This document shows, piece after piece, positions 1-64,000 of a stretch of 64,000 bases of DNA. The stretch lies in assembly GCA_963727445.1 (NCBI GenBank), contig CAVSGI010000010.1, positions 1,504,001-1,568,000 of the forward strand, given 5' to 3'. A program made the position numbers and the translations under genes. A model generated the notes under the pieces. The model was not told the origin of the DNA. It did not search any database and was given only the letters and a program-made list of their open reading frames with translations. How positions within the stretch are numbered: position 1 is the first letter of the stretch; the number at the start of each line of letters is the position of its first letter. Source of the stretch: an uncultured delta proteobacterium (GTDB taxonomy: Bacteria; Myxococcota_A; Polyangia; Polyangiales; B10-G4).

Positions 1-285
1 CCCGACGAAGTGGGCTTGGTGGGCCGCGCAGGTGTCGACGCCGCGCATGGGCCAGGGGTCGCAGGAGGCGATCGACGCCTCGATGGGCACCTCACGCCAC
101 CCGGTCGGGCAGGGGCCGAGGGTCGGAGCGGCCGGGTCCTCGGGCGCGGTGGGGGTCAGGGGCGCCGGTCCGGTGTCCGCAGCGTCCACGCCCGAATCCG
201 CCGGGGGCGGAGGAGTCGCGTCGTCACTGCAAGCGGCGAGCACCGAGGCCAGGGCCAGGGCGGCAATCCACGCGGGGCGACCCAT
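1..285 (-). CDS. Lipoprotein, N-terminal part only (runs off left edge)
   Basis: Hand translation from ATG 285: MGRPAWIAALALASVLAAC-SDDATPPPPADSGVDAADTG...CPTGW...; lipobox LAAC; TACCAT 7 nt upstream; absent from ORF track because no stop in window. Confidence 0.75.
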   Translation of the reverse strand, partial: MGRPAWIAALALASVLAACSDDATPPPPADSGVDAADTGPAPLTPTAPEDPAAPTLGPCPTGWREVPIEASIASCDPWPMRGVDTCAAHQAHFVG

Positions 286-335
286 CCAGCCGATGGTAGC
301 GCGTTCACCGATGGTTTCGTGCCATCATCCCGCCG

Positions 336-629
336 ATGTCGGACGACGTGGAATCAGAGGACGAGCTCAGACAAGACGAGCTCGCGCGATTCGAGCCTTT
401 CGTGAACGCGGTCATCGACACCTGGACGTCCAAGGGCGTGGTCGAGATCGACGAAGCCCGACGCCCGGAGCTGGTCGAGGAGCTCAAGATGTGCGCCGGC
501 GACGCCGCCTCGCCGTACAAGATGCTCAAGGCGCTCGCCAAGCAGATCGAGGTCAGCGAGTGCGTCGAGGAGTACTACGCGAGCCGCGAGGAGCTCATCG
601 ACTTGATCCGCGACCTCGCGGACGGCTGA
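336..629 (+). CDS. Hypothetical acidic protein (97 aa)
   Basis: Natural amino-acid composition, GC3-biased codons, fills the gap between neighbours. Confidence 0.75.
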   Translation: MSDDVESEDELRQDELARFEPFVNAVIDTWTSKGVVEIDEARRPELVEELKMCAGDAASPYKMLKALAKQIEVSECVEEYYASREELIDLIRDLADG

Positions 630-639
630 AGCCGAAGCG

Positions 640-1446
640 CTACTGACACTCGGACTCGAGCATCCGCACGTGCACCGTGTCGGACTGCACGGCGACCGGG
701 TGATCGCAGAGGTCCTGCGGCGAGTGGATCCCCGCGGGATTGTCGGCCGGCACCAGGATCCCCGACCCCGCCATGAAGTAGGGGATGAGGTTCACTTGCT
801 GCGCGCGGTCGGCGGTCGCGGTGATCGACGAAATCGCCACGTCGATGCTCCCATCGGCGAGCGAGGGGAAGAGTCGATCGAAGGGCAGGTCCTGGATCTC
901 GACCTCGACGCCCATCGCCTGACCGATGGCCTCGATGATCTCCACGTCCACACCGGCGTTCTGTCCGGCCTCGTCGTGGAACTCCATCGGCGCGTACGCG
1001 ACCTCCATGCCCACCGTGAGCTTTCCGTCGGCGAGCTGGGGAACCTGATCGAGAGAGGGCGGGACCTGCGGCGCGCCCTCGACGCTGCCCACTGCGCCCG
1101 CTTCGAGGGCCCACATCTCGAGGATGCGCCGGTAGCTCCCGTCGAGGAGGATGCCGTTCAGGCCGGAGGCCACGAGCGCCGTGAGCGCGGGTGCTTCCTT
1201 ACTGGTGGCGATGGCGTAGGGTGCGACGGCGAACTGGTCGCCAACCACCTCGAGTCGGCCCGCCGACTCGCGCGCCGCGTAGGCCATCGCCGGATAGTCC
1301 CCGAGGACCGCGACCGCCTGGCCGTTGCGCATGACCTGGATGGCGTCGGGTGTGGACGGCGCCGTCTTGAGGGCGTAGCCGCTGCTCCCTCCGCCGCAGG
1401 CCATCAGGAACACGAGAAGGGCGGGAGTGAGGAGCGATCGGGTCAT
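640..1446 (-). CDS. Polar amino-acid ABC-type solute-binding lipoprotein (SBP_bac_3-like), circularly permuted
   Basis: Start MTRSLL...LMAC lipobox; contains GKLTVGMEVAYAPMEF, GVDVEI, FDRLFPSL.DG.ID, ITAT.DR, VAVQ.DT and APYAIA, DGSY..ILE.W, but the two halves are in reversed order. Confidence 0.85.
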   Translation of the reverse strand: MTRSLLTPALLVFLMACGGGSSGYALKTAPSTPDAIQVMRNGQAVAVLGDYPAMAYAARESAGRLEVVGDQFAVAPYAIATSKEAPALTALVASGLNGILLDGSYRRILEMWALEAGAVGSVEGAPQVPPSLDQVPQLADGKLTVGMEVAYAPMEFHDEAGQNAGVDVEIIEAIGQAMGVEVEIQDLPFDRLFPSLADGSIDVAISSITATADRAQQVNLIPYFMAGSGILVPADNPAGIHSPQDLCDHPVAVQSDTVHVRMLESECQ

Positions 1447-1499
1447 GGCGCAATTCTGGTGGAGCCGCGCCCGATTTGTCACGAGAACGGCGAAAGGGC

Positions 1500-2318
1500 T
1501 CAGGCGCCGTGCCGGATGAAGAGCAGATCCCGCTCGGCCTGCGGCACGTAGGTCCCGCCGCGGCCGTCGGCAAGAAGGGCGCGCCTCAGGGGCGCGAGGT
1601 CCGTTTCGTAGAACGCGTCCAGGAATTCGAGCTGCTCCTGCACCCATGCGGATTCGCGCCGGGCGCGCGGCTTTTCGACCAGGGCCGTCGCGAGCCTGAC
1701 GAGGCCACGGCGGGAGGTGCCGGCGAGCGACGTCTCGAGCTCGGCGAGGAGGGCGGCATCGAGCTGTCTCAGGCCCGTCACGCGCGAGCCGCGGGTCTTC
1801 GGCAGCTCGCCCAGGCGTGCGCGCTTGTCCTCGTGGCCGAGGAGCGCGAGGAGCGCGACCAGGGATTCGTAGGCATCGAGGGTGCGCGGGCGCGAGCGAA
1901 AGCACCCGTACCAGCGCATTTCGTGATCGGCCCATGCGTCGATGTCGGTGGTGAAGACGATCAGCGTGTGGATGTCGCGCTTCGTGACGCCGATGCAGGG
2001 ATAGAGGAACGCGTACTTCCCGTCGACGTTGAAGCGCGGCTCGAGCGAACGGATGAGCTCGTTCTCGAGCGCCAGCGCATCTTCTTCCGTCTCCTGCACG
2101 CGCACTTCCAGGAACGAGGCCGCGCGGACGATGGCGCGCATCTTCCGGTGCGCCTTCTTGCGCGTGGCGTTTCGGTAGCTCGACAGGCGCTTCTTCACGT
2201 TCTTGGCCTTGCCGACGTAGACCACGACATCGTCCTCGTCCCGGAAGAGGTAGACCGCGGGAGAGACGGGAAGGCTGGCGACGAAGTCGGGGCCGAACTT
2301 TCGGTCGAAGCGCTTCAC
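1500..2318 (-). CDS. GIY-YIG nuclease family protein (UvrC N-terminal-like domain plus unknown C-terminus)
   Basis: LPVSPAVYLF...VVYVGKAKNVKKRLSSY...ALALENELI.SLEPRFN. Confidence 0.85.
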   Translation of the reverse strand: MKRFDRKFGPDFVASLPVSPAVYLFRDEDDVVVYVGKAKNVKKRLSSYRNATRKKAHRKMRAIVRAASFLEVRVQETEEDALALENELIRSLEPRFNVDGKYAFLYPCIGVTKRDIHTLIVFTTDIDAWADHEMRWYGCFRSRPRTLDAYESLVALLALLGHEDKRARLGELPKTRGSRVTGLRQLDAALLAELETSLAGTSRRGLVRLATALVEKPRARRESAWVQEQLEFLDAFYETDLAPLRRALLADGRGGTYVPQAERDLLFIRHGA

Positions 2319-2423
2319 CGGCGGAGACTATAACGGCGCGACGCCCGTCAACGCACGTTCACACCGTGACTCGCCGGCGTCGGAGGCGGTGTCGGGTTGT
2401 GGGGAATTGCGGGCGAAAGCCAG

Positions 2424-2439
2424 CGGCACACGGGCTGCA
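2424..2439 (+). promoter_or_regulatory. Putative sigma-54 -24/-12 promoter
   Basis: CGGCACACGGGCTGCA = GG-N10-GC, 13 nt before ATG 2453. Confidence 0.45.
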
Positions 2440-2452
2440 AAGGTCGAGAGCG

Positions 2453-3364
2453 ATGCACCTTCGCATCGACTCCAGCCGCTCCTTCGCTTTCCTTTTCATC
2501 AGAGCCACCATCGCTTCGCTCACCCTCTCCTCCCTCGCCGCGTGCGGGGGGGGAGGGGGCGGCGCGCGAAGCGTCGGCCGGCCAGCGCTTCGAAGCGAGC
2601 TCACCGTCGGCGAAGAGCGCTCACTCGACGACCCGCGCCTCGGCCCCGAGATGGCGCAGCTCGGGATCTATCATGCAGGCATCTACGTCCGGAGCGCCGC
2701 GCCAGGCCTGCACCTCCTCGGTCCCCACGAGCCCGCACGCACCCCGGTGATCTTCGTGCACGGCTACGGCGGACACCCGCAGCAGCTCTCGACATTGATC
2801 CAGAGCATCGACGAGACACGGTACGAGCCGTGGATATATCAGTACCCGTCGGGCTGGCGCATCGAACGCTCGGCCCGCTCCCTCGACGCCGGCCTCGAAG
2901 CGTTGCGCGAGCGCTACGACCTCCGCGAGGTGCGCATCGTCGCCCACAGCATGGGCGGGGTCGTCGCGCGCACGGCGCTGCGACAGCGCGAAGAGCGGGG
3001 CGCAGCGCCCCTCGTCTCGTCCCTGATCACCCTGGCCTCGCCGCTCGGGGGCATGCCTTCCGCGGCCGAAGGTGCACGGCGCTCACCGATGGTGATCGCG
3101 AGCTGGATCGATCTCGATCCGGACAGCGCGCTCGTGCACTCACTCGCGCGGACCCCGCTCCCGGAGCGGACGCGATGGGTCCTGGTGAGCACCGACGACG
3201 GCGGCGGTGAGGGCGACGGCACCGTGTCCCTCACGCATCAGCTCCCGCCCGCGTGTGTCGCCGACGCCGACCGGCTGGAGCAGGTGCAGGCCACCCACAC
3301 CGGCGTCCTCGCCTCACCCGCCGTCTTCGCGATCCTCCGCGAAGAGCTCGGCGCGAGCAGCTGA
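2453..3364 (+). CDS. Alpha/beta-hydrolase (lipase/esterase-like) lipoprotein
   Basis: LAAC lipobox; PVIFVHGYGG, AHSMGG nucleophile elbow, ITLASPLGG, GDGTV, H near C-terminus. Confidence 0.85.
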   Translation: MHLRIDSSRSFAFLFIRATIASLTLSSLAACGGGGGGARSVGRPALRSELTVGEERSLDDPRLGPEMAQLGIYHAGIYVRSAAPGLHLLGPHEPARTPVIFVHGYGGHPQQLSTLIQSIDETRYEPWIYQYPSGWRIERSARSLDAGLEALRERYDLREVRIVAHSMGGVVARTALRQREERGAAPLVSSLITLASPLGGMPSAAEGARRSPMVIASWIDLDPDSALVHSLARTPLPERTRWVLVSTDDGGGEGDGTVSLTHQLPPACVADADRLEQVQATHTGVLASPAVFAILREELGASS

Positions 3365-3425
3365 GGCCGCAGCCCCGGCGACGTGCCCGTCAACTCCGAC
3401 TCATGCGACGTAGACCTCCACGAGG

Positions 3426-4349
3426 TCACGGATGCGCGAGCGCGTAGAGCGTGGTTGCGTCGAGGGGAGCCCGATAGATGCGTACGTCGTCCAGCGCTCC
3501 GTCGAAGAAGTGCACCTCCGTGCCCAGGTCCTCGTCGACCCCCATGAGGACGTCGGTTCCCGTGAACGTGGGGTTCGCCGGGGTGGACCCAAGGAGTGTG
3601 CCGTCCAGGTATAGGGACAGATTCGTTCCATCCCATGTCGCGGCAAGGTGCATCCACACCCCCGCGGCGGCAACACCAGACGCCGATACGCTATCGTCGC
3701 GAGTGCCGTTGTAGCTGCTGACCCTCGGTACCCCGTCGACCAAGTAGAGCTCCCAGGTGTTGTTGGGGCTGCCTGGACCGAGGGGCTTCGCCAAGAGATG
3801 TCGGACGCCGGTGCTCGAACCAAGAACAGGGCGGAACCAGAGGCTCAGGGTGAAGCCGGCTGTGGTCTCGAGCTCCGCCGAGGACGCGACGCGCACGCCT
3901 GCCGAAACTCCGTCGAAGGCGTACGCCGCGCCTAGTTCTCCAGCAACCAACACTGGGCAGGTCGAGCCCACGGTGCAACTCCCCGTGTGGCCGTGACCCG
4001 TGGCGTCGACGACCGACCCGCCGACCGCATCGGCATCCATGGGGTACCACGCGACGAGCAAAGGGTCGCTCGCCCCGGTGTCAACGCTGCCATCCTGCGC
4101 AACGGCGTCCGTTCGGCCATCCGGCCCTGCAGCATCAGTCAGAGGTGCCCCATCGACGAGCCCTGTATCGAGTCCAGGCGTCCTGGCGTCCGTCATCCGT
4201 CCGCCGGCATCATCGGGAACCGTGTCGTAGTCTAGGCGCCCGCAGGCCGCGATTGAGAGCGAGAGTGTGAACGCGAGGCTCCGCAGGAACAGCCGTGCGC
4301 TCCTGTCATCGGCGCCCTCCTCGGCACGTTCATCAAACCGCTTCGACAC
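3426..4349 (-). CDS. LamG/concanavalin-like domain lipoprotein
   Basis: IAACGRLDYD lipobox; LVAWYPMD, AYAFDG, FTLSLWF, WMHLAATWDG..LSLYLDG, FFDGALDDVRIY..PL. Confidence 0.85.
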   Translation of the reverse strand: MSKRFDERAEEGADDRSARLFLRSLAFTLSLSIAACGRLDYDTVPDDAGGRMTDARTPGLDTGLVDGAPLTDAAGPDGRTDAVAQDGSVDTGASDPLLVAWYPMDADAVGGSVVDATGHGHTGSCTVGSTCPVLVAGELGAAYAFDGVSAGVRVASSAELETTAGFTLSLWFRPVLGSSTGVRHLLAKPLGPGSPNNTWELYLVDGVPRVSSYNGTRDDSVSASGVAAAGVWMHLAATWDGTNLSLYLDGTLLGSTPANPTFTGTDVLMGVDEDLGTEVHFFDGALDDVRIYRAPLDATTLYALAHP

Positions 4350-7128
4350 GTCGAACGATCCCCCCGAGCGCGTAACCCTCGTCGGTGGTGAGGAGGCGCG
4401 TGGGTGTCGATGGATCGTCCTCGATCACCTTGCGCAGAGAGCGGATGGACACGTGCAGTTTGGAGTCGTGCTTGAGGGGGTGGTACTCGGCCTCGCCCCA
4501 GGCGTCGCAGATCAGCTCCTCCTTGCTCGCCTCTCCACCGCGGTCTGCGAGCGTGGTCAGCACGCGAAAGAGGAGCATCTTTCTCTGCAGAGAAACGATC
4601 TTGCCGTCGGGGAGCCAGACGGCCGCGTTGACGGCGTCCAAGCCCCACCCGGCTGCCCATTCCGTGGGGGCACCGCTCACGATCTGCACTGCCCGCCCGT
4701 CCCAAGCGGTGCGGGCCGCGGCGAGGACGAGCTCGTCGCCGGTGTCCAGAGCCGGGTTGCCACCGAGGAGTGCGCGCGCTCTGCGCGCCACCACCGGCGC
4801 AACCGTCATCTGGCTCGCGAGGCGTTCGAGTACGCCAGCTTCGGCGAGGCCTTCGTAGAACGCGGCGTGATGGAGCAGGCGCGCGGAGCCCAACGACTCA
4901 CCCAACGCGGCGATCGCTTCCGTCGTCTCTTCGAGCTCCGAGACGTGCAGGCCGGCCCAGAGCGCGTCCGCCAGCACCAGAAGCGCATCGGCTTCGATCA
5001 AGCGGAGCTCCGCTGTGGCGGCCTCACGCCTCGCGGCGCGCGCCAGATCGATGGCCTCGAGGACGTTGCCGGCGAAGAGCGACGTGCGCGCCTCCTCCAA
5101 GCGCTCCCTGACGTGGACCTCGTCAGCCGGCTCCCACACCGAAGCACCGTCGGTGGTCATGTCGCCGTCGGTCGCGGTATGGCTCTGGCCGTTCAGATCC
5201 TTGAGGCGATCCCCGAGATCGACCAGTCGTCTCGCGACGCCGATGTCGGCGTCCCTGGCCAGCTCGACCCCTCGCTCGAGAACGTCGGCCAGCCCCTCGA
5301 GGTCACCGGTGGCGAGCCTGCGGGACCCGTCGAGCTCGATGACGAACGGCCGGAGGATCGACGTACCCCGCGCGTAGGGCCGGACGAGCTCGAGGAGGCG
5401 TTCGACCTCCGCGAGGTTGCCGAGATCGAGGTGGAGGCGCGCGCGAAGCAACAAGGCCCGACGAGCCACCAGGAGCCGCGCGCGCCCCCCTCGCGGCGTC
5501 GCGAGCACGCGGTCCACGAGTGCGTCGGCGCGCCTTCGCTCGCCCAGTCGATAGTAAGCGGTCGCGACGTCGAGCAGCGCCTCCGGATCTGTCTGCCCTT
5601 CACCCGAAGAGAGCATCGCGGAGCACCGCGCGGCGGCGCCTTCGCCGTCGAGGCACGCGTCGACCAGGACCGACAGCGCACGCAGAGACCAGTCGCCTCC
5701 CGTGGACGCGCCCATGCCCGAGAGCTCGGCTGCGGCCTCGGTGGCGCGGCCGAGGTGGAGCAGACATCGGGCCGCGAGTATGCGGGCTTCCGTGCTCGTC
5801 TCGCAATCGGATGAGCCGTCCGCGATCGAAAGCGCGAGACGTCGCGCCTCCTCCCGCTCGCCGAGAAGGTACTGTGTATGCGCCCACGCGAGTTGGTCGT
5901 CCTCGCTCACGAGCTCGGGTGGATGGACCGCGGAGAGGACGGTCGCGTTGCCGAGCTCGGCGGCACAACGGAGCTGCCACAGCCCCAGCCGCCGGTCCGT
6001 GGCTGCACCGACGATCGCCCACACCCTTGGCGCAAACCCCAACGCCATCAGCTCGTCTCCACGTGCCGTGAGCAGCTCGACGAGGGTGTCGACGTTCCCG
6101 AGCGTCCAGTGAAGACGCAAGGCCTCGAGCGTGGCTTCGGGCTCGGCGCGCTCCGCCAACGCCTGAGCGAGCCGGCCGCGCTCGGCCGCCTCGGCGGCAT
6201 CTCCTCCGTCACCGGAGGGGAAGAGGTGCTCGGCGACGAGATCGTGAACGCTCCAGCCGTCGCCCACCGACACCAGCAATCCGCGCGTGGCCAGCGAGCG
6301 TAGCTCCTCTTTTGGGGGAAGAGCCTGAAACGACGCGATGGTCTCGCTGCTCAGATCGGATTCGACCAGCGTGAGGACGCGCAGGAGGCGACGCGCCTCC
6401 TCGGACATCGAAGACAGAACGCCCTCCCGACTGAGGGCCACTCCCTCGGCCCCGGCAGCCATGTACTGCTTGAGCAGCCACGGCGAACCGGCCGATGCGC
6501 TGATCGCCTGCTGGACGTCGTCGGGCGTCCGGCCCGGATCGATGGCCCGCGCGAGCTCGGCCAGCGTCGCGCCCGCGAGGCGATCGAGATCGAGGCTCCG
6601 ACCTTCGAGCTCCGGGAGCTCACGCCGCGAGCGCGTCGTCACGATCCAGCGGCTCTGGCGCGCATACGAAGCGAGCTGGCGTAGGAGCTCGTCCATCTCC
6701 GCGTCGTCGCTGTGCTGCAGATCGTCGAGGACCACCCAGAGCGACCCTTCTTCTGCGAGATCGAGGGCGAGCGTCGTCAGCTCCTCGGGGTCGCCGCGCA
6801 GACCTGCGATGTCCACGTCGTCGCGCGCGCCGGTGGCCACCGCGAGCACGTGCGCGATTGTGAGCCTCACCTGGTCGGGCGGTTCACCGGGAGGAATCGG
6901 CAGAAACACCGTTCGCTCCACCTCGGCGGCAAAGGCGCTTGCCAGGGTGTGAAGCACCAGGGAGGTCTTGCCGAGCCCGCCCGGCCCCCGTACGAGGGCG
7001 AGGGGCGTTCGTTCGAGCGTAGACACCAGCCACGCAATCTCGTCCTCCCGACCTACGAAGAGCGGAGACGGGTTGGGTAGCCGGTACTTGAGAGGAATGC
7101 CGGAGCGCCGAGAAGACCGCCGCGCCAT
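4333..7128 (-). CDS. STAND-like AAA ATPase / helical repeat / C-terminal OmpR-type winged-helix transcriptional regulator
   Basis: FVGREDE, Walker A GPGGLGKT, Walker B VVLDDLQ; C-terminal SKEELICDAWG...LHVSIRSLRKVIEDDPS.P..LLT..GY; TATAGT 7 nt before ATG 7128. Confidence 0.85.
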   Translation of the reverse strand: MARRSSRRSGIPLKYRLPNPSPLFVGREDEIAWLVSTLERTPLALVRGPGGLGKTSLVLHTLASAFAAEVERTVFLPIPPGEPPDQVRLTIAHVLAVATGARDDVDIAGLRGDPEELTTLALDLAEEGSLWVVLDDLQHSDDAEMDELLRQLASYARQSRWIVTTRSRRELPELEGRSLDLDRLAGATLAELARAIDPGRTPDDVQQAISASAGSPWLLKQYMAAGAEGVALSREGVLSSMSEEARRLLRVLTLVESDLSSETIASFQALPPKEELRSLATRGLLVSVGDGWSVHDLVAEHLFPSGDGGDAAEAAERGRLAQALAERAEPEATLEALRLHWTLGNVDTLVELLTARGDELMALGFAPRVWAIVGAATDRRLGLWQLRCAAELGNATVLSAVHPPELVSEDDQLAWAHTQYLLGEREEARRLALSIADGSSDCETSTEARILAARCLLHLGRATEAAAELSGMGASTGGDWSLRALSVLVDACLDGEGAAARCSAMLSSGEGQTDPEALLDVATAYYRLGERRRADALVDRVLATPRGGRARLLVARRALLLRARLHLDLGNLAEVERLLELVRPYARGTSILRPFVIELDGSRRLATGDLEGLADVLERGVELARDADIGVARRLVDLGDRLKDLNGQSHTATDGDMTTDGASVWEPADEVHVRERLEEARTSLFAGNVLEAIDLARAARREAATAELRLIEADALLVLADALWAGLHVSELEETTEAIAALGESLGSARLLHHAAFYEGLAEAGVLERLASQMTVAPVVARRARALLGGNPALDTGDELVLAAARTAWDGRAVQIVSGAPTEWAAGWGLDAVNAAVWLPDGKIVSLQRKMLLFRVLTTLADRGGEASKEELICDAWGEAEYHPLKHDSKLHVSIRSLRKVIEDDPSTPTRLLTTDEGYALGGIVRRVEAV

Positions 7129-7150
7129 GGCGCGCACTATACCGCCGAAA

Positions 7151-8701
7151 TCAATTGAAGCGCGGGAAGCTGGTCGACTTCTCGGGCTCGCGGGTGGCCA
7201 TCGACCGCAATCTCATCGTCGGGCGCGCACGGGGCGCGCGGGTGAGGGAGTAGTGGAGGCGCTGATCGAGGTCTGGCGAGACCTCGACGCTCAGCGGTCG
7301 AAAGCCCACGCGTGACAGGGTCATGGGCACCGGGACCTCCGAGCGGCCCAGCGCGATCTCGAGAGGCGTCTGGCCGCGATCGACCCCGTCGATGGAGACC
7401 GACGCCCCCGGAGGACTGGTATCGACGTGGAGCGTCACCGTGGAAGGCCGCTCTGACTCGGCGGCGCGCTCCGGTCCGGCGGTCCGGGGTGGCACCGATT
7501 CGACGGTCTCGGAGGGAGCAGATGCCGAGTCCTTCGTGGCGACCCAGGTCGCGCCCACCGCGGCGACGGTCGCGATGGCGGCGGCGATGGCCAGGACGAT
7601 GACGACGCGAGGAGACCGTGTCGGGGAAGACGGCGGGGGCTCGGGCAAAGTGGTCACCAAGACCGAGGGGATCTGTACGTCCTTGTCCACCTCCGCTGAC
7701 GGCACCTGGCTCAGCGCACCTCCGATGGACACGCGGCGGAGCATCTCCTGCTTGTCCGCCATGCGGTCGGCGAAGAGCTCCATCATGAGCGCTCCGAGGT
7801 CCCTTTCGAGGTCCCACGGCGCCGAGCTCTGGCGAATCGCGGCGAGGAGCTCGTCGCGCATCGTGGCCATGTCCGGGTACCGGTCCGCCGGCTCACGCGA
7901 CAGCGCCTTCATGCATATGCGCTCGAAGCTCTCGGGGAGGTCCGGGACGATACTGGACGGTTTCGGAATCGCTGCCTCGCGCACCGCGCGCAAGCTCGCC
8001 AGGCGCGTCGCGCGGCGGAAGACTCGACGGCCGGTCATCAGCTCGTAGAGCACGATCCCCAGAGCGAAGACGTCGCTTCGCCTGTCGAGAGGCTCTCCCA
8101 TCGACTGCTCCGGGGACATGTATTCGAACTTTCCCTTGAGCTCGCCCGCCTCCGTGACGGAGATGCTGTCCGCGGCCTTCGCGATGCCGAAGTCCATCAC
8201 CTTCACGTTGCCGCGATAGGTGATGAAGATGTTCTGCGGCGAGATGTCTCGGTGCACGATGTTCAGAGGGCTTCCATCGATGTCGGTCATCTCGTGCGCT
8301 GCATGAAGCCCCGCAGCCGCCTCCGCCACGATGAAAGCCGCCTGCTCGATCCGGAGGGGCACTCCCCGAGAACAGAGTCGACGCTGCAAGCTGGAGAGCG
8401 ACTCGCCCTCGACGTACTCCATGACGAGAAAGAGCTGCACTCCTTCCTGTCCCAGCTCCTGGTGCTGGACGACGTTCGGATGGTTGATGCGCGCCGCGAT
8501 TCGCGCTTCGTCCAAGAACATGTCCACGAAGGTCGGGAGCTCGGCGTACGTGGGGAGGATGCGCTTGATCACCACGGAGCGCTCGAACCCGCTGGGGCCG
8601 GTCAGTCGACCGAGGAGGATCTCCGCCATGCCTCCCTGGGCCAACTTGCCGACCACCTCGTAGCGGCCGATCCTGCTGGGTGCTCCTGCAGGTGCGTTCA
8701 T
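7151..8701 (-). CDS. Ser/Thr protein kinase with TM segment and PEGA domain
   Basis: GRYEVVGKLAQGGMAE, HRDISPQN, DFGIAK, GKFEYMSPEQ, SDVFALG; TM helix; VDTSPPGASVSIDG..RGQTP. Confidence 0.92.
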   Translation of the reverse strand: MNAPAGAPSRIGRYEVVGKLAQGGMAEILLGRLTGPSGFERSVVIKRILPTYAELPTFVDMFLDEARIAARINHPNVVQHQELGQEGVQLFLVMEYVEGESLSSLQRRLCSRGVPLRIEQAAFIVAEAAAGLHAAHEMTDIDGSPLNIVHRDISPQNIFITYRGNVKVMDFGIAKAADSISVTEAGELKGKFEYMSPEQSMGEPLDRRSDVFALGIVLYELMTGRRVFRRATRLASLRAVREAAIPKPSSIVPDLPESFERICMKALSREPADRYPDMATMRDELLAAIRQSSAPWDLERDLGALMMELFADRMADKQEMLRRVSIGGALSQVPSAEVDKDVQIPSVLVTTLPEPPPSSPTRSPRVVIVLAIAAAIATVAAVGATWVATKDSASAPSETVESVPPRTAGPERAAESERPSTVTLHVDTSPPGASVSIDGVDRGQTPLEIALGRSEVPVPMTLSRVGFRPLSVEVSPDLDQRLHYSLTRAPRARPTMRLRSMATREPEKSTSFPRFN

Positions 8702-8728
8702 CGCCGTGCCCGCGGTATGATAACAGAG

Positions 8729-9478
8729 ATGACGCGCACCGGGTTCGTGATGGCCACCCTCCTCTTTGGCGTCGTCGTGGTGGTTCCTGCACATCCTGTG
8801 GAGGCGCAAGGTGAACGTGGCGCCGAGGAGCGGGCGCTCGAGCTGACGCGCGAAGCGCAGGCTCGCTACGACGAAGGGGATCTGGAGGCGGCGATCGCGC
8901 TCTTGTTGGAGGCGCGCGAGCTCTATCCGGAGCCGCTGATCTCCTACAATCTCGCTCGCGCATACGAGGCCGCCGGCAACGAGCGCGCCGCCCTCCAAGC
9001 CTACGAGCGGTACGTCGAAGAGCAGCCGGACGCGCCCGATCGCCCGGCGATGGAGGCGCACATCGAGCGACTTCGTGCACAAATGGCGGAGCGAGACAGA
9101 CTCGCACGCGAGCGTGAACAGGAGCGCCGGCGTCGGGAGGCCGCGGAGCGACGAGCGCGAGAACGCGGCGTGAACCCGTGGCCCTGGGTGCTGGTCGCGA
9201 CCGGGGGAGCCGCACTGGGTGCGGGGCTGGTCCTCGGCGTGGTCGCGCAGTCTCAGCGGGACGCAGCCGCCGAGGACCCCGTTCACGTGACGACCGTCTC
9301 CAGCTTCGAGGAAGCACGAGCCTTCGCGACCGCTGCCAACGTGCTCTTCGTCGTCGGGGGAGTGCTGGCCCTGGGCGGAGCAATCTGGCTCGTGGTGAAC
9401 CTCGTCAGCGGGGACGACGAGGAGCGTATCGAGGTCGGGCTCTCGCCCGGCGGTGTCGCGGTGCGGGGCCGATGGTAG
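8729..9478 (+). CDS. Exported TPR protein with C-terminal membrane segments (myxobacterial type)
   Basis: Signal peptide; YDEGDLEAAI...YNLARAYE..G...AL..YERY; two hydrophobic helices; ends VRGRW. Confidence 0.8.
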   Translation: MTRTGFVMATLLFGVVVVVPAHPVEAQGERGAEERALELTREAQARYDEGDLEAAIALLLEARELYPEPLISYNLARAYEAAGNERAALQAYERYVEEQPDAPDRPAMEAHIERLRAQMAERDRLAREREQERRRREAAERRARERGVNPWPWVLVATGGAALGAGLVLGVVAQSQRDAAAEDPVHVTTVSSFEEARAFATAANVLFVVGGVLALGGAIWLVVNLVSGDDEERIEVGLSPGGVAVRGRW

Positions 9479-9542
9479 CGACGAAATCTACGTGAGAGGA
9501 ATCAGCCACCGCATGGTTGAGCTGCGCTGAGCACCACCCGAC

Positions 9543-11306
9543 TCATGGCAGGTCGAGGGCCCATGCCGGGACGACCGCACCCCGACCGGCGCACGCGCCC
9601 CCCTCGGCGCTGCTGTAGTCGCCGCGCGTTGGATCGACGAAGACCTCGGCGGTGTTGCCGACGATGTCGCTGTTCAGCTCGTGGCCCAGCCGAGCGCGGG
9701 CTTCGTCGAGCGTGAGGTGGTCGAGGCCCGTGTCGTGGCGCCGGCCGTAGGCGATGAAGTCGGTGACGTCGGTGACGTAGCAGTTGTCGTCGAAGTCGTT
9801 GTCCGTGGCGATCTGCGAATCGGCGATGTCGGCGGCCTGGGGCACCTCACGGACGTACTCGGCCTGGTAGATCAGACCCATGTGGTTGTAGTCGCGTTCG
9901 GCGATGGCCGTGGTGAGGCCCGAGAAGACGTTGCCGCGGATGGTGTGCCCCGTGGCCCACACCCGAAACTCCAGGAACTGGTCGACGCCGATCAGCGTGT
10001 TGTTCCGGGCGGTGAAGTGGTGGCCCATGCGTTCGAAGACCTCGCCCTGGTCGAAGGGGCCGCCCGAGCCACCGAGGCGAATGCGACCGCCACCCACGAC
10101 GAGATTGCCGTCGAAGGTGATGTTCGACGGAGACCATTGCCCGAGGCTGCCGAAGTCGTGGATGACGTTTCCGGAAATGTCGAACGGACCCTCTGCCGGG
10201 TTCTTGAAGAAGAACGCCTGAGGCACGTGGTAGATGTGGTTGTTCCGGATCGTGAGCTCGCCGTTGCCGCCACAGTCTTCGATGTAGGTCTCGCAGGAGA
10301 GGGTGGTGATGGCCCCGAAGTGCTGCCCGTCCGTCGTGGTGCGCCAGTCGTGAGTGACGCCGTCGTCGATCGGGATCAGGTCGTGGAGGATGTTCGACTC
10401 GACGGTGATCGCATAGGGCCCGCCTCCGTCTCCTCGATTCACCCTGACGAGGCCGGGATTGCCGCCACCACTGGTGGCGTACTCGTAGACCTCGTTGCCA
10501 CGAACGACGATGTCGTGCGTCTGGTTTCGCGGATCCGAAGCGTTGCCCGTTCCGCCGCCGATGTTGATGGCGCCCTGGTGGACGGTGATGTTCTCGATGT
10601 TCCAGTACGCCGTCTCCTGAGACAGGCTCCCCACACGGATGTTGCCAGCGCCGGACGCGCATGCGCGTTCGCCGGGAAAGGAGCGCACGGTGATCGGTTC
10701 GCTGGGCGTTCCGGACGCGACGTCGTACGTGGTGCCACCAGCCCATGCGGGGAGACTGACGCGACCGATCGAGAGCAGGCCCCGAACCGTACCCGCACTG
10801 GAATCTCCCCAGCTCACCACCTTGCTGTCGTGCGCGTTCGCGTCATCGTAGACGCCTCCCCTCAAGTAGATGACGTCACCGGGGCCCGCCTGGCGCACCG
10901 CTTCCTGCGGCGTCCTCAAAGGAGCCTCGAAGCTCGCGTCGTTGGCGTCGTCGCCCTCGGGTGAGACGTACCAGCACCGCCCCCCGCCCACGGCTTCGCA
11001 CAGGGCCACGGCCGCTTCATCCCGCTGGGCCGGCCGCTCGGCATCCTCGCAGCCCACGATCGGCGCCCCGCTCCCCTCTCCTCCGGGAGCGCCTTCGGGG
11101 ACCGGGACCATCGTGCTCCCGTCCATCGCGCCATCGGTCGGCACTTCTGCATCGGGCGCCGGCGCGCCGCTGTCGTCGACGTCCCCTCCGCCGTCCGGGG
11201 CTGACGTTCCCGAATCGGGCGATCCTGCGGTGTCGTCACAGCCGACGAGGGTCAGCCCAAGCGACAGTCCGACGATGGAAAGGAGGGGGTTTGCCTGGAT
11301 CCGCAT
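9543..11306 (-). CDS. Right-handed beta-helix (DUF1565/pectate-lyase-like) lipoprotein
   Basis: LVGC lipobox; WYVSPEGDDAN..S.EAPLRT.QEA....PGDVIYLRGGVY; repeated I.V..N.. strands. Confidence 0.8.
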   Translation of the reverse strand: MRIQANPLLSIVGLSLGLTLVGCDDTAGSPDSGTSAPDGGGDVDDSGAPAPDAEVPTDGAMDGSTMVPVPEGAPGGEGSGAPIVGCEDAERPAQRDEAAVALCEAVGGGRCWYVSPEGDDANDASFEAPLRTPQEAVRQAGPGDVIYLRGGVYDDANAHDSKVVSWGDSSAGTVRGLLSIGRVSLPAWAGGTTYDVASGTPSEPITVRSFPGERACASGAGNIRVGSLSQETAYWNIENITVHQGAINIGGGTGNASDPRNQTHDIVVRGNEVYEYATSGGGNPGLVRVNRGDGGGPYAITVESNILHDLIPIDDGVTHDWRTTTDGQHFGAITTLSCETYIEDCGGNGELTIRNNHIYHVPQAFFFKNPAEGPFDISGNVIHDFGSLGQWSPSNITFDGNLVVGGGRIRLGGSGGPFDQGEVFERMGHHFTARNNTLIGVDQFLEFRVWATGHTIRGNVFSGLTTAIAERDYNHMGLIYQAEYVREVPQAADIADSQIATDNDFDDNCYVTDVTDFIAYGRRHDTGLDHLTLDEARARLGHELNSDIVGNTAEVFVDPTRGDYSSAEGGACAGRGAVVPAWALDLP

Positions 11307-11352
11307 GGTGATCACTATGCGGATCTCGGGCCCGCACCACCACGCCGACGGT

Positions 11353-11367
11353 CTTAACCGGGCTTAG
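11353..11367 (-). promoter_or_regulatory. Putative operator direct repeat CTAAG-N5-TTAAG
   Basis: Minus strand CTAAGCCCGGTTAAG, 46 nt upstream of ATG 11306; near-identical copy 46 nt upstream of the paralog at 14538. Confidence 0.55.
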
Positions 11368-11368
11368 C

Positions 11369-12479
11369 TCACCAACGAATCGCCGCTCCGTCGAAGCGTA
11401 CGGTGGCACCGTCGTGCCAACCGGTACCTACGCGAAAGGATCGGATGCCGCGGTTGACCACGTCTTTCGACAGGACGCCGGTTTCACCGGAGAGAACTCG
11501 AAGCGGCACCTGGTAGCGGCGATACCCGACGTTCGCCGCGAGGGTCAGGGCCCCCACGAGGAAGAAATCCTGGCCCGAAGAGGCTGGGGTCGAAATGCCC
11601 AGCTGGGCCCAATAGCCGTGTGCGTCGCTCTCGATCGCGACGTAGAGCTCGAGGAAAGCGAGCTGAAACTGTCCTTCATCGAGGGTCAGTGGGTAGTCGA
11701 GTGCTTCGATGCGGAGGTTCTCCCAGCACGAGGGATACGGCGGGTCCACTGGATCACAGACGGGTCTGCCGTACTCCTCGCCCGACGGGTAGACATCCCG
11801 CGCGCAGTGGGCCGTCCATTCCCAGTAGTGGTCCCCGTCCTGGGCCGAGGCGCTCCCCGTTGCGAAATCGATGCACGTGGGATTCGGAGCTGCGGAATCC
11901 CGCGGACTCGTCAGCCATCGGAAAACCGAGGTCCGCTGGTGGGTTCAGGAGCACGCCGATGACGTCACTGCACGTGACGCGACTGGAGCTGTCCTCGGCG
12001 ACGAGCCTGACGTGGTACTGCTCGGCGGGCGTCAGCTCGAAGAGAGTCGTCGCCACGACCGGGTCCGCGCCCGCGGCGCCCACCAGAAAACTCCGCGCCA
12101 GCTCGGGATTGTCGTCGCTGGTGACCGTTCGAAACAGCTCGCCCGCCAGGAGCTGCTCCTCGGAGGCGGCGATGTCCACCTCGTACGCGAAGAGCTCATC
12201 GAGGTTGTCCGCCTCCCAAGCGATGCGCGCTTGGCTTGCGGTGACCCACTCGACGTGGAGATTCGTGATGGTAATCGCTCCGGGCTCGGCCTCCGGTCGT
12301 CCACAGACCCCGGCCGCACCACGCACGCAGACGTTTGCGCTCCTGTCGCACTGCCACCCAGCCGCGCAGGGACACTCGAGGCCGGTGGTGGGCACGGGCT
12401 CGAGCACGCAGCCCCCGACGACCATCGCGAGGAGTGTCGAGAAGGCGCCGAGGACCTGGGGCAACGGCTTCTTCACCAC
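11369..12479 (-). pseudogene. FN3-like Cys-rich lipoprotein interrupted by a single-base frameshift near 11895 (pseudogene or sequencing error)
   Basis: 5' part VVKKPLPQ...VGGC...LTPAEQYHVRLVA in one frame; 3' part ...APNPTCIDFATG...CDPVDPPYPSCWENL...IRW in the adjacent frame. Confidence 0.6.
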
Positions 12480-12501
12480 GAGCGAAGTATAGCTGAAACC
12501 G

Positions 12502-14331
12502 TCACCGCCGCGGGCAGGCCCACTCGCCGAGGGGATACGCGCCGATGTCGACGGACGCGACGCCGAAGAACTCACCGACGCCAGCGCCGACGGCCGGGCT
12601 CGTGGCCGACAGGTGCAGGTCCGCCGGGGCGCCGACGAAGTCTGGGTCTGCCGAGATGCTGCTGCTCTCCTCGTCGAACTCGCTCCGAAACTCTGGCAGG
12701 GTGTAGGGCGTGCCCGAGTACTCGCCGCCGGTCCAGTTCGGACGCAGATGGATGTCTGCCTGGGTGTTGTCGAAGAAGAGGTTGTTGAAGGAGCTGTAGT
12801 GCCCCACGTAGTCGTCGACCGTGGTGGTCGTTCCGCCGCTGTGGAGGTAGAACCCCGCGTCCAGGCCGGCGAAGATGTTGTTGAAGAAGCGATGGCCGGT
12901 AGGCCCATCGAAGCCCAGGCGGATGCCGACGCCGCCGCCGTAGAAGTCGTTGTTGAAGACCCAATTGTCGTCGCTGTCCTCGGCACTGCCCGGCAGGCGG
13001 ACGCCGACCCGAGCGTTGACCACGACGTTGCCGTAGATCCGCCAGTGGCCCCCTGGTCGATACTCGGCGTCCGTCGGCTGACAGCCGTCGGTGTTCGTCG
13101 CGGACCACACGCAGCGGTAGCCACCTGGCTCGAAAGCCGTGTTCACGTCGTGGATGTAGTTGTAGCGGGCGATCAGGTTGGAGACGCCGCTCTTGACGCC
13201 TATCGCGGCCTGGCCCGGGATGTCGAAGACCTCGTTGTACTCCACGACGTGGGGGTTGTCCGGGTCGGAGACCATGAACGTGATCCCCTTGCTGTTCGAG
13301 ACGCCACCCCAGTAGACGGAGTCGAACACGACGTTGTAGCGGACCAGCGCCCCTCCCGAGCTCCAGATCCGCATGCCGTAGGAGTTGTCGTTGCCGTTCG
13401 AGGTGTGACCGAAGACGTTGCCCTCCACGACGATGTCGTCGGCACCTTCGAAGAAGATGGGCTGCGGCTGCGCGTAGTAGATCTCCAGGCCACGCACGAC
13501 GAGGTGGTCCGACCAGAACCGGCCGAGACCCCGCTGGCTCAGCTCGTACACCTCGTCGTTGGGGTCCTCACCCGCCGGTGGATAGAAGTAGATGAAGCAG
13601 CCTTCGTTGTCGCCGAAGCACTGATTGCCGTCGGCGTCCGCCTTCGTCCAGTGGTCGGGGTCGACCAGGTTCGAGACGTTGTCGTGGTCCCGGCCGCCGT
13701 CGAGGTCCGACTGGTGGGTGACCCGCCGGTCCCCATGGAACATTGCCTTCGGATCGTTTTCGAGGAACCCGGCCGGCGTGCGCCAGATGTTCGCATCGTA
13801 CGACTCCCAGCTTCGTCCCTCCGTGCTCAGCGATCCGTAGATCCGCACGCGCTCGCCCGGGTATCCGCGAATGGTCACGTAGGCGGTCTCGGTCCCGTCA
13901 TCGATGCCGACGTCGTAGGAGGGCTCCTCCATCACGCGGTAGAGGCCTTCGCGAATGGTGAGCGTATCGCCCGGGGTGAGGGCGGACAGGCCTTTTCGGA
14001 TGCTGCGGAATGGCGACTGCATCGTGCCCGGGTCGTCGTCGTCACCGGTGGTGGCCACGAAGTACTCGGTGCCCACGGTGGACAGCGGCGTCGTCTCGCA
14101 CGAAACCGGGTCGATGCAGGCGCCACAGTCGAGGACGCACGTAGTGCAGTCTTCGCCGCCACTACACACGTCGTCGCCGCACATCGGCGCGCCCCCGGCA
14201 TCTGCTCGGCCCGCCGCGTCGGGAGGGTCGCTCGCGTCCGGGAGCGGGCTCGCATCGCCTGCGCTCATGTCATTCGAGGTGGCGCAACCGAGGAGGCACA
14301 CCATCAACGAGCAGTAGCAAAATCGACCCAC
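12502..14331 (-). CDS. Right-handed beta-helix (DUF1565-like) lipoprotein with Cys-rich CGD..C...E.C..C..DC motif
   Basis: LLGC lipobox; YFVATTGDDDDPGT..SPFRSI..G...L.PGDTL.IREGLY; many N-ladder strands; C-terminal DLHLSATSPAVGAG...DIGAY. Confidence 0.85.
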   Translation of the reverse strand: MGRFCYCSLMVCLLGCATSNDMSAGDASPLPDASDPPDAAGRADAGGAPMCGDDVCSGGEDCTTCVLDCGACIDPVSCETTPLSTVGTEYFVATTGDDDDPGTMQSPFRSIRKGLSALTPGDTLTIREGLYRVMEEPSYDVGIDDGTETAYVTIRGYPGERVRIYGSLSTEGRSWESYDANIWRTPAGFLENDPKAMFHGDRRVTHQSDLDGGRDHDNVSNLVDPDHWTKADADGNQCFGDNEGCFIYFYPPAGEDPNDEVYELSQRGLGRFWSDHLVVRGLEIYYAQPQPIFFEGADDIVVEGNVFGHTSNGNDNSYGMRIWSSGGALVRYNVVFDSVYWGGVSNSKGITFMVSDPDNPHVVEYNEVFDIPGQAAIGVKSGVSNLIARYNYIHDVNTAFEPGGYRCVWSATNTDGCQPTDAEYRPGGHWRIYGNVVVNARVGVRLPGSAEDSDDNWVFNNDFYGGGVGIRLGFDGPTGHRFFNNIFAGLDAGFYLHSGGTTTTVDDYVGHYSSFNNLFFDNTQADIHLRPNWTGGEYSGTPYTLPEFRSEFDEESSSISADPDFVGAPADLHLSATSPAVGAGVGEFFGVASVDIGAYPLGEWACPRR

Positions 14332-14476
14332 AGAGACCTCCTGACGTGCTGAGCGGAGGGCAATTTCGGTGTTCGCCAGCGTCTGCCTCCGCTCCCTTCA
14401 CAAAGCGTGATCGCGGTCGCCGCGTCCAGGCATCGCTTCTGAGCTGCTCTGAGCTGGCCTCGGATCGTCCGCGCAT

Positions 14477-14491
14477 CTAAGTGCGGTTAAG
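14477..14491 (+). promoter_or_regulatory. Putative operator direct repeat CTAAG-N5-TTAAG
   Basis: CTAAGTGCGGTTAAG, 46 nt upstream of ATG 14538. Confidence 0.55.
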
Positions 14492-14537
14492 CGAGGCGCG
14501 GTGGCTCGCCCCAGCCTCCATCGCCCAGGATGGAGAC

Positions 14538-16304
14538 ATGGTCGAACGAGGGCTTTGTTGCGCACTGGTCGCCTTGTGCGCGTGTACCGGGGGGGTGGTG
14601 GGCTCGACGAGCCCCGAGGACGGAAGCGCGCCGGTACCGGCGGACGGCGGGGTCGACGCCACGAGCAGCGGCCCCGACGCCGCTCCGGATGGGGCGGCAC
14701 GGGACGCGGAGATCCCACGAGATCCGGGGCCATCAGACGCCCCAGGCGGACCGATCGTCGACGCTCCCATCGTCGGCTGCGAGGACGCCGACCGTCCCGC
14801 ACGCCGGCTCGCGAGCCCAGACGAGGTTTGTGAAGCGGTGGATGGCGCGCGCTGCTGGTACGTGAGCCCCGAGGGCAGCGACGATGCTCCCGGTACCTTC
14901 GAGCAGCCGTTGGGCAAAGCGCAGGAAGCCGCCAAGCGCGTCGGGCCTGGCGACATCATCTATCTGCGCGGAGGGGTCTACGACGAGGACAACGCCTTCG
15001 TGTCCAGAGTGAACCAATGGAGCAACCCCGACGCGGGGGTGCAGCACGCCTTCTTCCGCGCGGGGTCGATCTCCTTGCCCGACTGGGCCGGCGGCGACAA
15101 CTACGACGTGGCATCCGGAACCGAGGAAGCGCCCATCGTCCTTCGCTCCTTCCCCGGCGAGCGGGCCTGTGTCTCAGGCGCAGGCGGAATCGGGTTCGGC
15201 AGCTTGAGGACCGAGATCGCCTATTGGAGCGTCGAGAACGTCACGCTCCACGGGGCCGCCATCGGCATCGGGGGCGGCCGTGGCACGGCGGACGCCCCTG
15301 AAAACCAGACGCACGAAATCACCGTGGCCGGCAACGAGGTCTTCGGGGTTCAGGAGAGCTCCGGTCACAACACGGGGCTCGTCAAGGTCGACCGGGGAGA
15401 CGGCGGCGGTCCCTACGACATCACGATCGAGAGCAACATCCTTCATGAGCTCTATTGCCGAGACAGCGATGGGGTGGTGCGTGGATGGGACACGATGCAC
15501 GACGCACAACACTACGCGGCGATCACGACGCTGAGCTGCGAGACCTACTTCGGCGTCGAATGTGGCGGCAACGGTGCGCTCACCGCTCGCAACAACCACA
15601 TCTATCACGTCCCCCAGGCCTTCTTCCTCAAGAACCCGGCGGTGGGCCCGTTCCATCTCTACGACAACGTCATCCACGACATCGGGAGCATGGGGAAGTG
15701 GTCGCCTTCGAACATCACCTTCGAAAACAACCTCGTCTATGGAGGGATCGGTCGAATCGACCTCGGTGGCTCCGGTGGCAGTGCCGAGACCACGGGCGTC
15801 TACGAGCGCATGGGCCGCAATCTGACCGTGCGAAACAATACGTTCATCGGCATGAACACCCTGGTCCACTTTCGGATCTACGCGTCCGGCCACACGGTCG
15901 AGGGCAACATCATCCAAGGTCTGTTCTCCATGGACCAGGCCGACTGGGACCACATGGGGTACATCTTCCAGTCGCAGGGATGGGTCAACCCGGACATGGA
16001 GCCCAACATCGAGCTGTCGCAGCTGGCGCGCGAAAACACCTTCGATGACAACTGCTTCATCACACCGAACCACGACTTTCTCGCCTACGGCCGTCGCTTC
16101 GATCCGGGCACCGGAACGGAGCTCACGCACCTGAGCCTCGAGGACGCCCGTACGCGCCTGTCCTACGAGCTGACCAGCGACGTCGTCGATTCGTTGGAGG
16201 AGGCGCTGGTCGAACCGACGACGGGGGACTACCGCGTACGTGTTGACGGCCCGTGCGCTGGTCGCGGAGCCACGCCGCCCGACTGGGCCAGGTCGATCCC
16301 ATGA
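14538..16304 (+). CDS. Right-handed beta-helix lipoprotein, paralog of 9543-11306
   Basis: LCAC lipobox; shares long identical blocks with 9543-11306 (APIVGCEDA, RGDGGGPY.IT.ESNILH, AITTLSCETY, NNHIYHVPQAFF.KNPA.GPF, WSPSNITF). Confidence 0.85.
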   Translation: MVERGLCCALVALCACTGGVVGSTSPEDGSAPVPADGGVDATSSGPDAAPDGAARDAEIPRDPGPSDAPGGPIVDAPIVGCEDADRPARRLASPDEVCEAVDGARCWYVSPEGSDDAPGTFEQPLGKAQEAAKRVGPGDIIYLRGGVYDEDNAFVSRVNQWSNPDAGVQHAFFRAGSISLPDWAGGDNYDVASGTEEAPIVLRSFPGERACVSGAGGIGFGSLRTEIAYWSVENVTLHGAAIGIGGGRGTADAPENQTHEITVAGNEVFGVQESSGHNTGLVKVDRGDGGGPYDITIESNILHELYCRDSDGVVRGWDTMHDAQHYAAITTLSCETYFGVECGGNGALTARNNHIYHVPQAFFLKNPAVGPFHLYDNVIHDIGSMGKWSPSNITFENNLVYGGIGRIDLGGSGGSAETTGVYERMGRNLTVRNNTFIGMNTLVHFRIYASGHTVEGNIIQGLFSMDQADWDHMGYIFQSQGWVNPDMEPNIELSQLARENTFDDNCFITPNHDFLAYGRRFDPGTGTELTHLSLEDARTRLSYELTSDVVDSLEEALVEPTTGDYRVRVDGPCAGRGATPPDWARSIP

Positions 16305-16474
16305 CCGTGTCACCCGATTCACCCCGTCCCGAGTGGCTCATGTGCGAAGACTTCGAGGGCGCCGACTGCATCGAAATGATGATGAAGATCAACACGCCCG
16401 GCGCGAGCGACGGGGAGATGGCCTTCTGGATCGATGACGAGCTCGCGCACTCGGAGTCAGCCTCCTGCCGGTGA
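16301..16474 (+). pseudogene. Internally deleted remnant of a polysaccharide-lyase-like (jelly-roll) gene
   Basis: 57 aa MTVSPDSPRPEWLMCEDFEGADCIEMMMKINTPGASDGEMAFWID: an N-terminal CEDFE motif directly abuts a motif normally found near the C-terminus; ATGA overlap with upstream gene. Confidence 0.45.
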
Positions 16475-16615
16475 ACCAGGTGGTCCACCTGGTCCGGTGG
16501 TCCACCCTGCGCTCCGCCCCGAGCTTCCGGAAAAGCGTTCGATTCCCGCACCTGAGCTCGTCGGCACGCGCCGTGCTGAATCTCATCGAGCGCGACGACG
16601 CGCGGGAGGAAATCG

Positions 16616-18382
16616 ATGGAAAGAAGCGTGGGGAAAGTGTGGATCTTGGGGGTGCTGCTCGCCGTGGCGGGAGTGGGCTGCATCGAAGTCACACCGTGGC
16701 CGGGGGCAGAGGGCCCGGGCTCGGATTCGGGATCGACGATGACCGATCCCGACGCGGGCACGATGGAGCCAGAGCCCGACGCGTCCTCGGAAGTGGGCGC
16801 GGTGGGCATGTTCCTCCAGATCGGCGACGAGACGCCCTCGCAGCTCTATGAGCTCACGGTCGACGCGGACACCTACGCGGAGATCGTCGACGCCGTGGGG
16901 CACGTGCCTGACGGCTTGATCGAAGGCGAGCCTTCGCGCGAGCCGGGGACCCGGAGCGTCACGCCGGTCGTCTCGTCGGTCGCCGACAGTCGGATCTTCG
17001 AAGGGATCAGCCGGAGCGAACGCGGGGCGTCGACCGATGATCTGGGCAGGATGCGGATCCTCTTCGGTGGCGGCGTCGCCCAACCGATCGGGCTCCTTCT
17101 GCCTGCAGTACAGAAGGTTCGCGCGGCCGCCGCCCGCAGCCACACCACGCTGGACCAGGTCGACTTCGAGCTCACCTTCGAGCTGCCACTCTCGGACACC
17201 GAAGTGTCGACAATCACGTACACGGGGCTCGAGAACCAGCCCCCGCCGAGCCCGCCCCCCTTCGTCGACGTGAGCGGCGACAGCTGGGCTGCCTCACCCG
17301 AGATGAGCGACGAGCTGCGGGCGCGGCAGCTGATCGACGTGGAGACCGATTTCCGGGTCGATGGAGATCTCCGCTTCAGCCGTGCCTCGGATGGCTCCCT
17401 GCTCCTGCAGCCCTGGACCATGGACGAGCCAGACTCGGCCGACTACACGATCTGGCGGGAGACCGGCGGCCAGCGCTCACTCGTGCTGGACATCCAGGAC
17501 CGGATCGGTGGCCGTGTGCTTCACCGTTTCCGCATCCCGCGCGCCGACCTTCCGACGGACATCGACTCCGGGATGATGTCTGCGTCGATGTCCGGCTACC
17601 TGAAGATCGGGGACATCAAGGGCGAGTCCACGGACGCACGTCACGAGATCGAGCTCTTCGACACGCACTTCGTGCGGCCCCCCACGAGCACCGAGTTCGA
17701 TCTGGCGCGCCGGCAGCTCGGGCTGTTGTCCACCCGCAGCACCGCGACTCTTGTCGACAGCTGGACCACCAACCGCGACGCGACCATCCGGGCACTTCGC
17801 GCGGCGAGCGTGCAGGCCAACGATCAGGAAGGGCTCCTCTGCGTGACGATGATGCCCCTCCTCGGAGAGATGATGCTGGCGCTTCAGGCCGGTCTCGACG
17901 ACGGTTCGATCCCGGAGACGCGCGAGCTTCGACGGATCCTCGCGGATTACTACGAAGCCTACGAGCTCCTCGGTGAGCCGGAGCATCACGCGTTCATCGG
18001 CGGCGACCTCGCGTCCGCGGCGTACGACCGTCCCCTCGACGCCGCGGACGCGGAGGTGGCTTGCGGCGCCATCCCGCGCATCATGGGCGTCTGGGACGAC
18101 ACGGACATCGTCCACATCCTCGTCGACTCGGACGCGCAGGCACTCGGTGATGACGGCAGGGACCTGCTCATCGGTGGCAGCGGTCGCTACTTCGACGACC
18201 TGGTCGTGGAGCTCATCGAGCGGTTGGACCGGCTCGCCGCCGATCCCACGAGCGAGCCGGTGGCCACACCGATCGACGCTCTGCTCATCATCAATCGGGT
18301 CGGCGAGACGCTCGACCAGCACCAGTCACTGGCCGTCAGCCGTTACAGGATGTCGGACGTGCTCGTCAGCAGCTACCGCTGA
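16616..18382 (+). CDS. Hypothetical lipoprotein carrying many short signature peptides of unrelated families
   Basis: GGAGG RBS; AGVGC lipobox; motifs IGLLLPAVQKVR, YLKIGDIKGESTD, DVLVSSY, GRDLLIGG, PIDALLIIN etc. (see findings). Confidence 0.8.
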   Translation: MERSVGKVWILGVLLAVAGVGCIEVTPWPGAEGPGSDSGSTMTDPDAGTMEPEPDASSEVGAVGMFLQIGDETPSQLYELTVDADTYAEIVDAVGHVPDGLIEGEPSREPGTRSVTPVVSSVADSRIFEGISRSERGASTDDLGRMRILFGGGVAQPIGLLLPAVQKVRAAAARSHTTLDQVDFELTFELPLSDTEVSTITYTGLENQPPPSPPPFVDVSGDSWAASPEMSDELRARQLIDVETDFRVDGDLRFSRASDGSLLLQPWTMDEPDSADYTIWRETGGQRSLVLDIQDRIGGRVLHRFRIPRADLPTDIDSGMMSASMSGYLKIGDIKGESTDARHEIELFDTHFVRPPTSTEFDLARRQLGLLSTRSTATLVDSWTTNRDATIRALRAASVQANDQEGLLCVTMMPLLGEMMLALQAGLDDGSIPETRELRRILADYYEAYELLGEPEHHAFIGGDLASAAYDRPLDAADAEVACGAIPRIMGVWDDTDIVHILVDSDAQALGDDGRDLLIGGSGRYFDDLVVELIERLDRLAADPTSEPVATPIDALLIINRVGETLDQHQSLAVSRYRMSDVLVSSYR

Positions 18383-18448
18383 AGTCCGAGCGATCGGAGC
18401 CCTCGAGGCGCCCACCGGACCCAGCCTCGTCTGACGGCGAAGCAGGTC

Positions 18449-19762
18449 TCAGCTTCGCGGCGGGATGGCAAGGCCGTGGCGCAAGAGGAGCTTCGCGACA
18501 GGTGAGTCGGGGGCGGAGGCAGCATAGCCGAAAGTCTCTTCCGGGTCGTCCGGATCGCCGCCGAAGAGGGCATAGTGCATGGCTGTCCACCCCTGGTCGT
18601 CGACCGCGTCCAGCTCCGCACCGTGTGTGAGCAGGAGCTCGAGCATCTCGAGATGTTTGCGCGAGGCGGCGACCATCGAGGGCGAGCGCCCATGGCGCTG
18701 ATGGCTCGGGTCCGCTCCGCGGTCGAGCGCGAAGCGGGCGACGTCGATGCGCTTGGCGCGGACCGCGTCGTACAGAGCGCCGTTGGGATTCGGCTCGCGG
18801 TCGAACGCCCACTGAACGCTCGCGATCGGCGCGCCGTAGAGGATGGTCCGCTCCAACATACGCTCGGTACGAGCGCGCCTTTCCCAGAGCAGATCGGCCG
18901 TCTCGGTGTGTGCCCCGCGGAGCGCTTGGAACAGGGGGTCGGACTTCCTCTTCGGGCCGCGGAGCCGCGCGCCCGCGTCGAGCAGACGGCGCACGACGGC
19001 GGTCTGCCCGGTTCGGCTCGCCGCTGACAGCGCAGTCGTGTATCCGTGCGGGTCGGCGTCGTCTGGCGACGCGCCTTCGGACAGGAAGCGCTCGACGGCG
19101 GCGAGATCGCCATCGACCGCCGCATCGATGAGGCGCACGTGGCCGTGCCCGAGCAGCAGTGGGAGGGCCTCGGGCTGCGGATGGAGCGCCACCATCCGAG
19201 CCGTCACCGCATCTTTGGGATCGACGCCCGGGTGCACCCAGTCGGCGCGAGCGCCAGCGGCGAGCAACCGCTCGGTGACCGCCAGGTTGCCCTTTCGCGC
19301 GACTGCGCTCTTCAGTGCCGGGTCGACCGCCATCTCCTCCGGCTTCTTGGCGAGGAGGAGCTCCACCAACTGAAGGTGCCCGTTGTACGCGGCAAGCGCC
19401 AGCGGGCAGAACCCGAAGGCCCCCGCCGGCCGGCGATACTCGTGCAGAAGCACCTCCGCCACCGCCAGGTGGTTGCTCTGCGCGGCGATCGAGAGCGGCA
19501 ACACACCCGCGTATATCTTCTGGTGCGCGTTGGCGCCGTGCAGGAGCAGCAGCGCCGCGAGCTCTGGGTCGTCGTCGTTGGCGGCGAGGTGCAGGCCGCG
19601 GAACTGATTCGGGACGAAACCCGGGGTCGAGAAAGGGCTTCGCGCTCGCCTCGAGCCGATGAGCACGTTCGGATTGGCGCCGAGGCGCAGGAGTCGCTCC
19701 GCCTCCTCGAGGTCATAGTCGAGGATGGCCTGCCGCAAGGCTTGGTCTTCGGCCTGGCCCAT
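18449..19762 (-). CDS. Ankyrin repeat protein
   Basis: Repeated PL.LAAYNGH..LVELLL, TALSAASRTGQ..VVRRLLDAGA, DDQGWTAMHYA. Confidence 0.9.
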   Translation of the reverse strand: MGQAEDQALRQAILDYDLEEAERLLRLGANPNVLIGSRRARSPFSTPGFVPNQFRGLHLAANDDDPELAALLLLHGANAHQKIYAGVLPLSIAAQSNHLAVAEVLLHEYRRPAGAFGFCPLALAAYNGHLQLVELLLAKKPEEMAVDPALKSAVARKGNLAVTERLLAAGARADWVHPGVDPKDAVTARMVALHPQPEALPLLLGHGHVRLIDAAVDGDLAAVERFLSEGASPDDADPHGYTTALSAASRTGQTAVVRRLLDAGARLRGPKRKSDPLFQALRGAHTETADLLWERRARTERMLERTILYGAPIASVQWAFDREPNPNGALYDAVRAKRIDVARFALDRGADPSHQRHGRSPSMVAASRKHLEMLELLLTHGAELDAVDDQGWTAMHYALFGGDPDDPEETFGYAASAPDSPVAKLLLRHGLAIPPRS

Positions 19763-19879
19763 TGCAAGGAGCCAGGATACTCCGCCCTCGCTTCGGCGCT
19801 CGTGGCCCCGTCTCTGGGCCGGCCGAGCGCTGCTCTCGTGCTATGCCGACCGAGGAGGCCCCGGCCGCGCCTGACTCGC

Positions 19880-20962
19880 ATGAGCCAAGACAGAAGCGCC
19901 CATACGTTGCTCGAAGAGATCGCCACCGAGGTGGGCGGTGAAGTGAAGACCCTCGCGCAAAGGCCCGAAGCCGTGGTGCTCCGGCTCAGCGACGGCCGCG
20001 TGCCTCTGCTCGGGCGAGGCCTCGGGGCGACCGTGTCGGTGTGGTGTGCGAATGGCCAGAGCGCGACGTCGGCGCAGGGCCCGCTCGAGCCGCAGCGGAT
20101 CGGCGCCTGGGTTACCGCGTGGGCCCAGCAGAAGTCGGTCTCGACGGTCACCATCCTCGAGCGGATGCTCGACGCGAGGGAGACTCTCGAGGCGGCGTTC
20201 GGTGAGCCCTTTGCAGCGCGCATCACCGCGTGCCCGAAGCCGACGGAGGCGTGGCTCCACCCGCCCGTCTTCGAGGCGGCTGCGGTGGGCGTGCTCGAAG
20301 GTCGCTATCGCGTGGTCGTCGATGGCTCGACCCGTCACGTCTCCGCCGGCTCGCGCTCCGAGCTGGTCGAGGGCCGCGCGACGCTCGTAGATTTGGTGCG
20401 GTCGCAGCGCGCGAGCTACGACCGTCATCGCGCTCAAACCGACGCTCTGCGGGCCCTTGCTGATGGGCTGGTCACACGCCTCGCCGCGCGCTTCGAGGGT
20501 GCGTTCGCCGTCCACGTCGCCGGGCCGCCGGCTTCGCACATCGAGCCGTCGCGACTCAACGTCGCATACGACGGGCGGGTGATCGCAGAGCTCGACGTTC
20601 AGGGTGGTCGGTCCCACGTCGTCACCCAGCTTCGAGGAGAGACTGAGCACTCGGTGTTCGACGCCGACCTCGAAACTACGCTAGAGGCCATCGCCGCCGC
20701 GCTGCAGGCCGAGGCGACCCTCCTCACCCTCGACCGCCTCGAACCCGGCAAACGCTACCGCGTGCGCGCGTCCATCCAAGAGCTCGCCGAAGGCGTGATC
20801 GTCACCTATCGCGGGTTCGACGACATCGACAACCACTACGGCAGCCACGACTTCATGTCGGCCGAGGGCAAGCTCGTCTCGGTGAAGGGTGACTACAGCG
20901 TTCCGCACCACCACCCATTCGCCGCGACCCACCACTATCTCGAAGCGATCGAAAGCTCGTAG
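19880..20962 (+). CDS. Hypothetical protein (360 aa)
   Basis: Coding-like composition from MSQDRS; small C-terminal beta domain (LEPGKRYRV...). Confidence 0.7.
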   Translation: MSQDRSAHTLLEEIATEVGGEVKTLAQRPEAVVLRLSDGRVPLLGRGLGATVSVWCANGQSATSAQGPLEPQRIGAWVTAWAQQKSVSTVTILERMLDARETLEAAFGEPFAARITACPKPTEAWLHPPVFEAAAVGVLEGRYRVVVDGSTRHVSAGSRSELVEGRATLVDLVRSQRASYDRHRAQTDALRALADGLVTRLAARFEGAFAVHVAGPPASHIEPSRLNVAYDGRVIAELDVQGGRSHVVTQLRGETEHSVFDADLETTLEAIAAALQAEATLLTLDRLEPGKRYRVRASIQELAEGVIVTYRGFDDIDNHYGSHDFMSAEGKLVSVKGDYSVPHHHPFAATHHYLEAIESS

Positions 20963-20989
20963 CGCTCAGCGGTCGAGTGCACCACGCAC

Positions 20990-21217
20990 AGGGGACGCTA
21001 GATTGACAATTGACTTCTGCCTTCGGGACCACCACGCACAGGGGACGCTAGATTGACAATTGACTTCTGCCTTCGGGACCACCGCCCGGAAGTCAATTGT
21101 CAATCTAGCGTCCCCTCAGCACGAGTACGGCTACACGCACAGGGGACGCTAGATTGACAATTGACTTCTGCCTTCGGGACCACCGCCCGGAAGTCAATTG
21201 TCAATCTAGCGTCCCCT
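20990..21217. repeat. Cluster of palindromic REP/MITE-like elements: one truncated copy (starts 20990) plus two complete 77-bp copies (21040-21116, 21141-21217)
   Basis: Perfect 28-bp inverted arms AGGGGACGCTAGATTGACAATTGACTTC / GAAGTCAATTGTCAATCTAGCGTCCCCT around a 21-nt loop; lies between convergent genes. Confidence 0.92.
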
Positions 21218-21855
21218 CAGTGGAGCTCGCGGGTGAAGAGCTCTTCCAGGCGCTGGATGAAGTCGGCGACATCGAGGATCACTTCGGCGTCCACGGGCTC
21301 GGCGAGATGAACGCCCGTCGAGATCTGGTCGGACTCGACGCGGATGTAACTGAGCCCGAGCGAGCGCATCGTCTCGAGGATCTTGGCGTTGACGCGCAGC
21401 TCCCACCCTTCGAGGGTCGCGTTCGGATGGCCGTCGATGATCAGGCCGCCCCCCTCGGCCGGCACCACCGTGCGGCTCATGTACGGCTCCCGTGCACGGC
21501 CCGCGAGGGGCGCGCTGAGGAGGGTTGCGATCGGCGAGAGCGTCGTCGTGGACATGCGCCGCACACGAACCGTTCGGTCAGCGACGAGAACATCGGTGCG
21601 TCGATCCGTTGGCAGCGCGAAAAACCACCAGCGTGCCGAACCGTCCTCGATGAGGGAGGGCTTCGCCGCCGCCAGATCCGCCGCGAGGCGAATTGCCAAA
21701 GCATCGTCGGGCGGGGGCGGGTTCGAGACGTAGATCAGCCAGCTCATGAGAGCGGCGAAGGTGACGAAGGCGAGGACTCCCCAGATCATGGTGGTGGTGA
21801 CTCGCTTCACTTTGGCACGAGTCGGCGTTTCGATCAGCTTCCCACCCGCTATCAT
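21217..21855 (-). CDS. Hypothetical membrane-anchored protein (start uncertain)
   Basis: TM segment IWGVLAFVTFAALMSWLIYV followed by soluble domain. Confidence 0.65.
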   Translation of the reverse strand: MIAGGKLIETPTRAKVKRVTTTMIWGVLAFVTFAALMSWLIYVSNPPPPDDALAIRLAADLAAAKPSLIEDGSARWWFFALPTDRRTDVLVADRTVRVRRMSTTTLSPIATLLSAPLAGRAREPYMSRTVVPAEGGGLIIDGHPNATLEGWELRVNAKILETMRSLGLSYIRVESDQISTGVHLAEPVDAEVILDVADFIQRLEELFTRELH

Positions 21856-21861
21856 CTACCG

Positions 21862-22167
21862 GTGGCCCCACGGACGCCCGAAACCCTCACCGAGTTCATC
21901 AAGCGCCTGACCCAGGCGATCGAAGAGGAGCGCGACGAGGTGCGTTTCGGGCAACACCACTTCAGCCACGCCATCTGCATGGAGGACGGCCGCTTCCGAG
22001 TCCGCCGTCTAGAGTCGACTCCGGAGGAGGTAGAGGCCTTCCGGAAAGAGCACGGCTACTTCATGCCGGAGAATCTGGAAGAGATCAGCAAGCCCGGAGA
22101 GCTGGTGCACGAGGCAGAGAACCTCGTCAATCTGCAGGCATGGCTGACCTCTCGCTGGCCGCTCTGA
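21862..22167 (+). CDS. Hypothetical protein (101 aa)
   Basis: C-terminal part of ORF 21154-22167 has natural composition; TATCAT 6 nt before GTG 21862. Confidence 0.65.
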   Translation: MAPRTPETLTEFIKRLTQAIEEERDEVRFGQHHFSHAICMEDGRFRVRRLESTPEEVEAFRKEHGYFMPENLEEISKPGELVHEAENLVNLQAWLTSRWPL

Positions 22168-22254
22168 CCGGCGCGCCGCGTCGCTGGTAGAATCGCGGGC
22201 GAAGTGTCGACCGCCGATTCGAGTTCCCGATCCCCCGGCCGCTACGATCCGACC

Positions 22255-23046
22255 ATGCGCGTGCGTCGGATGGACTTCGCGTTCCCGCACGAGGACGCAC
22301 ACACCTGGACGCAGGACGACGCGGTATTGAAGTGTCTCCTCGGCGCCCTCTCGGTCGCGTTCCCGCCGGGCGAGCGCTTCTTCATCGAGTCCGTGCGTCA
22401 CTTCCTTCCGGGGATCGAGGACGACACGCTCCGCGCGCAGATCAAGTCCTTCATCGGCCAGGAAGCCAACCACACGAAGGAACACCTGGTCTTCAACGAG
22501 TTCCTCGAGCGCGCCGGCTTCCCCGCGAAGAAGATGGAGGCCTGGGTCACGCGCCGCATCGATCGCATCAAGTCGATGTCGCGCCCCGAGGCCAACCTCG
22601 CGCGTACCGCCGCCCTCGAGCACTTCACGGCGATCCTGGCGAGCGTCTTCCTCGAAAACCCCGAGCTCCTCGACCGGCTCACGCCCGAGGAAGCACGGCT
22701 CTGGGCGTGGCACGCGATCGAGGAGATCGAGCACCGATCCGTCGCCTTCGACGTGTTCGAACAGGCGGTGGATGACGAACGGCTCCGCATCCTCGCCATC
22801 AAGGCGGTCACCGGCATCTTCGTGACCCTCGTCTCCTTCCGGACCCTGCTCTTCATGCACGCTGCCGGCCGCCTCTTCGACACGCGCGCCGCGCTTCAAG
22901 GCTTCGACCTCCTCTGGGGACGCGCGGGGCTGCTCCGCAAGGTACTCCCCCACTACCTCGCGTATTACCGCCCGGACTTCCATCCATCGCAGTACGACAA
23001 CGAGCGCTTCGTCGAACGGGCGAAGGCGCGCTACGCGATCGAATGA
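22255..23046 (+). CDS. Predicted metal-dependent hydrolase (PF10118-like)
   Basis: LSVAFPPGERFFIESVR, FIGQEANHTKEH, ALEHFTA, WHAIEEIEHRSVAFDV, YYRPDFHP. Confidence 0.9.
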   Translation: MRVRRMDFAFPHEDAHTWTQDDAVLKCLLGALSVAFPPGERFFIESVRHFLPGIEDDTLRAQIKSFIGQEANHTKEHLVFNEFLERAGFPAKKMEAWVTRRIDRIKSMSRPEANLARTAALEHFTAILASVFLENPELLDRLTPEEARLWAWHAIEEIEHRSVAFDVFEQAVDDERLRILAIKAVTGIFVTLVSFRTLLFMHAAGRLFDTRAALQGFDLLWGRAGLLRKVLPHYLAYYRPDFHPSQYDNERFVERAKARYAIE

Positions 23047-23717
23047 ACGTCGTCATCTTCGGAGCGAGCGGACTCATCGGCCAGGGTGTGCTTCTGGAAT
23101 CGCTGGACCATCACACCATCGAGCGGGTGGTGACCGTCGGCCGCCGCCCCAGCGAGATCGCGCACGACAAGCTCGAACACGTCGTTCACTCGGACTTCAT
23201 GGACCTCTCCCCCATCGCCGACCGGCTCGAGGGACTCGACGCGTGCTTCTGGTGCCTCGGCGTCTCCTCGGCGGGCATGAGCGAAGCCGACTACGCCCGC
23301 GTGACCTACGACTACACGGTCGCCGCCGGCGACCTGCTCCACGAGAAGAACCCGGACCTCTGTTTCTGTTTCGTCTCCGGCGCCGGCACCGACGACACGG
23401 AGAAGGGCCGGACCATGTGGGCGCGCGTCAAAGGCAAGGCCGAGAACTACGTGAAGCGCACCTTCGAAAAGAGCTACCTCTTCCGCCCCGGCTACATCCG
23501 GCCGATGCGCGGCGCGCGCTCGCGGACCATGCTCTATCGCGCGGCGAGTCCGCTGCTCTTCGCCGTGAACCCACTCCTCCGCGCCACCAACATGGCGACG
23601 TCGACGGTGGAGATGGGCAAGGCGATGATCGCCGCCGCGAGCGGCCTCGGCGAAAAGCAGATCCTCGACTCGAAGGACATCAATGCCCTCGCCGCGAAGC
23701 TCGACGACAGCGCCTGA
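23043..23717 (+). CDS. NAD(P)-binding epimerase/dehydratase-like (atypical SDR) protein
   Basis: VVIFGASGLIGQGV Rossmann motif; DACFWCLG, YARVTYDY, WARVKGKAEN. Confidence 0.88.
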   Translation: MNVVIFGASGLIGQGVLLESLDHHTIERVVTVGRRPSEIAHDKLEHVVHSDFMDLSPIADRLEGLDACFWCLGVSSAGMSEADYARVTYDYTVAAGDLLHEKNPDLCFCFVSGAGTDDTEKGRTMWARVKGKAENYVKRTFEKSYLFRPGYIRPMRGARSRTMLYRAASPLLFAVNPLLRATNMATSTVEMGKAMIAAASGLGEKQILDSKDINALAAKLDDSA

Positions 23718-23762
23718 GAGGCCCCACGAGTGCGCCGCGTCAACGCGTGCTAGACCTCCGAG

Positions 23763-24224
23763 GTGAGCGCGCGCGCCGAGTGGGAGAAGCACCCCAACAT
23801 CCACGGGATGGCGGGGTTCTTGCTGCACATCCACGACTCCTTCCGGCGCACCTCCGCCGAGCTCGTCACCCTCTCTGGCGCCGGGGCCGACGCCCTGCCG
23901 CGCATGCGGCGCCTGTTCAGCCCGCTCCTTCACACACTCCACCACCATCATCTGATCGAAGAGCAGTCGCTCTTTCCGCTGGTGCGCACACAGACGGGCG
24001 ACCATCCCGCGCTCCTGGTCGAGGAGCACGGCACGATGATGAGCCGCCTGGGCGAGGTCGCCGAGGCCCTGAAGAACGACGACGTGGACGAGATCGCGCG
24101 GCTCATGCGCCTCCTCGACGAGGAGCTCGTCGCGCATCTCGCGGCCGAGGAAGCGATCGCCATCCCGGTGCTCCTCGAGCTCACCCACGCGGAGGCGACG
24201 CGCCTCCTCTACGGCATCACCTGA
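23763..24224 (+). CDS. Hemerythrin (HHE) domain protein
   Basis: IHDSFR, HHHLIEEQSLFP, EEH, AHLAAEE. Confidence 0.85.
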   Translation: MSARAEWEKHPNIHGMAGFLLHIHDSFRRTSAELVTLSGAGADALPRMRRLFSPLLHTLHHHHLIEEQSLFPLVRTQTGDHPALLVEEHGTMMSRLGEVAEALKNDDVDEIARLMRLLDEELVAHLAAEEAIAIPVLLELTHAEATRLLYGIT

Positions 24225-24237
24225 GAGCCAGCGGGCG

Positions 24238-25200
24238 ATGAAGGCACTCCTCGTCGGCGCGGGCGCGGTCGGTCAGGTCTACGCGCGTCATCTCGCGCTC
24301 GCCGGCGTCGACGTCTCTTTCCTCGTCAAACCCAAGCACGCGGAAGAGGCGCGCCGCGGCTTCACCATGTACCCGCTGAGGAAGCGCGACCGATACGACC
24401 CGGTGGAGCTCCGCGTGAAGCAGGTGCTCACCAGCCTGGACGAGGCCGGGGCAGCGCGGTGGGATCAGGTGTGGCTCTGCCTTCCGACGGACGCGATCGA
24501 GGCGGAGGGTTATCTGTCGTCGCTCGCCGCTGCGATCGGAGAGGCGACCCTCGTGTACCTGCAGCCAGGCGGGCACGTCCCGGCGCGAATGCGGGCGCAC
24601 TTTGCCGAGGCGCGCCTCGTCGCGGGCGCGATCGGCATGGTGTCCTACTACGCGCCTCTCGGCGACGAGGAGGTGCCAAAGCCCGGGGTGGCCTACGCCT
24701 TTCCCCTCGGCAGCAAGACGCAGTTCAGCGGCGCGCGGGCGCACGAGGCGGCGGATCCCCTTCGACGCGGCGGCTGCCCAGCCAAAGTGGTGCGCGACGC
24801 GCGGGTGATGCTCTCGAAGACCGGGGCGATCATCCAACCCTTCGTCGTCTCTCTCGAAGGCGCCGGCTGGCGCTTCGCCGCGCTGTCGAAGAGCGCCCTG
24901 TTGCCGATCGCGCTCCGCGCGATGCGCCAGACCCTGCCCATCGCGGCCGCTCTCGGTGGCTACCGTGCCCCCGCCGCCCGTTTGCTGATCCGGCCTTTCG
25001 TCGCCCGCATCGCCCTGAAGATCGCGCCGTTCCTCGCGACCTTCGACTTCGAGCGCTATCTCCAGGTGCATTTCAGCAAGGTCGGCGCGCAGACGCGCCT
25101 CCTGCTCCCGAGCTACGTCAGCGAGGGCAAGCGCCTGGGCCTGCCGGCCGACGCCGTAACGCAACTGGCCGAGGCGGTCTTCGGCGCCGGAGAGGGTTAG
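24238..25200 (+). CDS. Ketopantoate reductase (PanE/ApbA) family protein
   Basis: MKALLVGAGAVGQVYARHL..AG.DVSFLV Rossmann N-terminus; typical length. Confidence 0.7.
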   Translation: MKALLVGAGAVGQVYARHLALAGVDVSFLVKPKHAEEARRGFTMYPLRKRDRYDPVELRVKQVLTSLDEAGAARWDQVWLCLPTDAIEAEGYLSSLAAAIGEATLVYLQPGGHVPARMRAHFAEARLVAGAIGMVSYYAPLGDEEVPKPGVAYAFPLGSKTQFSGARAHEAADPLRRGGCPAKVVRDARVMLSKTGAIIQPFVVSLEGAGWRFAALSKSALLPIALRAMRQTLPIAAALGGYRAPAARLLIRPFVARIALKIAPFLATFDFERYLQVHFSKVGAQTRLLLPSYVSEGKRLGLPADAVTQLAEAVFGAGEG

Positions 25201-25234
25201 ACGCGCGCGCGGATCAGGCACTAACCTCCCGCGC

Positions 25235-25828
25235 ATGAAGCAGCTCCATCGCAACGATCTCTTCGGCTGGTCGGTCTTCGACGAGGCGCGAAACCTCGAC
25301 TTTCACGGAACGTACTGGGCGAAGCACGGCGGTGTGCTCGTCGATCCGGTGGCGATGAGCGAACACGATCGCGACCACGTGAAGTCCCTCGGCGGTGCGA
25401 CCACCATCGTCGTCACGAACTCCGACCACCTCCGCGCCGCACGCGAGCTGACCGAGGTCTTCGGCGCGTCGATCGCGGGGCCGCGCGCGGAGAAAGACGC
25501 GCGCCAGCTCGCGGGTGCGCGGCTCCTCGCCGACGGAGACGAGGTCGTGCCCGGCCTGGTGGCCATCGAGCTCCACGGCTCCAAGACCCCCGGCGAGCTC
25601 GCCCTCGTCCTCGAGGGCTCGACGCTCATCACGGGTGATCTGGTCCGGGGGCACGTCGGGGGTCGCCTCGCCATCCTGCCGGAGCCCAAGCTCCGAGACC
25701 CCGCCGCGGCCCGCGCCTCGATCGCACGCCTCGCGGAGCTCGAGGGCATCGAGGCGGTCATCGTGGGCGACGGCTGGCACGTCTTCACGGATGGCGGCAC
25801 GGCGCTCCGCGCGCTCGTCCCGCGCTGA
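25235..25828 (+). CDS. MBL-fold metallo-hydrolase
   Basis: VLVDP, VTNSDHLRA, GSKTPGE, LITGD, VGDGW. Confidence 0.8.
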   Translation: MKQLHRNDLFGWSVFDEARNLDFHGTYWAKHGGVLVDPVAMSEHDRDHVKSLGGATTIVVTNSDHLRAARELTEVFGASIAGPRAEKDARQLAGARLLADGDEVVPGLVAIELHGSKTPGELALVLEGSTLITGDLVRGHVGGRLAILPEPKLRDPAAARASIARLAELEGIEAVIVGDGWHVFTDGGTALRALVPR

Positions 25829-25870
25829 GGGCGGCTGGGCTCTCCCTCCCCCGAGGCTTATGCTCGCACC

Positions 25871-26371
25871 ATGAACTGCGAGCACTGTGGCCGGAACCTC
25901 ACCGCCGACGAGATGCGCGGTGAGTCCTGTCGCTACTGCGGCACCGTGCTGCCTCATCGTGCGCGCGCCATGGAGAAGGCGGCGGTGGTGAAAGAGATCC
26001 TCGCCGACGCCGATGGCGACGGGATCCCCGACATCATGCAGCAGCTCGGCAGCGCTGGCGGCGGCGCGCAGGTGCTGTCGAGCGGCGTGGTCGTGACCAG
26101 CAGCACCACCACCACCGCCACGGTGACGAGCGGCGGCTCCGTGCGCCAGCTCTCGGACGAGGAGGCGAATCGGATGCTCGCGGAATTCGGTTTCAGCGGC
26201 CCGGTGGGCGCGTCCAACACCATCGGCGTCGGCTCGGCGGTCCTCGTCACCTGGGCCGATGGCAACCGCTACCCGGGACAGGTGGTCGGCGTGCGCGAAG
26301 GCGAATTCGAAGTGCGATTCGGCGACGGTCGCGTCCTGTGGGTGGGCGCGACGTACGTAGCGCGTAGCTAG
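25871..26371 (+). CDS. Hypothetical protein with N-terminal zinc ribbon and C-terminal Tudor/SH3-like domain
   Basis: CEHCG...CRYCG; VGSAVLVTWADGNRYPGQV...FEVRFGDGRVLWV. Confidence 0.75.
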   Translation: MNCEHCGRNLTADEMRGESCRYCGTVLPHRARAMEKAAVVKEILADADGDGIPDIMQQLGSAGGGAQVLSSGVVVTSSTTTTATVTSGGSVRQLSDEEANRMLAEFGFSGPVGASNTIGVGSAVLVTWADGNRYPGQVVGVREGEFEVRFGDGRVLWVGATYVARS

Positions 26372-26377
26372 CGATAG

Positions 26378-27649
26378 CTAAGGCACGTCCGACGCGAGGC
26401 GGGTCATGTCGGCGCGGGTCGTGCCGGCGGGGAAGCGGGCGAGGTAGCGCTCCGCGACGGCGCGGGTGTCGGCGCGACGGCCGAGCGCTTCGAGGGCGCG
26501 GGCCCGCAGCGCCAGGCCGCGCTCTTCGAAGGGCGAGCCTTCGCCGTCGACGGAGGCTGCGTCGAGGGACGCGAGGGCGCCGGCCGGGTCGGAGAGATCC
26601 GCGAAGCGTATCGAGGCGGCGCGGAAGCCGGCGCCGACGTGTGCGGCGCCTGGTGACACGGCGACGCGATCGTAGACGGGCGCCGCTTCGGCGAAGCGCC
26701 TGAGGGCGCGGAGCGCATCCGCTTCGACGAGGCGATAGGCGAGGTCGCCCGGGCGCTCGGCGAGCGCGCGCCGCGCGGCGAGGAGGGCGGCTTCGGGATT
26801 GCCCGCAGCGATCATCGCCTGGGCTCGTTCCACCGTCGGAGGCGACTCGCGACGCGGGGTGGGAATCGGGGCGGTCACCGCCGGCTCCGCAAGCGCCACG
26901 ACAGGCTCCGCCGGAGCCGCTTCCTCCGGGCGCGGCGCGACGGACGCACGCGCCTCGGCGGCGCGACGGCCGCGCGCGGACAGACGCGCATCCGGCCCGA
27001 AGTCCGTGCCGCTGCTCCACGACTCGCCCTGCGTCAACAGCCGCGGCGCCGCGCCGGCCTCGCCGTCGCGCAGCACCTCGACGCGTCCTTCGTAAACGCG
27101 CACCGTCGTGCCGTCCTCGCGCGCGTCCACAGAGAAGATGGTGCCGAGGACGCGCACCCGGAGATCCCGCGTCTCGACCTCGAAGGTGGCGCCGTCGCCG
27201 AGTCGGGCGACGTCGAAGAGCATCGCGCCGCGGCTCAGGCTGACGCGTCGCTCGGTGTCCGTCATCGACAGCAGCTCGAAGCGGCTGCCTTCGACGGCGG
27301 TGATCCGGTCGCCGCTCGGAAGCGCGAGCTCCATCGGGTCGGCGTGCGCCGGCACCGTTTCGCCCGCCGCGCTCTCGGGCGCCGCCGGCGGAGCGGCGGC
27401 CTGCCCGGCGCTATCGCCCGAAGTCACCCACGCGAGCGTCACGAGCGCCGCGAGCGCCGCCGCGGTCGCCGCGCTCGTCGCCATCACCCAGCGCTGGCGC
27501 CGTCTCGCTCCACGGGCCCGCGCCCCGAGGGTCGCCTGGCGGATCATGCGGCGCGCGTCGGTGTCGTCGAGCGCCTCGGCTTCCGTCTCGCGCGCCAGCG
27601 CTGTCAGGGCTCCGAGGGTGCGCTCCTCGCGTTCGGAGAGCGGCTTCAC
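26378..27649 (-). CDS. FecR-domain anti-sigma factor with C-terminal TPR-like region
   Basis: TM helix; L..GAMLFDV, F.VET..LRVRVLGT.FSV, VRVYEGRVEV; YLARFPAG; overlaps sigma gene stop. Confidence 0.88.
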   Translation of the reverse strand: MKPLSEREERTLGALTALARETEAEALDDTDARRMIRQATLGARARGARRRQRWVMATSAATAAALAALVTLAWVTSGDSAGQAAAPPAAPESAAGETVPAHADPMELALPSGDRITAVEGSRFELLSMTDTERRVSLSRGAMLFDVARLGDGATFEVETRDLRVRVLGTIFSVDAREDGTTVRVYEGRVEVLRDGEAGAAPRLLTQGESWSSGTDFGPDARLSARGRRAAEARASVAPRPEEAAPAEPVVALAEPAVTAPIPTPRRESPPTVERAQAMIAAGNPEAALLAARRALAERPGDLAYRLVEADALRALRRFAEAAPVYDRVAVSPGAAHVGAGFRAASIRFADLSDPAGALASLDAASVDGEGSPFEERGLALRARALEALGRRADTRAVAERYLARFPAGTTRADMTRLASDVP

Positions 27650-28242
27650 GACGGCACCTCTTCGCCCAGGAGCGCAGACACGTATGGGTCGGCGCTCAGC
27701 ATCCGCGCGACCTCGCGGCGAGCGTGCATCAAGCGTGACCGCATGGCGCTGGCGCGCGTGCCCACGACCATCGCGGCCTCGAGCGGGCTCAGGCCTTCGA
27801 TGGCGCAGAGCACGAACGCGACGCGGCGCTTCTTCGGCAGCTTGTCGAGGCAGCGATAGAGCCGGCGCAGCGCCTCGCGGCTCATGGCGCGTGACTCGGG
27901 ATCGATCGTGTCCGGCGGCGGCGGCACCAGCTCGATCGAGGTCTCGCGCGGCGCGCGCCGGAAGTAGCGATACGCGACCCGGAGCGCGATCTTGCGCGCA
28001 AAGGTCTCGAGCGATGCGCGCCCCTCGTAGCGCGGAAGCGCATCTGCGATCGCGAAGAGCGCGTCCTGCACCGCGTCGTCGAGGTCGGCGCGCGGGCCGA
28101 GGAGGCGGTGCAGGAGCCGACGAACACCGGGCATGAGCTCGGCGAGCACCTCCTCGACCACTTCGCGCTCCCCGGCGCGAATGGCTTCGTGGCGTGGGTC
28201 GACCACGGCGGGTGCGACCAGTCGCAGCACCGCAGCGATCAT
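27646..28242 (-). CDS. ECF-type RNA polymerase sigma factor
   Basis: DLDDAVQDAL, RYEGRASLETF; region 4 LDKLPKKRRVAFVL..IEGLS..EAA...SRL..AR. Confidence 0.92.
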   Translation of the reverse strand: MIAAVLRLVAPAVVDPRHEAIRAGEREVVEEVLAELMPGVRRLLHRLLGPRADLDDAVQDALFAIADALPRYEGRASLETFARKIALRVAYRYFRRAPRETSIELVPPPPDTIDPESRAMSREALRRLYRCLDKLPKKRRVAFVLCAIEGLSPLEAAMVVGTRASAMRSRLMHARREVARMLSADPYVSALLGEEVPS

Positions 28243-29408
28243 GGGGCGATCTCCGTGCGCAGGGAGAGCATCCCGAAAGGCGTCGTACCGAAGGCGTCGG
28301 TGTCGTAGACGAAGGAGAGGCCGCCGGCGACGCGAAAGCCGATCGCGAAGGAGTCCGAGAGCTCCCACATGAAGCCGATGTGCGCGCCCGTCACCACGCC
28401 GAAGTAGGGGGCGACCTGCGCGACGCTGGTGATGACGCCGCCTCCCGCCGGCCGGGCGGGGCTAGTGCCGCCGGCGATCAACAGCGCCGCGAAGCCGCCG
28501 ATGTCGAAGCGCCCACTGTGGCTCGCTCCCACGCGGGTGAGGTCGAGGCCGAGGGTGCCCGCGGGCGCGGGCCGGTCGACGTATTGCACGACGCCCTGGC
28601 CGAAGACGTCGAGGCGGAGATACCGGCCCAGGTAGAAGCCGAAGCCGACCTCGGCGCCGGTCGCGACGAAGGCCGTCATGAGGCTCGCGCTCAAGAGCGC
28701 GCCGCTCCGCGGCATCGCCGCCTCTTCGCCGGTCGAATCCTCGGCCGAGGCTCGTGCGGCCGCCTCTTCAGGCGTCGGGGCGTCGACCGCGGCTGCACCG
28801 GTGGGCACGACGACCACGGCCGGCGTGGACGCGTCGACCGGATCCGCCAGCGCGCCCGCCGTCTCTTCGGCTCCGCCGGCGACCGCCTCGACCTCGACGT
28901 CACCGCTCGGCGTCTCCACCTGTACGTGCACGCGCACCGGACCACTCGCCGCCGCCGGCGCGATCACCGGATCGAGGAGCTCGCCAATCAGGCTCGCCGC
29001 GACGGCGGCGAAGGTGCGCGCATCGAGGCTCTCTGCCGGCGCGGGGAGCGGCGCGTCCCGGAGGTGGTCGGTCTCGGGATCCACGACGCGAAGGAGGTCG
29101 CCCGTCTCGGCGCCTGGATGCTCGACCCACACCGCGAAGGCCGCGCCCAGCTGACGCGCCGCGCTTTGCGCTGCGCCCGCACGAAGCAGCGGCGTCGCTC
29201 CAGTGGGGCTCGGCGCGACCACCACCTCCGCGCCTCGCGCGGCGAGCTCCACCTTCAGCCCATCGGCGAGCTCGATGGCGCGAGGCCCATCGTGCAGGAG
29301 GACCACCCGCTGCTGGGCCTGGGGTTGTGCTCGGGCGCTGGCCGCGAGGCTCACCGTCACGAACCCGGCGGCGGCGAAAGCGAAGAGGAGCCGGAATGGC
29401 GAAGTCAT
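28239..29408 (-). CDS. Exported protein with C-terminal beta-strand-rich (possible outer-membrane) domain; first gene of ECF operon
   Basis: Signal peptide ASARA; amphipathic strands at C-terminus; ATGA overlap with sigma gene. Confidence 0.7.
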   Translation of the reverse strand: MTSPFRLLFAFAAAGFVTVSLAASARAQPQAQQRVVLLHDGPRAIELADGLKVELAARGAEVVVAPSPTGATPLLRAGAAQSAARQLGAAFAVWVEHPGAETGDLLRVVDPETDHLRDAPLPAPAESLDARTFAAVAASLIGELLDPVIAPAAASGPVRVHVQVETPSGDVEVEAVAGGAEETAGALADPVDASTPAVVVVPTGAAAVDAPTPEEAAARASAEDSTGEEAAMPRSGALLSASLMTAFVATGAEVGFGFYLGRYLRLDVFGQGVVQYVDRPAPAGTLGLDLTRVGASHSGRFDIGGFAALLIAGGTSPARPAGGGVITSVAQVAPYFGVVTGAHIGFMWELSDSFAIGFRVAGGLSFVYDTDAFGTTPFGMLSLRTEIAP

Positions 29409-29415
29409 GTCCCCC

Positions 29416-29443
29416 AAGTGCGCGGGCAGCCCCCGCGCGTTCC
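29416..29443 (-). promoter_or_regulatory. Putative ECF-sigma promoter
   Basis: Minus strand TTTTTT-GGAAC-N17-GCACTT directly upstream of the ECF operon. Confidence 0.5.
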
Positions 29444-29519
29444 AAAAAAGCCGGTGGAGCCTACGGCAGATTCGGCAATCGGCACGCCGCGGCGATTTGT
29501 GGAGGAATCTCGGGGGGGC

Positions 29520-30176
29520 TCACTGGGGCAGCGGGAAATGGACGGCGGCGCCCGGACGGAAGGTCGGGGCGGCGACGTTGATCCCGAGGATGCCGAGGGT
29601 CGTCAGAAGCACCCCCGAGCCGAGGACGATCCCGCCGGCGAGGGCGGTGTCGTCGTCTCCGTTGGAGAGGCCGGAGGGGAGCAGGACGATGCCGGTGATC
29701 GCCGCGGCGACGCCCAGCAGCGTCGCGAGGATGCTGACGACGCGCAGGCCCACGAGACCGTCGTCCCACTCGCCGAGGGCTCGGCGATAGACGGTGGTGC
29801 CTGGGGAGACGTGCACCAACTCGGTGTCGATGCGGTCGCCCCCGCCGACGAGCGGAAACGCCAGCAGCACGTTGCCCGGCGGCATGTCGAGCACACATGG
29901 TGACGCCGGGCAGAGGACCTCGTAGCTCTCGGTGAACCAGTAGGTCTGCCGCCCGTCGGACTTGGTTCGTTCGTTGGCGACCATCGTCACGTGCTCGACC
30001 TGGGTGGGGCCGTTGGCGACATCGACGATGAGCCGCCCCTGCCCCACCACCGGAGGCGGACCCTGCACCGTGGGCGGGGTCGCGTCCGGCATCGCCACCG
30101 GGGGCAGCTTCTTCACGCAACCGGTCGCGAGGCCGACGAGCAATAGCGTGGCGAAGGGGAGGAAGAAACGAAACAT
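29520..30176 (-). CDS. Hypothetical lipoprotein with two C-terminal TM helices
   Basis: LATGC lipobox; LCPASPC; two hydrophobic segments. Confidence 0.75.
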   Translation of the reverse strand: MFRFFLPFATLLLVGLATGCVKKLPPVAMPDATPPTVQGPPPVVGQGRLIVDVANGPTQVEHVTMVANERTKSDGRQTYWFTESYEVLCPASPCVLDMPPGNVLLAFPLVGGGDRIDTELVHVSPGTTVYRRALGEWDDGLVGLRVVSILATLLGVAAAITGIVLLPSGLSNGDDDTALAGGIVLGSGVLLTTLGILGINVAAPTFRPGAAVHFPLPQ

Positions 30177-30211
30177 GGGCTAGACCAGAGTCGACGACGA
30201 AGCGGGGGAGT

Positions 30212-31207
30212 GTGAATATTCAACGGGCGGCGCCAGTCGCGCCAGTCTGGAATCAAGTGTCCTGGCACAACGCGCAATACCTTCTGATCGGCGGCTTGGT
30301 GGTGGCCGGGACGGCGGGGTGCGGCGTGCGCATCTCGGGCAATCATCCGGGGCTCACGATCGTGGGTGCGGGGCAGGTTCAGGGACAGGTCCAGGGACAG
30401 GTGCAGGTCCAGGCGCCGCCGCCGCCCGACGTGAACGTGAGCGTCCAGTACGACCAGCCGGTCTCGCTGACCAACGCGCCTGTCGCGGAGTTCTTCGGCA
30501 TCCCCATCGAGGGCGCCCAGGACGTGATCTTCGTCCTCGATCGCTCGGGGTCGATGAGTGGAGCGGCCAGCAGCAACATCGCCGTCGCGGCGCAGCGCAC
30601 GCCGACGCCGCCGCCGATCGGGCCCAACACGACACCGGCGGATTCGAACGGACCCGTGATCGTCGATCCCAACGCGACGAACGCGCCTTACGCGACGACC
30701 GGCACGGGTGCGACGACCACCGGCACCAGTGCGACGACCACCCAGCCCAACGCGGCCCCTGCACCGCCGCCATCGCCTGCGAGGCCGTCGAAGATCGAAG
30801 TCGCGCGCGCCGAGCTCGAGGAGGCGGTGGAACGGCTGCCCGATGGAACGCGCCTGAACATCCTCTTCTTCGACGACGCCCTCGAGGCCGTCGGGCCGAC
30901 ACTGATCACCCTGGAGGCGGGCTCGCGCGAAGCAATCGCGGCCTTCCTCACCGAGGCCACCCCCAGAGGCTCCACCGCCCTCGCCCCCGCGATGCGCACG
31001 GCGCTGTTGATGAACCCGAGCCGCGTGGTGCTCCTCTCCGATGGCCTCGCCAACGTCGGCGGCGACTCCGACGACATCCTGCGCGACGCCCGCGAAGCGA
31101 TGACCGGCGGCGTGCGCATCGACACCGTGGGCCTCGGCGCGGGGCACGACACCCGACTCCTGCGCTCGCTCGCGCAGGAAAGTGGCGGCCTCTACCAGGC
31201 GCTCTGA
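30212..31207 (+). CDS. VWA-domain lipoprotein
   Basis: TAGC lipobox; MIDAS DVIFVLDRSGSM, GSTAL, LLSDGLAN, IDTVGLG, LAQESGG. Confidence 0.88.
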   Translation: MNIQRAAPVAPVWNQVSWHNAQYLLIGGLVVAGTAGCGVRISGNHPGLTIVGAGQVQGQVQGQVQVQAPPPPDVNVSVQYDQPVSLTNAPVAEFFGIPIEGAQDVIFVLDRSGSMSGAASSNIAVAAQRTPTPPPIGPNTTPADSNGPVIVDPNATNAPYATTGTGATTTGTSATTTQPNAAPAPPPSPARPSKIEVARAELEEAVERLPDGTRLNILFFDDALEAVGPTLITLEAGSREAIAAFLTEATPRGSTALAPAMRTALLMNPSRVVLLSDGLANVGGDSDDILRDAREAMTGGVRIDTVGLGAGHDTRLLRSLAQESGGLYQAL

Positions 31208-31217
31208 TCGGAGCGGC

Positions 31218-32102
31218 TCACGACTCGTCGAGCTGAAGCGCCGAGAGATCCGGAAGCTCGTCGAGGTTCGGGACGAGGGCGATCTCGATGCGCCGGTTCT
31301 GCTGGCGCCCTTCCTCGGTGTCGTTGGAGCCGACGGGCTGGGTGTCGGCGTAGCCGGCGGCGGAGAGGCGCTGTGCTCCGAGGCCCTGCTCGATCATCAG
31401 CTTGACGACGTTGACCGCGCGCGCCGTGGAGAGCTCCCAGTTCGAAGGGAAACGACTTGTGTGAATCGGCACGTTGTCGGTGTGGCCCGCGACGCGGAAC
31501 TGGCGGTCCACAATGCTCGCGAGGACCTCCGAGACCTGCTCGAGGACCTCGCGCCCCTCGGGCTTGATCCGGTCTCGGCCGCTGTCGAAGAGGACCGCCT
31601 CGGGCAGCTCGACCACGATCTGGTTGCGCACGACGCGAACGCGAAGGCGACCGGCGCTAATCATCTCGCTGAAGCGCTGCAAGAGCGACCGGTACGTCTC
31701 GAGGCGCGTGCGCGCCAAACGCTCGCGTGCTCGAAGGTCTTCGAGCGCCCGCTGCGCTGCCTCGAGGTCCGCCGAGAACGCCGCCTCGTCTTCGGCGTGC
31801 ATCCGCGCGAGATCGCCCACCGCCGCCTCCGCCGCTTCGAGCTGACGCCGGAGCGTGTCGTTGTCTCGTTCGAGTCGCTCCACCGGCGTGCCCAGCTCGT
31901 TGACGATCCGGCTGAGGTGGTCGAGCTGCTCGTGGGCGCGCTCGACGTCTCGCGCCAGGCCCTGCTCCCGGCCGCGCGCGCTATCGAGCTCGGTCTGAAG
32001 CTCGAGGATCTGCCGGTCGCGCGCCTCGAGCTGGGCGTGAGCCCCGCATCCGGTAGCGACGACCGCCGTCGCGGCAATCAACATGAGAGCGAGCTTCTTC
32101 AT
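31218..32102 (-). CDS. OmpA/MotB-family peptidoglycan-binding lipoprotein with coiled coil
   Basis: ATGC lipobox; VLFDSG, VAGHTDN, NWELSTARA, AAGYADTQP, NRRIEI. Confidence 0.9.
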   Translation of the reverse strand: MKKLALMLIAATAVVATGCGAHAQLEARDRQILELQTELDSARGREQGLARDVERAHEQLDHLSRIVNELGTPVERLERDNDTLRRQLEAAEAAVGDLARMHAEDEAAFSADLEAAQRALEDLRARERLARTRLETYRSLLQRFSEMISAGRLRVRVVRNQIVVELPEAVLFDSGRDRIKPEGREVLEQVSEVLASIVDRQFRVAGHTDNVPIHTSRFPSNWELSTARAVNVVKLMIEQGLGAQRLSAAGYADTQPVGSNDTEEGRQQNRRIEIALVPNLDELPDLSALQLDES

Positions 32103-32178
32103 TCGTCCTCCGACCTGCGGCGACGTAGTCGCCGCGCGACGTTTGACCACCCCTTGGCGGCGCGAAGGGGGTGCACAC

Positions 32179-32631
32179 ATGACGTCCGCCATGTCTGCGC
32201 TGAAGCTCGGGCTCGTGTCGTTTCTGATCGTGCTCTCGGGGTGCATCCCCTGGAGCTACGAGTACTCGTACACCGTATCGACCCGACCGCCGGCGCCCTA
32301 CGCCGAGGTGGTCGGCGTCGCTCCTGCCCCTGGCTACGTCTGGATCAACGGCTACTGGTGGTGGGACGGGGGCCAGTACACCTGGATTCGCGGCTACTGG
32401 GCGCCGCCACCGCAGCCGGGCTACGTCTGGGTGAGAAACGGCTGGGTGAATCAGGGCGGACATTACGTGTTCGTCCGAGGCCACTGGTCGGCGCCCACCG
32501 TGCACGTGCGCACGCGTTACGTTCACCCGGCGCCTCGCGTCCGGGTTCGGCCCGGAGCCCGCTATCGATACGTCCAGCCGCGACCCGGACGGCGGGCGCC
32601 GCCGCGCGGGCGACCACGGCGACACCGGTGA
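32179..32631 (+). CDS. YXWGXW-repeat lipoprotein
   Basis: LSGC lipobox; PGYVWINGYWWWDGGQYTWIRGYW and PGYVWVRNGW...YVFVRGHW. Confidence 0.85.
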   Translation: MTSAMSALKLGLVSFLIVLSGCIPWSYEYSYTVSTRPPAPYAEVVGVAPAPGYVWINGYWWWDGGQYTWIRGYWAPPPQPGYVWVRNGWVNQGGHYVFVRGHWSAPTVHVRTRYVHPAPRVRVRPGARYRYVQPRPGRRAPPRGRPRRHR

Positions 32632-32718
32632 GGCAGAGTGCCTCGCGCCTCTCCGAGACGTCACTGTTTTCGGAGGGGGTCCATCGTGGCATCCTCTCGT
32701 CCGGGCCGAGGGGAATCG

Positions 32719-33468
32719 ATGCTTCGCACACTGGTCTGCTTCCTGTTGCTGTTGGCCCTGCGACTCGTCGTTGCGCCGGCAGCACATGCACAGCAGACCG
32801 CCGGTTCGGACGACGAGCGCGCCCGCGTCCACTTCGAATCGGGCGGCGTGCACTTCGAGGCGGGGGACTACGAAAGCGCGCTCCGCGAGTTCGACGCCGC
32901 CTACGCGCTGAGCCACCGGCCCGAGCTCCTCTACAACATCTATCTCTGTGAGGAGCGCCTCGGTCATCTGCCCGAGGCCATCGAGAAGCTCGAGGCGTTT
33001 CTCTCGAGCGACCTGGACATCCCGAACCGCGACACGCTCACTCAGCGCCTCGAGAACCTGAGGCGCCGCGAGGCGGGCGACACTTCCGTCTCCATCGAGC
33101 CCGAAGAGCCGGCAGCGACCGAGACGGAATCGTCGGGAGCGAACGTGCCGGCGATCGTCTCCTTCGTGACCGGTGGCGTGGGCGCCGTGCTCTGGGGCAC
33201 CTTCGGCATCCTCGCGGCGCTCGAGCACTCGGACCTGAACGGCACCTGCGGCGCGGATTGCCCGCCAGGGGACGTCGACCCACTCCGCACTTTCGACATC
33301 GTCGCCGACATCGGCTTCGGCGTGACCCTCGCCGGCGCTGCGCTGGGCGTCGTCTTCCTGCTGATCGGCTCGGGCGACTCGGACGACGATCCGGACACGC
33401 GAGCCATGCGCATCGCTCCCTTCGCCGGACCGACCTCGGCGGGGCTCACCGTCGCCGGGAGGCTCTGA
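32719..33468 (+). CDS. Exported TPR protein with C-terminal membrane segments
   Basis: AHA signal; HFEAGDYESALREF..AY....PELLYNI; same architecture as 8729-9478. Confidence 0.8.
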   Translation: MLRTLVCFLLLLALRLVVAPAAHAQQTAGSDDERARVHFESGGVHFEAGDYESALREFDAAYALSHRPELLYNIYLCEERLGHLPEAIEKLEAFLSSDLDIPNRDTLTQRLENLRRREAGDTSVSIEPEEPAATETESSGANVPAIVSFVTGGVGAVLWGTFGILAALEHSDLNGTCGADCPPGDVDPLRTFDIVADIGFGVTLAGAALGVVFLLIGSGDSDDDPDTRAMRIAPFAGPTSAGLTVAGRL

Positions 33469-34866
33469 GTGACGCGCCTGCTACTCACGCTCACCCTGGC
33501 GCTGGCGCTCGGCGGTTGCTCGATCTTCTTCGATCCCAATTCGCATCTGGCGGGAGGCGGCGGATCGGATGCAGGGTCGGACGGTGGCGCCGTCGATGGG
33601 AGCCCCGATGCGCCCGTTGATGGGGGTGAGCTGGACGCCGATGCTTCGGGCGACGGAGGCCTTCCGGCGTGCCCAACGGCGGTGGGCACGAGGAACACAG
33701 TCGTCGACTCCTCCGTGCCGGCGACGGCCTCCGGCGATTGGGCAACCCTCGGGCAGAACCTCGATGGTCTCGCACTTGTGGAGCTGATGCCGGCGGCGTC
33801 CGGCGGCACCCCGCTCGTCGACGTGGACATCATGACCGATGCCAGCAGGCTCGTCGCCGGTTTCCTCTCCGCCGCCACCGGTGCGAATCCGACGGTCAAC
33901 GCGGTCGCCTATGACTACTCGCCCAGCGTGGGATTCGACGCGCGGTCGGCCAGCACAGTCGACGGTATCGCATCGACGGATTCGGCGCGGTGGATCGCAT
34001 TCGCGTCGGGCGGGGGCCGCCTCGAAGTCCTCGTCGCCGGCGAGAGCGTCAGCGACTCGGGCGTGTGGAGCGTCGCCACGGACAGCACCGCCGCCCCGGC
34101 GAGTTGGGACAGTCTTGCCTCGCGAAGCGGTGCCGGCCCCACCTGGGGGCGCGTGGCCTTTACAGAGACTCACATGGTGGTCGTGAAGCCCGCGGGCTCG
34201 GGCGACACCTGTATCCCCGATGGCGTCGCCCTGCAGTCCATCCGTCGAGACATGATGGACGTCCCTGTCGAGATCGCCTTCCCGATGCTCGGGACGGCCG
34301 ACGGCGCCGAGCTGGACGGCTCGCGCGGGCCGATGCTGGTCGCGTCTCGCACCGACGAGGCCGTGTACATCTGGGACGGCGTCGCACCCGACGCTTTCGA
34401 CCTGTCCACGCCGGGCCGCTCGGGCCCCGCCGCCATCGCGTACATGGGAGACAACGACTATCTGCTCGCGTTCGCCGTCGCCGACGACATCGCACTCTGG
34501 TGGATGACGTGCGACACGGACGGCTCGGAGGTGCAGTGCGACAAGTCTTTCGACAACTCTCGGGGCGCAGGGATGGCCGGCCGGGTCGCGCTCGCGGGCT
34601 TCGATGGCGGGGCGGTGCTGGTGTTCGAGAACACCGTCGGAATGCCCGGCACTCACGAGCTCGAGGTTCAAGCCATCGACGCCCGCGGAGGAGACCTGAT
34701 CGCGAGCGCGCGTGTTCCCCTCGCCGACGAGGCCGCCGCGGTGCTCGACCTGGCGGTCGACATCCACTTCCCCACCGTGGGCATCGTCTGGACCGAAGGT
34801 AGTCCCGGCAGCATGACCGCAGACACCGTCCAGATGGCAGCGCTCGCGGCCCAGTCGATGCCGTGA
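33469..34866 (+). CDS. Hypothetical lipoprotein
   Basis: LGGC lipobox; D/G-rich linker; abuts upstream gene. Confidence 0.75.
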   Translation: MTRLLLTLTLALALGGCSIFFDPNSHLAGGGGSDAGSDGGAVDGSPDAPVDGGELDADASGDGGLPACPTAVGTRNTVVDSSVPATASGDWATLGQNLDGLALVELMPAASGGTPLVDVDIMTDASRLVAGFLSAATGANPTVNAVAYDYSPSVGFDARSASTVDGIASTDSARWIAFASGGGRLEVLVAGESVSDSGVWSVATDSTAAPASWDSLASRSGAGPTWGRVAFTETHMVVVKPAGSGDTCIPDGVALQSIRRDMMDVPVEIAFPMLGTADGAELDGSRGPMLVASRTDEAVYIWDGVAPDAFDLSTPGRSGPAAIAYMGDNDYLLAFAVADDIALWWMTCDTDGSEVQCDKSFDNSRGAGMAGRVALAGFDGGAVLVFENTVGMPGTHELEVQAIDARGGDLIASARVPLADEAAAVLDLAVDIHFPTVGIVWTEGSPGSMTADTVQMAALAAQSMP

Positions 34867-34974
34867 AGATCCCACCCGGCCAGCTCCCGAGCGAAGACGT
34901 CCCGCTCCTCGCGCGGCCGGGATATCGGGGGTAGACCCCTCGCGGGTGAGCGCCGGAGGCCTTAGATACTCTCC

Positions 34975-35850
34975 GTGGCCCGCCTCTCGGATCGCCTGCC
35001 CGAAAACGCGGACGGCGCGTGGTACGTCGACGACTCGTGCATCGACTGCGGGATCTGCCGTGAGGTGGCGCCGACGGTGTTCACCAGCGCTCAGAGCCGA
35101 ACGGAGCAGTCGTACGTGGGACGACAGCCGGAGGGCGAGGCGGAGCTTCGGCGCGCGGCGATGGCGCTGGTCGCCTGCCCGACGAGCTCGATCGGAACGA
35201 CCGATCGCGGGGTCGACGTGCGCGCGGCGGGGGCTGCGTTTCCGGAGGAGGTGGACCAGGGCGTCTACTTCTGTGGCTACGCGGCCGAGTCGTCCTTCGG
35301 CGCGCAGAGCTGGCTCATCGTGCGCCCCGAGGGCAACGTGCTCGTCGACTCGCCGCGCTTCGCCCGCCCCCTCGCCGAGCGCCTCGAGGCGATGGGCGGC
35401 GTCGACCTCATGTTCCTGACCCATCGCGACGACGTCGCCGACCACGCGAAGTTCGCGAAGCGCTTCGGGTGCCGGCGCATCCTCCACGAAGCGGATCGCG
35501 CCGCGGGCACGCGCGATGTCGAGTGGCTCCTCGAGGGCGACGCGCCCATCGAGCTCGCGTCCGATCTGTTGGCGATCCCGGTCCCTGGCCACACGCGCGG
35601 CAGCACCGTACTGCTGCACCGCGAGCGGCACCTCTTCACCGGTGACCACCTCTGGCAGACGGAGCGCACCGGCCGCCTCCACGCATCGCGAAGCGTGTGC
35701 TGGTACTCCTGGCCGAAGCAGAAGAAGAGCGTCGAGCGCCTCCTTTCGCGCGACTTCACCTGGGTGCTCCCCGGCCACGGACGGCGCCACCACACGTCCA
35801 GCGCCGCGGAGATGCAGGCCGAGCTTCGCGCGTTGATCGACGCGATGTGA
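34975..35850 (+). CDS. Ferredoxin-MBL-fold metallo-hydrolase fusion
   Basis: YVDDSCIDCGICREVAP...ACPTSSIG; FLTHRDDVADH, PGHTRG, FTGDH, LPGHG. Confidence 0.9.
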   Translation: MARLSDRLPENADGAWYVDDSCIDCGICREVAPTVFTSAQSRTEQSYVGRQPEGEAELRRAAMALVACPTSSIGTTDRGVDVRAAGAAFPEEVDQGVYFCGYAAESSFGAQSWLIVRPEGNVLVDSPRFARPLAERLEAMGGVDLMFLTHRDDVADHAKFAKRFGCRRILHEADRAAGTRDVEWLLEGDAPIELASDLLAIPVPGHTRGSTVLLHRERHLFTGDHLWQTERTGRLHASRSVCWYSWPKQKKSVERLLSRDFTWVLPGHGRRHHTSSAAEMQAELRALIDAM

Positions 35851-35853
35851 GCG

Positions 35854-36336
35854 CTACGTGAAGGGCGTCCCGTCCTTGCGCGTCATCCGCCAGGCGCCGT
35901 TCTCCATCACCGCGGCGATGTCGTCGTCCGGATACGTGACCGCGTCGCCCTCGAGGCGATCGCCGATCTCGAGGTAGCCCGCGTCGGCGTCCGAGCGGTT
36001 CATCAGGTGATGCGCGTTGCCCGTTCCGCCAGGAAACCCCGCGCACATGCCCGCGGTGAGCAGCGTCTCGCCCTCGTCGGTGACGAGCGTCAGCTCACCC
36101 CACAGGACGTAGACCAGCTCGTCCTGCTTCGCGTGCGCATGACGCAACGCAGACATCGAGCCCGGCGCAATCGTGGTGAGGTTCACGCCGAAATTCGTGA
36201 GCCCGAAGAGATCTCCGAGCCGCCGTTTCACGCGTCCACTCACCCGCTCGGCAAACTCCGCCGGATAGTTCGTCTTCTTCGCCTGCGGCGCCACGTCCTC
36301 CGCCACGACCGCAACCGGCGTCTCGCGCTCGTTCAT
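35854..36336 (-). CDS. Cupin domain protein
   Basis: GLTNFGVN, SALRHAHAKQDELVYVL.GE, GFPGG..NAHHL.N. Confidence 0.9.
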   Translation of the reverse strand: MNERETPVAVVAEDVAPQAKKTNYPAEFAERVSGRVKRRLGDLFGLTNFGVNLTTIAPGSMSALRHAHAKQDELVYVLWGELTLVTDEGETLLTAGMCAGFPGGTGNAHHLMNRSDADAGYLEIGDRLEGDAVTYPDDDIAAVMENGAWRMTRKDGTPFT

Positions 36337-36411
36337 CTCGGCACCTCCTGTCACGAAGGTGGTGCCGGCGCGTGCAGATGGCGAGATTGATTCGTGGATC
36401 GACGGGTGACG

Positions 36412-36615
36412 TCAGCGACGGGGGCGCATCGCGTCGCGGAGCCATCCGGCGAGCTCCTCGTCGCTGACCTGTGCGCGGATCTCCGCGAAGCTGCTCTCGA
36501 GGTCGTGGCCGAGGGTACGCGCGAGGCGGATGGGCTCACGCATCCCGGGCGAGTGAAGCCACATGCTGACGAGGGTGGGGTCGGAGGCGGTCTGCATGCG
36601 GGAAGGATCACGCAA
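36412..36615 (-). CDS. Small hypothetical protein
   Basis: Fits an intergenic gap; helical, natural composition. Confidence 0.4.
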   Translation of the reverse strand: MRDPSRMQTASDPTLVSMWLHSPGMREPIRLARTLGHDLESSFAEIRAQVSDEELAGWLRDAMRPRR

Positions 36616-36697
36616 GCCCGCGCGTCATTCAAGTCCGCGCGGCACGTCGATTGAGGACTGGCACCACCCGCGTTTGGCGCCATAGTCCGGCGGCCCC

Positions 36698-38152
36698 ATG
36701 CCGTCTGTGTCGTCCCATCGTCCTCTGACCGTCGTGGCGCTGATGATGTCGATGTTCATGGCGGCCATGGAGGCGACCGTCGTGGCGACGGCGATGCCGA
36801 CGGTCATCAGCGAGCTCGGGGGCATCGCGCTCTACGGCTGGCTCGGCGCCGCCTATCTCCTGGCCTCGACGGTCACCGTTCCCCTCTACGGCAAGCTCGC
36901 CGATCGTCACGGCCGCAAGCCGATCCTGATGGGCGGCATCACCCTCTTCCTCCTCGGCTCGTTGGCGAGCGGCAGCGCCACCACCATCGAGCTCCTCATC
37001 GTCTTGCGCGCGGTGCAGGGCCTCGGCGCGGGCGCGATGCAGCCCATCGTGCTCACGATCATCGGCGACCTCTACACGCCGGCCGAGCGCGGGCGCGTGC
37101 AGGGGCTCTTCGGCGCGGTGTGGGGCGTGGCCGGCGTGAGCGGACCGATCCTCGGTGGGACCATCGTCGCCCTCGCCTCGTGGCGCTGGGTCTTCTGGAT
37201 CAACATCCCCTTCGGGCTGGCCGCGATGACGGTGCTCTGGTTTTTCTATCACGAAGAGCCTCGCACCCGTGCCGCCGCACCGCCCGACGTCCTCGGTGCG
37301 CTCGCGATCCTCCTTTCGTCGACGGCGCTGCTGCTCGCGGCGAGCGGCGTCCTGCCCGTGCTCGACGTCGCGCTCGGTGTGGTGATGGCCGTCCTCTTCA
37401 TCGTCATCGAGCGTCGGGCCCGCGATCCGCTCCTCCCCATCGATCTCGTGACGCGCCCGCGCATCGCGGTCGCCGCCGCGGCGTCGCTCCTTCTCGGCGT
37501 GGCGATGATGGGCGTCCTCGTCTACCTGCCGCTTCACGTGCAGGGGGTGCTCTCGGGCGCGCCGACCGAAGCGGGCCTGGTGATCGCGCCGATGCTCGTC
37601 GGCTGGCCCCTCGCCTCGGCGATGACGAGCCGAATGCTGATGCGCATCGGCTACCGGCTGCCGATCCGGATCGGCGCCGTCGTCGCGACCATTGGCACCG
37701 TGGCGCTCTCCTTTCTGACGGGCGCGCGCGCACCGCTGTGGATGCTCGGATCGAGCATGTTCGTCTTCGGCCTCGGGATGGGCCTCGCGAACACCGCGCT
37801 CGTCATCGGCGTACAGGCGAGCGTCGGCTACGAACAGCGGGGCGTGGTCACGGCGCTGACCCAGTTCTCGCGGACCATGGGTGGCGCGCTCGGCGTCGGT
37901 GCCATCGGCGCGCTTCTCGCCGCGCGCCTCGGGGCCGCCCTGCCGCCCGAGACCGTGACCGCCCTCCTCGACGCCCACGACCGCGCCGGCGCAGCGCGCG
38001 ACCCGGCGGTGCTCGACGTCCTCGGCTCGGCCCTCGACCCGCTCTTCTGGGTCGGCGCCATCGCCACCGGCCTCGCGGTGCTGGTGGTGTTGCGACAGCC
38101 GGCCGACGACGTGCACGATCCGGTGGTGCCAGCCCCGGCCCACGCAGAGTGA
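36698..38152 (+). CDS. MFS drug/H+ antiporter (DHA2, EmrB/QacA-like)
   Basis: MEATVVATAMPT, YGKLADRHGRK, RAVQGLGAG, GPILGG, WRWVFWINIP. Confidence 0.92.
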   Translation: MPSVSSHRPLTVVALMMSMFMAAMEATVVATAMPTVISELGGIALYGWLGAAYLLASTVTVPLYGKLADRHGRKPILMGGITLFLLGSLASGSATTIELLIVLRAVQGLGAGAMQPIVLTIIGDLYTPAERGRVQGLFGAVWGVAGVSGPILGGTIVALASWRWVFWINIPFGLAAMTVLWFFYHEEPRTRAAAPPDVLGALAILLSSTALLLAASGVLPVLDVALGVVMAVLFIVIERRARDPLLPIDLVTRPRIAVAAAASLLLGVAMMGVLVYLPLHVQGVLSGAPTEAGLVIAPMLVGWPLASAMTSRMLMRIGYRLPIRIGAVVATIGTVALSFLTGARAPLWMLGSSMFVFGLGMGLANTALVIGVQASVGYEQRGVVTALTQFSRTMGGALGVGAIGALLAARLGAALPPETVTALLDAHDRAGAARDPAVLDVLGSALDPLFWVGAIATGLAVLVVLRQPADDVHDPVVPAPAHAE

Positions 38153-38247
38153 GCGTCGAATGACTCGGTGTCATGGCGCTCGCCGGGGCAAACGCGTGCG
38201 CGGGTGCTGACGCATCCGTCAGCGTGGGCCGGCGAGCGCCGCTTGAC

Positions 38248-38448
38248 CTACGACGGCTCGGGCTTCGCGCCCTTGTAGAACCACAGCGTCGCGGCGGCGC
38301 CGAGACCGATGGCCGCGAAGATCCCCTGCACGACGACCGCGGTCGTCGAAGCACCGCCGAAGTACGCGATCACCGTGACCGCAGAACGGTCGGCCGCGAA
38401 TCCGAGCGCGATCAGGGTCAGGGCTATCTGCCAGAGTGGACGATGCAT
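38248..38448 (-). CDS. Small membrane protein
   Basis: Two hydrophobic helices in 66 aa. Confidence 0.5.
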   Translation of the reverse strand: MHRPLWQIALTLIALGFAADRSAVTVIAYFGGASTTAVVVQGIFAAIGLGAAATLWFYKGAKPEPS

Positions 38449-38506
38449 GACTCGTTCATCACATAAGCGCCTGGCGGGCGCGCGCCATTCCCAGCGCGGG
38501 GACCGG

Positions 38507-39076
38507 CTAGAGCACGAAGCCCACGAACACGCCTCCGCCGAAAGGGTTGGTGTTGCCGGAGAAGCTGCCGTGCAGGGTCAGCTCGGCGCCGATCTCGAGG
38601 TGGTTGTCGGGTGGGAAGTGGAAGACGAGGCGCTGGCCCAGCTCCCAATTGCCGTCGACCTGCAGGCCGCCGCCCGGATCGCCGAGCCACATGCCGAGGC
38701 CCCCGAAGGTGCGGAGCTCGAAGAGGTGGCTCGCGGCGATCCCCACGCCGAGCCGTAGACCCGCGCGCCCGACGTCGTTTGCAGGCGCGGCCAATCCGGC
38801 GGTACCAGAGCTCCCTTCCCAGCCGCCGACGGCCTCGGCGCGCAGGCGCACGCGGTTGCCGAACGCGACCTCGAGCCCGCCGCCGGCGAGCACCGTCCCC
38901 TGCCAGGCGTACGGCCCGGCGAAGGTCCCGCCCAGCACCCACGCCCCGAAGCGGAGCTCCCGGTCGCGGTGGGGAGTGGACTCGACGCCCTGCGCCGTCG
39001 ACTCCTGAGCAAGCGCCGGGCGCGCCGACGACGCGAACGTCAATCCGGCGAGGAGAAGCACGAAGCCGCGACGCAT
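38507..39076 (-). CDS. Exported protein, probable small outer-membrane beta-barrel
   Basis: ALA signal; Gly/aromatic alternating strands ending GVFVGFVL. Confidence 0.65.
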   Translation of the reverse strand: MRRGFVLLLAGLTFASSARPALAQESTAQGVESTPHRDRELRFGAWVLGGTFAGPYAWQGTVLAGGGLEVAFGNRVRLRAEAVGGWEGSSGTAGLAAPANDVGRAGLRLGVGIAASHLFELRTFGGLGMWLGDPGGGLQVDGNWELGQRLVFHFPPDNHLEIGAELTLHGSFSGNTNPFGGGVFVGFVL

Positions 39077-39182
39077 GGCGCGGGCTTAGCGCAGCCGGTC
39101 ACTGGCGCGCAAGCGTTCGCTCGACACGACCTCCCTTGCCGTCGCCGACGCCGAGCGCACGGTCCCGTGATAACGTCCACGG

Positions 39183-39671
39183 ATGACGCGGGGGGAGCTG
39201 CTCGTCGGCTTTGCGGACTCGGGGATCGCGATCTGTAGCTACGGTCCGGTGGTGATCACGGTGCTCAGAGAGCCGAGCACCATCGCGCGGTTCAGCGAGC
39301 TCCGGCGTTGCCTCACGCGCCTGAGAGCCGACTGGCCTGGTGGAACGTTCTCTCTGACGGTGCTCGAACGGGGGTCGGTCGTGGTGGCCGTGCCCGCCGA
39401 CATCCGACAAGAATCGACGGCCATCGCCCGTGACTTCCCGAGCCTGGGCTCGACGATCGTCGTCGAAGCCGACGGCTTCGCCGGCGCGACGCTCCGCGCG
39501 TTCCTCTCAGGTCTCTTCCTCATCTCCGGCAACCGCAGCCAGATCCACGGATCGGTGGACGAAGCGGCGGAGTGGCTCGCCAAGCGCATTTCCCAGACGC
39601 CGAACTACGAGCCGGTCGCTGCGCAGGGCCTACGCGGAGCGGTAGGCTCCGCCCGCGACGCGATACGCTGA
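39183..39671 (+). CDS. Hypothetical protein (STAS/SpoIIAA-like myxobacterial family)
   Basis: IVVEADGFAGATLRAFL...SVDEAAEWL pattern. Confidence 0.6.
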   Translation: MTRGELLVGFADSGIAICSYGPVVITVLREPSTIARFSELRRCLTRLRADWPGGTFSLTVLERGSVVVAVPADIRQESTAIARDFPSLGSTIVVEADGFAGATLRAFLSGLFLISGNRSQIHGSVDEAAEWLAKRISQTPNYEPVAAQGLRGAVGSARDAIR

Positions 39672-39760
39672 CGCGGGCAGAGGGTGCAGCCTGGTGATGG
39701 TGATGGCGCGATCATCCACCGCCGGGAGTCGCTCCTGCCGACGGACGCCGCCTGCAGATC

Positions 39761-40978
39761 TCATCGGAGCAATGCCCAGATGCTGGTGGCCACGCCAGTG
39801 ACGAGCCCGAGCCCCGCCAGCCCGAGGAGCACCGTGTAAGCTTTGGGGTGGTGGTCGATCCAGTGCTCGAGCGCGGAGAGGAACCGCTTCGTAGCTGTGA
39901 CGTGGCATTGGGGCTTGGCTGTACCGGCGCGGACGCGGCGGAGCTCCTCGAGCATCTCACCGGCGTCGGCGTAGCGCTCGTCAGGGTCGCGTTTCAACGC
40001 TCGCGCGGCGAACCATAGAACGTCCATCGGCGCGCCTGCATCGACGAACATGTCGTGCAATTTGCCCCGACCGTCGAACTCGTGCTGGAGAAGCGTCGCA
40101 ATGATCGCCGCCACGTTCTTCAGGTGCTCGAGGGGATGATGAAGTGTGAAGAGCTCCACGATCAGTATGCCGATGGCGAATACGTCGGTCCGTGCGTCGA
40201 GCTCGGCGTTCTTTCCAGCCGCTTGTTCGGGGGACATGTAGAGCGGCGTTCCCAGGATCGAGCCCGCCGCCGTTTCGACGAGCCGCCCCTGGTGGGCGCC
40301 AGTGTCCGCCAGGTCGTCGGCCGGGTCTTCCGCGCCGATCGGCTTGGCGATCCCCCAGTCCATCAGCGTCACCTCGCCGTGATTGCCCACCATCACGTTG
40401 GCGGGCTTGAGGTCTCGGTGGATGAAACCTCGTTCGTGTGCGTAGGCGAGCGCTTCGAGGATCTTGGCGATGAGGTCGAGGCGCTCTACGAAGCCGTACC
40501 GTCCGAGGGTGTGGGGATCACCCGCACGCAGTCGATCGATCAACACCTCGAGCGTGTCGCCGTCGACGTACTTCATGACCAGGTAATGCTTACCGGCTTC
40601 ATCGACGCCGACGTCGTGCACCGGGACGATGCCCGGGTGTTCGAGTTGCCCGATGGTACGAACCTCGTCAGCAAATCGCAGGAGCATCGGGACCGAGATC
40701 GCATCCTCGCGGATGCGTTTGATCGCGACCTTGCGCTGAATGTCCTCGTCGACCGCCAGCACCACCTCGCCGAGGCCGCCCTGACCGAGCGGGCGGACCT
40801 GCCGGAACCTCCGCCGGCGACCCGACGGCGCGGCTCCCGGCCCCCCGCGAACGGGGAGGACCGTCGTGTGCATGCCCAACGATTGAACGGGAGCGTCCCC
40901 TTCGACGCTGGTCGTCGTGCCCAGGAGCGCGTCGAAGGTCTTGGCGACATCGTCCGACGTCGTCGAGGCCATGACCAT
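39761..40978 (-). CDS. Ser/Thr protein kinase with C-terminal TM
   Basis: LGQGGLGEV, VAIK, HRDLKPAN, DWGIAK, GTPLYMSPEQ. Confidence 0.92.
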   Translation of the reverse strand: MVMASTTSDDVAKTFDALLGTTTSVEGDAPVQSLGMHTTVLPVRGGPGAAPSGRRRRFRQVRPLGQGGLGEVVLAVDEDIQRKVAIKRIREDAISVPMLLRFADEVRTIGQLEHPGIVPVHDVGVDEAGKHYLVMKYVDGDTLEVLIDRLRAGDPHTLGRYGFVERLDLIAKILEALAYAHERGFIHRDLKPANVMVGNHGEVTLMDWGIAKPIGAEDPADDLADTGAHQGRLVETAAGSILGTPLYMSPEQAAGKNAELDARTDVFAIGILIVELFTLHHPLEHLKNVAAIIATLLQHEFDGRGKLHDMFVDAGAPMDVLWFAARALKRDPDERYADAGEMLEELRRVRAGTAKPQCHVTATKRFLSALEHWIDHHPKAYTVLLGLAGLGLVTGVATSIWALLR

Positions 40979-41030
40979 GAGGGTGCCTCGCTCGCGACGA
41001 CCTGTCGAGACGCGTCGAGTGGTCGTCCGC

Positions 41031-42473
41031 TCAGAAGAGCGCGCAGAGGCTCATTTCGATCGCGTCACCGTCGGTGAGCGGCCCCATCAGATCGACTCCC
41101 GCGATCGGTGACGTTCGAAGGTAGTCAGCCGTCGTCGCGGGAAGCGTCGCCGGCATGACCAGAAGCACCGGAATGCCCCGGGCGCCGACGGAGAGCGCCA
41201 GCAGGCGGTGAGTCGTGTTCACGACACCCGCGCGAGTGCCGTCCGGCACCATGTCGCTGGCAATCGCGACGGCTTCCGCGTAGTCGTCTGCGTTCGCGTA
41301 TCGGACGAAGGGGATCCCCAGCGTGCCGAGGACGGAATCGGACAGGCGGGTCGAATCGCCGATCACGTCCGCCCCCGTGATCGACGAATGGCTCGACAGC
41401 CACATCGCGGTTTCCGAGGGAACGCTGCCGCCGTTGACGTAGAGCACCGGGCGCCGCCGCGCGGCCGCGGCTGCCACCGCGACGGCGGAGTCCTTCAACG
41501 CCTCGTCGCTGGGACGAAGGATCAAGACCCTGCCATCGCCCACTCCGATCTGGTTGGCGATGCGCCGTGCGGTATCGGCCCACCCGCCGCCTCCGATCCG
41601 CGTGACGGTCCAGCCGTGAAGCCCGGCGATGGCGGACTCCAGCGCGGGAGTCAGGTCGCTGTCGCCACCGACGAGGAAGACCTCCGTGACGCTCCCGGTG
41701 TTGGCCAGGAGGTAATCGCGAACGTCGGTGCGCAGCATTCCACCGGCGGTGAGGATGAGCGGCGCGTTCTTGGCGTGAGCGAGTCCGGGCGCCAGGTTGG
41801 CTGCCTGCGACAGGTAGCCGAGCGCCGCATCTCCCTGGGCGGACGCCAGCACGACCGCGGGGGGGGACGTGAAGTGGCGCTCGGCGTAGCGGATCGAGGC
41901 CCCGATGCCGATCTCCGAGACACGGATGTAATCGACGACGCCGGGACATGGATAGGTCGGCATGGACGTATCGGGTGCGGCGTCGACGGCCGAGTCCACC
42001 ACAGGCGCCGTGTCGACGGCAGCATCCGTCGAGCAGGTACCCATGCACGGCGGCGTCACGCACGCGCCCTCGTCACAGTCGGTCGCGGTGGGGTCGTCGT
42101 CCGGTGGGCACATGACGCCGAGACACGCGCTGGAGAAGGTGTAGAACAGGGCTTGGTTCGCGCGCAGGTCGACGATGCCTTCTCGACGGACGTTCCCGGA
42201 CGGGCCTCGGCCGATGACCTCGATGTCGTAATGCCCGCTCGGAACGTTCAGGAACTCGGCCACGCGCACGGCCTCTGTGAGCGGCGCGCCGGCGCCGATC
42301 GGGGTGACCGTCGTGCGCACCATCGCGCCACCTCGACGCAGCGTCACCCCCACCTCGGTGATGTCCACCCCCGGCACGAGATTACTGCGCACGTCGACGG
42401 TGAGGGCGTAGCTCTCGCCTTCACAGGCACAGAGCAGCCCGAAGAGCGCGATCGCAAATGGCCGACGTCGCAT
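41031..42473 (-). CDS. Lipoprotein with cell-wall-binding repeat 2 (CWB2)-like domains
   Basis: LCAC lipobox; APLILT...VRDYL...VFLVGG...VTRIGG...DTARRIA; PVLYV...VP.ET..WL; PVLLV...LP..TADYL. Confidence 0.75.
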   Translation of the reverse strand: MRRRPFAIALFGLLCACEGESYALTVDVRSNLVPGVDITEVGVTLRRGGAMVRTTVTPIGAGAPLTEAVRVAEFLNVPSGHYDIEVIGRGPSGNVRREGIVDLRANQALFYTFSSACLGVMCPPDDDPTATDCDEGACVTPPCMGTCSTDAAVDTAPVVDSAVDAAPDTSMPTYPCPGVVDYIRVSEIGIGASIRYAERHFTSPPAVVLASAQGDAALGYLSQAANLAPGLAHAKNAPLILTAGGMLRTDVRDYLLANTGSVTEVFLVGGDSDLTPALESAIAGLHGWTVTRIGGGGWADTARRIANQIGVGDGRVLILRPSDEALKDSAVAVAAAAARRRPVLYVNGGSVPSETAMWLSSHSSITGADVIGDSTRLSDSVLGTLGIPFVRYANADDYAEAVAIASDMVPDGTRAGVVNTTHRLLALSVGARGIPVLLVMPATLPATTADYLRTSPIAGVDLMGPLTDGDAIEMSLCALF

Positions 42474-42539
42474 CGGGGTATTGTATCATCGGCGTCACGG
42501 CTCACCGGGCCGGACGCCAATGCCTGGGGAGGGGGATAG

Positions 42540-43049
42540 ATGAAGGCGACCTTCACGAGTGCCGTCGCGAGGGGCGAGCTCGAATACCGCTGTGACGCGT
42601 GCGGATATGCCGCGACCGCGATCGTCACCGCCATGGGCGAAGGTGGTCAGTCGAGCCTCAACCGCCCTGGGACCGCCGGCGAGCGAGCGCGGCAAAACGC
42701 GGTGGCGAACCTCGAACGCAATCTCGCGATCGCCTCCTGTCCGAAGTGTGGCCATCACGATCAGGTCGCTGTGACCTTCTGGTGGATACGGCGCCTCCTT
42801 CCCGTCGTTCTGGTGACGGCGACCATCGTCCTCATGGGATGGGCGCCCGCGTTCGTCGACATGAACATGAAGGAGTCGGACGTATCGACCGCCGGCTGGA
42901 TCACGACATTCATCGCTCTCCTCATTGCCATCCCGATGGTGATCACTCACGTGATGATGGGGTGGTCCAGGGCGATCCGCTCTGTGAGGTTCGAAGGAGG
43001 CGGGGCACAAGAGAGCGGGACCACCGGCCTTCGCAATCCGGAGTCGTGA
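42540..43049 (+). CDS. Hypothetical membrane protein with zinc ribbon
   Basis: CDACG and CPKCG; two TM helices; GGAGGGG RBS. Confidence 0.7.
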   Translation: MKATFTSAVARGELEYRCDACGYAATAIVTAMGEGGQSSLNRPGTAGERARQNAVANLERNLAIASCPKCGHHDQVAVTFWWIRRLLPVVLVTATIVLMGWAPAFVDMNMKESDVSTAGWITTFIALLIAIPMVITHVMMGWSRAIRSVRFEGGGAQESGTTGLRNPES

Positions 43050-43055
43050 TTCAGC

Positions 43056-44558
43056 TCAAGGTCGTGGCATCGGGCAGCGAACGGCGTTGATCAGCGGCCA
43101 AGTCGAGGGATCGGTGAAGTCGTTTGCGGCGACGGTGCCCTCACGGGTGACGCCATCGTCCCAACCACCGCTCTCCACCCAGCCGAGGTCGTCGAAGGCC
43201 AGCGCACCGAACCCGCGGTCGGGCCCCGACACCCGCACGTCGTCGATCTCGGCAATCGCCCCCGCACCGAGGTCGACGACCAGTCCGACGGTGTCGTTGT
43301 CGCTGATCTCGAGGCCCGCCAGATGTACGTGCGCGGAGCTTCCGAGCAGGACTCCCGCACCGATCTCGACCGGCATCGTGCCGACGATCCGGGTGAGGTT
43401 GCGCGTCCCGCGGATCTCCGAGCTCGAGATGGAGATCGACGAGGCATCGCAAGCGCGCACGCCAGCAAAGTGATTGTCGAGGATGTGGGCGTCACTGATC
43501 TGGGCCTCGGCGCCTTCCTGTACCCACAGACCGGCGTTGGCGCTGCCCTCGAGCGTCAGCGCGTCGAGCTCGACAGACGAGCCGTCCACGAGGATCGCGT
43601 ACCCCTCGGAGCGCGTGACCGAGACGTCAGCGCCGACGAACCGACCGCCCCCGGCGACCACCAGGCCGTACGCCGGAATGAGCCGCGTGCCCTGAAGCGC
43701 GTGATCCGCGGTCAGGTCGCGCACGCAGGTGTGACCGCCCACGACGCGCACGTTTGTGGGGAGCACCTCACGGATCTCGGTGGCGCGAAGCGTGAGATTC
43801 GTGTTCATGGCGTGCAGGCCCGCCTCCGCGAAGCCCCGAATCGAGGTCCCGTAGGCCATCGCTTCGCGGACCCCAGCGAGCGCGATGCCGATGGTCGCCG
43901 CGTCGTCGGGTGTCGGCTCCGAGGGCTGATCCTCCGCGTTGTCTGCCCGCACCGACCCCGTGACCTCCAGGTCGTGCATCGACAGGCGGTCGAGGTCGGT
44001 CGCGCCCAAGCCGATGCCGGTGTCCACGCGTATCGTCAGGTGTTCGGCGCGTGCTTCACCCGCCCCCTCGAAGCTCACGCCAGCGGCGCCGTTCGCCTCG
44101 GCGGCGAAGCAGCGGACGACGGTGGGCGTGTCGTTCGGTGTGACGACGACCGCGGGCCGACCCGCGGGCGCGACGATTACGGTCGCATCCGGACCCGACC
44201 CCGCGAGCGTGATCCCCGCAGGGACGGAGAACGACCCCGTGACGCGACAGTTGCCCACGCGAACGACGTCGCCCGTGTGTGCGTCTGCGAGCGCCCTTCG
44301 CAGGGCGGACGCGTCACAAATCCCGCCTCCGCCGGCGACGCAAGGTGGCGCGGGAGCGAGGAGCTCCGGACACTCGACGCCTTCGCCGGGGGCGGGCGGC
44401 ACGTCGTAGGAGTCCGGAACCGGAGGGCGCGGCCTCGGCGGCTCCATGCCGGCATCGGCGTCGGCCCGGGCATCGGTCTCGGTCGTGCCGTGGCTGCCGA
44501 AGCAGCCCATCCCGGCGAGCAGGAGAGAGGCGAATGCCAATGCGCGCCGCGCGGGCAT
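43056..44558 (-). CDS. Right-handed beta-helix lipoprotein
   Basis: GMGC lipobox; ALADA..GDVVRVG, ITLAGSG...TVI; repeated G..V strands; TACACT 6 nt before ATG 44558. Confidence 0.75.
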   Translation of the reverse strand: MPARRALAFASLLLAGMGCFGSHGTTETDARADADAGMEPPRPRPPVPDSYDVPPAPGEGVECPELLAPAPPCVAGGGGICDASALRRALADAHTGDVVRVGNCRVTGSFSVPAGITLAGSGPDATVIVAPAGRPAVVVTPNDTPTVVRCFAAEANGAAGVSFEGAGEARAEHLTIRVDTGIGLGATDLDRLSMHDLEVTGSVRADNAEDQPSEPTPDDAATIGIALAGVREAMAYGTSIRGFAEAGLHAMNTNLTLRATEIREVLPTNVRVVGGHTCVRDLTADHALQGTRLIPAYGLVVAGGGRFVGADVSVTRSEGYAILVDGSSVELDALTLEGSANAGLWVQEGAEAQISDAHILDNHFAGVRACDASSISISSSEIRGTRNLTRIVGTMPVEIGAGVLLGSSAHVHLAGLEISDNDTVGLVVDLGAGAIAEIDDVRVSGPDRGFGALAFDDLGWVESGGWDDGVTREGTVAANDFTDPSTWPLINAVRCPMPRP

Positions 44559-44581
44559 GCTCACAGTGTACGATGTCACCC

Positions 44582-46300
44582 ATGCGCGCCACGAACTTGG
44601 TTTGGGTCGTCTCGTCCGCGATCACGCTCAGCGCCTGCGGCGGATCGGACGGAATGAGTGACGCTGCCGGGGATGGGCCGGCTCCGGACAGCAGCGCGCC
44701 GAACGACGGTGGAGGCGGTCACGCCACGCTGCTTCCCCGCTGCGAGGACACCGAGGCAGACGGGACCGACATGCTCGATCACGTCCCGAGCACGTTGATC
44801 GGCTCCATCGTGCCGAACGTCATGCGCGTGGCGATGTCGAGTCCGCTGAACCCCGCCACGGAAGACGGCGAGATGCTCTATCGCTCGATGGGCTACGACC
44901 GCCTCTCGCGCGGACCTGGGATAGATCGCGTGCTGCGCACCGACCTCGGTGCCGAAGCCCCGCCCGACGTGGGACGACGTTCGCTCGTGTGGTTCATCCA
45001 GTACTCGGACTTCCAGTTCGTCGACGACGAGTCTCCGACTCGTCTGGCGTTGTTCGACAACCCGGTCGAGCAGGGTGCCATGCGCTCCCAGGAGGCCTAC
45101 CTCGGGCGAGCCATCAGCGCGATGAATCGCACCGTCACCCGCATCGAGGCGTCGGACCGGCCTTACGACTTCGGCATTCTCACCGGCGACTGCGCCGACA
45201 GCACTCAGTCGAACGAGCTCGAGTGGGTGCTCAGCGTCATGAACGGGACGCCGGGTCTCGAGACGGACTCCGGCGACGACGACGACCCCATCCCCGGCCC
45301 GGACAACGATCCGAAGGACCCGTTCGATCCGGTCGGCTTCCCCGCCCCATGGCTCTACGTCCCCGGCAACCACGACGTGCTCGTGGTCGGGATCAACGTG
45401 CCGGACGACCGCACCAGGGCCACCGTCCTCGGCACCGCCGCGGTGACCGGGACGCGCGATTACCGCCAATGGTACGCGCCGGTGACGACGAGGTCCGTGC
45501 CGGCGGACCCCGCTCGCCGTATCGTGGACCGCGACGAGATCGTGGCGCGGCTGCTCGCCGACGACGACGGTCCCGGTCCCGTCGGGCACGGTTACTCCGC
45601 TGGCACCGACACGACGAACGGGGCCAACTACGTCTACGATGCGATCCCCGGCCTGCTCCGTATCATCGCGATCGACACGAGCGATGACACCGGCGGAGCG
45701 AACGGGCTGGTGCATCGACCCACCGTCGACGACTTCCTCGTGCCCCAGCTCGACCAGGCCGAGGCGGACGGCATGCTGGTCATGATCGCCTCGCACCACT
45801 CGACCACCGAGATCGACGTCTACCGCGGCCAGCTCGGGACCGATGTCGTCGACGACGCGGTCCCGCCCGACGAGCTCGAGCAGATCGTGGCTGCGCACCC
45901 CGTAGCGATCGCCTGGATCATCGGTCACACGCACGATAATCGGGTGCGGGCGGTGCCCGGCGCCGACGCCGATCACCCTGGTTACTGGGAGATCATGACC
46001 TCCGCCATCGCCGACTATCCGGGGCAGGCGCGCGCGATCGAGATCGTCGACAACGGCAACGACACGCTCTCCATCTTCGGTACCCTCATCGACAACGACG
46101 CCGACGACTGCAGCGAGCGTCGCTACCGACGGCTGATGATCATGGAGTACGTCAGCGGTTGGTGGAAGGAGGTCAGCCACGACCCCAACGACCTGAACGT
46201 CGAGCTCGTCATACCGACGCCAGCAGCAGCGGCGGACGCGGTCACCGCGGCGACGGGACACGACCGCATCGAGAGCGAGACCACGCTGCGCGGCATGTGA
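44582..46300 (+). CDS. Calcineurin-like metallophosphoesterase lipoprotein (TIGR03767-like)
   Basis: LSAC lipobox; SDFQFVDDESP, TGDCADS...NEL, PGNHD, SHH, GHTH, YWEI.T....DYP.QAR. Confidence 0.85.
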   Translation: MRATNLVWVVSSAITLSACGGSDGMSDAAGDGPAPDSSAPNDGGGGHATLLPRCEDTEADGTDMLDHVPSTLIGSIVPNVMRVAMSSPLNPATEDGEMLYRSMGYDRLSRGPGIDRVLRTDLGAEAPPDVGRRSLVWFIQYSDFQFVDDESPTRLALFDNPVEQGAMRSQEAYLGRAISAMNRTVTRIEASDRPYDFGILTGDCADSTQSNELEWVLSVMNGTPGLETDSGDDDDPIPGPDNDPKDPFDPVGFPAPWLYVPGNHDVLVVGINVPDDRTRATVLGTAAVTGTRDYRQWYAPVTTRSVPADPARRIVDRDEIVARLLADDDGPGPVGHGYSAGTDTTNGANYVYDAIPGLLRIIAIDTSDDTGGANGLVHRPTVDDFLVPQLDQAEADGMLVMIASHHSTTEIDVYRGQLGTDVVDDAVPPDELEQIVAAHPVAIAWIIGHTHDNRVRAVPGADADHPGYWEIMTSAIADYPGQARAIEIVDNGNDTLSIFGTLIDNDADDCSERRYRRLMIMEYVSGWWKEVSHDPNDLNVELVIPTPAAAADAVTAATGHDRIESETTLRGM

Positions 46301-46336
46301 CCCGAGAAGCCGACGCCGGCGTGGACGGCGGCCAAC

Positions 46337-47692
46337 TCAGTTCTGGACCCGGATCGTTCGGGCGGCGTCATCGATCGTGAGAGCGCATCGGGCGGGCACC
46401 ATGGGGTGTGTGATCCTGTCGCAGACGGCCTTGCCGACGATGACTTCATCGGGGAAGTCGGCGCAGGTACCGGGAGGTTCGCGGGTCACGGTGTACGTGC
46501 GACGCTCCGCGCCGAGCGCGACCTCCTCCGGGACCGCGCGCTGAGCGTAGGCGTGGGCGAGCAGGCGTAGCGAAAGGTGGCGTTCGGCGGACTCGACCTC
46601 GCCCGACAGAGCTTCGCGCACCTCTTCTTCGGTGCAGGGGTCGTCCTCTCCGCAGCGCAGGACCTGCTCGCAGCGCAGCGCCGAGAGCTCCGTCGCGATC
46701 GCGTCGCAGTCGTGGCCGGTGAGAGCGTCCATCGCGGCGTCGAAGGCGGGCTCGGGCCGCCGGAAGTCCCCGACCTGCTCGACCAATCGGCCCTTCTCGA
46801 AGAGATCACAGGCGTGGGCCGCGGCGAGCTCCGGGTCGGTCTGCGCCGACAGGCGGAGCAACAGGGCGAGGTGAGGCGCGCACACCGCTTCGCCGCGAGA
46901 CGAGGCCACGTCTCCGTAGCGGTCGAGCGTCACGATCTCCCCGAGCCGACTCACGGCCACGCGACGGATCGCGGGATCGTCCTCGGGGAGCAGGCCGATG
47001 GCGCGGCAGGCGGCGAGATCGCGGCTGGCGTCTTCGTCGAGGGATGGGCGCATGCGTTCCGCGAGCCGAGCGCGCTCTGCATCGGGGAGCGCGGCGGCTT
47101 GCTCCTCCCAGTCCCAGAGGTTCACGCGTCGGCTCTCGAAGAGGAAGTTCGCCATGGGCTCGTCGCCGAGGCGCCCGATCTCGGACAAGAGCGCCTGCTG
47201 GTCGGCGGGGTTCTGCTCCGCCGCACACTCGGCGAAAGCCGAGAGCGACGCCGCGAAGTCGGTTGGCACCGCATCGAAGTCGGGGCGGTCGGCGTCGCCC
47301 GCGGCGTCGCCGCAGAGGCTGAAGGCCGTCTCCTCGGCGAGGTAGACGACATGCCAGGTTTCGCCAGGGGCACAGCGAAAGGCGAGGCGGGCGGTGGTGC
47401 CGTCCCCAGCGATCTCGGCCCCATCCTCGCTGCAGGGCGTGCTCACTCCGAGCGATTCATCCCCTCGCTCGATGGCGAGCCCCGAGTAACCCACGAAGCC
47501 CGGAAGCCGGCCGGAGCTCGTGAAGCGCGAGCCGGCGACGATGCGGGCGGCCAGAGGGCCTTCGTCGAAGCTCGCGATCTCCTCCTCGTGGTCGCAGGCC
47601 GAGCATCCGCCCAGCGCCGCGAAGAGGACCACCAGGCTGCGCGAGGCCCACCGCGAGATCCCAACCCGATGCGCTCGTGTCGCGCGATTCAT
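46337..47692 (-). CDS. Hypothetical Cys-containing lipoprotein
   Basis: LGGC lipobox; long ORF with natural composition. Confidence 0.7.
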   Translation of the reverse strand: MNRATRAHRVGISRWASRSLVVLFAALGGCSACDHEEEIASFDEGPLAARIVAGSRFTSSGRLPGFVGYSGLAIERGDESLGVSTPCSEDGAEIAGDGTTARLAFRCAPGETWHVVYLAEETAFSLCGDAAGDADRPDFDAVPTDFAASLSAFAECAAEQNPADQQALLSEIGRLGDEPMANFLFESRRVNLWDWEEQAAALPDAERARLAERMRPSLDEDASRDLAACRAIGLLPEDDPAIRRVAVSRLGEIVTLDRYGDVASSRGEAVCAPHLALLLRLSAQTDPELAAAHACDLFEKGRLVEQVGDFRRPEPAFDAAMDALTGHDCDAIATELSALRCEQVLRCGEDDPCTEEEVREALSGEVESAERHLSLRLLAHAYAQRAVPEEVALGAERRTYTVTREPPGTCADFPDEVIVGKAVCDRITHPMVPARCALTIDDAARTIRVQN

Positions 47693-47875
47693 CGGCGCGA
47701 CCGCCCGACGATCGCGTGCATGACGACGAGGGAATGACAAAGGCAACTCTCGAAGACCACTCTACCGTCGGGTTTCACGAACCGGTAGCTCGTTCCCACC
47801 ACGGCCGAGCTCGCCTCTCCCACCCGGACATAGCCCCGCTCGACGAGCGATCGTCCAGCACGTAGCCTTCTCTGG

Positions 47876-49063
47876 GTGCAATCGAGGGACTTCGTGATAG
47901 TGCTCGCGGTCCCGCTCGTTGCGTGCGGGCGGATCCATTTCGATCCGCTTGCCGCGCCCGAAGATGCCGGGCACTGCGCGTCGGTCGATTCGGCCATGGA
48001 CAGCGCCGTCGACGCGATGGTGGACGCCGACGCCGCAGAGGACGCCGACGCGATGCCAGGCGCGGTGTGTGGCAATGGAGTGATCGAGACCGGGGAAGCC
48101 TGCGACGACGGTGACCGCCTGCCCGACGATGGCTGTGATGATCTGTGCGCGGTCGAGGCGGGCTGGACATGTGGCTTCGAGCCGTCGATCTGTGCGCCGC
48201 CCGGGTTCACGCCGGTGGCGGCTGGGACGTTCATGATGGGAGCGCCTGTCGGCGAGGTGGGTAGAGTCGACACCGGCGACAACACGGAGCTGCTTCACGA
48301 AGTGACGCTGACCCGTGCGTTCATGATCCAGCCGACGGAAGTGACCCAGGAGGCGTACGCGGCGATCATGGGCTGGAACCCGAGTGAGTTCGGGCCGCTG
48401 GGTCCGGGCGCGGATTGCGGGCCCACCTGTCCCGTGGAGCGGGCGAGCTGGTACGACGGCGCGGTGTACATGAATCGACTGTCGAGGGGTGAAGGACTCT
48501 CGCCTTGCTACATCCTGATGGACGTCGTCTGCGTGGACATGACGGCCGTGACGGAACCGGTCGATTGCCAGAACGCGACTCGACTCGGCGTCGGCGCGGC
48601 CACCGTCACTCTCGGTGCTGCGACGCCTTACGAGTGCGAAGGGTACCGATACCCGACGGAGGCCGAGTGGGAGTACGCCGCGCGGGCTGGCGATCAACGC
48701 GGGACCTACGTCGGCGAGCTCACTCTGACTGGATGCGAGTCACCCAACCCCGTCTCCGATCGCATCGCCTGGTTCTGCGGCAACGCAGGCGGTACGACGC
48801 ACCCCGTCGCGATGCTCGAGCCCAACGCGTGGGGCCTCTACGACGTGCTCGGCAACGTCTGGGAGCACGTGCACGATCTTCACCAACCGATCGCGGCCGG
48901 GCCGGCGACCGATCCATGGGGCCCACCGACCGACACCGATCCGGCCCGAGTCGCCAAGGGTGGCGCCTGGCTTCACTCCGCGTTCAGCGCGCGCCCCGCG
49001 AGACGCAGCCCCGCCCTCGCCCCGCAGCGGCAGGTGGGCTTCCGTGTCGCGCGCACGCTGTGA
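47876..49063 (+). CDS. FGE-sulfatase (SUMF1) domain lipoprotein with myxobacterial Cys-rich repeat
   Basis: LVACGRIHFD; CGNGVIETGEACDDG....DGC..C.VE.GWTC; FMMG, TEVTQ, PTEAEWEYAARAG, PNAWGLYD.LGNVWE, VGFRVAR. Confidence 0.9.
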   Translation: MQSRDFVIVLAVPLVACGRIHFDPLAAPEDAGHCASVDSAMDSAVDAMVDADAAEDADAMPGAVCGNGVIETGEACDDGDRLPDDGCDDLCAVEAGWTCGFEPSICAPPGFTPVAAGTFMMGAPVGEVGRVDTGDNTELLHEVTLTRAFMIQPTEVTQEAYAAIMGWNPSEFGPLGPGADCGPTCPVERASWYDGAVYMNRLSRGEGLSPCYILMDVVCVDMTAVTEPVDCQNATRLGVGAATVTLGAATPYECEGYRYPTEAEWEYAARAGDQRGTYVGELTLTGCESPNPVSDRIAWFCGNAGGTTHPVAMLEPNAWGLYDVLGNVWEHVHDLHQPIAAGPATDPWGPPTDTDPARVAKGGAWLHSAFSARPARRSPALAPQRQVGFRVARTL

Positions 49064-49113
49064 GACCACACGCGTTGACGCGTTGCGCTGGCGCGCGGCG
49101 GTCTCGGCTCGCC

Positions 49114-49989
49114 TCAGCGTCGGCTGTCCAGGGTCGCGCCGATGGAGATGGTCAGGAAGTGGAGCCAGTTGCTCTGGTCGCCGTCACTGGTCGGCGTGGC
49201 ATCTCCCTGGCCGACCGCCCCTCCGGCCAGGTAGCGCACGTTCAAGAAGAGATCGGCGTGGTCGATGAAGCGCCACCCGAAGCGAAGGCTGCCGTCGACG
49301 ATGGCACCGGTCACCTCGGTGTCGCTGCCGTTCAATACCGAGATCGGAGCGTAGAACCCGTCGAGCTCGAACCCGAAGAAGAAGCGCTCGGCGATGGGAA
49401 ATCGGCCTCGGGCGCGCAAGAGCGGGACCGGCCCCACGTCGTTGCGCGCCCGGAACAACGTGCCGTCGAGACTCTGAAAGGAGATGCTCGCGTTGCGGAG
49501 CTGAAGTCCCAGCCCGAGGGAGAGGAGGCGGTCGGGCTCCGGAAGGAGGTCGTAGTCCCAGCTGAAGCGGAAGAAGGGGAATCCGTAGAAGAACCGCACC
49601 GGCGTCCCCTGTGGAAAGTCGACGCCATCGATCCGAAGGTCGCGGCGCAGGACGGCCGTCGAGTCGAGCTCGAGAGGCTGGTAGAGGAACGTCAGGTAAT
49701 GCCGCCTCCAGATGTCGAGCTCGACCGACAGCCGCGTGAAGAGGAAGAGGTTGCTCTGCTGACCATCGCTCCGGTAATCGATCTCGGTTCCGTCCGACCC
49801 GAGCCGGATGTCGTGGTCGAGCACCGTCAAGAACCCGAGCTCTGCCGTCGCGCGCAGGCCGAAATCGCTATCGTCGCTGTCGTCCGCTGCGGGTTCCGAC
49901 GCGGCCGCCTCCACTTCCACGTTCTGGGCCAGGGCGCTCCCGGCGGAGAGCATACCCATCGTCACGATGAAGCATCCAACGCACCGCAT
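49114..49989 (-). CDS. Exported protein, probable outer-membrane beta-barrel
   Basis: ALA signal; amphipathic aromatic-rich strands; directly downstream of fasciclin gene. Confidence 0.7.
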   Translation of the reverse strand: MRCVGCFIVTMGMLSAGSALAQNVEVEAAASEPAADDSDDSDFGLRATAELGFLTVLDHDIRLGSDGTEIDYRSDGQQSNLFLFTRLSVELDIWRRHYLTFLYQPLELDSTAVLRRDLRIDGVDFPQGTPVRFFYGFPFFRFSWDYDLLPEPDRLLSLGLGLQLRNASISFQSLDGTLFRARNDVGPVPLLRARGRFPIAERFFFGFELDGFYAPISVLNGSDTEVTGAIVDGSLRFGWRFIDHADLFLNVRYLAGGAVGQGDATPTSDGDQSNWLHFLTISIGATLDSRR

Positions 49990-50021
49990 GAAACCTCCGG
50001 GGCCGATCGGACTGGCGAGGG

Positions 50022-51707
50022 CTACATGGGGAAGAGAACGCCGTCGATGACGTGAATGATCCCGTTGTCGGTCCGGAGATCGACGCGCAGGACGTTCCGC
50101 ACGTTGCCCGCTGCATCGAGGAGCGCTGGACCCGCCTGAACCGTGAGATCGCTTCCCATGAGTGTGGTCACGTCACTGCCGACGAGACCGGCGACGACCG
50201 AGCTATCCGCCCGCACGTCGAGGGTGTGGTAGAGGAGGACGGTGGTGAGATCGGCGCTCGTGTCCACGCCCTCGAACGCCGGATTGTGCGGCGCGAAGAC
50301 CGTGAAGTCTCCATCGCCGGCGAGCGTCGTGGCGACGACGGGATCGGCGTTGAGCACGGCGTCGTAGAGCGAGCTCAGATTGGGGTACGCCGCCACCGCT
50401 TCGGCGATGGAACCGGGGAACGCGATATCCGACGGAAGGATGATCGAGTCGACGACGTGGATGATGCCGTTGGCCGCCGGAACGTCGACCGCCGACACGG
50501 TAACGAGCCCGTTGATGACCACCGAGCCGTCCGGAGCGGCGAGCTGCAGCACGTTGTCCGCAGCGGAGGTGAGCGTCGTCGGGGTCGTGCCAGCCTCGAT
50601 GGCGGCGACGACGGCGTTCGAGTCGACAGCTCCTTCGATGACGTGGTGGAGCAGGATGTCGCTCAGGACCGAGGAGAGGTCGGCATCCGCCGGGAGCGCG
50701 GCGAAGGCATCGTTGGTGGGCGCGAAGACAGTGAGAGGTCCCTCTCCCTGAAGGGCCGAGAGAAGTCCGGCGTCGTTCACCAGGTCCGCGAGAGTGGTGA
50801 AGCCGGAGCGCACCGCCACTTCGGCGATGTCACCGGGCGGGACGAGAACGTCGTCGATCAGATGGATGACGCCGTTCTGAGTCTCGATGTCGGTGTAGAT
50901 GATGTTGGTGTTCTTGCGGCTGTCGTCGAGTGCCACGGCGCCGTCGAGGTCACGCACCGCGAGGAAGGCTCCGTTCGCCGTTCGCAGGGTGGCGCTGTCG
51001 ACGACCACCGATGACGCGGCCTCTTCAGCGAGCGCGTGGTAGAGAAGAACCGGATCGAGATCGGTTGGGAGCTCGACGCCCTCGAACGCCGAGTTCACCG
51101 GCGCGAAGAGCGTCCGGCCGTCGGCGCTCAGCGCTTCTACCGCGGCGGGCGTCGCCGCACCCGCCAGGGTCGACAGGCGCGGGTAGCTGGTGAGGACGTC
51201 GACGATGGTCCCAGGGAACTCGCCGGGAATCAGAACCGAGTCGATCACGTGGATGATGCCGTTGTCGGCTTCGATGTCGGTGATCGTCACCAGCGTGAGC
51301 CCGTTGAGGTAGAGATCGTCCCCGGCGAGCCCCAGGGCGATGGTGCTCCCCTCGAGGGTGGTCGCCTCGGTCAGGGTCACCGCGGTCGCGGCCGGCACCT
51401 CGCCCTCGACCACGTGATAGGAGAGGACGGCGGCGAGCGTGTCGGTGTCGAGGCCCTCCAAGAGGCCCTCGGGCAGGAGCGCGAACGCGTCATCGGTCGG
51501 CGCGAAGACGGTGAAGGGACCCTCGCCCTCGAGCGCAGCGTCCAAACCAGTCGCTTGAAGCGCTTCGACGAGGGTCGTGAAGCGTCCGTCCTCCACCGCA
51601 ACGTCGACGAGGGTCGTACCTTCGATCGGTTCGACGGGCGGAGGATCGTCGGAGCAACCCGACAGGGGGATGACCAGGAAGAGAAGTGCCAGTGCTTTCG
51701 TCGTCAT
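50022..51707 (-). CDS. Fasciclin (FAS1) domain lipoprotein, four repeats
   Basis: LSGC lipobox; four TVFAPT/TLFAP ... L.YH ... NGIIHVID.VL units. Confidence 0.92.
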   Translation of the reverse strand: MTTKALALLFLVIPLSGCSDDPPPVEPIEGTTLVDVAVEDGRFTTLVEALQATGLDAALEGEGPFTVFAPTDDAFALLPEGLLEGLDTDTLAAVLSYHVVEGEVPAATAVTLTEATTLEGSTIALGLAGDDLYLNGLTLVTITDIEADNGIIHVIDSVLIPGEFPGTIVDVLTSYPRLSTLAGAATPAAVEALSADGRTLFAPVNSAFEGVELPTDLDPVLLYHALAEEAASSVVVDSATLRTANGAFLAVRDLDGAVALDDSRKNTNIIYTDIETQNGVIHLIDDVLVPPGDIAEVAVRSGFTTLADLVNDAGLLSALQGEGPLTVFAPTNDAFAALPADADLSSVLSDILLHHVIEGAVDSNAVVAAIEAGTTPTTLTSAADNVLQLAAPDGSVVINGLVTVSAVDVPAANGIIHVVDSIILPSDIAFPGSIAEAVAAYPNLSSLYDAVLNADPVVATTLAGDGDFTVFAPHNPAFEGVDTSADLTTVLLYHTLDVRADSSVVAGLVGSDVTTLMGSDLTVQAGPALLDAAGNVRNVLRVDLRTDNGIIHVIDGVLFPM

Positions 51708-51929
51708 TCGGTTCACCTTCGGTGTGGGTTCGAAGCCTGGCCTGTATGTGGACAATACTTGGACACCGCAAGTGGCCGGATGCGGTCGGCGATATAAATG
51801 GATGGTAATTATTGGTGTTTATAGGAGCTCATGTAGACGAAACTTCGACATCGCGGTTCCCGGCAATCGATACGTGAGAGCGTGCCACCCTCGGCGCTTC
51901 ATGGACGCCCAGCTCGCCTCAGGGATGCG

Positions 51930-53804
51930 ATGAGCAGCCCGAAGCTCGAACCGCGCCTCACGGCCTTCGCGCAGACAATCTCGGAGGAGGCGCTCTCCGC
52001 GACGATACGGCCGGAGCGGCGCGTGAACACGTCGGGCGAGCACGTGCTCTTCGAGCTCGAGCAGTCGCGCCGACCACGAGAGCCGGGACGGCTGATCCTT
52101 CGCGAGACCATTGGAGAGGGAGGCATGGGCGTCGTGCGCCTCGCCGAGCAGAAGTCGGTCGGGCGCGAGGTCGCGGTCAAGACGCTCAAGCCGGGGATCG
52201 ATCCGAAGGATGGAGCAGTGGTGCTCGCGATGCTGCGGGAGGCATGGGTGACGGGGCGCCTCGAGCACCCCAACATCGTTCCCATCTACGACGTCAGCGT
52301 GGACGAAGACGGCCGGCCGTTGATCGTTCTCAAGAAGATCGAAGGGGTGGTGTGGTCCGACGTCATGCAGGGCAACGCCGAACGCACCACCCTCAGTGGT
52401 GCCCGGGACGCGTTGGCGAGCGACCTCGAGATCCTCAACGACGTCGCGGACGCCGTTCGCTACGCCCACAGCCGGGGCATCATCCATCGCGACATCAAGC
52501 CCGACAACGTGATGATCGGCCGCTTCGGCGAGGTCTATCTCGTCGACTGGGGCATCGCGGTGTCGCTCCGTGAGGACGGCGACGGTCGAGTCACCTCCCG
52601 CGAGGAGTCCTCCGCCATCGCCGGCACTCCCGTCTACATGGCACCGGAGATGCTCGAGGGTGGCCGATTCCTCTCCGAGCGCACGGACATCTACCTGCTC
52701 GGTGCGGTGCTCTACGAGCTCGTCGTCGGCCGGCCACCACATGGCGCGGACACCTCCATCGGTGTGGTCGCGGCAATCGCCGCGTCCGAACCGGAGATCC
52801 CACAGGACGTCCCAGCAGACCTGCGCGCGATTCTGCAAAAAGCCCTCGCTCGGGATCCCGACGATCGGTACCAATCGGTCTTCGCCTTTCAGCAGGCGCT
52901 CGCCGAGCTCGCCGACCACCGTCAATCGCGTCAGCTCTCGACGGAGGCATCGCGTCGCCTCGCCGACCTTCGCCAGCACCTGGACGGCGCTGATGGGGGC
53001 GGCGCCGAGCGAGCGCACGACCTCTTCGGCGAGTGTCGTTTCGGCTTCCGCAACGCGCTCGAGCTCTGGCCCGACAACGCCGCGGCGGCGACCGGGCTGG
53101 CGGAGGCCGTCGGCGTCATGGTGGAGCTGGAGCTGAAACGCGACGACCCAGCGGCCGCAGCTACGCACCTGCGCGCGCTCGCAGCTCCGAGCCCCGAGCT
53201 CGTCGCGCGTGTCGAGGCCGCCGCCGCCGCGCAGCGACGAGACGACGCTCGCCTTCAGGCACAGGCCGCTCGCGGCCGCAGCGAAGACCCATCGCGCGGT
53301 CGCCGTGGGCGCGTCTTCGTCGCCACCGCTGCCGCCTCGATCCTGGCCGCCGCGGCCCTCGCCGGCGGCATCCTCTTCCCGGGGGGACGCGACTACGGGC
53401 CTGCCCTCCTCATCGGATCACCGACGGTCGTGGGGGCGGTCGTGCTCGGCCTCATCTGGCTCCAACGCGAGACCATCATGGCGACCGCGTTCAACCGACG
53501 GGCGGTGGCGCTCGTCGTGACCGCGGTCGTCGCCGTCCCCCTCATGCACCTGGGCTCGGCCCTCGGTGGCCTCGATCCGGTGCAGAGCCACATCCACGGA
53601 CTGATGATCTACGTGGCCGTTTGCATCGCAGGCGCGATGATCCTCGACAAACGCTTTGCCGCGACCGCCGGCGTCATGCTCGGGTGCTATCTCGTGGCGG
53701 CGAGGTGGCCCTCCATCCGCTTCTACGCCCTCGCCGTGGGCGGGTTTTCGGTCGCCCTGACGATCGCCTGGGTCTGGTCGCGCGACCCGGCCGAGGACGA
53801 CTGA
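51930..53804 (+). CDS. Ser/Thr protein kinase with multi-TM C-terminus
   Basis: IGEGGMGVV, VAVK, HRDIKPDN, DWGIA, GTPVYMAPE; about six TM helices. Confidence 0.92.
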   Translation: MSSPKLEPRLTAFAQTISEEALSATIRPERRVNTSGEHVLFELEQSRRPREPGRLILRETIGEGGMGVVRLAEQKSVGREVAVKTLKPGIDPKDGAVVLAMLREAWVTGRLEHPNIVPIYDVSVDEDGRPLIVLKKIEGVVWSDVMQGNAERTTLSGARDALASDLEILNDVADAVRYAHSRGIIHRDIKPDNVMIGRFGEVYLVDWGIAVSLREDGDGRVTSREESSAIAGTPVYMAPEMLEGGRFLSERTDIYLLGAVLYELVVGRPPHGADTSIGVVAAIAASEPEIPQDVPADLRAILQKALARDPDDRYQSVFAFQQALAELADHRQSRQLSTEASRRLADLRQHLDGADGGGAERAHDLFGECRFGFRNALELWPDNAAAATGLAEAVGVMVELELKRDDPAAAATHLRALAAPSPELVARVEAAAAAQRRDDARLQAQAARGRSEDPSRGRRGRVFVATAAASILAAAALAGGILFPGGRDYGPALLIGSPTVVGAVVLGLIWLQRETIMATAFNRRAVALVVTAVVAVPLMHLGSALGGLDPVQSHIHGLMIYVAVCIAGAMILDKRFAATAGVMLGCYLVAARWPSIRFYALAVGGFSVALTIAWVWSRDPAEDD

Positions 53805-53894
53805 GGATACACTCGCGCGTCGTCGCTCCTCGTGATTTCATCCCGGCCTCGTGTGCTGGAGCCTTCACGGCGCGAGACAGAAAGGACGAACGAC

Positions 53895-54545
53895 ATGAGC
53901 CTGCGAATCAACGATGTAGCCCCGGATTTCACCACCGATTCGACAGCGGGGAAGATCTCCTTCCACGAATGGATCGGCGATGGATACGCAGTCCTCTTTT
54001 CGCACCCGAAAGACTTCACCCCGGTCTGCACGACCGAGTTCGGTGCGGTCGCTCGGCTGGTCCCCGAGTTCAAGAAGCGGAATACGAAGGTCATGGGCGT
54101 CTCGGTCGACAGCGTCGAGGACCACGTGAAGTGGAAGAAGGACATCGAGGCCTTCGCTGGCGCTGCCGCCGACTTCCCGATCATCGACGACACCTCGCTG
54201 AAGGTCGCCAAGCTCTTCGACATGTTGCCCGCCGAGGCCTACATGCCGGACGGGCGGACGGCCAAAGACAGCGCCACGGTCCGCACGGTGTTCATCATCG
54301 GACCGGACAAGAAGATCCGACTGATGATGACGTACCCGATGTCGGTCGGGCGCAACTTCGCCGAGATCATGCGCGCGTTGGACGCCGTCCAGACCACCGA
54401 CGCGGGGCCGATCGCGACCCCCGCGGATTGGCAGCCGGGGCACGACGTCATCGTCGGCCTCAGCCTCGACGACGCCGCCGCAAAGGACAAGTTCGGCGAG
54501 ATCGACATCAAGCTGCCCTACCTCCGCTTCGCCAAGCAGAGCTGA
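53895..54545 (+). CDS. 1-Cys peroxiredoxin (Prx6 family)
   Basis: FSHPKDFTPVCTTE; YPMSVGRNFAEI; ATPADW. Confidence 0.95.
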   Translation: MSLRINDVAPDFTTDSTAGKISFHEWIGDGYAVLFSHPKDFTPVCTTEFGAVARLVPEFKKRNTKVMGVSVDSVEDHVKWKKDIEAFAGAAADFPIIDDTSLKVAKLFDMLPAEAYMPDGRTAKDSATVRTVFIIGPDKKIRLMMTYPMSVGRNFAEIMRALDAVQTTDAGPIATPADWQPGHDVIVGLSLDDAAAKDKFGEIDIKLPYLRFAKQS

Positions 54546-54607
54546 GGGCGCTTCGAGCACTGCGCGCTGGACTACGTCCGGCTCCCAAACCGAGGTAGAC
54601 TCGGCAC

Positions 54608-55315
54608 GTGAGGTGGTTGCTCACGTTGTCCTTCGTCCTGATGGGGTGCACTGCGTCGCACTCCCCGCCCGAGGCCGATGCAGGGGTCGATTCTGCGCGG
54701 CGCGATTCGGGCGGTGAGACGGAGTGTGAGCCGTTGACCTTCTGCCGTGCGGGGCGCGGCAGCTTCTGTGATCGGCCGGAGATCTGCGACGAAGACGGGC
54801 ACTGTCCCCCGGACGAGATGTTGCCCGCGGGGAGCCCGTGTGGGCTCGCGCCGTTCGAGTGCAACGAGGTCGGCGAGTGCGTCGTGAACCCGGAGAGGTG
54901 CACGATCGGCGATCCGTGCAACACGACCATCGCCTGCGAAGCGGGGGCGTTCGCCGTGATCACATCCTGCGATCCTTTTGAATGCGCGTTGCCGAGCGAT
55001 GGCGCTTGCGACACCGGCAACCCATGCACCGTGGGTCGCCTCGACTGCGGTGACGATGGCGTCACGACCTGCGTCGTGGTCGACGTACTTCCCGAAGGCA
55101 CGAGCTGTGGGGACGGACTGGCTTGTGACGAGACGGCCCGCTGCACGGGCTGCATCGATGGCCCATCGTGTCCCGTGGACAATCCATGTGCGCTGGGCGA
55201 AATCGAGTGCGTGGATGGTGAGCCGGTGTGTGTTGAAGAGTGGAACCAGCCCGCGGGGACGCCCTGTGGTGGCGACGGCGCCTGCGATGGCTCTGGCCAC
55301 TGCCTCTCGCCCTGA
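54608..55315 (+). CDS. Cys-rich repeat lipoprotein
   Basis: LMGC lipobox; repeated NPC..G...C...C / GT.CG....CD..G.C units. Confidence 0.8.
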   Translation: MRWLLTLSFVLMGCTASHSPPEADAGVDSARRDSGGETECEPLTFCRAGRGSFCDRPEICDEDGHCPPDEMLPAGSPCGLAPFECNEVGECVVNPERCTIGDPCNTTIACEAGAFAVITSCDPFECALPSDGACDTGNPCTVGRLDCGDDGVTTCVVVDVLPEGTSCGDGLACDETARCTGCIDGPSCPVDNPCALGEIECVDGEPVCVEEWNQPAGTPCGGDGACDGSGHCLSP

Positions 55316-55389
55316 ATGTACGGCCGACGAGCTCGGAGCCACCCAGTGAAGAACTGGGCTCCAGGCAGCGATGTTAGCGTTGCGACGCC

Positions 55390-56805
55390 ATGCATCCGCT
55401 CGAACGAGTACATCCGCGCAATCTGAAGACACTCGCGCGCTACGTGCAGCGCATCAATGAAACGCATCTCTGGGCAAAGGTCCTCGTCGGCATGGTCCTC
55501 GGGGTGCTCACCGGGATCGCGCTCGGTCCATCGACCGGTTGGGTTACGCCGCCTCAGGCCCAGGCGATCGCGAGCTGGCTGGCCCTGCCCGGTCATCTCT
55601 TTCTGGTCCTCGTTCAGATGATCGTCGTGCCGCTGGTGCTCGCGTCCGTGGTTCGGGGAATCGCAGCGAGCGGCGACATGCACCAGCTTCGCAACACGGG
55701 TCTGGGACTGGCCGCGTACTTCGTGGTCACCACGCTCATGGCGACTGCCATCGGCATCGGCATCGCCTACGCGGTCCGACCGGGAGACATGGTCGACCTC
55801 GATCTGAGCGGCCTCGAGGATGGCGCCGAGTCGATCGAAGCGCTCCCCGGCGACGACCTGACGGTCACCAACGCACCAGAGCACATCATCGGAGTGCTTC
55901 CGCAGAACCCGCTGAATGCCATGGTCGAGGGCGAGATGCTCCAGGTCGTGCTCTTCGCGTTGATCCTGGGCATCGCGCTGGTGACCCTGGAGCCGCGGAG
56001 CTCGAAGCCGCTCCTCGACCTGATGGGGTCGATCCAGAAGGTCTGCATGGCCATCGTCGGCTTCGTCATGCGGATGGCCCCCCTGGCTGTGTTTGGCCTA
56101 CTGGCGCAGGCGCTGGTCTGGACGGGCGTCGAGGTGCTGGTTGGGCTCGGGGTCTATGCGCTCGCGGTCGTCGGGGCGCTCGTGGGCCTCCTCCTCGTCT
56201 ATCTGGCGATCGTCGCTGGCCTCGGCCGACGCAATCCGCTGCGCTTCCTCCGCGAGATCAAGGAGCCCATGCTCCTCGCGTTCTCGACCAACAGCTCGGC
56301 GGCGACCATGCCCATCACGACGAAGACCGCGGAGGAGACCCTGCACGTGCGGCCATCCACGGCGCAGCTCGTCGTCCCCATCGGCGCGACGATGAACATG
56401 GGCGGAACCGCTTGCTATCACGGCATCGCGACCGTGTTCATGGCGCAGCTCTTCGGCATGGATCTGAGCGTGACGGCGCTCCTCGCGCTGATCGCCACCT
56501 CGCTCGGCTCATCGATCGGTGCGCCGGCTACGCCGGGCGTCGGGATCATGATCCTCGCCACGGTTCTCACGGCTGCAGGGGTGCCGCTTTCGGGGCTCGC
56601 GCTGATCATCGGCCTCGACCAGGTCCTCGAACGGGTGCGATGCGTGATGAACGTGAGCGGAGACTTGGTGGCGTGCGTGGTTCTCGATCGCATGATCGAG
56701 GCGCCGCACAGCCGAGAAGCGGAGCTCCGCCACGAGGCGGAGCGGGAGAGCCTCCGCGAAGAGTCGGGAGCCGACGTGCTCACGGACGCCCAGGTAGCCA
56801 GGTGA
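55390..56805 (+). CDS. Dicarboxylate/amino acid:cation symporter (DAACS, GltP-like)
   Basis: QMIVVPLV, AFSTNSSAATMP, PIGATMNMGGT, R..MNVSGD. Confidence 0.93.
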   Translation: MHPLERVHPRNLKTLARYVQRINETHLWAKVLVGMVLGVLTGIALGPSTGWVTPPQAQAIASWLALPGHLFLVLVQMIVVPLVLASVVRGIAASGDMHQLRNTGLGLAAYFVVTTLMATAIGIGIAYAVRPGDMVDLDLSGLEDGAESIEALPGDDLTVTNAPEHIIGVLPQNPLNAMVEGEMLQVVLFALILGIALVTLEPRSSKPLLDLMGSIQKVCMAIVGFVMRMAPLAVFGLLAQALVWTGVEVLVGLGVYALAVVGALVGLLLVYLAIVAGLGRRNPLRFLREIKEPMLLAFSTNSSAATMPITTKTAEETLHVRPSTAQLVVPIGATMNMGGTACYHGIATVFMAQLFGMDLSVTALLALIATSLGSSIGAPATPGVGIMILATVLTAAGVPLSGLALIIGLDQVLERVRCVMNVSGDLVACVVLDRMIEAPHSREAELRHEAERESLREESGADVLTDAQVAR

Positions 56806-56829
56806 TGACTTGTCGAGGACGAGCGGCCG

Positions 56830-57525
56830 TTACTGCAGGCAGAGCGTGACCGCGCGCAGGCCGGTTCCAGCGCGGCGCGAGGAGCGGTAGGTGCGGTTCG
56901 CGCCGAGATACCAGGTCGCGTCGGGCGTACCCTCGCGGTCGGCGGGCGGATCGATCCGGAACAACTCGGAGCCAGCGAGCGGCGCGGCCGCTGTTTGGAG
57001 CTGCTGGTCGCTGACGGCCATCTGGAAGGTGCCGCAGCCGGAAGTGGGGAGGACGCCCTGTTCCGCGAGGATCTGTTGGCCCGAGACCTCGTCGTTGCCG
57101 TAAACCGCGAGATTCCCGGAGACGATCTGGAGCTCCGCGTCGTTGGATGTCGACGCTGCATCCCCGCCGTATCCGTCGTTCGTGGGCGAATCGCCGAGAT
57201 GAAACGTCCAGCCGTTCGAATCGCACGCCTCGAGCGTGATCTGGAGCGCGGTGAACCCCCGCATGTCGATGGACGCGGTCATCTGTCCGTTGGTGATGGG
57301 TGATGCGGAAATCGCCGGGCTGGAGCATGTGCCGGTCGCCGCCACGAGGTCGAATCGACACTCCGCTCGGCACTGTCCCGACCCGGCGGGGCTCGCCGCG
57401 GGAGGCGGCTGGTCCTTGTTGACGACCGTCACGGTCGGTTGGCTGACGGGTGGGTTGGCCTGCGCCTGCACATAACAGCCCGTCGCGAGAAGCGAGAGCG
57501 CGAGGAGTGGGGCCAACACACGCAT
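56830..57525 (-). CDS. Hypothetical lipoprotein
   Basis: LATGC lipobox; beta-rich domain with WTFHLGDSPTNDGYGGD...NDAE. Confidence 0.75.
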   Translation of the reverse strand: MRVLAPLLALSLLATGCYVQAQANPPVSQPTVTVVNKDQPPPAASPAGSGQCRAECRFDLVAATGTCSSPAISASPITNGQMTASIDMRGFTALQITLEACDSNGWTFHLGDSPTNDGYGGDAASTSNDAELQIVSGNLAVYGNDEVSGQQILAEQGVLPTSGCGTFQMAVSDQQLQTAAAPLAGSELFRIDPPADREGTPDATWYLGANRTYRSSRRAGTGLRAVTLCLQ

Positions 57526-57553
57526 GGGTCCAACGTCAGAGAATAAAGCATAC

Positions 57554-57688
57554 AGGGGACGCTAGATTGACAATTGACTTCCGCCCTCGCGACCGCCGCC
57601 CGGAAGCATACAGGGGACGCTAGATTGACAATTGACTTCCGCCCTCGCGACCGCCGCCCGGAAGTCAATTGTCAATCTAGCGTCCCCT
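57554..57688. repeat. Second locus of the palindromic element: truncated copy (starts 57554) plus complete 77-bp copy (57612-57688)
   Basis: Same 28-bp arms as at 21 kb; loop differs at a few bases. Confidence 0.92.
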
Positions 57689-57694
57689 CGGGCG

Positions 57695-58810
57695 CTACCG
57701 GCGCGCCTTCGCGAGCGCTTCCCGTGCCGTGCGCACGGTTCCGTGGCCGTCGAAGTAGCGCGTGGTGGGAACCGGCGCGCGGGCGCGCCCTTGCGCCAAG
57801 ACCGCTTTCGCCTCCTCGGGGGTGAGCACGGCCAAGCAGCTGTCGTAGATGCCGCCGTTGGTCTCCTCGAGCTCGTTGTGTCTGGCGAGCAGCGACGCGA
57901 TCTCAACGGCGAGGGCACGATCCGGCGTTGGCACGAGGAGCGTGGTCAGCGCTGCGTGGTCGGTGCGGAGCTCGGCCAGTCGCGAGGCGAGCACCGCCGA
58001 GCCGGCCTTTCGTGAAGCGGGAAAGAGGATGCGTTCTTCGACGCCGATGTGTCGAAGCAATCGCTCCCGAAAGCGCGCGTAGGTCTCGGAATCGAATGCC
58101 TCGCCGGCGAGCACTCCTCGAAGGAGCTCGTCGATCTCGGAGTGGTCGAGCCCCAGCCAGACGCGCAGGGCATCATGAGGGTCTTCCCGTGGGCGCAGCG
58201 TACGGCCATCCGTCACCACCACGGACATCGGAACGTCGTGAGCTCTCGGTGGGATCTCGGGGAGCAGATCCGACTCGAAGCAGAGGCCGATGGCGAACGT
58301 CGGGTGCGTGGTCAGGTATCGATCGACGTAGCCGCTGCCATGACCGAGCCGTATGCCGGACGGATCGAACGCGAGCCCGACGATGATCGCGGCGTCGATG
58401 GTCTCGTCGATCTGCGCGGCCGGCAGCTGCGGGGCCGTGGCGACGGGTTGGGTCAGGCCGAAGCTCAAGGTCCTCACGGTGCACGGCCACGGATGAACGT
58501 GGATGGACCGGTCGTGACGGTCCGCCCGAGGAACGAAGACCTCTTTGCCCGCGCGCCTCAGTGCTTCGATCAGATCTCGCGTTGTCGGCTCTGCGCCATA
58601 GGACAGGCACACCAGCACTCCGCGGGCGGACGCGATCTCGGGCAAGGCGAGCACACGTTGCGTGATCGAGGTCTCGGCACGCCTCCGCCTCGTGGGGGAG
58701 AGGTTCGGTGGCCGCCTCCCGATGGCCTCGCGGAGCTGTCGCTTGCGCTCCGTCGTCGTGACGGGGGATGAACGTTCCTTTTCTGCGCGGAGCACCATCG
58801 CGTGCATCAT
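57695..58810 (-). CDS. 5-formyltetrahydrofolate cyclo-ligase fused to a C-terminal hemerythrin domain
   Basis: KRQLRE...EP.T..LI...K.VFVPR, IIVGLAFD.SG.RLGHGSGYVDRYL, HDVPMSVVVT; then DH, RHIGVEERILFP, DH, RHNELEE; ATGA overlap with ric. Confidence 0.85.
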   Translation of the reverse strand: MMHAMVLRAEKERSSPVTTTERKRQLREAIGRRPPNLSPTRRRRAETSITQRVLALPEIASARGVLVCLSYGAEPTTRDLIEALRRAGKEVFVPRADRHDRSIHVHPWPCTVRTLSFGLTQPVATAPQLPAAQIDETIDAAIIVGLAFDPSGIRLGHGSGYVDRYLTTHPTFAIGLCFESDLLPEIPPRAHDVPMSVVVTDGRTLRPREDPHDALRVWLGLDHSEIDELLRGVLAGEAFDSETYARFRERLLRHIGVEERILFPASRKAGSAVLASRLAELRTDHAALTTLLVPTPDRALAVEIASLLARHNELEETNGGIYDSCLAVLTPEEAKAVLAQGRARAPVPTTRYFDGHGTVRTAREALAKARR

Positions 58811-59475
58811 CTGGCGTTCAGTGCACGGGGAAAGAGAACGTTGTTCTCGAGGTGGATGTGCTCCATCAGCTCGGACTCGAGCTTGACGAGGCCAGCGTAA
58901 AGGGCGCGCCACGTGGCGCACGCGCCCGGCGGTGCTTCGAGGTCCGAGGTGAGCTCACGAACCCGGCGGAGGTTCGCGCCGTGGTCGTCGTGCTCTTGTG
59001 TCATCACCCGGATCGGCATCTGCACACGCGCACCAGCGGCGCCGGACCGGATGGCGACGAAGAGCACCTGCTCTTCCTTTTCGAGGTGCTGACGCACTTC
59101 GGCGTCCATGTGCGAGAGGTGCTCCGCGAGCCCCCGGGGACATCCCGGCTTGGCCGCGTGGACACGCTCCACCTTCTTCGCGGCCTCGATGAGGACCGGA
59201 AGATCCCGACGCAGGGGCTCGTGGTAGCGCTTCACGATCCGATCGATGAGCTCCGACAGAGGTCGAGTGTCCCAACCGCTGAGCTCCTCGTCGTCCGCTT
59301 CCGCGGCGATCTCCTCGATCACTTCTCGAGGATCGAGGCCGGCCTGCGCGCACGCGTCGCCCAGCTTCTGGCGTCCGCCACAGCAGAAGTCGAGCCGGTG
59401 GCGAAGGAACACGTGGGTGGACGCGGGGTGGTTGGTCGCGACCTGAGCGAGGGTCTGATCAGCATGGATGGTCAT
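58807..59475 (-). CDS. ric: Iron-sulfur cluster repair di-iron protein (RIC/YtfE/ScdA)
   Basis: LDFCCGG, YHEPLR, KVERVH, HLEKEEQVLF, EHDDHG, ACATWRALY, HIHLENNVLFP. Confidence 0.95.
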   Translation of the reverse strand: MTIHADQTLAQVATNHPASTHVFLRHRLDFCCGGRQKLGDACAQAGLDPREVIEEIAAEADDEELSGWDTRPLSELIDRIVKRYHEPLRRDLPVLIEAAKKVERVHAAKPGCPRGLAEHLSHMDAEVRQHLEKEEQVLFVAIRSGAAGARVQMPIRVMTQEHDDHGANLRRVRELTSDLEAPPGACATWRALYAGLVKLESELMEHIHLENNVLFPRALNAR

Positions 59476-59487
59476 GCCCAGCCATGG

Positions 59488-59504
59488 AGCAGAGGGCGCG
59501 CCAA
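59488..59504 (-). promoter_or_regulatory. Sigma-54 -24/-12 promoter of ric
   Basis: Minus strand TTGGCGCGCCCTCTGCT (GG-N10-GC), 12 nt before ric ATG, next to a sigma-54 activator gene. Confidence 0.75.
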
Positions 59505-59532
59505 CACGAATCCCGCGGACTTCTGGTGTGGT

Positions 59533-59594
59533 GTTATCCAAAAGAGTACCCGCCGCATGTCATCATTGGGATGACGCGTTATCATCACCATAAC
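59533..59594. promoter_or_regulatory. Three 17-bp palindromic putative NorR enhancer sites
   Basis: GTTATCCAAAAGAGTAC (59533-59549), GTCATCATTGGGATGAC (59559-59575), GTTATCATCACCATAAC (59578-59594). Confidence 0.65.
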
Positions 59595-61163
59595 GTGGCC
59601 AGCCAAGACCCTCTCCTCTCCATCGCGATCGACCTGACCGCCTCCCTCGCTTCGGGCGATCGGCTCTCCCGGCTCCTGGACGCCGTGCGGCAGGCCATCC
59701 CCTGTGATGCCGCGGCGGTGATGGAGCTCGCAGGTGAGGAGCTCGTCCCTCTCGCCACCCACGGCCTCGCGCCCGAGGTGTTGGGCCGCCGCTTTCATCG
59801 CGGGGAGCACCCACGCCTCGACCTGGTCCTCGCGCGCGAATCACCGATTCGTTTTCCATCCGACAGCGCGCTTCCCGACCCGTATGACGGACTGCTCCTG
59901 GTCAATCCGGACGCGACGCGCGACGTGCACGCGTGCCTGGGATGCCCCCTGCTCGAAGGCGACGCGGTGATCGGCGTGCTCACGGCGGACGCGCTCGAGC
60001 CCGGCGCCTTCGACGACCTCGACGATCACTTCCTGCGGATGATCGGGGCCCTCGCGGGCGCCGCGCTCAACACGGGGCGTTTGATCGAAGCGCTCGAAGC
60101 GACCTCGCGCCGCCACGAGCGCGTCGCCCACGTCCTTCAGCGGGACGCCGCGCTGCGCGAAGGTGGGCATCAGATGATCGGGACGAGCCCGGTGATCCGG
60201 CGAGTGCGCGAGGAGATCGAGCTCGTCGCGCCATCCGACTTCGCGGTGCTCATCACGGGCGAGACCGGCGTCGGCAAGGAGCTCGTCGCGCGATCGCTGC
60301 ACGAACAGTCGCGGCGCCGCGACGAAGCGCTCATCTACGTCAACTGCGCCGCGTTGCCCGAGACGGTCGTGGAGAGCGAGCTCTTCGGCCATCTGCGCGG
60401 CGCGTTCACCGGCGCGACGGCCGACCGCGCGGGGAAGTTCGAGGTCGCGGATCGCGGAACGCTCTTCCTCGACGAGATCGGCGAGCTCCCGCTCTCGGTT
60501 CAGCCGAAGCTCCTTCGCGCGCTGCAAGAGGGCGAGATCCAGCGCGTCGGCTCGGACGAGGTCCTGCGCGTCGATGTGAGGGTGGTGGCGGCGACGAATC
60601 GAGACCTGAGGCGCGAGGTGGAGGCCGGGCGATTTCGCCAGGACCTCTTCCATCGCCTCGAGATGTATCCGATCCACGTCCCCCCGCTCCGGGAGCGCCG
60701 CGCGGACATCCCGATGCTGGCCGGCTTCTTTCTGGACCTCTACCGAAGACGCCTGGGTCTCGGCCCCGTGCGGCTCACGAGCGCCGCCCGAGAGGCCCTC
60801 GTCGGCGCGGATTGGCCCGGCAACGCCCGCGAGCTCGACCATCTCCTCGGCCGCGCCGTTCTGCGGGCGAGCGCGAACACAGACCGGGGAGCGCCCGTTC
60901 GCATCGGGCCCGAGCATCTCCAACTCGAGCCCGCGCGCGAGGCGCTCGCCGCGTCCACCCCGGCATCTCGGCCGAGCGACACCCTGCTCGTCGAGGTGGC
61001 CGACAAGACCTTGAACGACGCGGTCGAAGAGCTGAAGCGGAAGATGGTGCTCCGAGCAGTCGAAGAAAACGACGGCAACTGGGCCGCCGCTGCGAGGTCC
61101 CTCGGCATGGCACGCAGCAACCTGCACCGCATGGCCGAGCGCCTGGGGCTACGGGGGAGCTGA
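59595..61163 (+). CDS. norR: NO-responsive sigma-54-dependent activator NorR (GAF-AAA-HTH); start may be 59571
   Basis: GAF with [79 protein letters not shown]. Confidence 0.92.
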
Positions 61164-61269
61164 AGCGCTTCGAGACGAAAGTCAGAATCGCGTGACCGTC
61201 TCGGTTAGAATCTCGCCATCCTCGCACACCCGACCGCGTCGCTCGACGCGGCGAAACAGAGTGACATCG

Positions 61270-62349
61270 ATGCCTCGGCAACTCGTCCCCCTGGCTCTCT
61301 TGTGTCTGGCGCTCGGCTCGGGCGTGACGTCGGGTTGTGGGGGCACGAGCACCGGCCACCGCGGCGGCAGCACGGCAACCGGTGCAGGCGACGCGACGCA
61401 CCCACCGCGATCGCCCGCACGCCACCGCGTGGCTGGCGCCGCGAACCCTCCCCGCGTTCGACCGGGCACGCCCGGGGATGTCGCCGGCGCGATCCTCCTC
61501 GCCGTCGCTGACAACGCGCTCCGCTTCGCCGTGACCGGCATCGAGGGGGCAATCGCGATCGGCAGGTGGTTGATGAGCGAAGGTCCCGGGACGGTCGGAG
61601 AAGCCCTCCTCCGCGCCCTGTGTGAGGCCGAGCGCGCGCCACGGCCGGGCGAAGAGCTCGCGCTCGTGTCCACCGACGAAGCGCCACCCTCAGCGCCGAT
61701 CCTGATCCTCGATGGCTCGATCGGCACGAGCGCGCGGCCCATGCGACTGGAGGCGCGAAGGACCGACGACGACGCCGTGGAGATCGCGGTGTGGGCGGGC
61801 GGCTGGCTCTTGTGCCTGTCGGGGGAGGCCGGCTTGCTCGTCGACGGCCGGTCCATCGAGGAGCTCGACGACTGGCCGGAAGCCATCGAGATGTCCGTTG
61901 AAATGCACGCCGATGACGACATCGCGGCGACCGCCCCGACCGAGGTGTTGCGCCACCCCTTCCTGTTGCGCGCGACACCAGAGCCACGGTCGGACCCGGA
62001 ACGCGGCGCGACCGCCGCCAACACAGCAGCTGCTGACGATGGCGCGTCCTCGATCCCGGTCACGCCAGAGCGCATCCGCGCGGCCCTCCTCGAAGGAAGC
62101 GCGCCGGACCTGGACGCTGGCTCCGGCTCACACCCACGATTGCAAGGCTCCGTGTTTCGCTTCCGCCTCCCGCGCAGCATCGCCCGCGCCGTCTTCAGCG
62201 CCGCACGCGTCGAGCTCGTGCTAGGCAGCGTCCGCGCGCGCTTCGCGCCGAGCGCGTCCAGCGCGGTCACCACCTTCCTGCGAACCCTCGTCGATCCTGC
62301 AGCGCCCGCGTCGAGCGCCGAGCCGGGTCGTCCCCCGCGTGGTTCGTAG
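61270..62349 (+). CDS. Hypothetical lipoprotein
   Basis: MPRQLVPLALLCLALGSGVTSGC lipobox; long ORF. Confidence 0.55.
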   Translation: MPRQLVPLALLCLALGSGVTSGCGGTSTGHRGGSTATGAGDATHPPRSPARHRVAGAANPPRVRPGTPGDVAGAILLAVADNALRFAVTGIEGAIAIGRWLMSEGPGTVGEALLRALCEAERAPRPGEELALVSTDEAPPSAPILILDGSIGTSARPMRLEARRTDDDAVEIAVWAGGWLLCLSGEAGLLVDGRSIEELDDWPEAIEMSVEMHADDDIAATAPTEVLRHPFLLRATPEPRSDPERGATAANTAAADDGASSIPVTPERIRAALLEGSAPDLDAGSGSHPRLQGSVFRFRLPRSIARAVFSAARVELVLGSVRARFAPSASSAVTTFLRTLVDPAAPASSAEPGRPPRGS

Positions 62350-62475
62350 CGGGGGACACCACGAGCACACCTTCAGGATGCTGGGCCGGGGTCACTCGAG
62401 CTTCGGACCCGCGTCTGGCAGAGGCGCTGCGAACGACCGATTCGATCGCGCGGGGCAAAACGGAAGAAGGTGTCC

Positions 62476-64000
62476 GTAACCGTTCACGCCTGACGAAAGC
62501 TTGATCATCTCGATCGCTTACGAGTTCGGAATTTACAGCGGCGAGCGGCTGTGATCTACCGTTCGAGGTGGACCTGGCCGCCGAGAACGCCGCGCTCAAG
62601 GCCGAACTGGCCGCGCGCGACGCTCGTGTCGCGGAGTTGGAGGCGAAGGTCGCTCGTCTCGCCGAGCTGGAATCGGAGCTGGCGAAGCTGCGCGAGCTGC
62701 TCGGTCGTGACTCGAGCAACTCGAATCTACCGCCGTCGAGCGACGGCCCCGGCAAGAGCCGCAATCAGCGCAAAGCCGAGCGCAGGAAGCGCAAGGTCAA
62801 GAAGCGCGGCGGCCAGAAGGGTCACGAGGGCTCGCACCGCGCGCTGCTGCCGGCCGAGCGGATGGACGCGGTCGAGGATTACTTTCCGTGCGCGTGCGGG
62901 CGCTGCGGCCGGAGGCTGCCCCGGGTCGCCGACCCACGAGCGAAGCGCTACCAGCAGACAGATCTCGATCGCGATGGAGTGTTTCGGACGGAGCACCGGC
63001 GCCACCGCGTGACCTGCCCGTCGTGTGGACACCGGACGTGGGCGACGTACGACGACAACGAGATCCCGCGTTCTCCGTTTGGCCCCGGGCTGACGAGCGC
63101 GGTGGTGCTGCTCACGGGCGTGTACCACCTGAGCCGGCGCAAGACGGTGAGCTTGTTGTGGGAGCTGCTCGGCGTGCGGATGTCGGTGGGAAGCGTCAGC
63201 GGGATCGAGAAACGGATGAGCGCAGCCGTGGCGCCCGCGGTGGACGAAGCGTGGGAGCACGCGAGAGCCGCGAGCGTCAAGCATGCCGATGGCACGACCT
63301 GGCTTCGCGCGGGCGTGGCGCTGTCCCTATGGGTCATCGCGACGGCGGCGGTCTCCGTGTTCAAGGTCCTGCCCAACGGCCGGGGCAAGACGCTGCGCGA
63401 CAAGCTCTTCGTCGAGGTCCGCGGCATCCTGGTCAGCGACCGAGCGACGGCGCTGAAGTTCTGGGCGATGAAAAAGCGCCAAGTCTGCTGGGCTCACCTG
63501 CTTCGCAAGTTCGTCTCCTTCTCGCAGCGCGCCGGCCCGGCCGAATCCATCGGCAAGGAGCTGCTCGACTACACGGCGATCCTCTTCGACTACTGGTCCA
63601 AGTACCAACACGGCGAGCTGAGCCGCACGGCGTTCGTCGAGCGGATGGCACCGGTGCGTCTTCAGGTCGAGGCCACGCTCGAGCGCGCGGTGGCGATGGG
63701 CGAGGACGAGCTGTCCGGCTCTTGCGCCGACATCCTCGCGCACCGCGAGGCCCTGTGGACCTTCGTCGACCGCAACGGCGTCGAGCCGACGAACAACCAC
63801 GCCGAGCGCGAGCTGCGCGCGTTCGTGCTCTGGCGCAAGCGCTCGTTCGGCACCCAGAGTGAACACGGAGATTGGTTCGCCGAGCGGATGATGACCATCG
63901 CGCACACGGCGCGAAAGCAGGGCATCGCCGTCCTCGACTTCCTCACCGCCTGCTGCGAGGCGAAGCTCGAGGGGGCAGACGCCCCGTCGCTCTTCGACCG
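62476..64000 (+). mobile_element. IS66-family insertion sequence (single-ORF, ISBst12-group-like), right end outside window
   Basis: Left end GTAACCGTTCAC at 62476 (IS66 ends begin GTAA) followed by transposase; no accessory tnpA/tnpB ORFs. Confidence 0.85.
62568..64000 (+). CDS. IS66 transposase (partial at 3' end)
   Basis: Hand translation from GTG 62568: coiled coil, DSSNSNLPPSSD, GGQKGH, C..CG / CPSCG zinc finger, HADGT, LVSDR, QVCWAHLLR, EPTNNHAERELR..V.WRK.S.GTQS. Confidence 0.93.
   Translation, partial: MDLAAENAALKAELAARDARVAELEAKVARLAELESELAKLRELLGRDSSNSNLPPSSDGPGKSRNQRKAERRKRKVKKRGGQKGHEGSHRALLPAERMDAVEDYFPCACGRCGRRLPRVADPRAKRYQQTDLDRDGVFRTEHRRHRVTCPSCGHRTWATYDDNEIPRSPFGPGLTSAVVLLTGVYHLSRRKTVSLLWELLGVRMSVGSVSGIEKRMSAAVAPAVDEAWEHARAASVKHADGTTWLRAGVALSLWVIATAAVSVFKVLPNGRGKTLRDKLFVEVRGILVSDRATALKFWAMKKRQVCWAHLLRKFVSFSQRAGPAESIGKELLDYTAILFDYWSKYQHGELSRTAFVERMAPVRLQVEATLERAVAMGEDELSGSCADILAHREALWTFVDRNGVEPTNNHAERELRAFVLWRKRSFGTQSEHGDWFAERMMTIAHTARKQGIAVLDFLTACCEAKLEGADAPSLFD

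What the first reader, a model, noticed from the sequence alone, without database searches (positions are those of the whole stretch)
16616..18382. Lipoprotein built as a patchwork of short signature peptides from unrelated secreted-protein families
Seen: one 588-aa ORF with no recognisable full domain contains isolated 7-17 aa snippets: MFLQIGD (16808), TDDLGRMRILF (17033), IGLLLPAVQKVRAAAAR (17087), ITYTGLE (17213), YLKIGDIKGESTD..H (17597), WDDTDIVH (18092), GRDLLIGG (18155), TPIDALLIIN (18266) and YRMSDVLVSSY (C-terminus, M at 18350). Established, from recall: YLKI.GI.GES.D..H and DVLVSSY are conserved strands of T6SS Hcp tube proteins; TD..GR.K..F resembles the VgrG/gp5 OB-fold motif; IGLLLPAVQKVR.AA.R is the post-prepilin helix of planctomycete DUF1559 proteins; G.D.L.GG is the RTX Ca-binding nonapeptide; PIDAL..IN is a planctomycete dockerin-like motif. 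I cannot assign ITYTGLE or WDDTDIVH firmly. Each snippet lacks the rest of its parent domain, the two main Hcp pieces are about 250 aa apart, and the DUF1559-like snippet uses A/T-ending codons (CTT CCT GCA GTA GTT) unusual here. Inference: this many hallmark peptides in one surface protein is unlikely by chance. It may reflect an undescribed process that captures short conserved coding fragments into a scaffold, or selection for mimic/decoy epitopes or shared docking tags on the cell surface.
Basis: partly seen in the sequence, partly recalled or inferred. Interest (0 to 1): 0.85.

Follow-up and report, generated by a model that had tools for sequence, protein, structure and literature searches.

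The report
Surface protein stitched from foreign peptides
This lipoprotein carries short, near-exact pieces of other microbes' surface and secreted proteins, and the same pieces recur, in the correct reading frame, in unrelated exported proteins of many bacterial groups, which points to an apparently undescribed way of borrowing and displaying foreign peptides.

Summary
The 588-aa ORF is real. Five of its nine snippets match real parent proteins: planctomycete DUF1559 pilin-like proteins, two Hcp strands, a dockerin-like repeat and a giant Pirellulaceae exported protein. One is RTX-like and three are unconfirmed. It is not an artefact: a 79% ortholog and independent contigs exist. The scaffold is an orphan family whose members hold different snippets, or none, at the same slots. 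The same snippets sit off-context in unrelated proteins of Bacteroidota, Chloroflexota, Alphaproteobacteria, Verrucomicrobiota, Actinomycetota, planctomycetes and a small candidate phylum; those with intact N-termini mostly look exported. That phylum has 2,500-5,300-aa ORFs packed with Hcp, VgrG, tail-tube, DUF1559, HU, EF-Tu and tyrosine-kinase fragments. Snippets arrive as clean DNA block replacements, lie almost only in the coding frame (76 vs 0-1 per other frame), and are then under purifying selection like the rest of the gene. I found no template, flanking repeat, shared reverse transcriptase or vector. Best model: microhomology-guided short-patch capture of foreign DNA, kept by selection for displaying linear peptides as mimic or decoy. 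Mechanism and function are inferred. Ten literature searches found no description.

The parts
16479..16506 (+). Two copies of an 11-nt repeat, putative enhancer-binding-protein site
   Evidence: D20; related half-sites upstream of three other lipoprotein-like genes of the genome. Function inferred.
16563..16575 (+). Sigma-54-like -24/-12 promoter pattern, 53 nt before the start codon
   Evidence: consensus recalled; 186 strict matches in the genome. Also upstream of the second snippet-bearing gene (C17).
16616..18382 (+). Patchwork lipoprotein gene P0001, 588 aa, orphan family of 9 known members
16616..16681 (+). Signal peptide ending in a lipobox-like Cys22
   Evidence: Read from the sequence; no predictor run; similar N-termini in family members
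16808..16828 (+). S1, res 65-71; possible Hcp first-strand variant, parent unconfirmed
   Evidence: 7 of 7 identical in P0002, absent in other members; no family hit
17033..17065 (+). S2, res 140-150; VgrG label not confirmed; a 6-residue core recurs in a Brevundimonas patchwork protein
17087..17137 (+). S3, res 158-174; post-prepilin helix of planctomycete DUF1559 proteins; slot filled in all 8 members that cover it
17213..17233 (+). S4, res 200-206; parent not found
   Evidence: covered by an identical independent contig (68)
17588..17644 (+). S5, res 325-343; Hcp N-terminal strand; other members hold other Hcp-like variants or an FG-GAP-associated peptide here
   Evidence: Pfam T6SS_HCP 1-17, E 0.006 (110); real Hcp L210 (65); 15-aa exact run with P0032 (69)
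18086..18121 (+). S6, res 491-502; conserved motif of a giant exported Pirellulaceae-type protein; only in P0001 and P0002 within the family
18155..18178 (+). S7, res 514-521; RTX-like calcium-binding repeat (label recalled)
   Evidence: no Pfam hit
18266..18295 (+). S8, res 551-560; planctomycete dockerin-like repeat
   Evidence: 9 of 10 fetched loci show the repeat context; Pfam Dockerin_1 on 1 of 3 tested
18344..18376 (+). S9, res 577-587; late Hcp strand, replacing the family's terminal helix sequence
   Evidence: Match to Hcp repeats L211-L215; P0003 holds another variant
17630..18379 (+). C-terminal helical bundle of the scaffold, res 339-588
   Evidence: AlphaFold model; only generic four-helix-bundle matches, Z at most 9.6, rmsd 3.9 over 141 residues

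Best explanation
The gene encodes an exported display scaffold whose tolerant slots have been overwritten by 7-25-residue pieces of other organisms' genes. Step 1 (shown): the pieces are copied, not converged on, and enter as DNA block replacements. [quoted passage not shown] Step 3 (shown): they are kept almost only in the coding frame, in proteins that mostly look exported, and then evolve under purifying selection. Step 4 (inferred, weakest): selection favours showing linear, conserved peptides of neighbours' abundant surface, injection-system and bulk proteins as mimics or decoys for something that recognises such peptides (predators, competitors, phage or tailocin receptors, proteases). 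My odds: copying 0.9, generic microhomology route 0.5, mimic/decoy role 0.35-0.4.
For: Exact 11-17-aa runs with unrelated proteins. Clean block replacement among Brevundimonas homologs. Different peptides at one slot in homologs. DNA runs of 24-33 nt shared between unrelated patchwork genes, also within genome G442; 21 runs of 16 nt or more against at most 14 in 40 synonymous redraws. Coding frame holds 19 of 19 segments of 9 aa or more in 13 genes and 76 against 0-1 per other frame in seven giant ORFs, whereas frame-blind microhomology predicts 27-42% in frame. A frame-blind DNA scan put 7 of 7 off-context S6 copies in long open frames. dN/dS in snippets 0.08-0.14. SPDIR makes 3 to about 100 bp microindels, and foreign DNA templated 12 of 39 events in one mutant background (passages of 10.1101/2023.11.22.568220). 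G000 has no detected Hcp, DUF1559 or Phage_GPD gene (21-23; 85.6% complete).
Against: SPDIR is below 1e-12 in wild-type Acinetobacter, which is hard to square with nine slots in one gene and dozens in the giant ORFs while almost all other genes have none. No donor codon signature (z -1.3 to 1.9 over 10 genes). With outgroup-defined masks, snippets are not more constrained than the rest of the gene (124, p 0.10-1.0). Synonymous rates are not raised in snippets, so there is no sign of ongoing overwriting. S8 and S9 are modelled inside a helix, unlike the parent strand for S9. No receptor or phenotype is known. The redraw null ignores codon-pair bias, and repeated copies are not independent.
Confidence: 0.4

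Rival explanations
1. A dedicated, gene-targeted and frame-aware capture system writes foreign peptide-coding fragments (from DNA or RNA) into chosen exported genes, as an acquired memory of proteins in the surroundings.
For: Extreme concentration in few genes: rank 1 of 5,884 in G000 (122); S3-type matches confined to one giant gene per genome, split into two ORFs in one (97, 103). Near-total frame bias. A shared vocabulary across phyla, including strings with no parent among my donor sets. Donors include very abundant proteins, HU and EF-Tu. Both snippet-bearing genes of G000 share a promoter architecture.
Against: No intragenomic DNA template, no repeats flanking snippets, no shared neighbouring enzyme. 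RVT_1 in only 1 of 6 patchwork genomes of the G442 phylum. No vector found in viral contigs, phages or plasmids.
Confidence: 0.25
2. Near-neutral invasion: abundant donor DNA overwrites weakly constrained exported genes, and in-frame pieces of real proteins survive only because they damage the fold less than off-frame pieces. The peptides have no role of their own.
For: Snippets often replace scaffold segments of similar pattern. Constraint equals that of the rest of the gene. Junctions often fall on residues shared by donor and scaffold (87, 88, by inspection).
Against: Other exported orphans of G000 show almost none. No off-frame copies in genes rich in low-complexity linkers. Abundant DNA families such as ABC transporters and response regulators were not seen among Pfam/NCBIfam fragment hits. 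dN/dS about 0.1 means the residues are not free.
Confidence: 0.2
3. The snippets are docking tags that co-assemble with their parent polymers (pilin-like filaments, Hcp or tail tubes, cohesins), letting the cell latch onto neighbours such as planctomycetes.
For: Several parents are polymer subunits or binding modules. S3, S5 and S6 fall in low-confidence, probably flexible segments. Planctomycete repeat proteins carry the S3 helix in most repeats.
Against: EF-Tu, HU and kinase-core fragments do not fit. S8 and S9 lie in a scaffold helix. Slots accept peptides of different families.
Confidence: 0.1
4. Chance resemblance, convergence by point mutation, or an assembly or polishing artefact.
For: Three of nine labels (S1, S2, S4) could not be confirmed. 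A loose ungapped test was noisy: 10 segments against up to 8 in 200 shuffles. No run holds the whole gene. All patchwork records whose source I could read are MAGs or metagenome contigs.
Against: 79% ortholog from another source. Independent contigs: identical over window 17139-17297, and 5 differences over 18110-18258. Exact runs of 15-17 aa. Orthologous sets with normal synonymous divergence. Records from JGI, ENA, Logan and NCBI.
Confidence: 0.03

Closest known systems
[quoted passage not shown]
   Same: 3 to about 100 bp replacement-type microindels templated by heterologous intra- or extragenomic DNA at microhomologies; same size and form as the blocks seen here.
   Different: Described as a very rare, highly variable mutation type. 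Nothing in the passages read concerns frame preference, concentration in particular exported genes, or a recurring cross-phylum vocabulary.
Bridging themes (PMC8136508, abstract and outline read)
   Same: Short segments shared between otherwise unrelated domains, proposed to invade existing domains.
   Different: Those are 20-80-residue homologous themes, including ones between the most ancient domains. Here the pieces are 7-25 residues, near-exact, polymorphic between close homologs, and many unrelated donors occur in one chain.
Diversity-generating retroelements and cassette antigenic variation such as Borrelia vls or Anaplasma msp2 (recalled)
   Same: Targeted sequence replacement in surface proteins.
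   Different: They use a homologous template in the same genome; none was found here. Donors are non-homologous foreign families, and RT does not track the trait.
CRISPR spacer acquisition and integron cassettes (recalled)
   Same: Short foreign fragments are stored in the chromosome.
   Different: No repeats or att-like sites flank the pieces; they are fused in frame inside protein-coding genes.
Parent families: T6SS Hcp (PF05638), DUF1559 (PF07596), dockerin type I (PF00404), phage/eCIS tail tube (PF06841), VgrG OB domain (PF04717)
   Same: Source of the snippets, near-exact over 7-25 residues.
   Different: The protein has none of these domains and is predicted to have an unrelated fold.

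Membership tests
T6SS Hcp (PF05638) | Full 129-position domain above the Pfam cut-off | tested here: not met
   12.8 bits against 23.5; positions 1-18 only
T6SS Hcp (PF05638) | Hcp beta-barrel fold | tested here: inconclusive
   Model pLDDT 58; no Foldseek hit at E 0.001 (41); VIA rows cover only the helical C-terminus
DUF1559 prepilin-like proteins | N-terminal methylation leader plus SBP_bac_10 domain | tested here: not met
   No PF07963 or PF07596 hit at E 10; only the 17-residue helix is shared
VgrG/gp5 OB domain | Phage_base_V or VgrG model hit, even fragmentary, at S2 | tested here: not met
Dockerin type I | Paired calcium-binding loop-helix repeats | tested here: not met
   Only the helix-start peptide is shared; the loop seen in parents is missing; no Pfam hit
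RTX proteins | Tandem nonapeptide repeats (HemolysinCabind) | tested here: not met
   Single copy; no Pfam hit
SPDIR-type mutation | Short replacement-type microindel from a heterologous template | tested here: met
   Shown for the S6-type block in Brevundimonas homologs, with the parent family identified. For P0001 inferred from protein alignment only.
SPDIR-type mutation | Extended DNA microhomology with an identified donor strand at both crossovers | tested here: inconclusive
   Exact donor molecules not identified; no intragenomic donor
SPDIR-type mutation | Suppression by RecA, RecJ/ExoX, DprA | not testable with these tools
   Needs genetics
DGR target gene | Template repeat in the genome and linked RT | tested here: not met
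   No template; the single RT of G000 lies on another contig beside a SWIM gene (57, 59, 123); genome 85.6% complete
CRISPR array or integron | Repeats or att sites flanking each insert | tested here: not met
Bridging themes | 20-80-residue segment shared between domains of independent origin | tested here: inconclusive
   Segments here are mostly shorter; scaffold fold not established

The most novel reading that the evidence does not exclude
Bacteria of many phyla have an acquired-memory system for proteins: a frame-aware machinery records conserved peptides of neighbours, phages and protists into dedicated exported display genes, and these genes then trade a common peptide vocabulary. It would be a peptide-level counterpart of CRISPR acquisition, used for camouflage or decoy.
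Probability: 0.2. Interest if true: 0.98.

Novelty: categorically new. Interest (0 to 1): 0.88.

Why it matters
If it holds, there is a widespread class of exported proteins built by in-frame capture of 7-25-residue pieces across phyla and possibly domains of life. This is horizontal transfer far below the domain level, caught between close homologs, and it makes the idea that proteins grow by borrowing short themes directly testable in living lineages (a Brevundimonas island, a small candidate phylum). It also hints at an unknown recognition system in soils and sediments that reads linear conserved peptides. In practice such proteins can be mis-annotated as Hcp, DUF1559 or tail-tube proteins, because fragments sum above family cut-offs, and they may distort profile searches and protein language models.

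Tried and rejected
Single known fold: no clear match; the ESM Atlas gave no usable hit; the N-terminal half was barely tested. Second AlphaFold job (P0033/P0034) had pLDDT 47 and was not used beyond suggesting a beta-solenoid. Intragenomic template: longest outside exact match 20 nt, none on a snippet; Brevundimonas snippet DNA is single-copy in 2 of 5 genomes and absent in 3. Donor codon footprint: none. Stronger constraint on snippets: seen with naive masks (84 of 95 against 341 of 432 identical, p 0.02; dN/dS 0.06-0.08 against 0.13) but this is what ascertainment predicts, and it vanished with outgroup masks. The three S6 orthologs were found by that motif, so their invariance is circular. 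Five-codon DNA pattern: reversed controls were as frequent in 3 of 5 genomes, so uninformative. Family in relatives: 0 of 60, 0 of 400 class genomes (only 3 candidates scored per genome), S3 pattern 0 of 400 phylum genomes; metagenome scan gave 1 weak locus, judged unrelated. Vector: none in viral contigs, plasmids (93, one 53% hit at E 1) or phages. RT link rejected. No RNA holder listed. No complex prediction was run. Earlier scan findings: none on this topic. Literature: searches returned 0 papers; some returned only SPDIR and bridging-theme papers. The library lacks most subscription papers and matches words only; no supplements were read, and the SPDIR preprint's supplementary mutation list could bear on frame and size comparisons.

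Full report
Observation. Window 16616-18382(+) encodes 588 aa with a lipoprotein-type N-terminus (signal read by eye). The genome is 9.47 Mb in 27 contigs, about 69% GC, 85.6% complete; earlier unchecked notes call it a myxobacterium. The nine snippets S1-S9 are at the stated coordinates. No family covers the protein. Hcp, DUF1559 and Phage_GPD genes were not found in the genome (21-23; the DUF1559 search rang in none of 14 controls, but rang in 5 of 5 planctomycete genomes).

Which labels hold. Against real parents fetched by accession or by DNA pattern, residues 152-174 align with DUF1559 proteins, 323-347 with an Hcp N-terminus, 577-588 with a late Hcp strand, and 475-505 with a giant exported planctomycete protein. 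S8 matches a dockerin-like repeat in 9 of 10 fetched loci from 4 of 5 planctomycete genomes; Pfam Dockerin_1 scored 1 of 3 tested. S7 is RTX-like by recall and by the ortholog's match to two repeat proteins of this genome. S1, S2 and S4 found no parent.

Not chance, not artefact. Exact runs with unrelated proteins are 17 aa (158-174), 15 aa (325-339, with a Lewinellaceae lipoprotein that also carries the S3 peptide) and 11 aa (491-501). The gene ranks 1 of 5,884 with a vocabulary that excludes its family; 1,000 shuffles reach at most 7 covered residues against 29 (122, partly circular). A looser test was noisy. A JGI protein is 79% identical and keeps S1, S3, S5 and S6 unchanged. Of two runs laid, one has a contig identical over 17139-17297 and the other a contig with 5 differences over 18110-18258; neither spans the gene. 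Four short foreign pieces of the 13 listed fall on S1, S5, S6 and S8.

A scaffold with slots. Of 30 hits among 1.84 billion representatives, 8 are colinear homologs and 22 share only snippets. S3 is filled in all 8 members that cover it, with varying ends. S5 holds different Hcp-like variants or an FG-GAP-associated peptide. S6-S8 occur only in P0001/P0002, and P0003 has its own S9 variant. The family was not found in 60 relatives or 400 class genomes. The model (pLDDT 58) has a beta-rich N-terminal half and a helical bundle at 339-588 with only generic matches. S3, S4, most of S5 and S6 lie in segments under pLDDT 50; S8 and S9 lie in the last helix.

A cross-phylum phenomenon. Seven of the 120 S6 loci are off-context, in five unrelated scaffolds from records titled Brevundimonas, Chloroflexia, Verrucomicrobiaceae, Actinomycetota and, for three orthologs, bacterium, UBP7 and Planctomycetales. 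All seven are in long open frames and share the parent's preceding residue. Planctomycete repeat proteins carry the S3 helix in most repeats. Two 51%-identical beta-helix proteins swap peptides of different families at the same slots. In the 24-genome phylum of G442, 6 genomes have giant ORFs of two unrelated families, 1,230-5,264 aa, with fragment hits to Hcp, gp19 tail tube, CIS tube, eCIS core, VgrG OB domain, DUF1559, FG-GAP, HU, two parts of EF-Tu and protein tyrosine kinase. In the class of G440 only 1 of 301 genomes had the S3 peptide; in Brevundimonas 5 of 151 have strong matches to the island. Recipients with intact N-termini mostly show export signals or the planctomycete extracellular motif by inspection; a few, such as P0010 and P0020, are unclear.

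Mechanism. In Brevundimonas the S6-type peptide is a block that starts abruptly after codons shared with homologs lacking it, and changes the length. Unrelated patchwork genes share 24-33-nt exact runs, including genes on different contigs of G442, beyond a synonymous-redraw null (21 runs of 16 nt or more against at most 14 in 40 redraws). So copying occurs at DNA level, and patchwork genes probably serve as secondary donors. There is no template in G000 or the Brevundimonas genomes, no flanking repeat, no shared neighbouring enzyme, RT in 1 of 6 patchwork genomes and no vector. SPDIR yields 3 to about 100 bp microindels at microhomologies, also from foreign DNA, but below 1e-12 in wild type (passages of 10.1101/2023.11.22.568220). 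Frame-blind microhomology would be in frame 27-42% of the time, whereas 19 of 19 and 76 of 77 segments of 9 aa or more are in frame (many proteins were found by protein search and copies are not independent, but the DNA scan and six-frame searches were frame-blind). Snippet codons match host usage. With outgroup masks dN/dS is 0.08-0.14 in snippets and 0.12-0.13 elsewhere, with equal synonymous rates: purifying selection, not stronger than the rest, and no sign of continual overwriting.

Function. Frame restriction, export and purifying selection imply that the peptide matters or is at least filtered. Slots accept different families, some snippets lose their parent shape, and donors include cytoplasmic bulk proteins, so linear recognition fits better than docking. 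I therefore favour display as mimic or decoy (overall 0.4), ahead of a dedicated capture system (0.25), near-neutral invasion (0.2), docking (0.1) and artefact (0.03). No receptor is identified. Both snippet-bearing genes of G000 (this one and C17:95366) have a sigma-54-like site and repeated upstream half-sites. Three of 283 such sites have three or more half-sites (background 7 of 20,000 windows); two of the three defined the motif, and the third precedes another lipoprotein. This suggests a shared envelope regulon.

Novelty. Ten searches found no description. The nearest ideas are SPDIR (passages read) and bridging themes (PMC8136508, abstract and outline); 10.1101/2024.07.02.601687 was seen only as a listing. 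DGR, cassette variation and CRISPR comparisons are recalled. The library omits most subscription papers, so prior description is not excluded. I rate the class of proteins as real and undescribed in what I could search, with mechanism and function open.

Noticed in passing
G000 C17:95366 (+), locus L002: Second snippet-bearing lipoprotein (239 aa) with a Pirellulaceae-type variant of the DUF1559 helix and different codons; no Pfam or NCBIfam hit.
   Followed up: partly
G000 C10:1520563+, C17:95310+, C9:299621-, C9:721595-: Sigma-54-like promoters with repeated upstream half-sites before four lipoprotein-like genes, one a cysteine-rich repeat peptide; the C17 and C9:299621 upstream regions look homologous. 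Possible regulon.
   Followed up: partly
window 9543-16304: Three lipoprotein-like genes of about 600 aa just upstream, two with right-handed beta-helix hits and one with a weak chondroitinase B hit.
   Followed up: no
G000 C1:30430-34044, L208: The genome's single RT (426 aa, retron-like by recall) next to a SWIM-finger gene and an unassigned 271-aa gene.
   Followed up: partly
L248:11212-16127, L250:13123-17419: Brevundimonas island of small exported patchwork proteins around a CsgG gene and followed by a CxxCxxCC gene; next to an integrase in one genome and recA in another.
   Followed up: partly
L160, L285-L289: Two unrelated families of giant patchwork ORFs; one lies beside clpP and transketolase, the other has an N-terminal FecR domain and a C-terminal cohesin-like domain and precedes a CHASE2 cyclase.
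   Followed up: partly
P0004, P0006, P0009, P0035-P0041 and relatives: Planctomycete exported repeat family with the DUF1559 helix inserted in most repeats.
   Followed up: partly
G596 C5:377262-380285, L211-L217: A 1,086-aa frame with five tandem Hcp domains in a Pirellulales genome.
   Followed up: no
L003-L122: Giant Pirellulaceae-type exported protein, parent of S6, with no NCBIfam hit over the 1,674 residues tested.
   Followed up: no
L290:4686-6971: Thrombospondin type-3 repeat protein in the class of G440 carrying DUF1559-type peptides; P0043 is built similarly.
   Followed up: no
window 62568-63998: IS66 transposase at the window's end.
   Followed up: no
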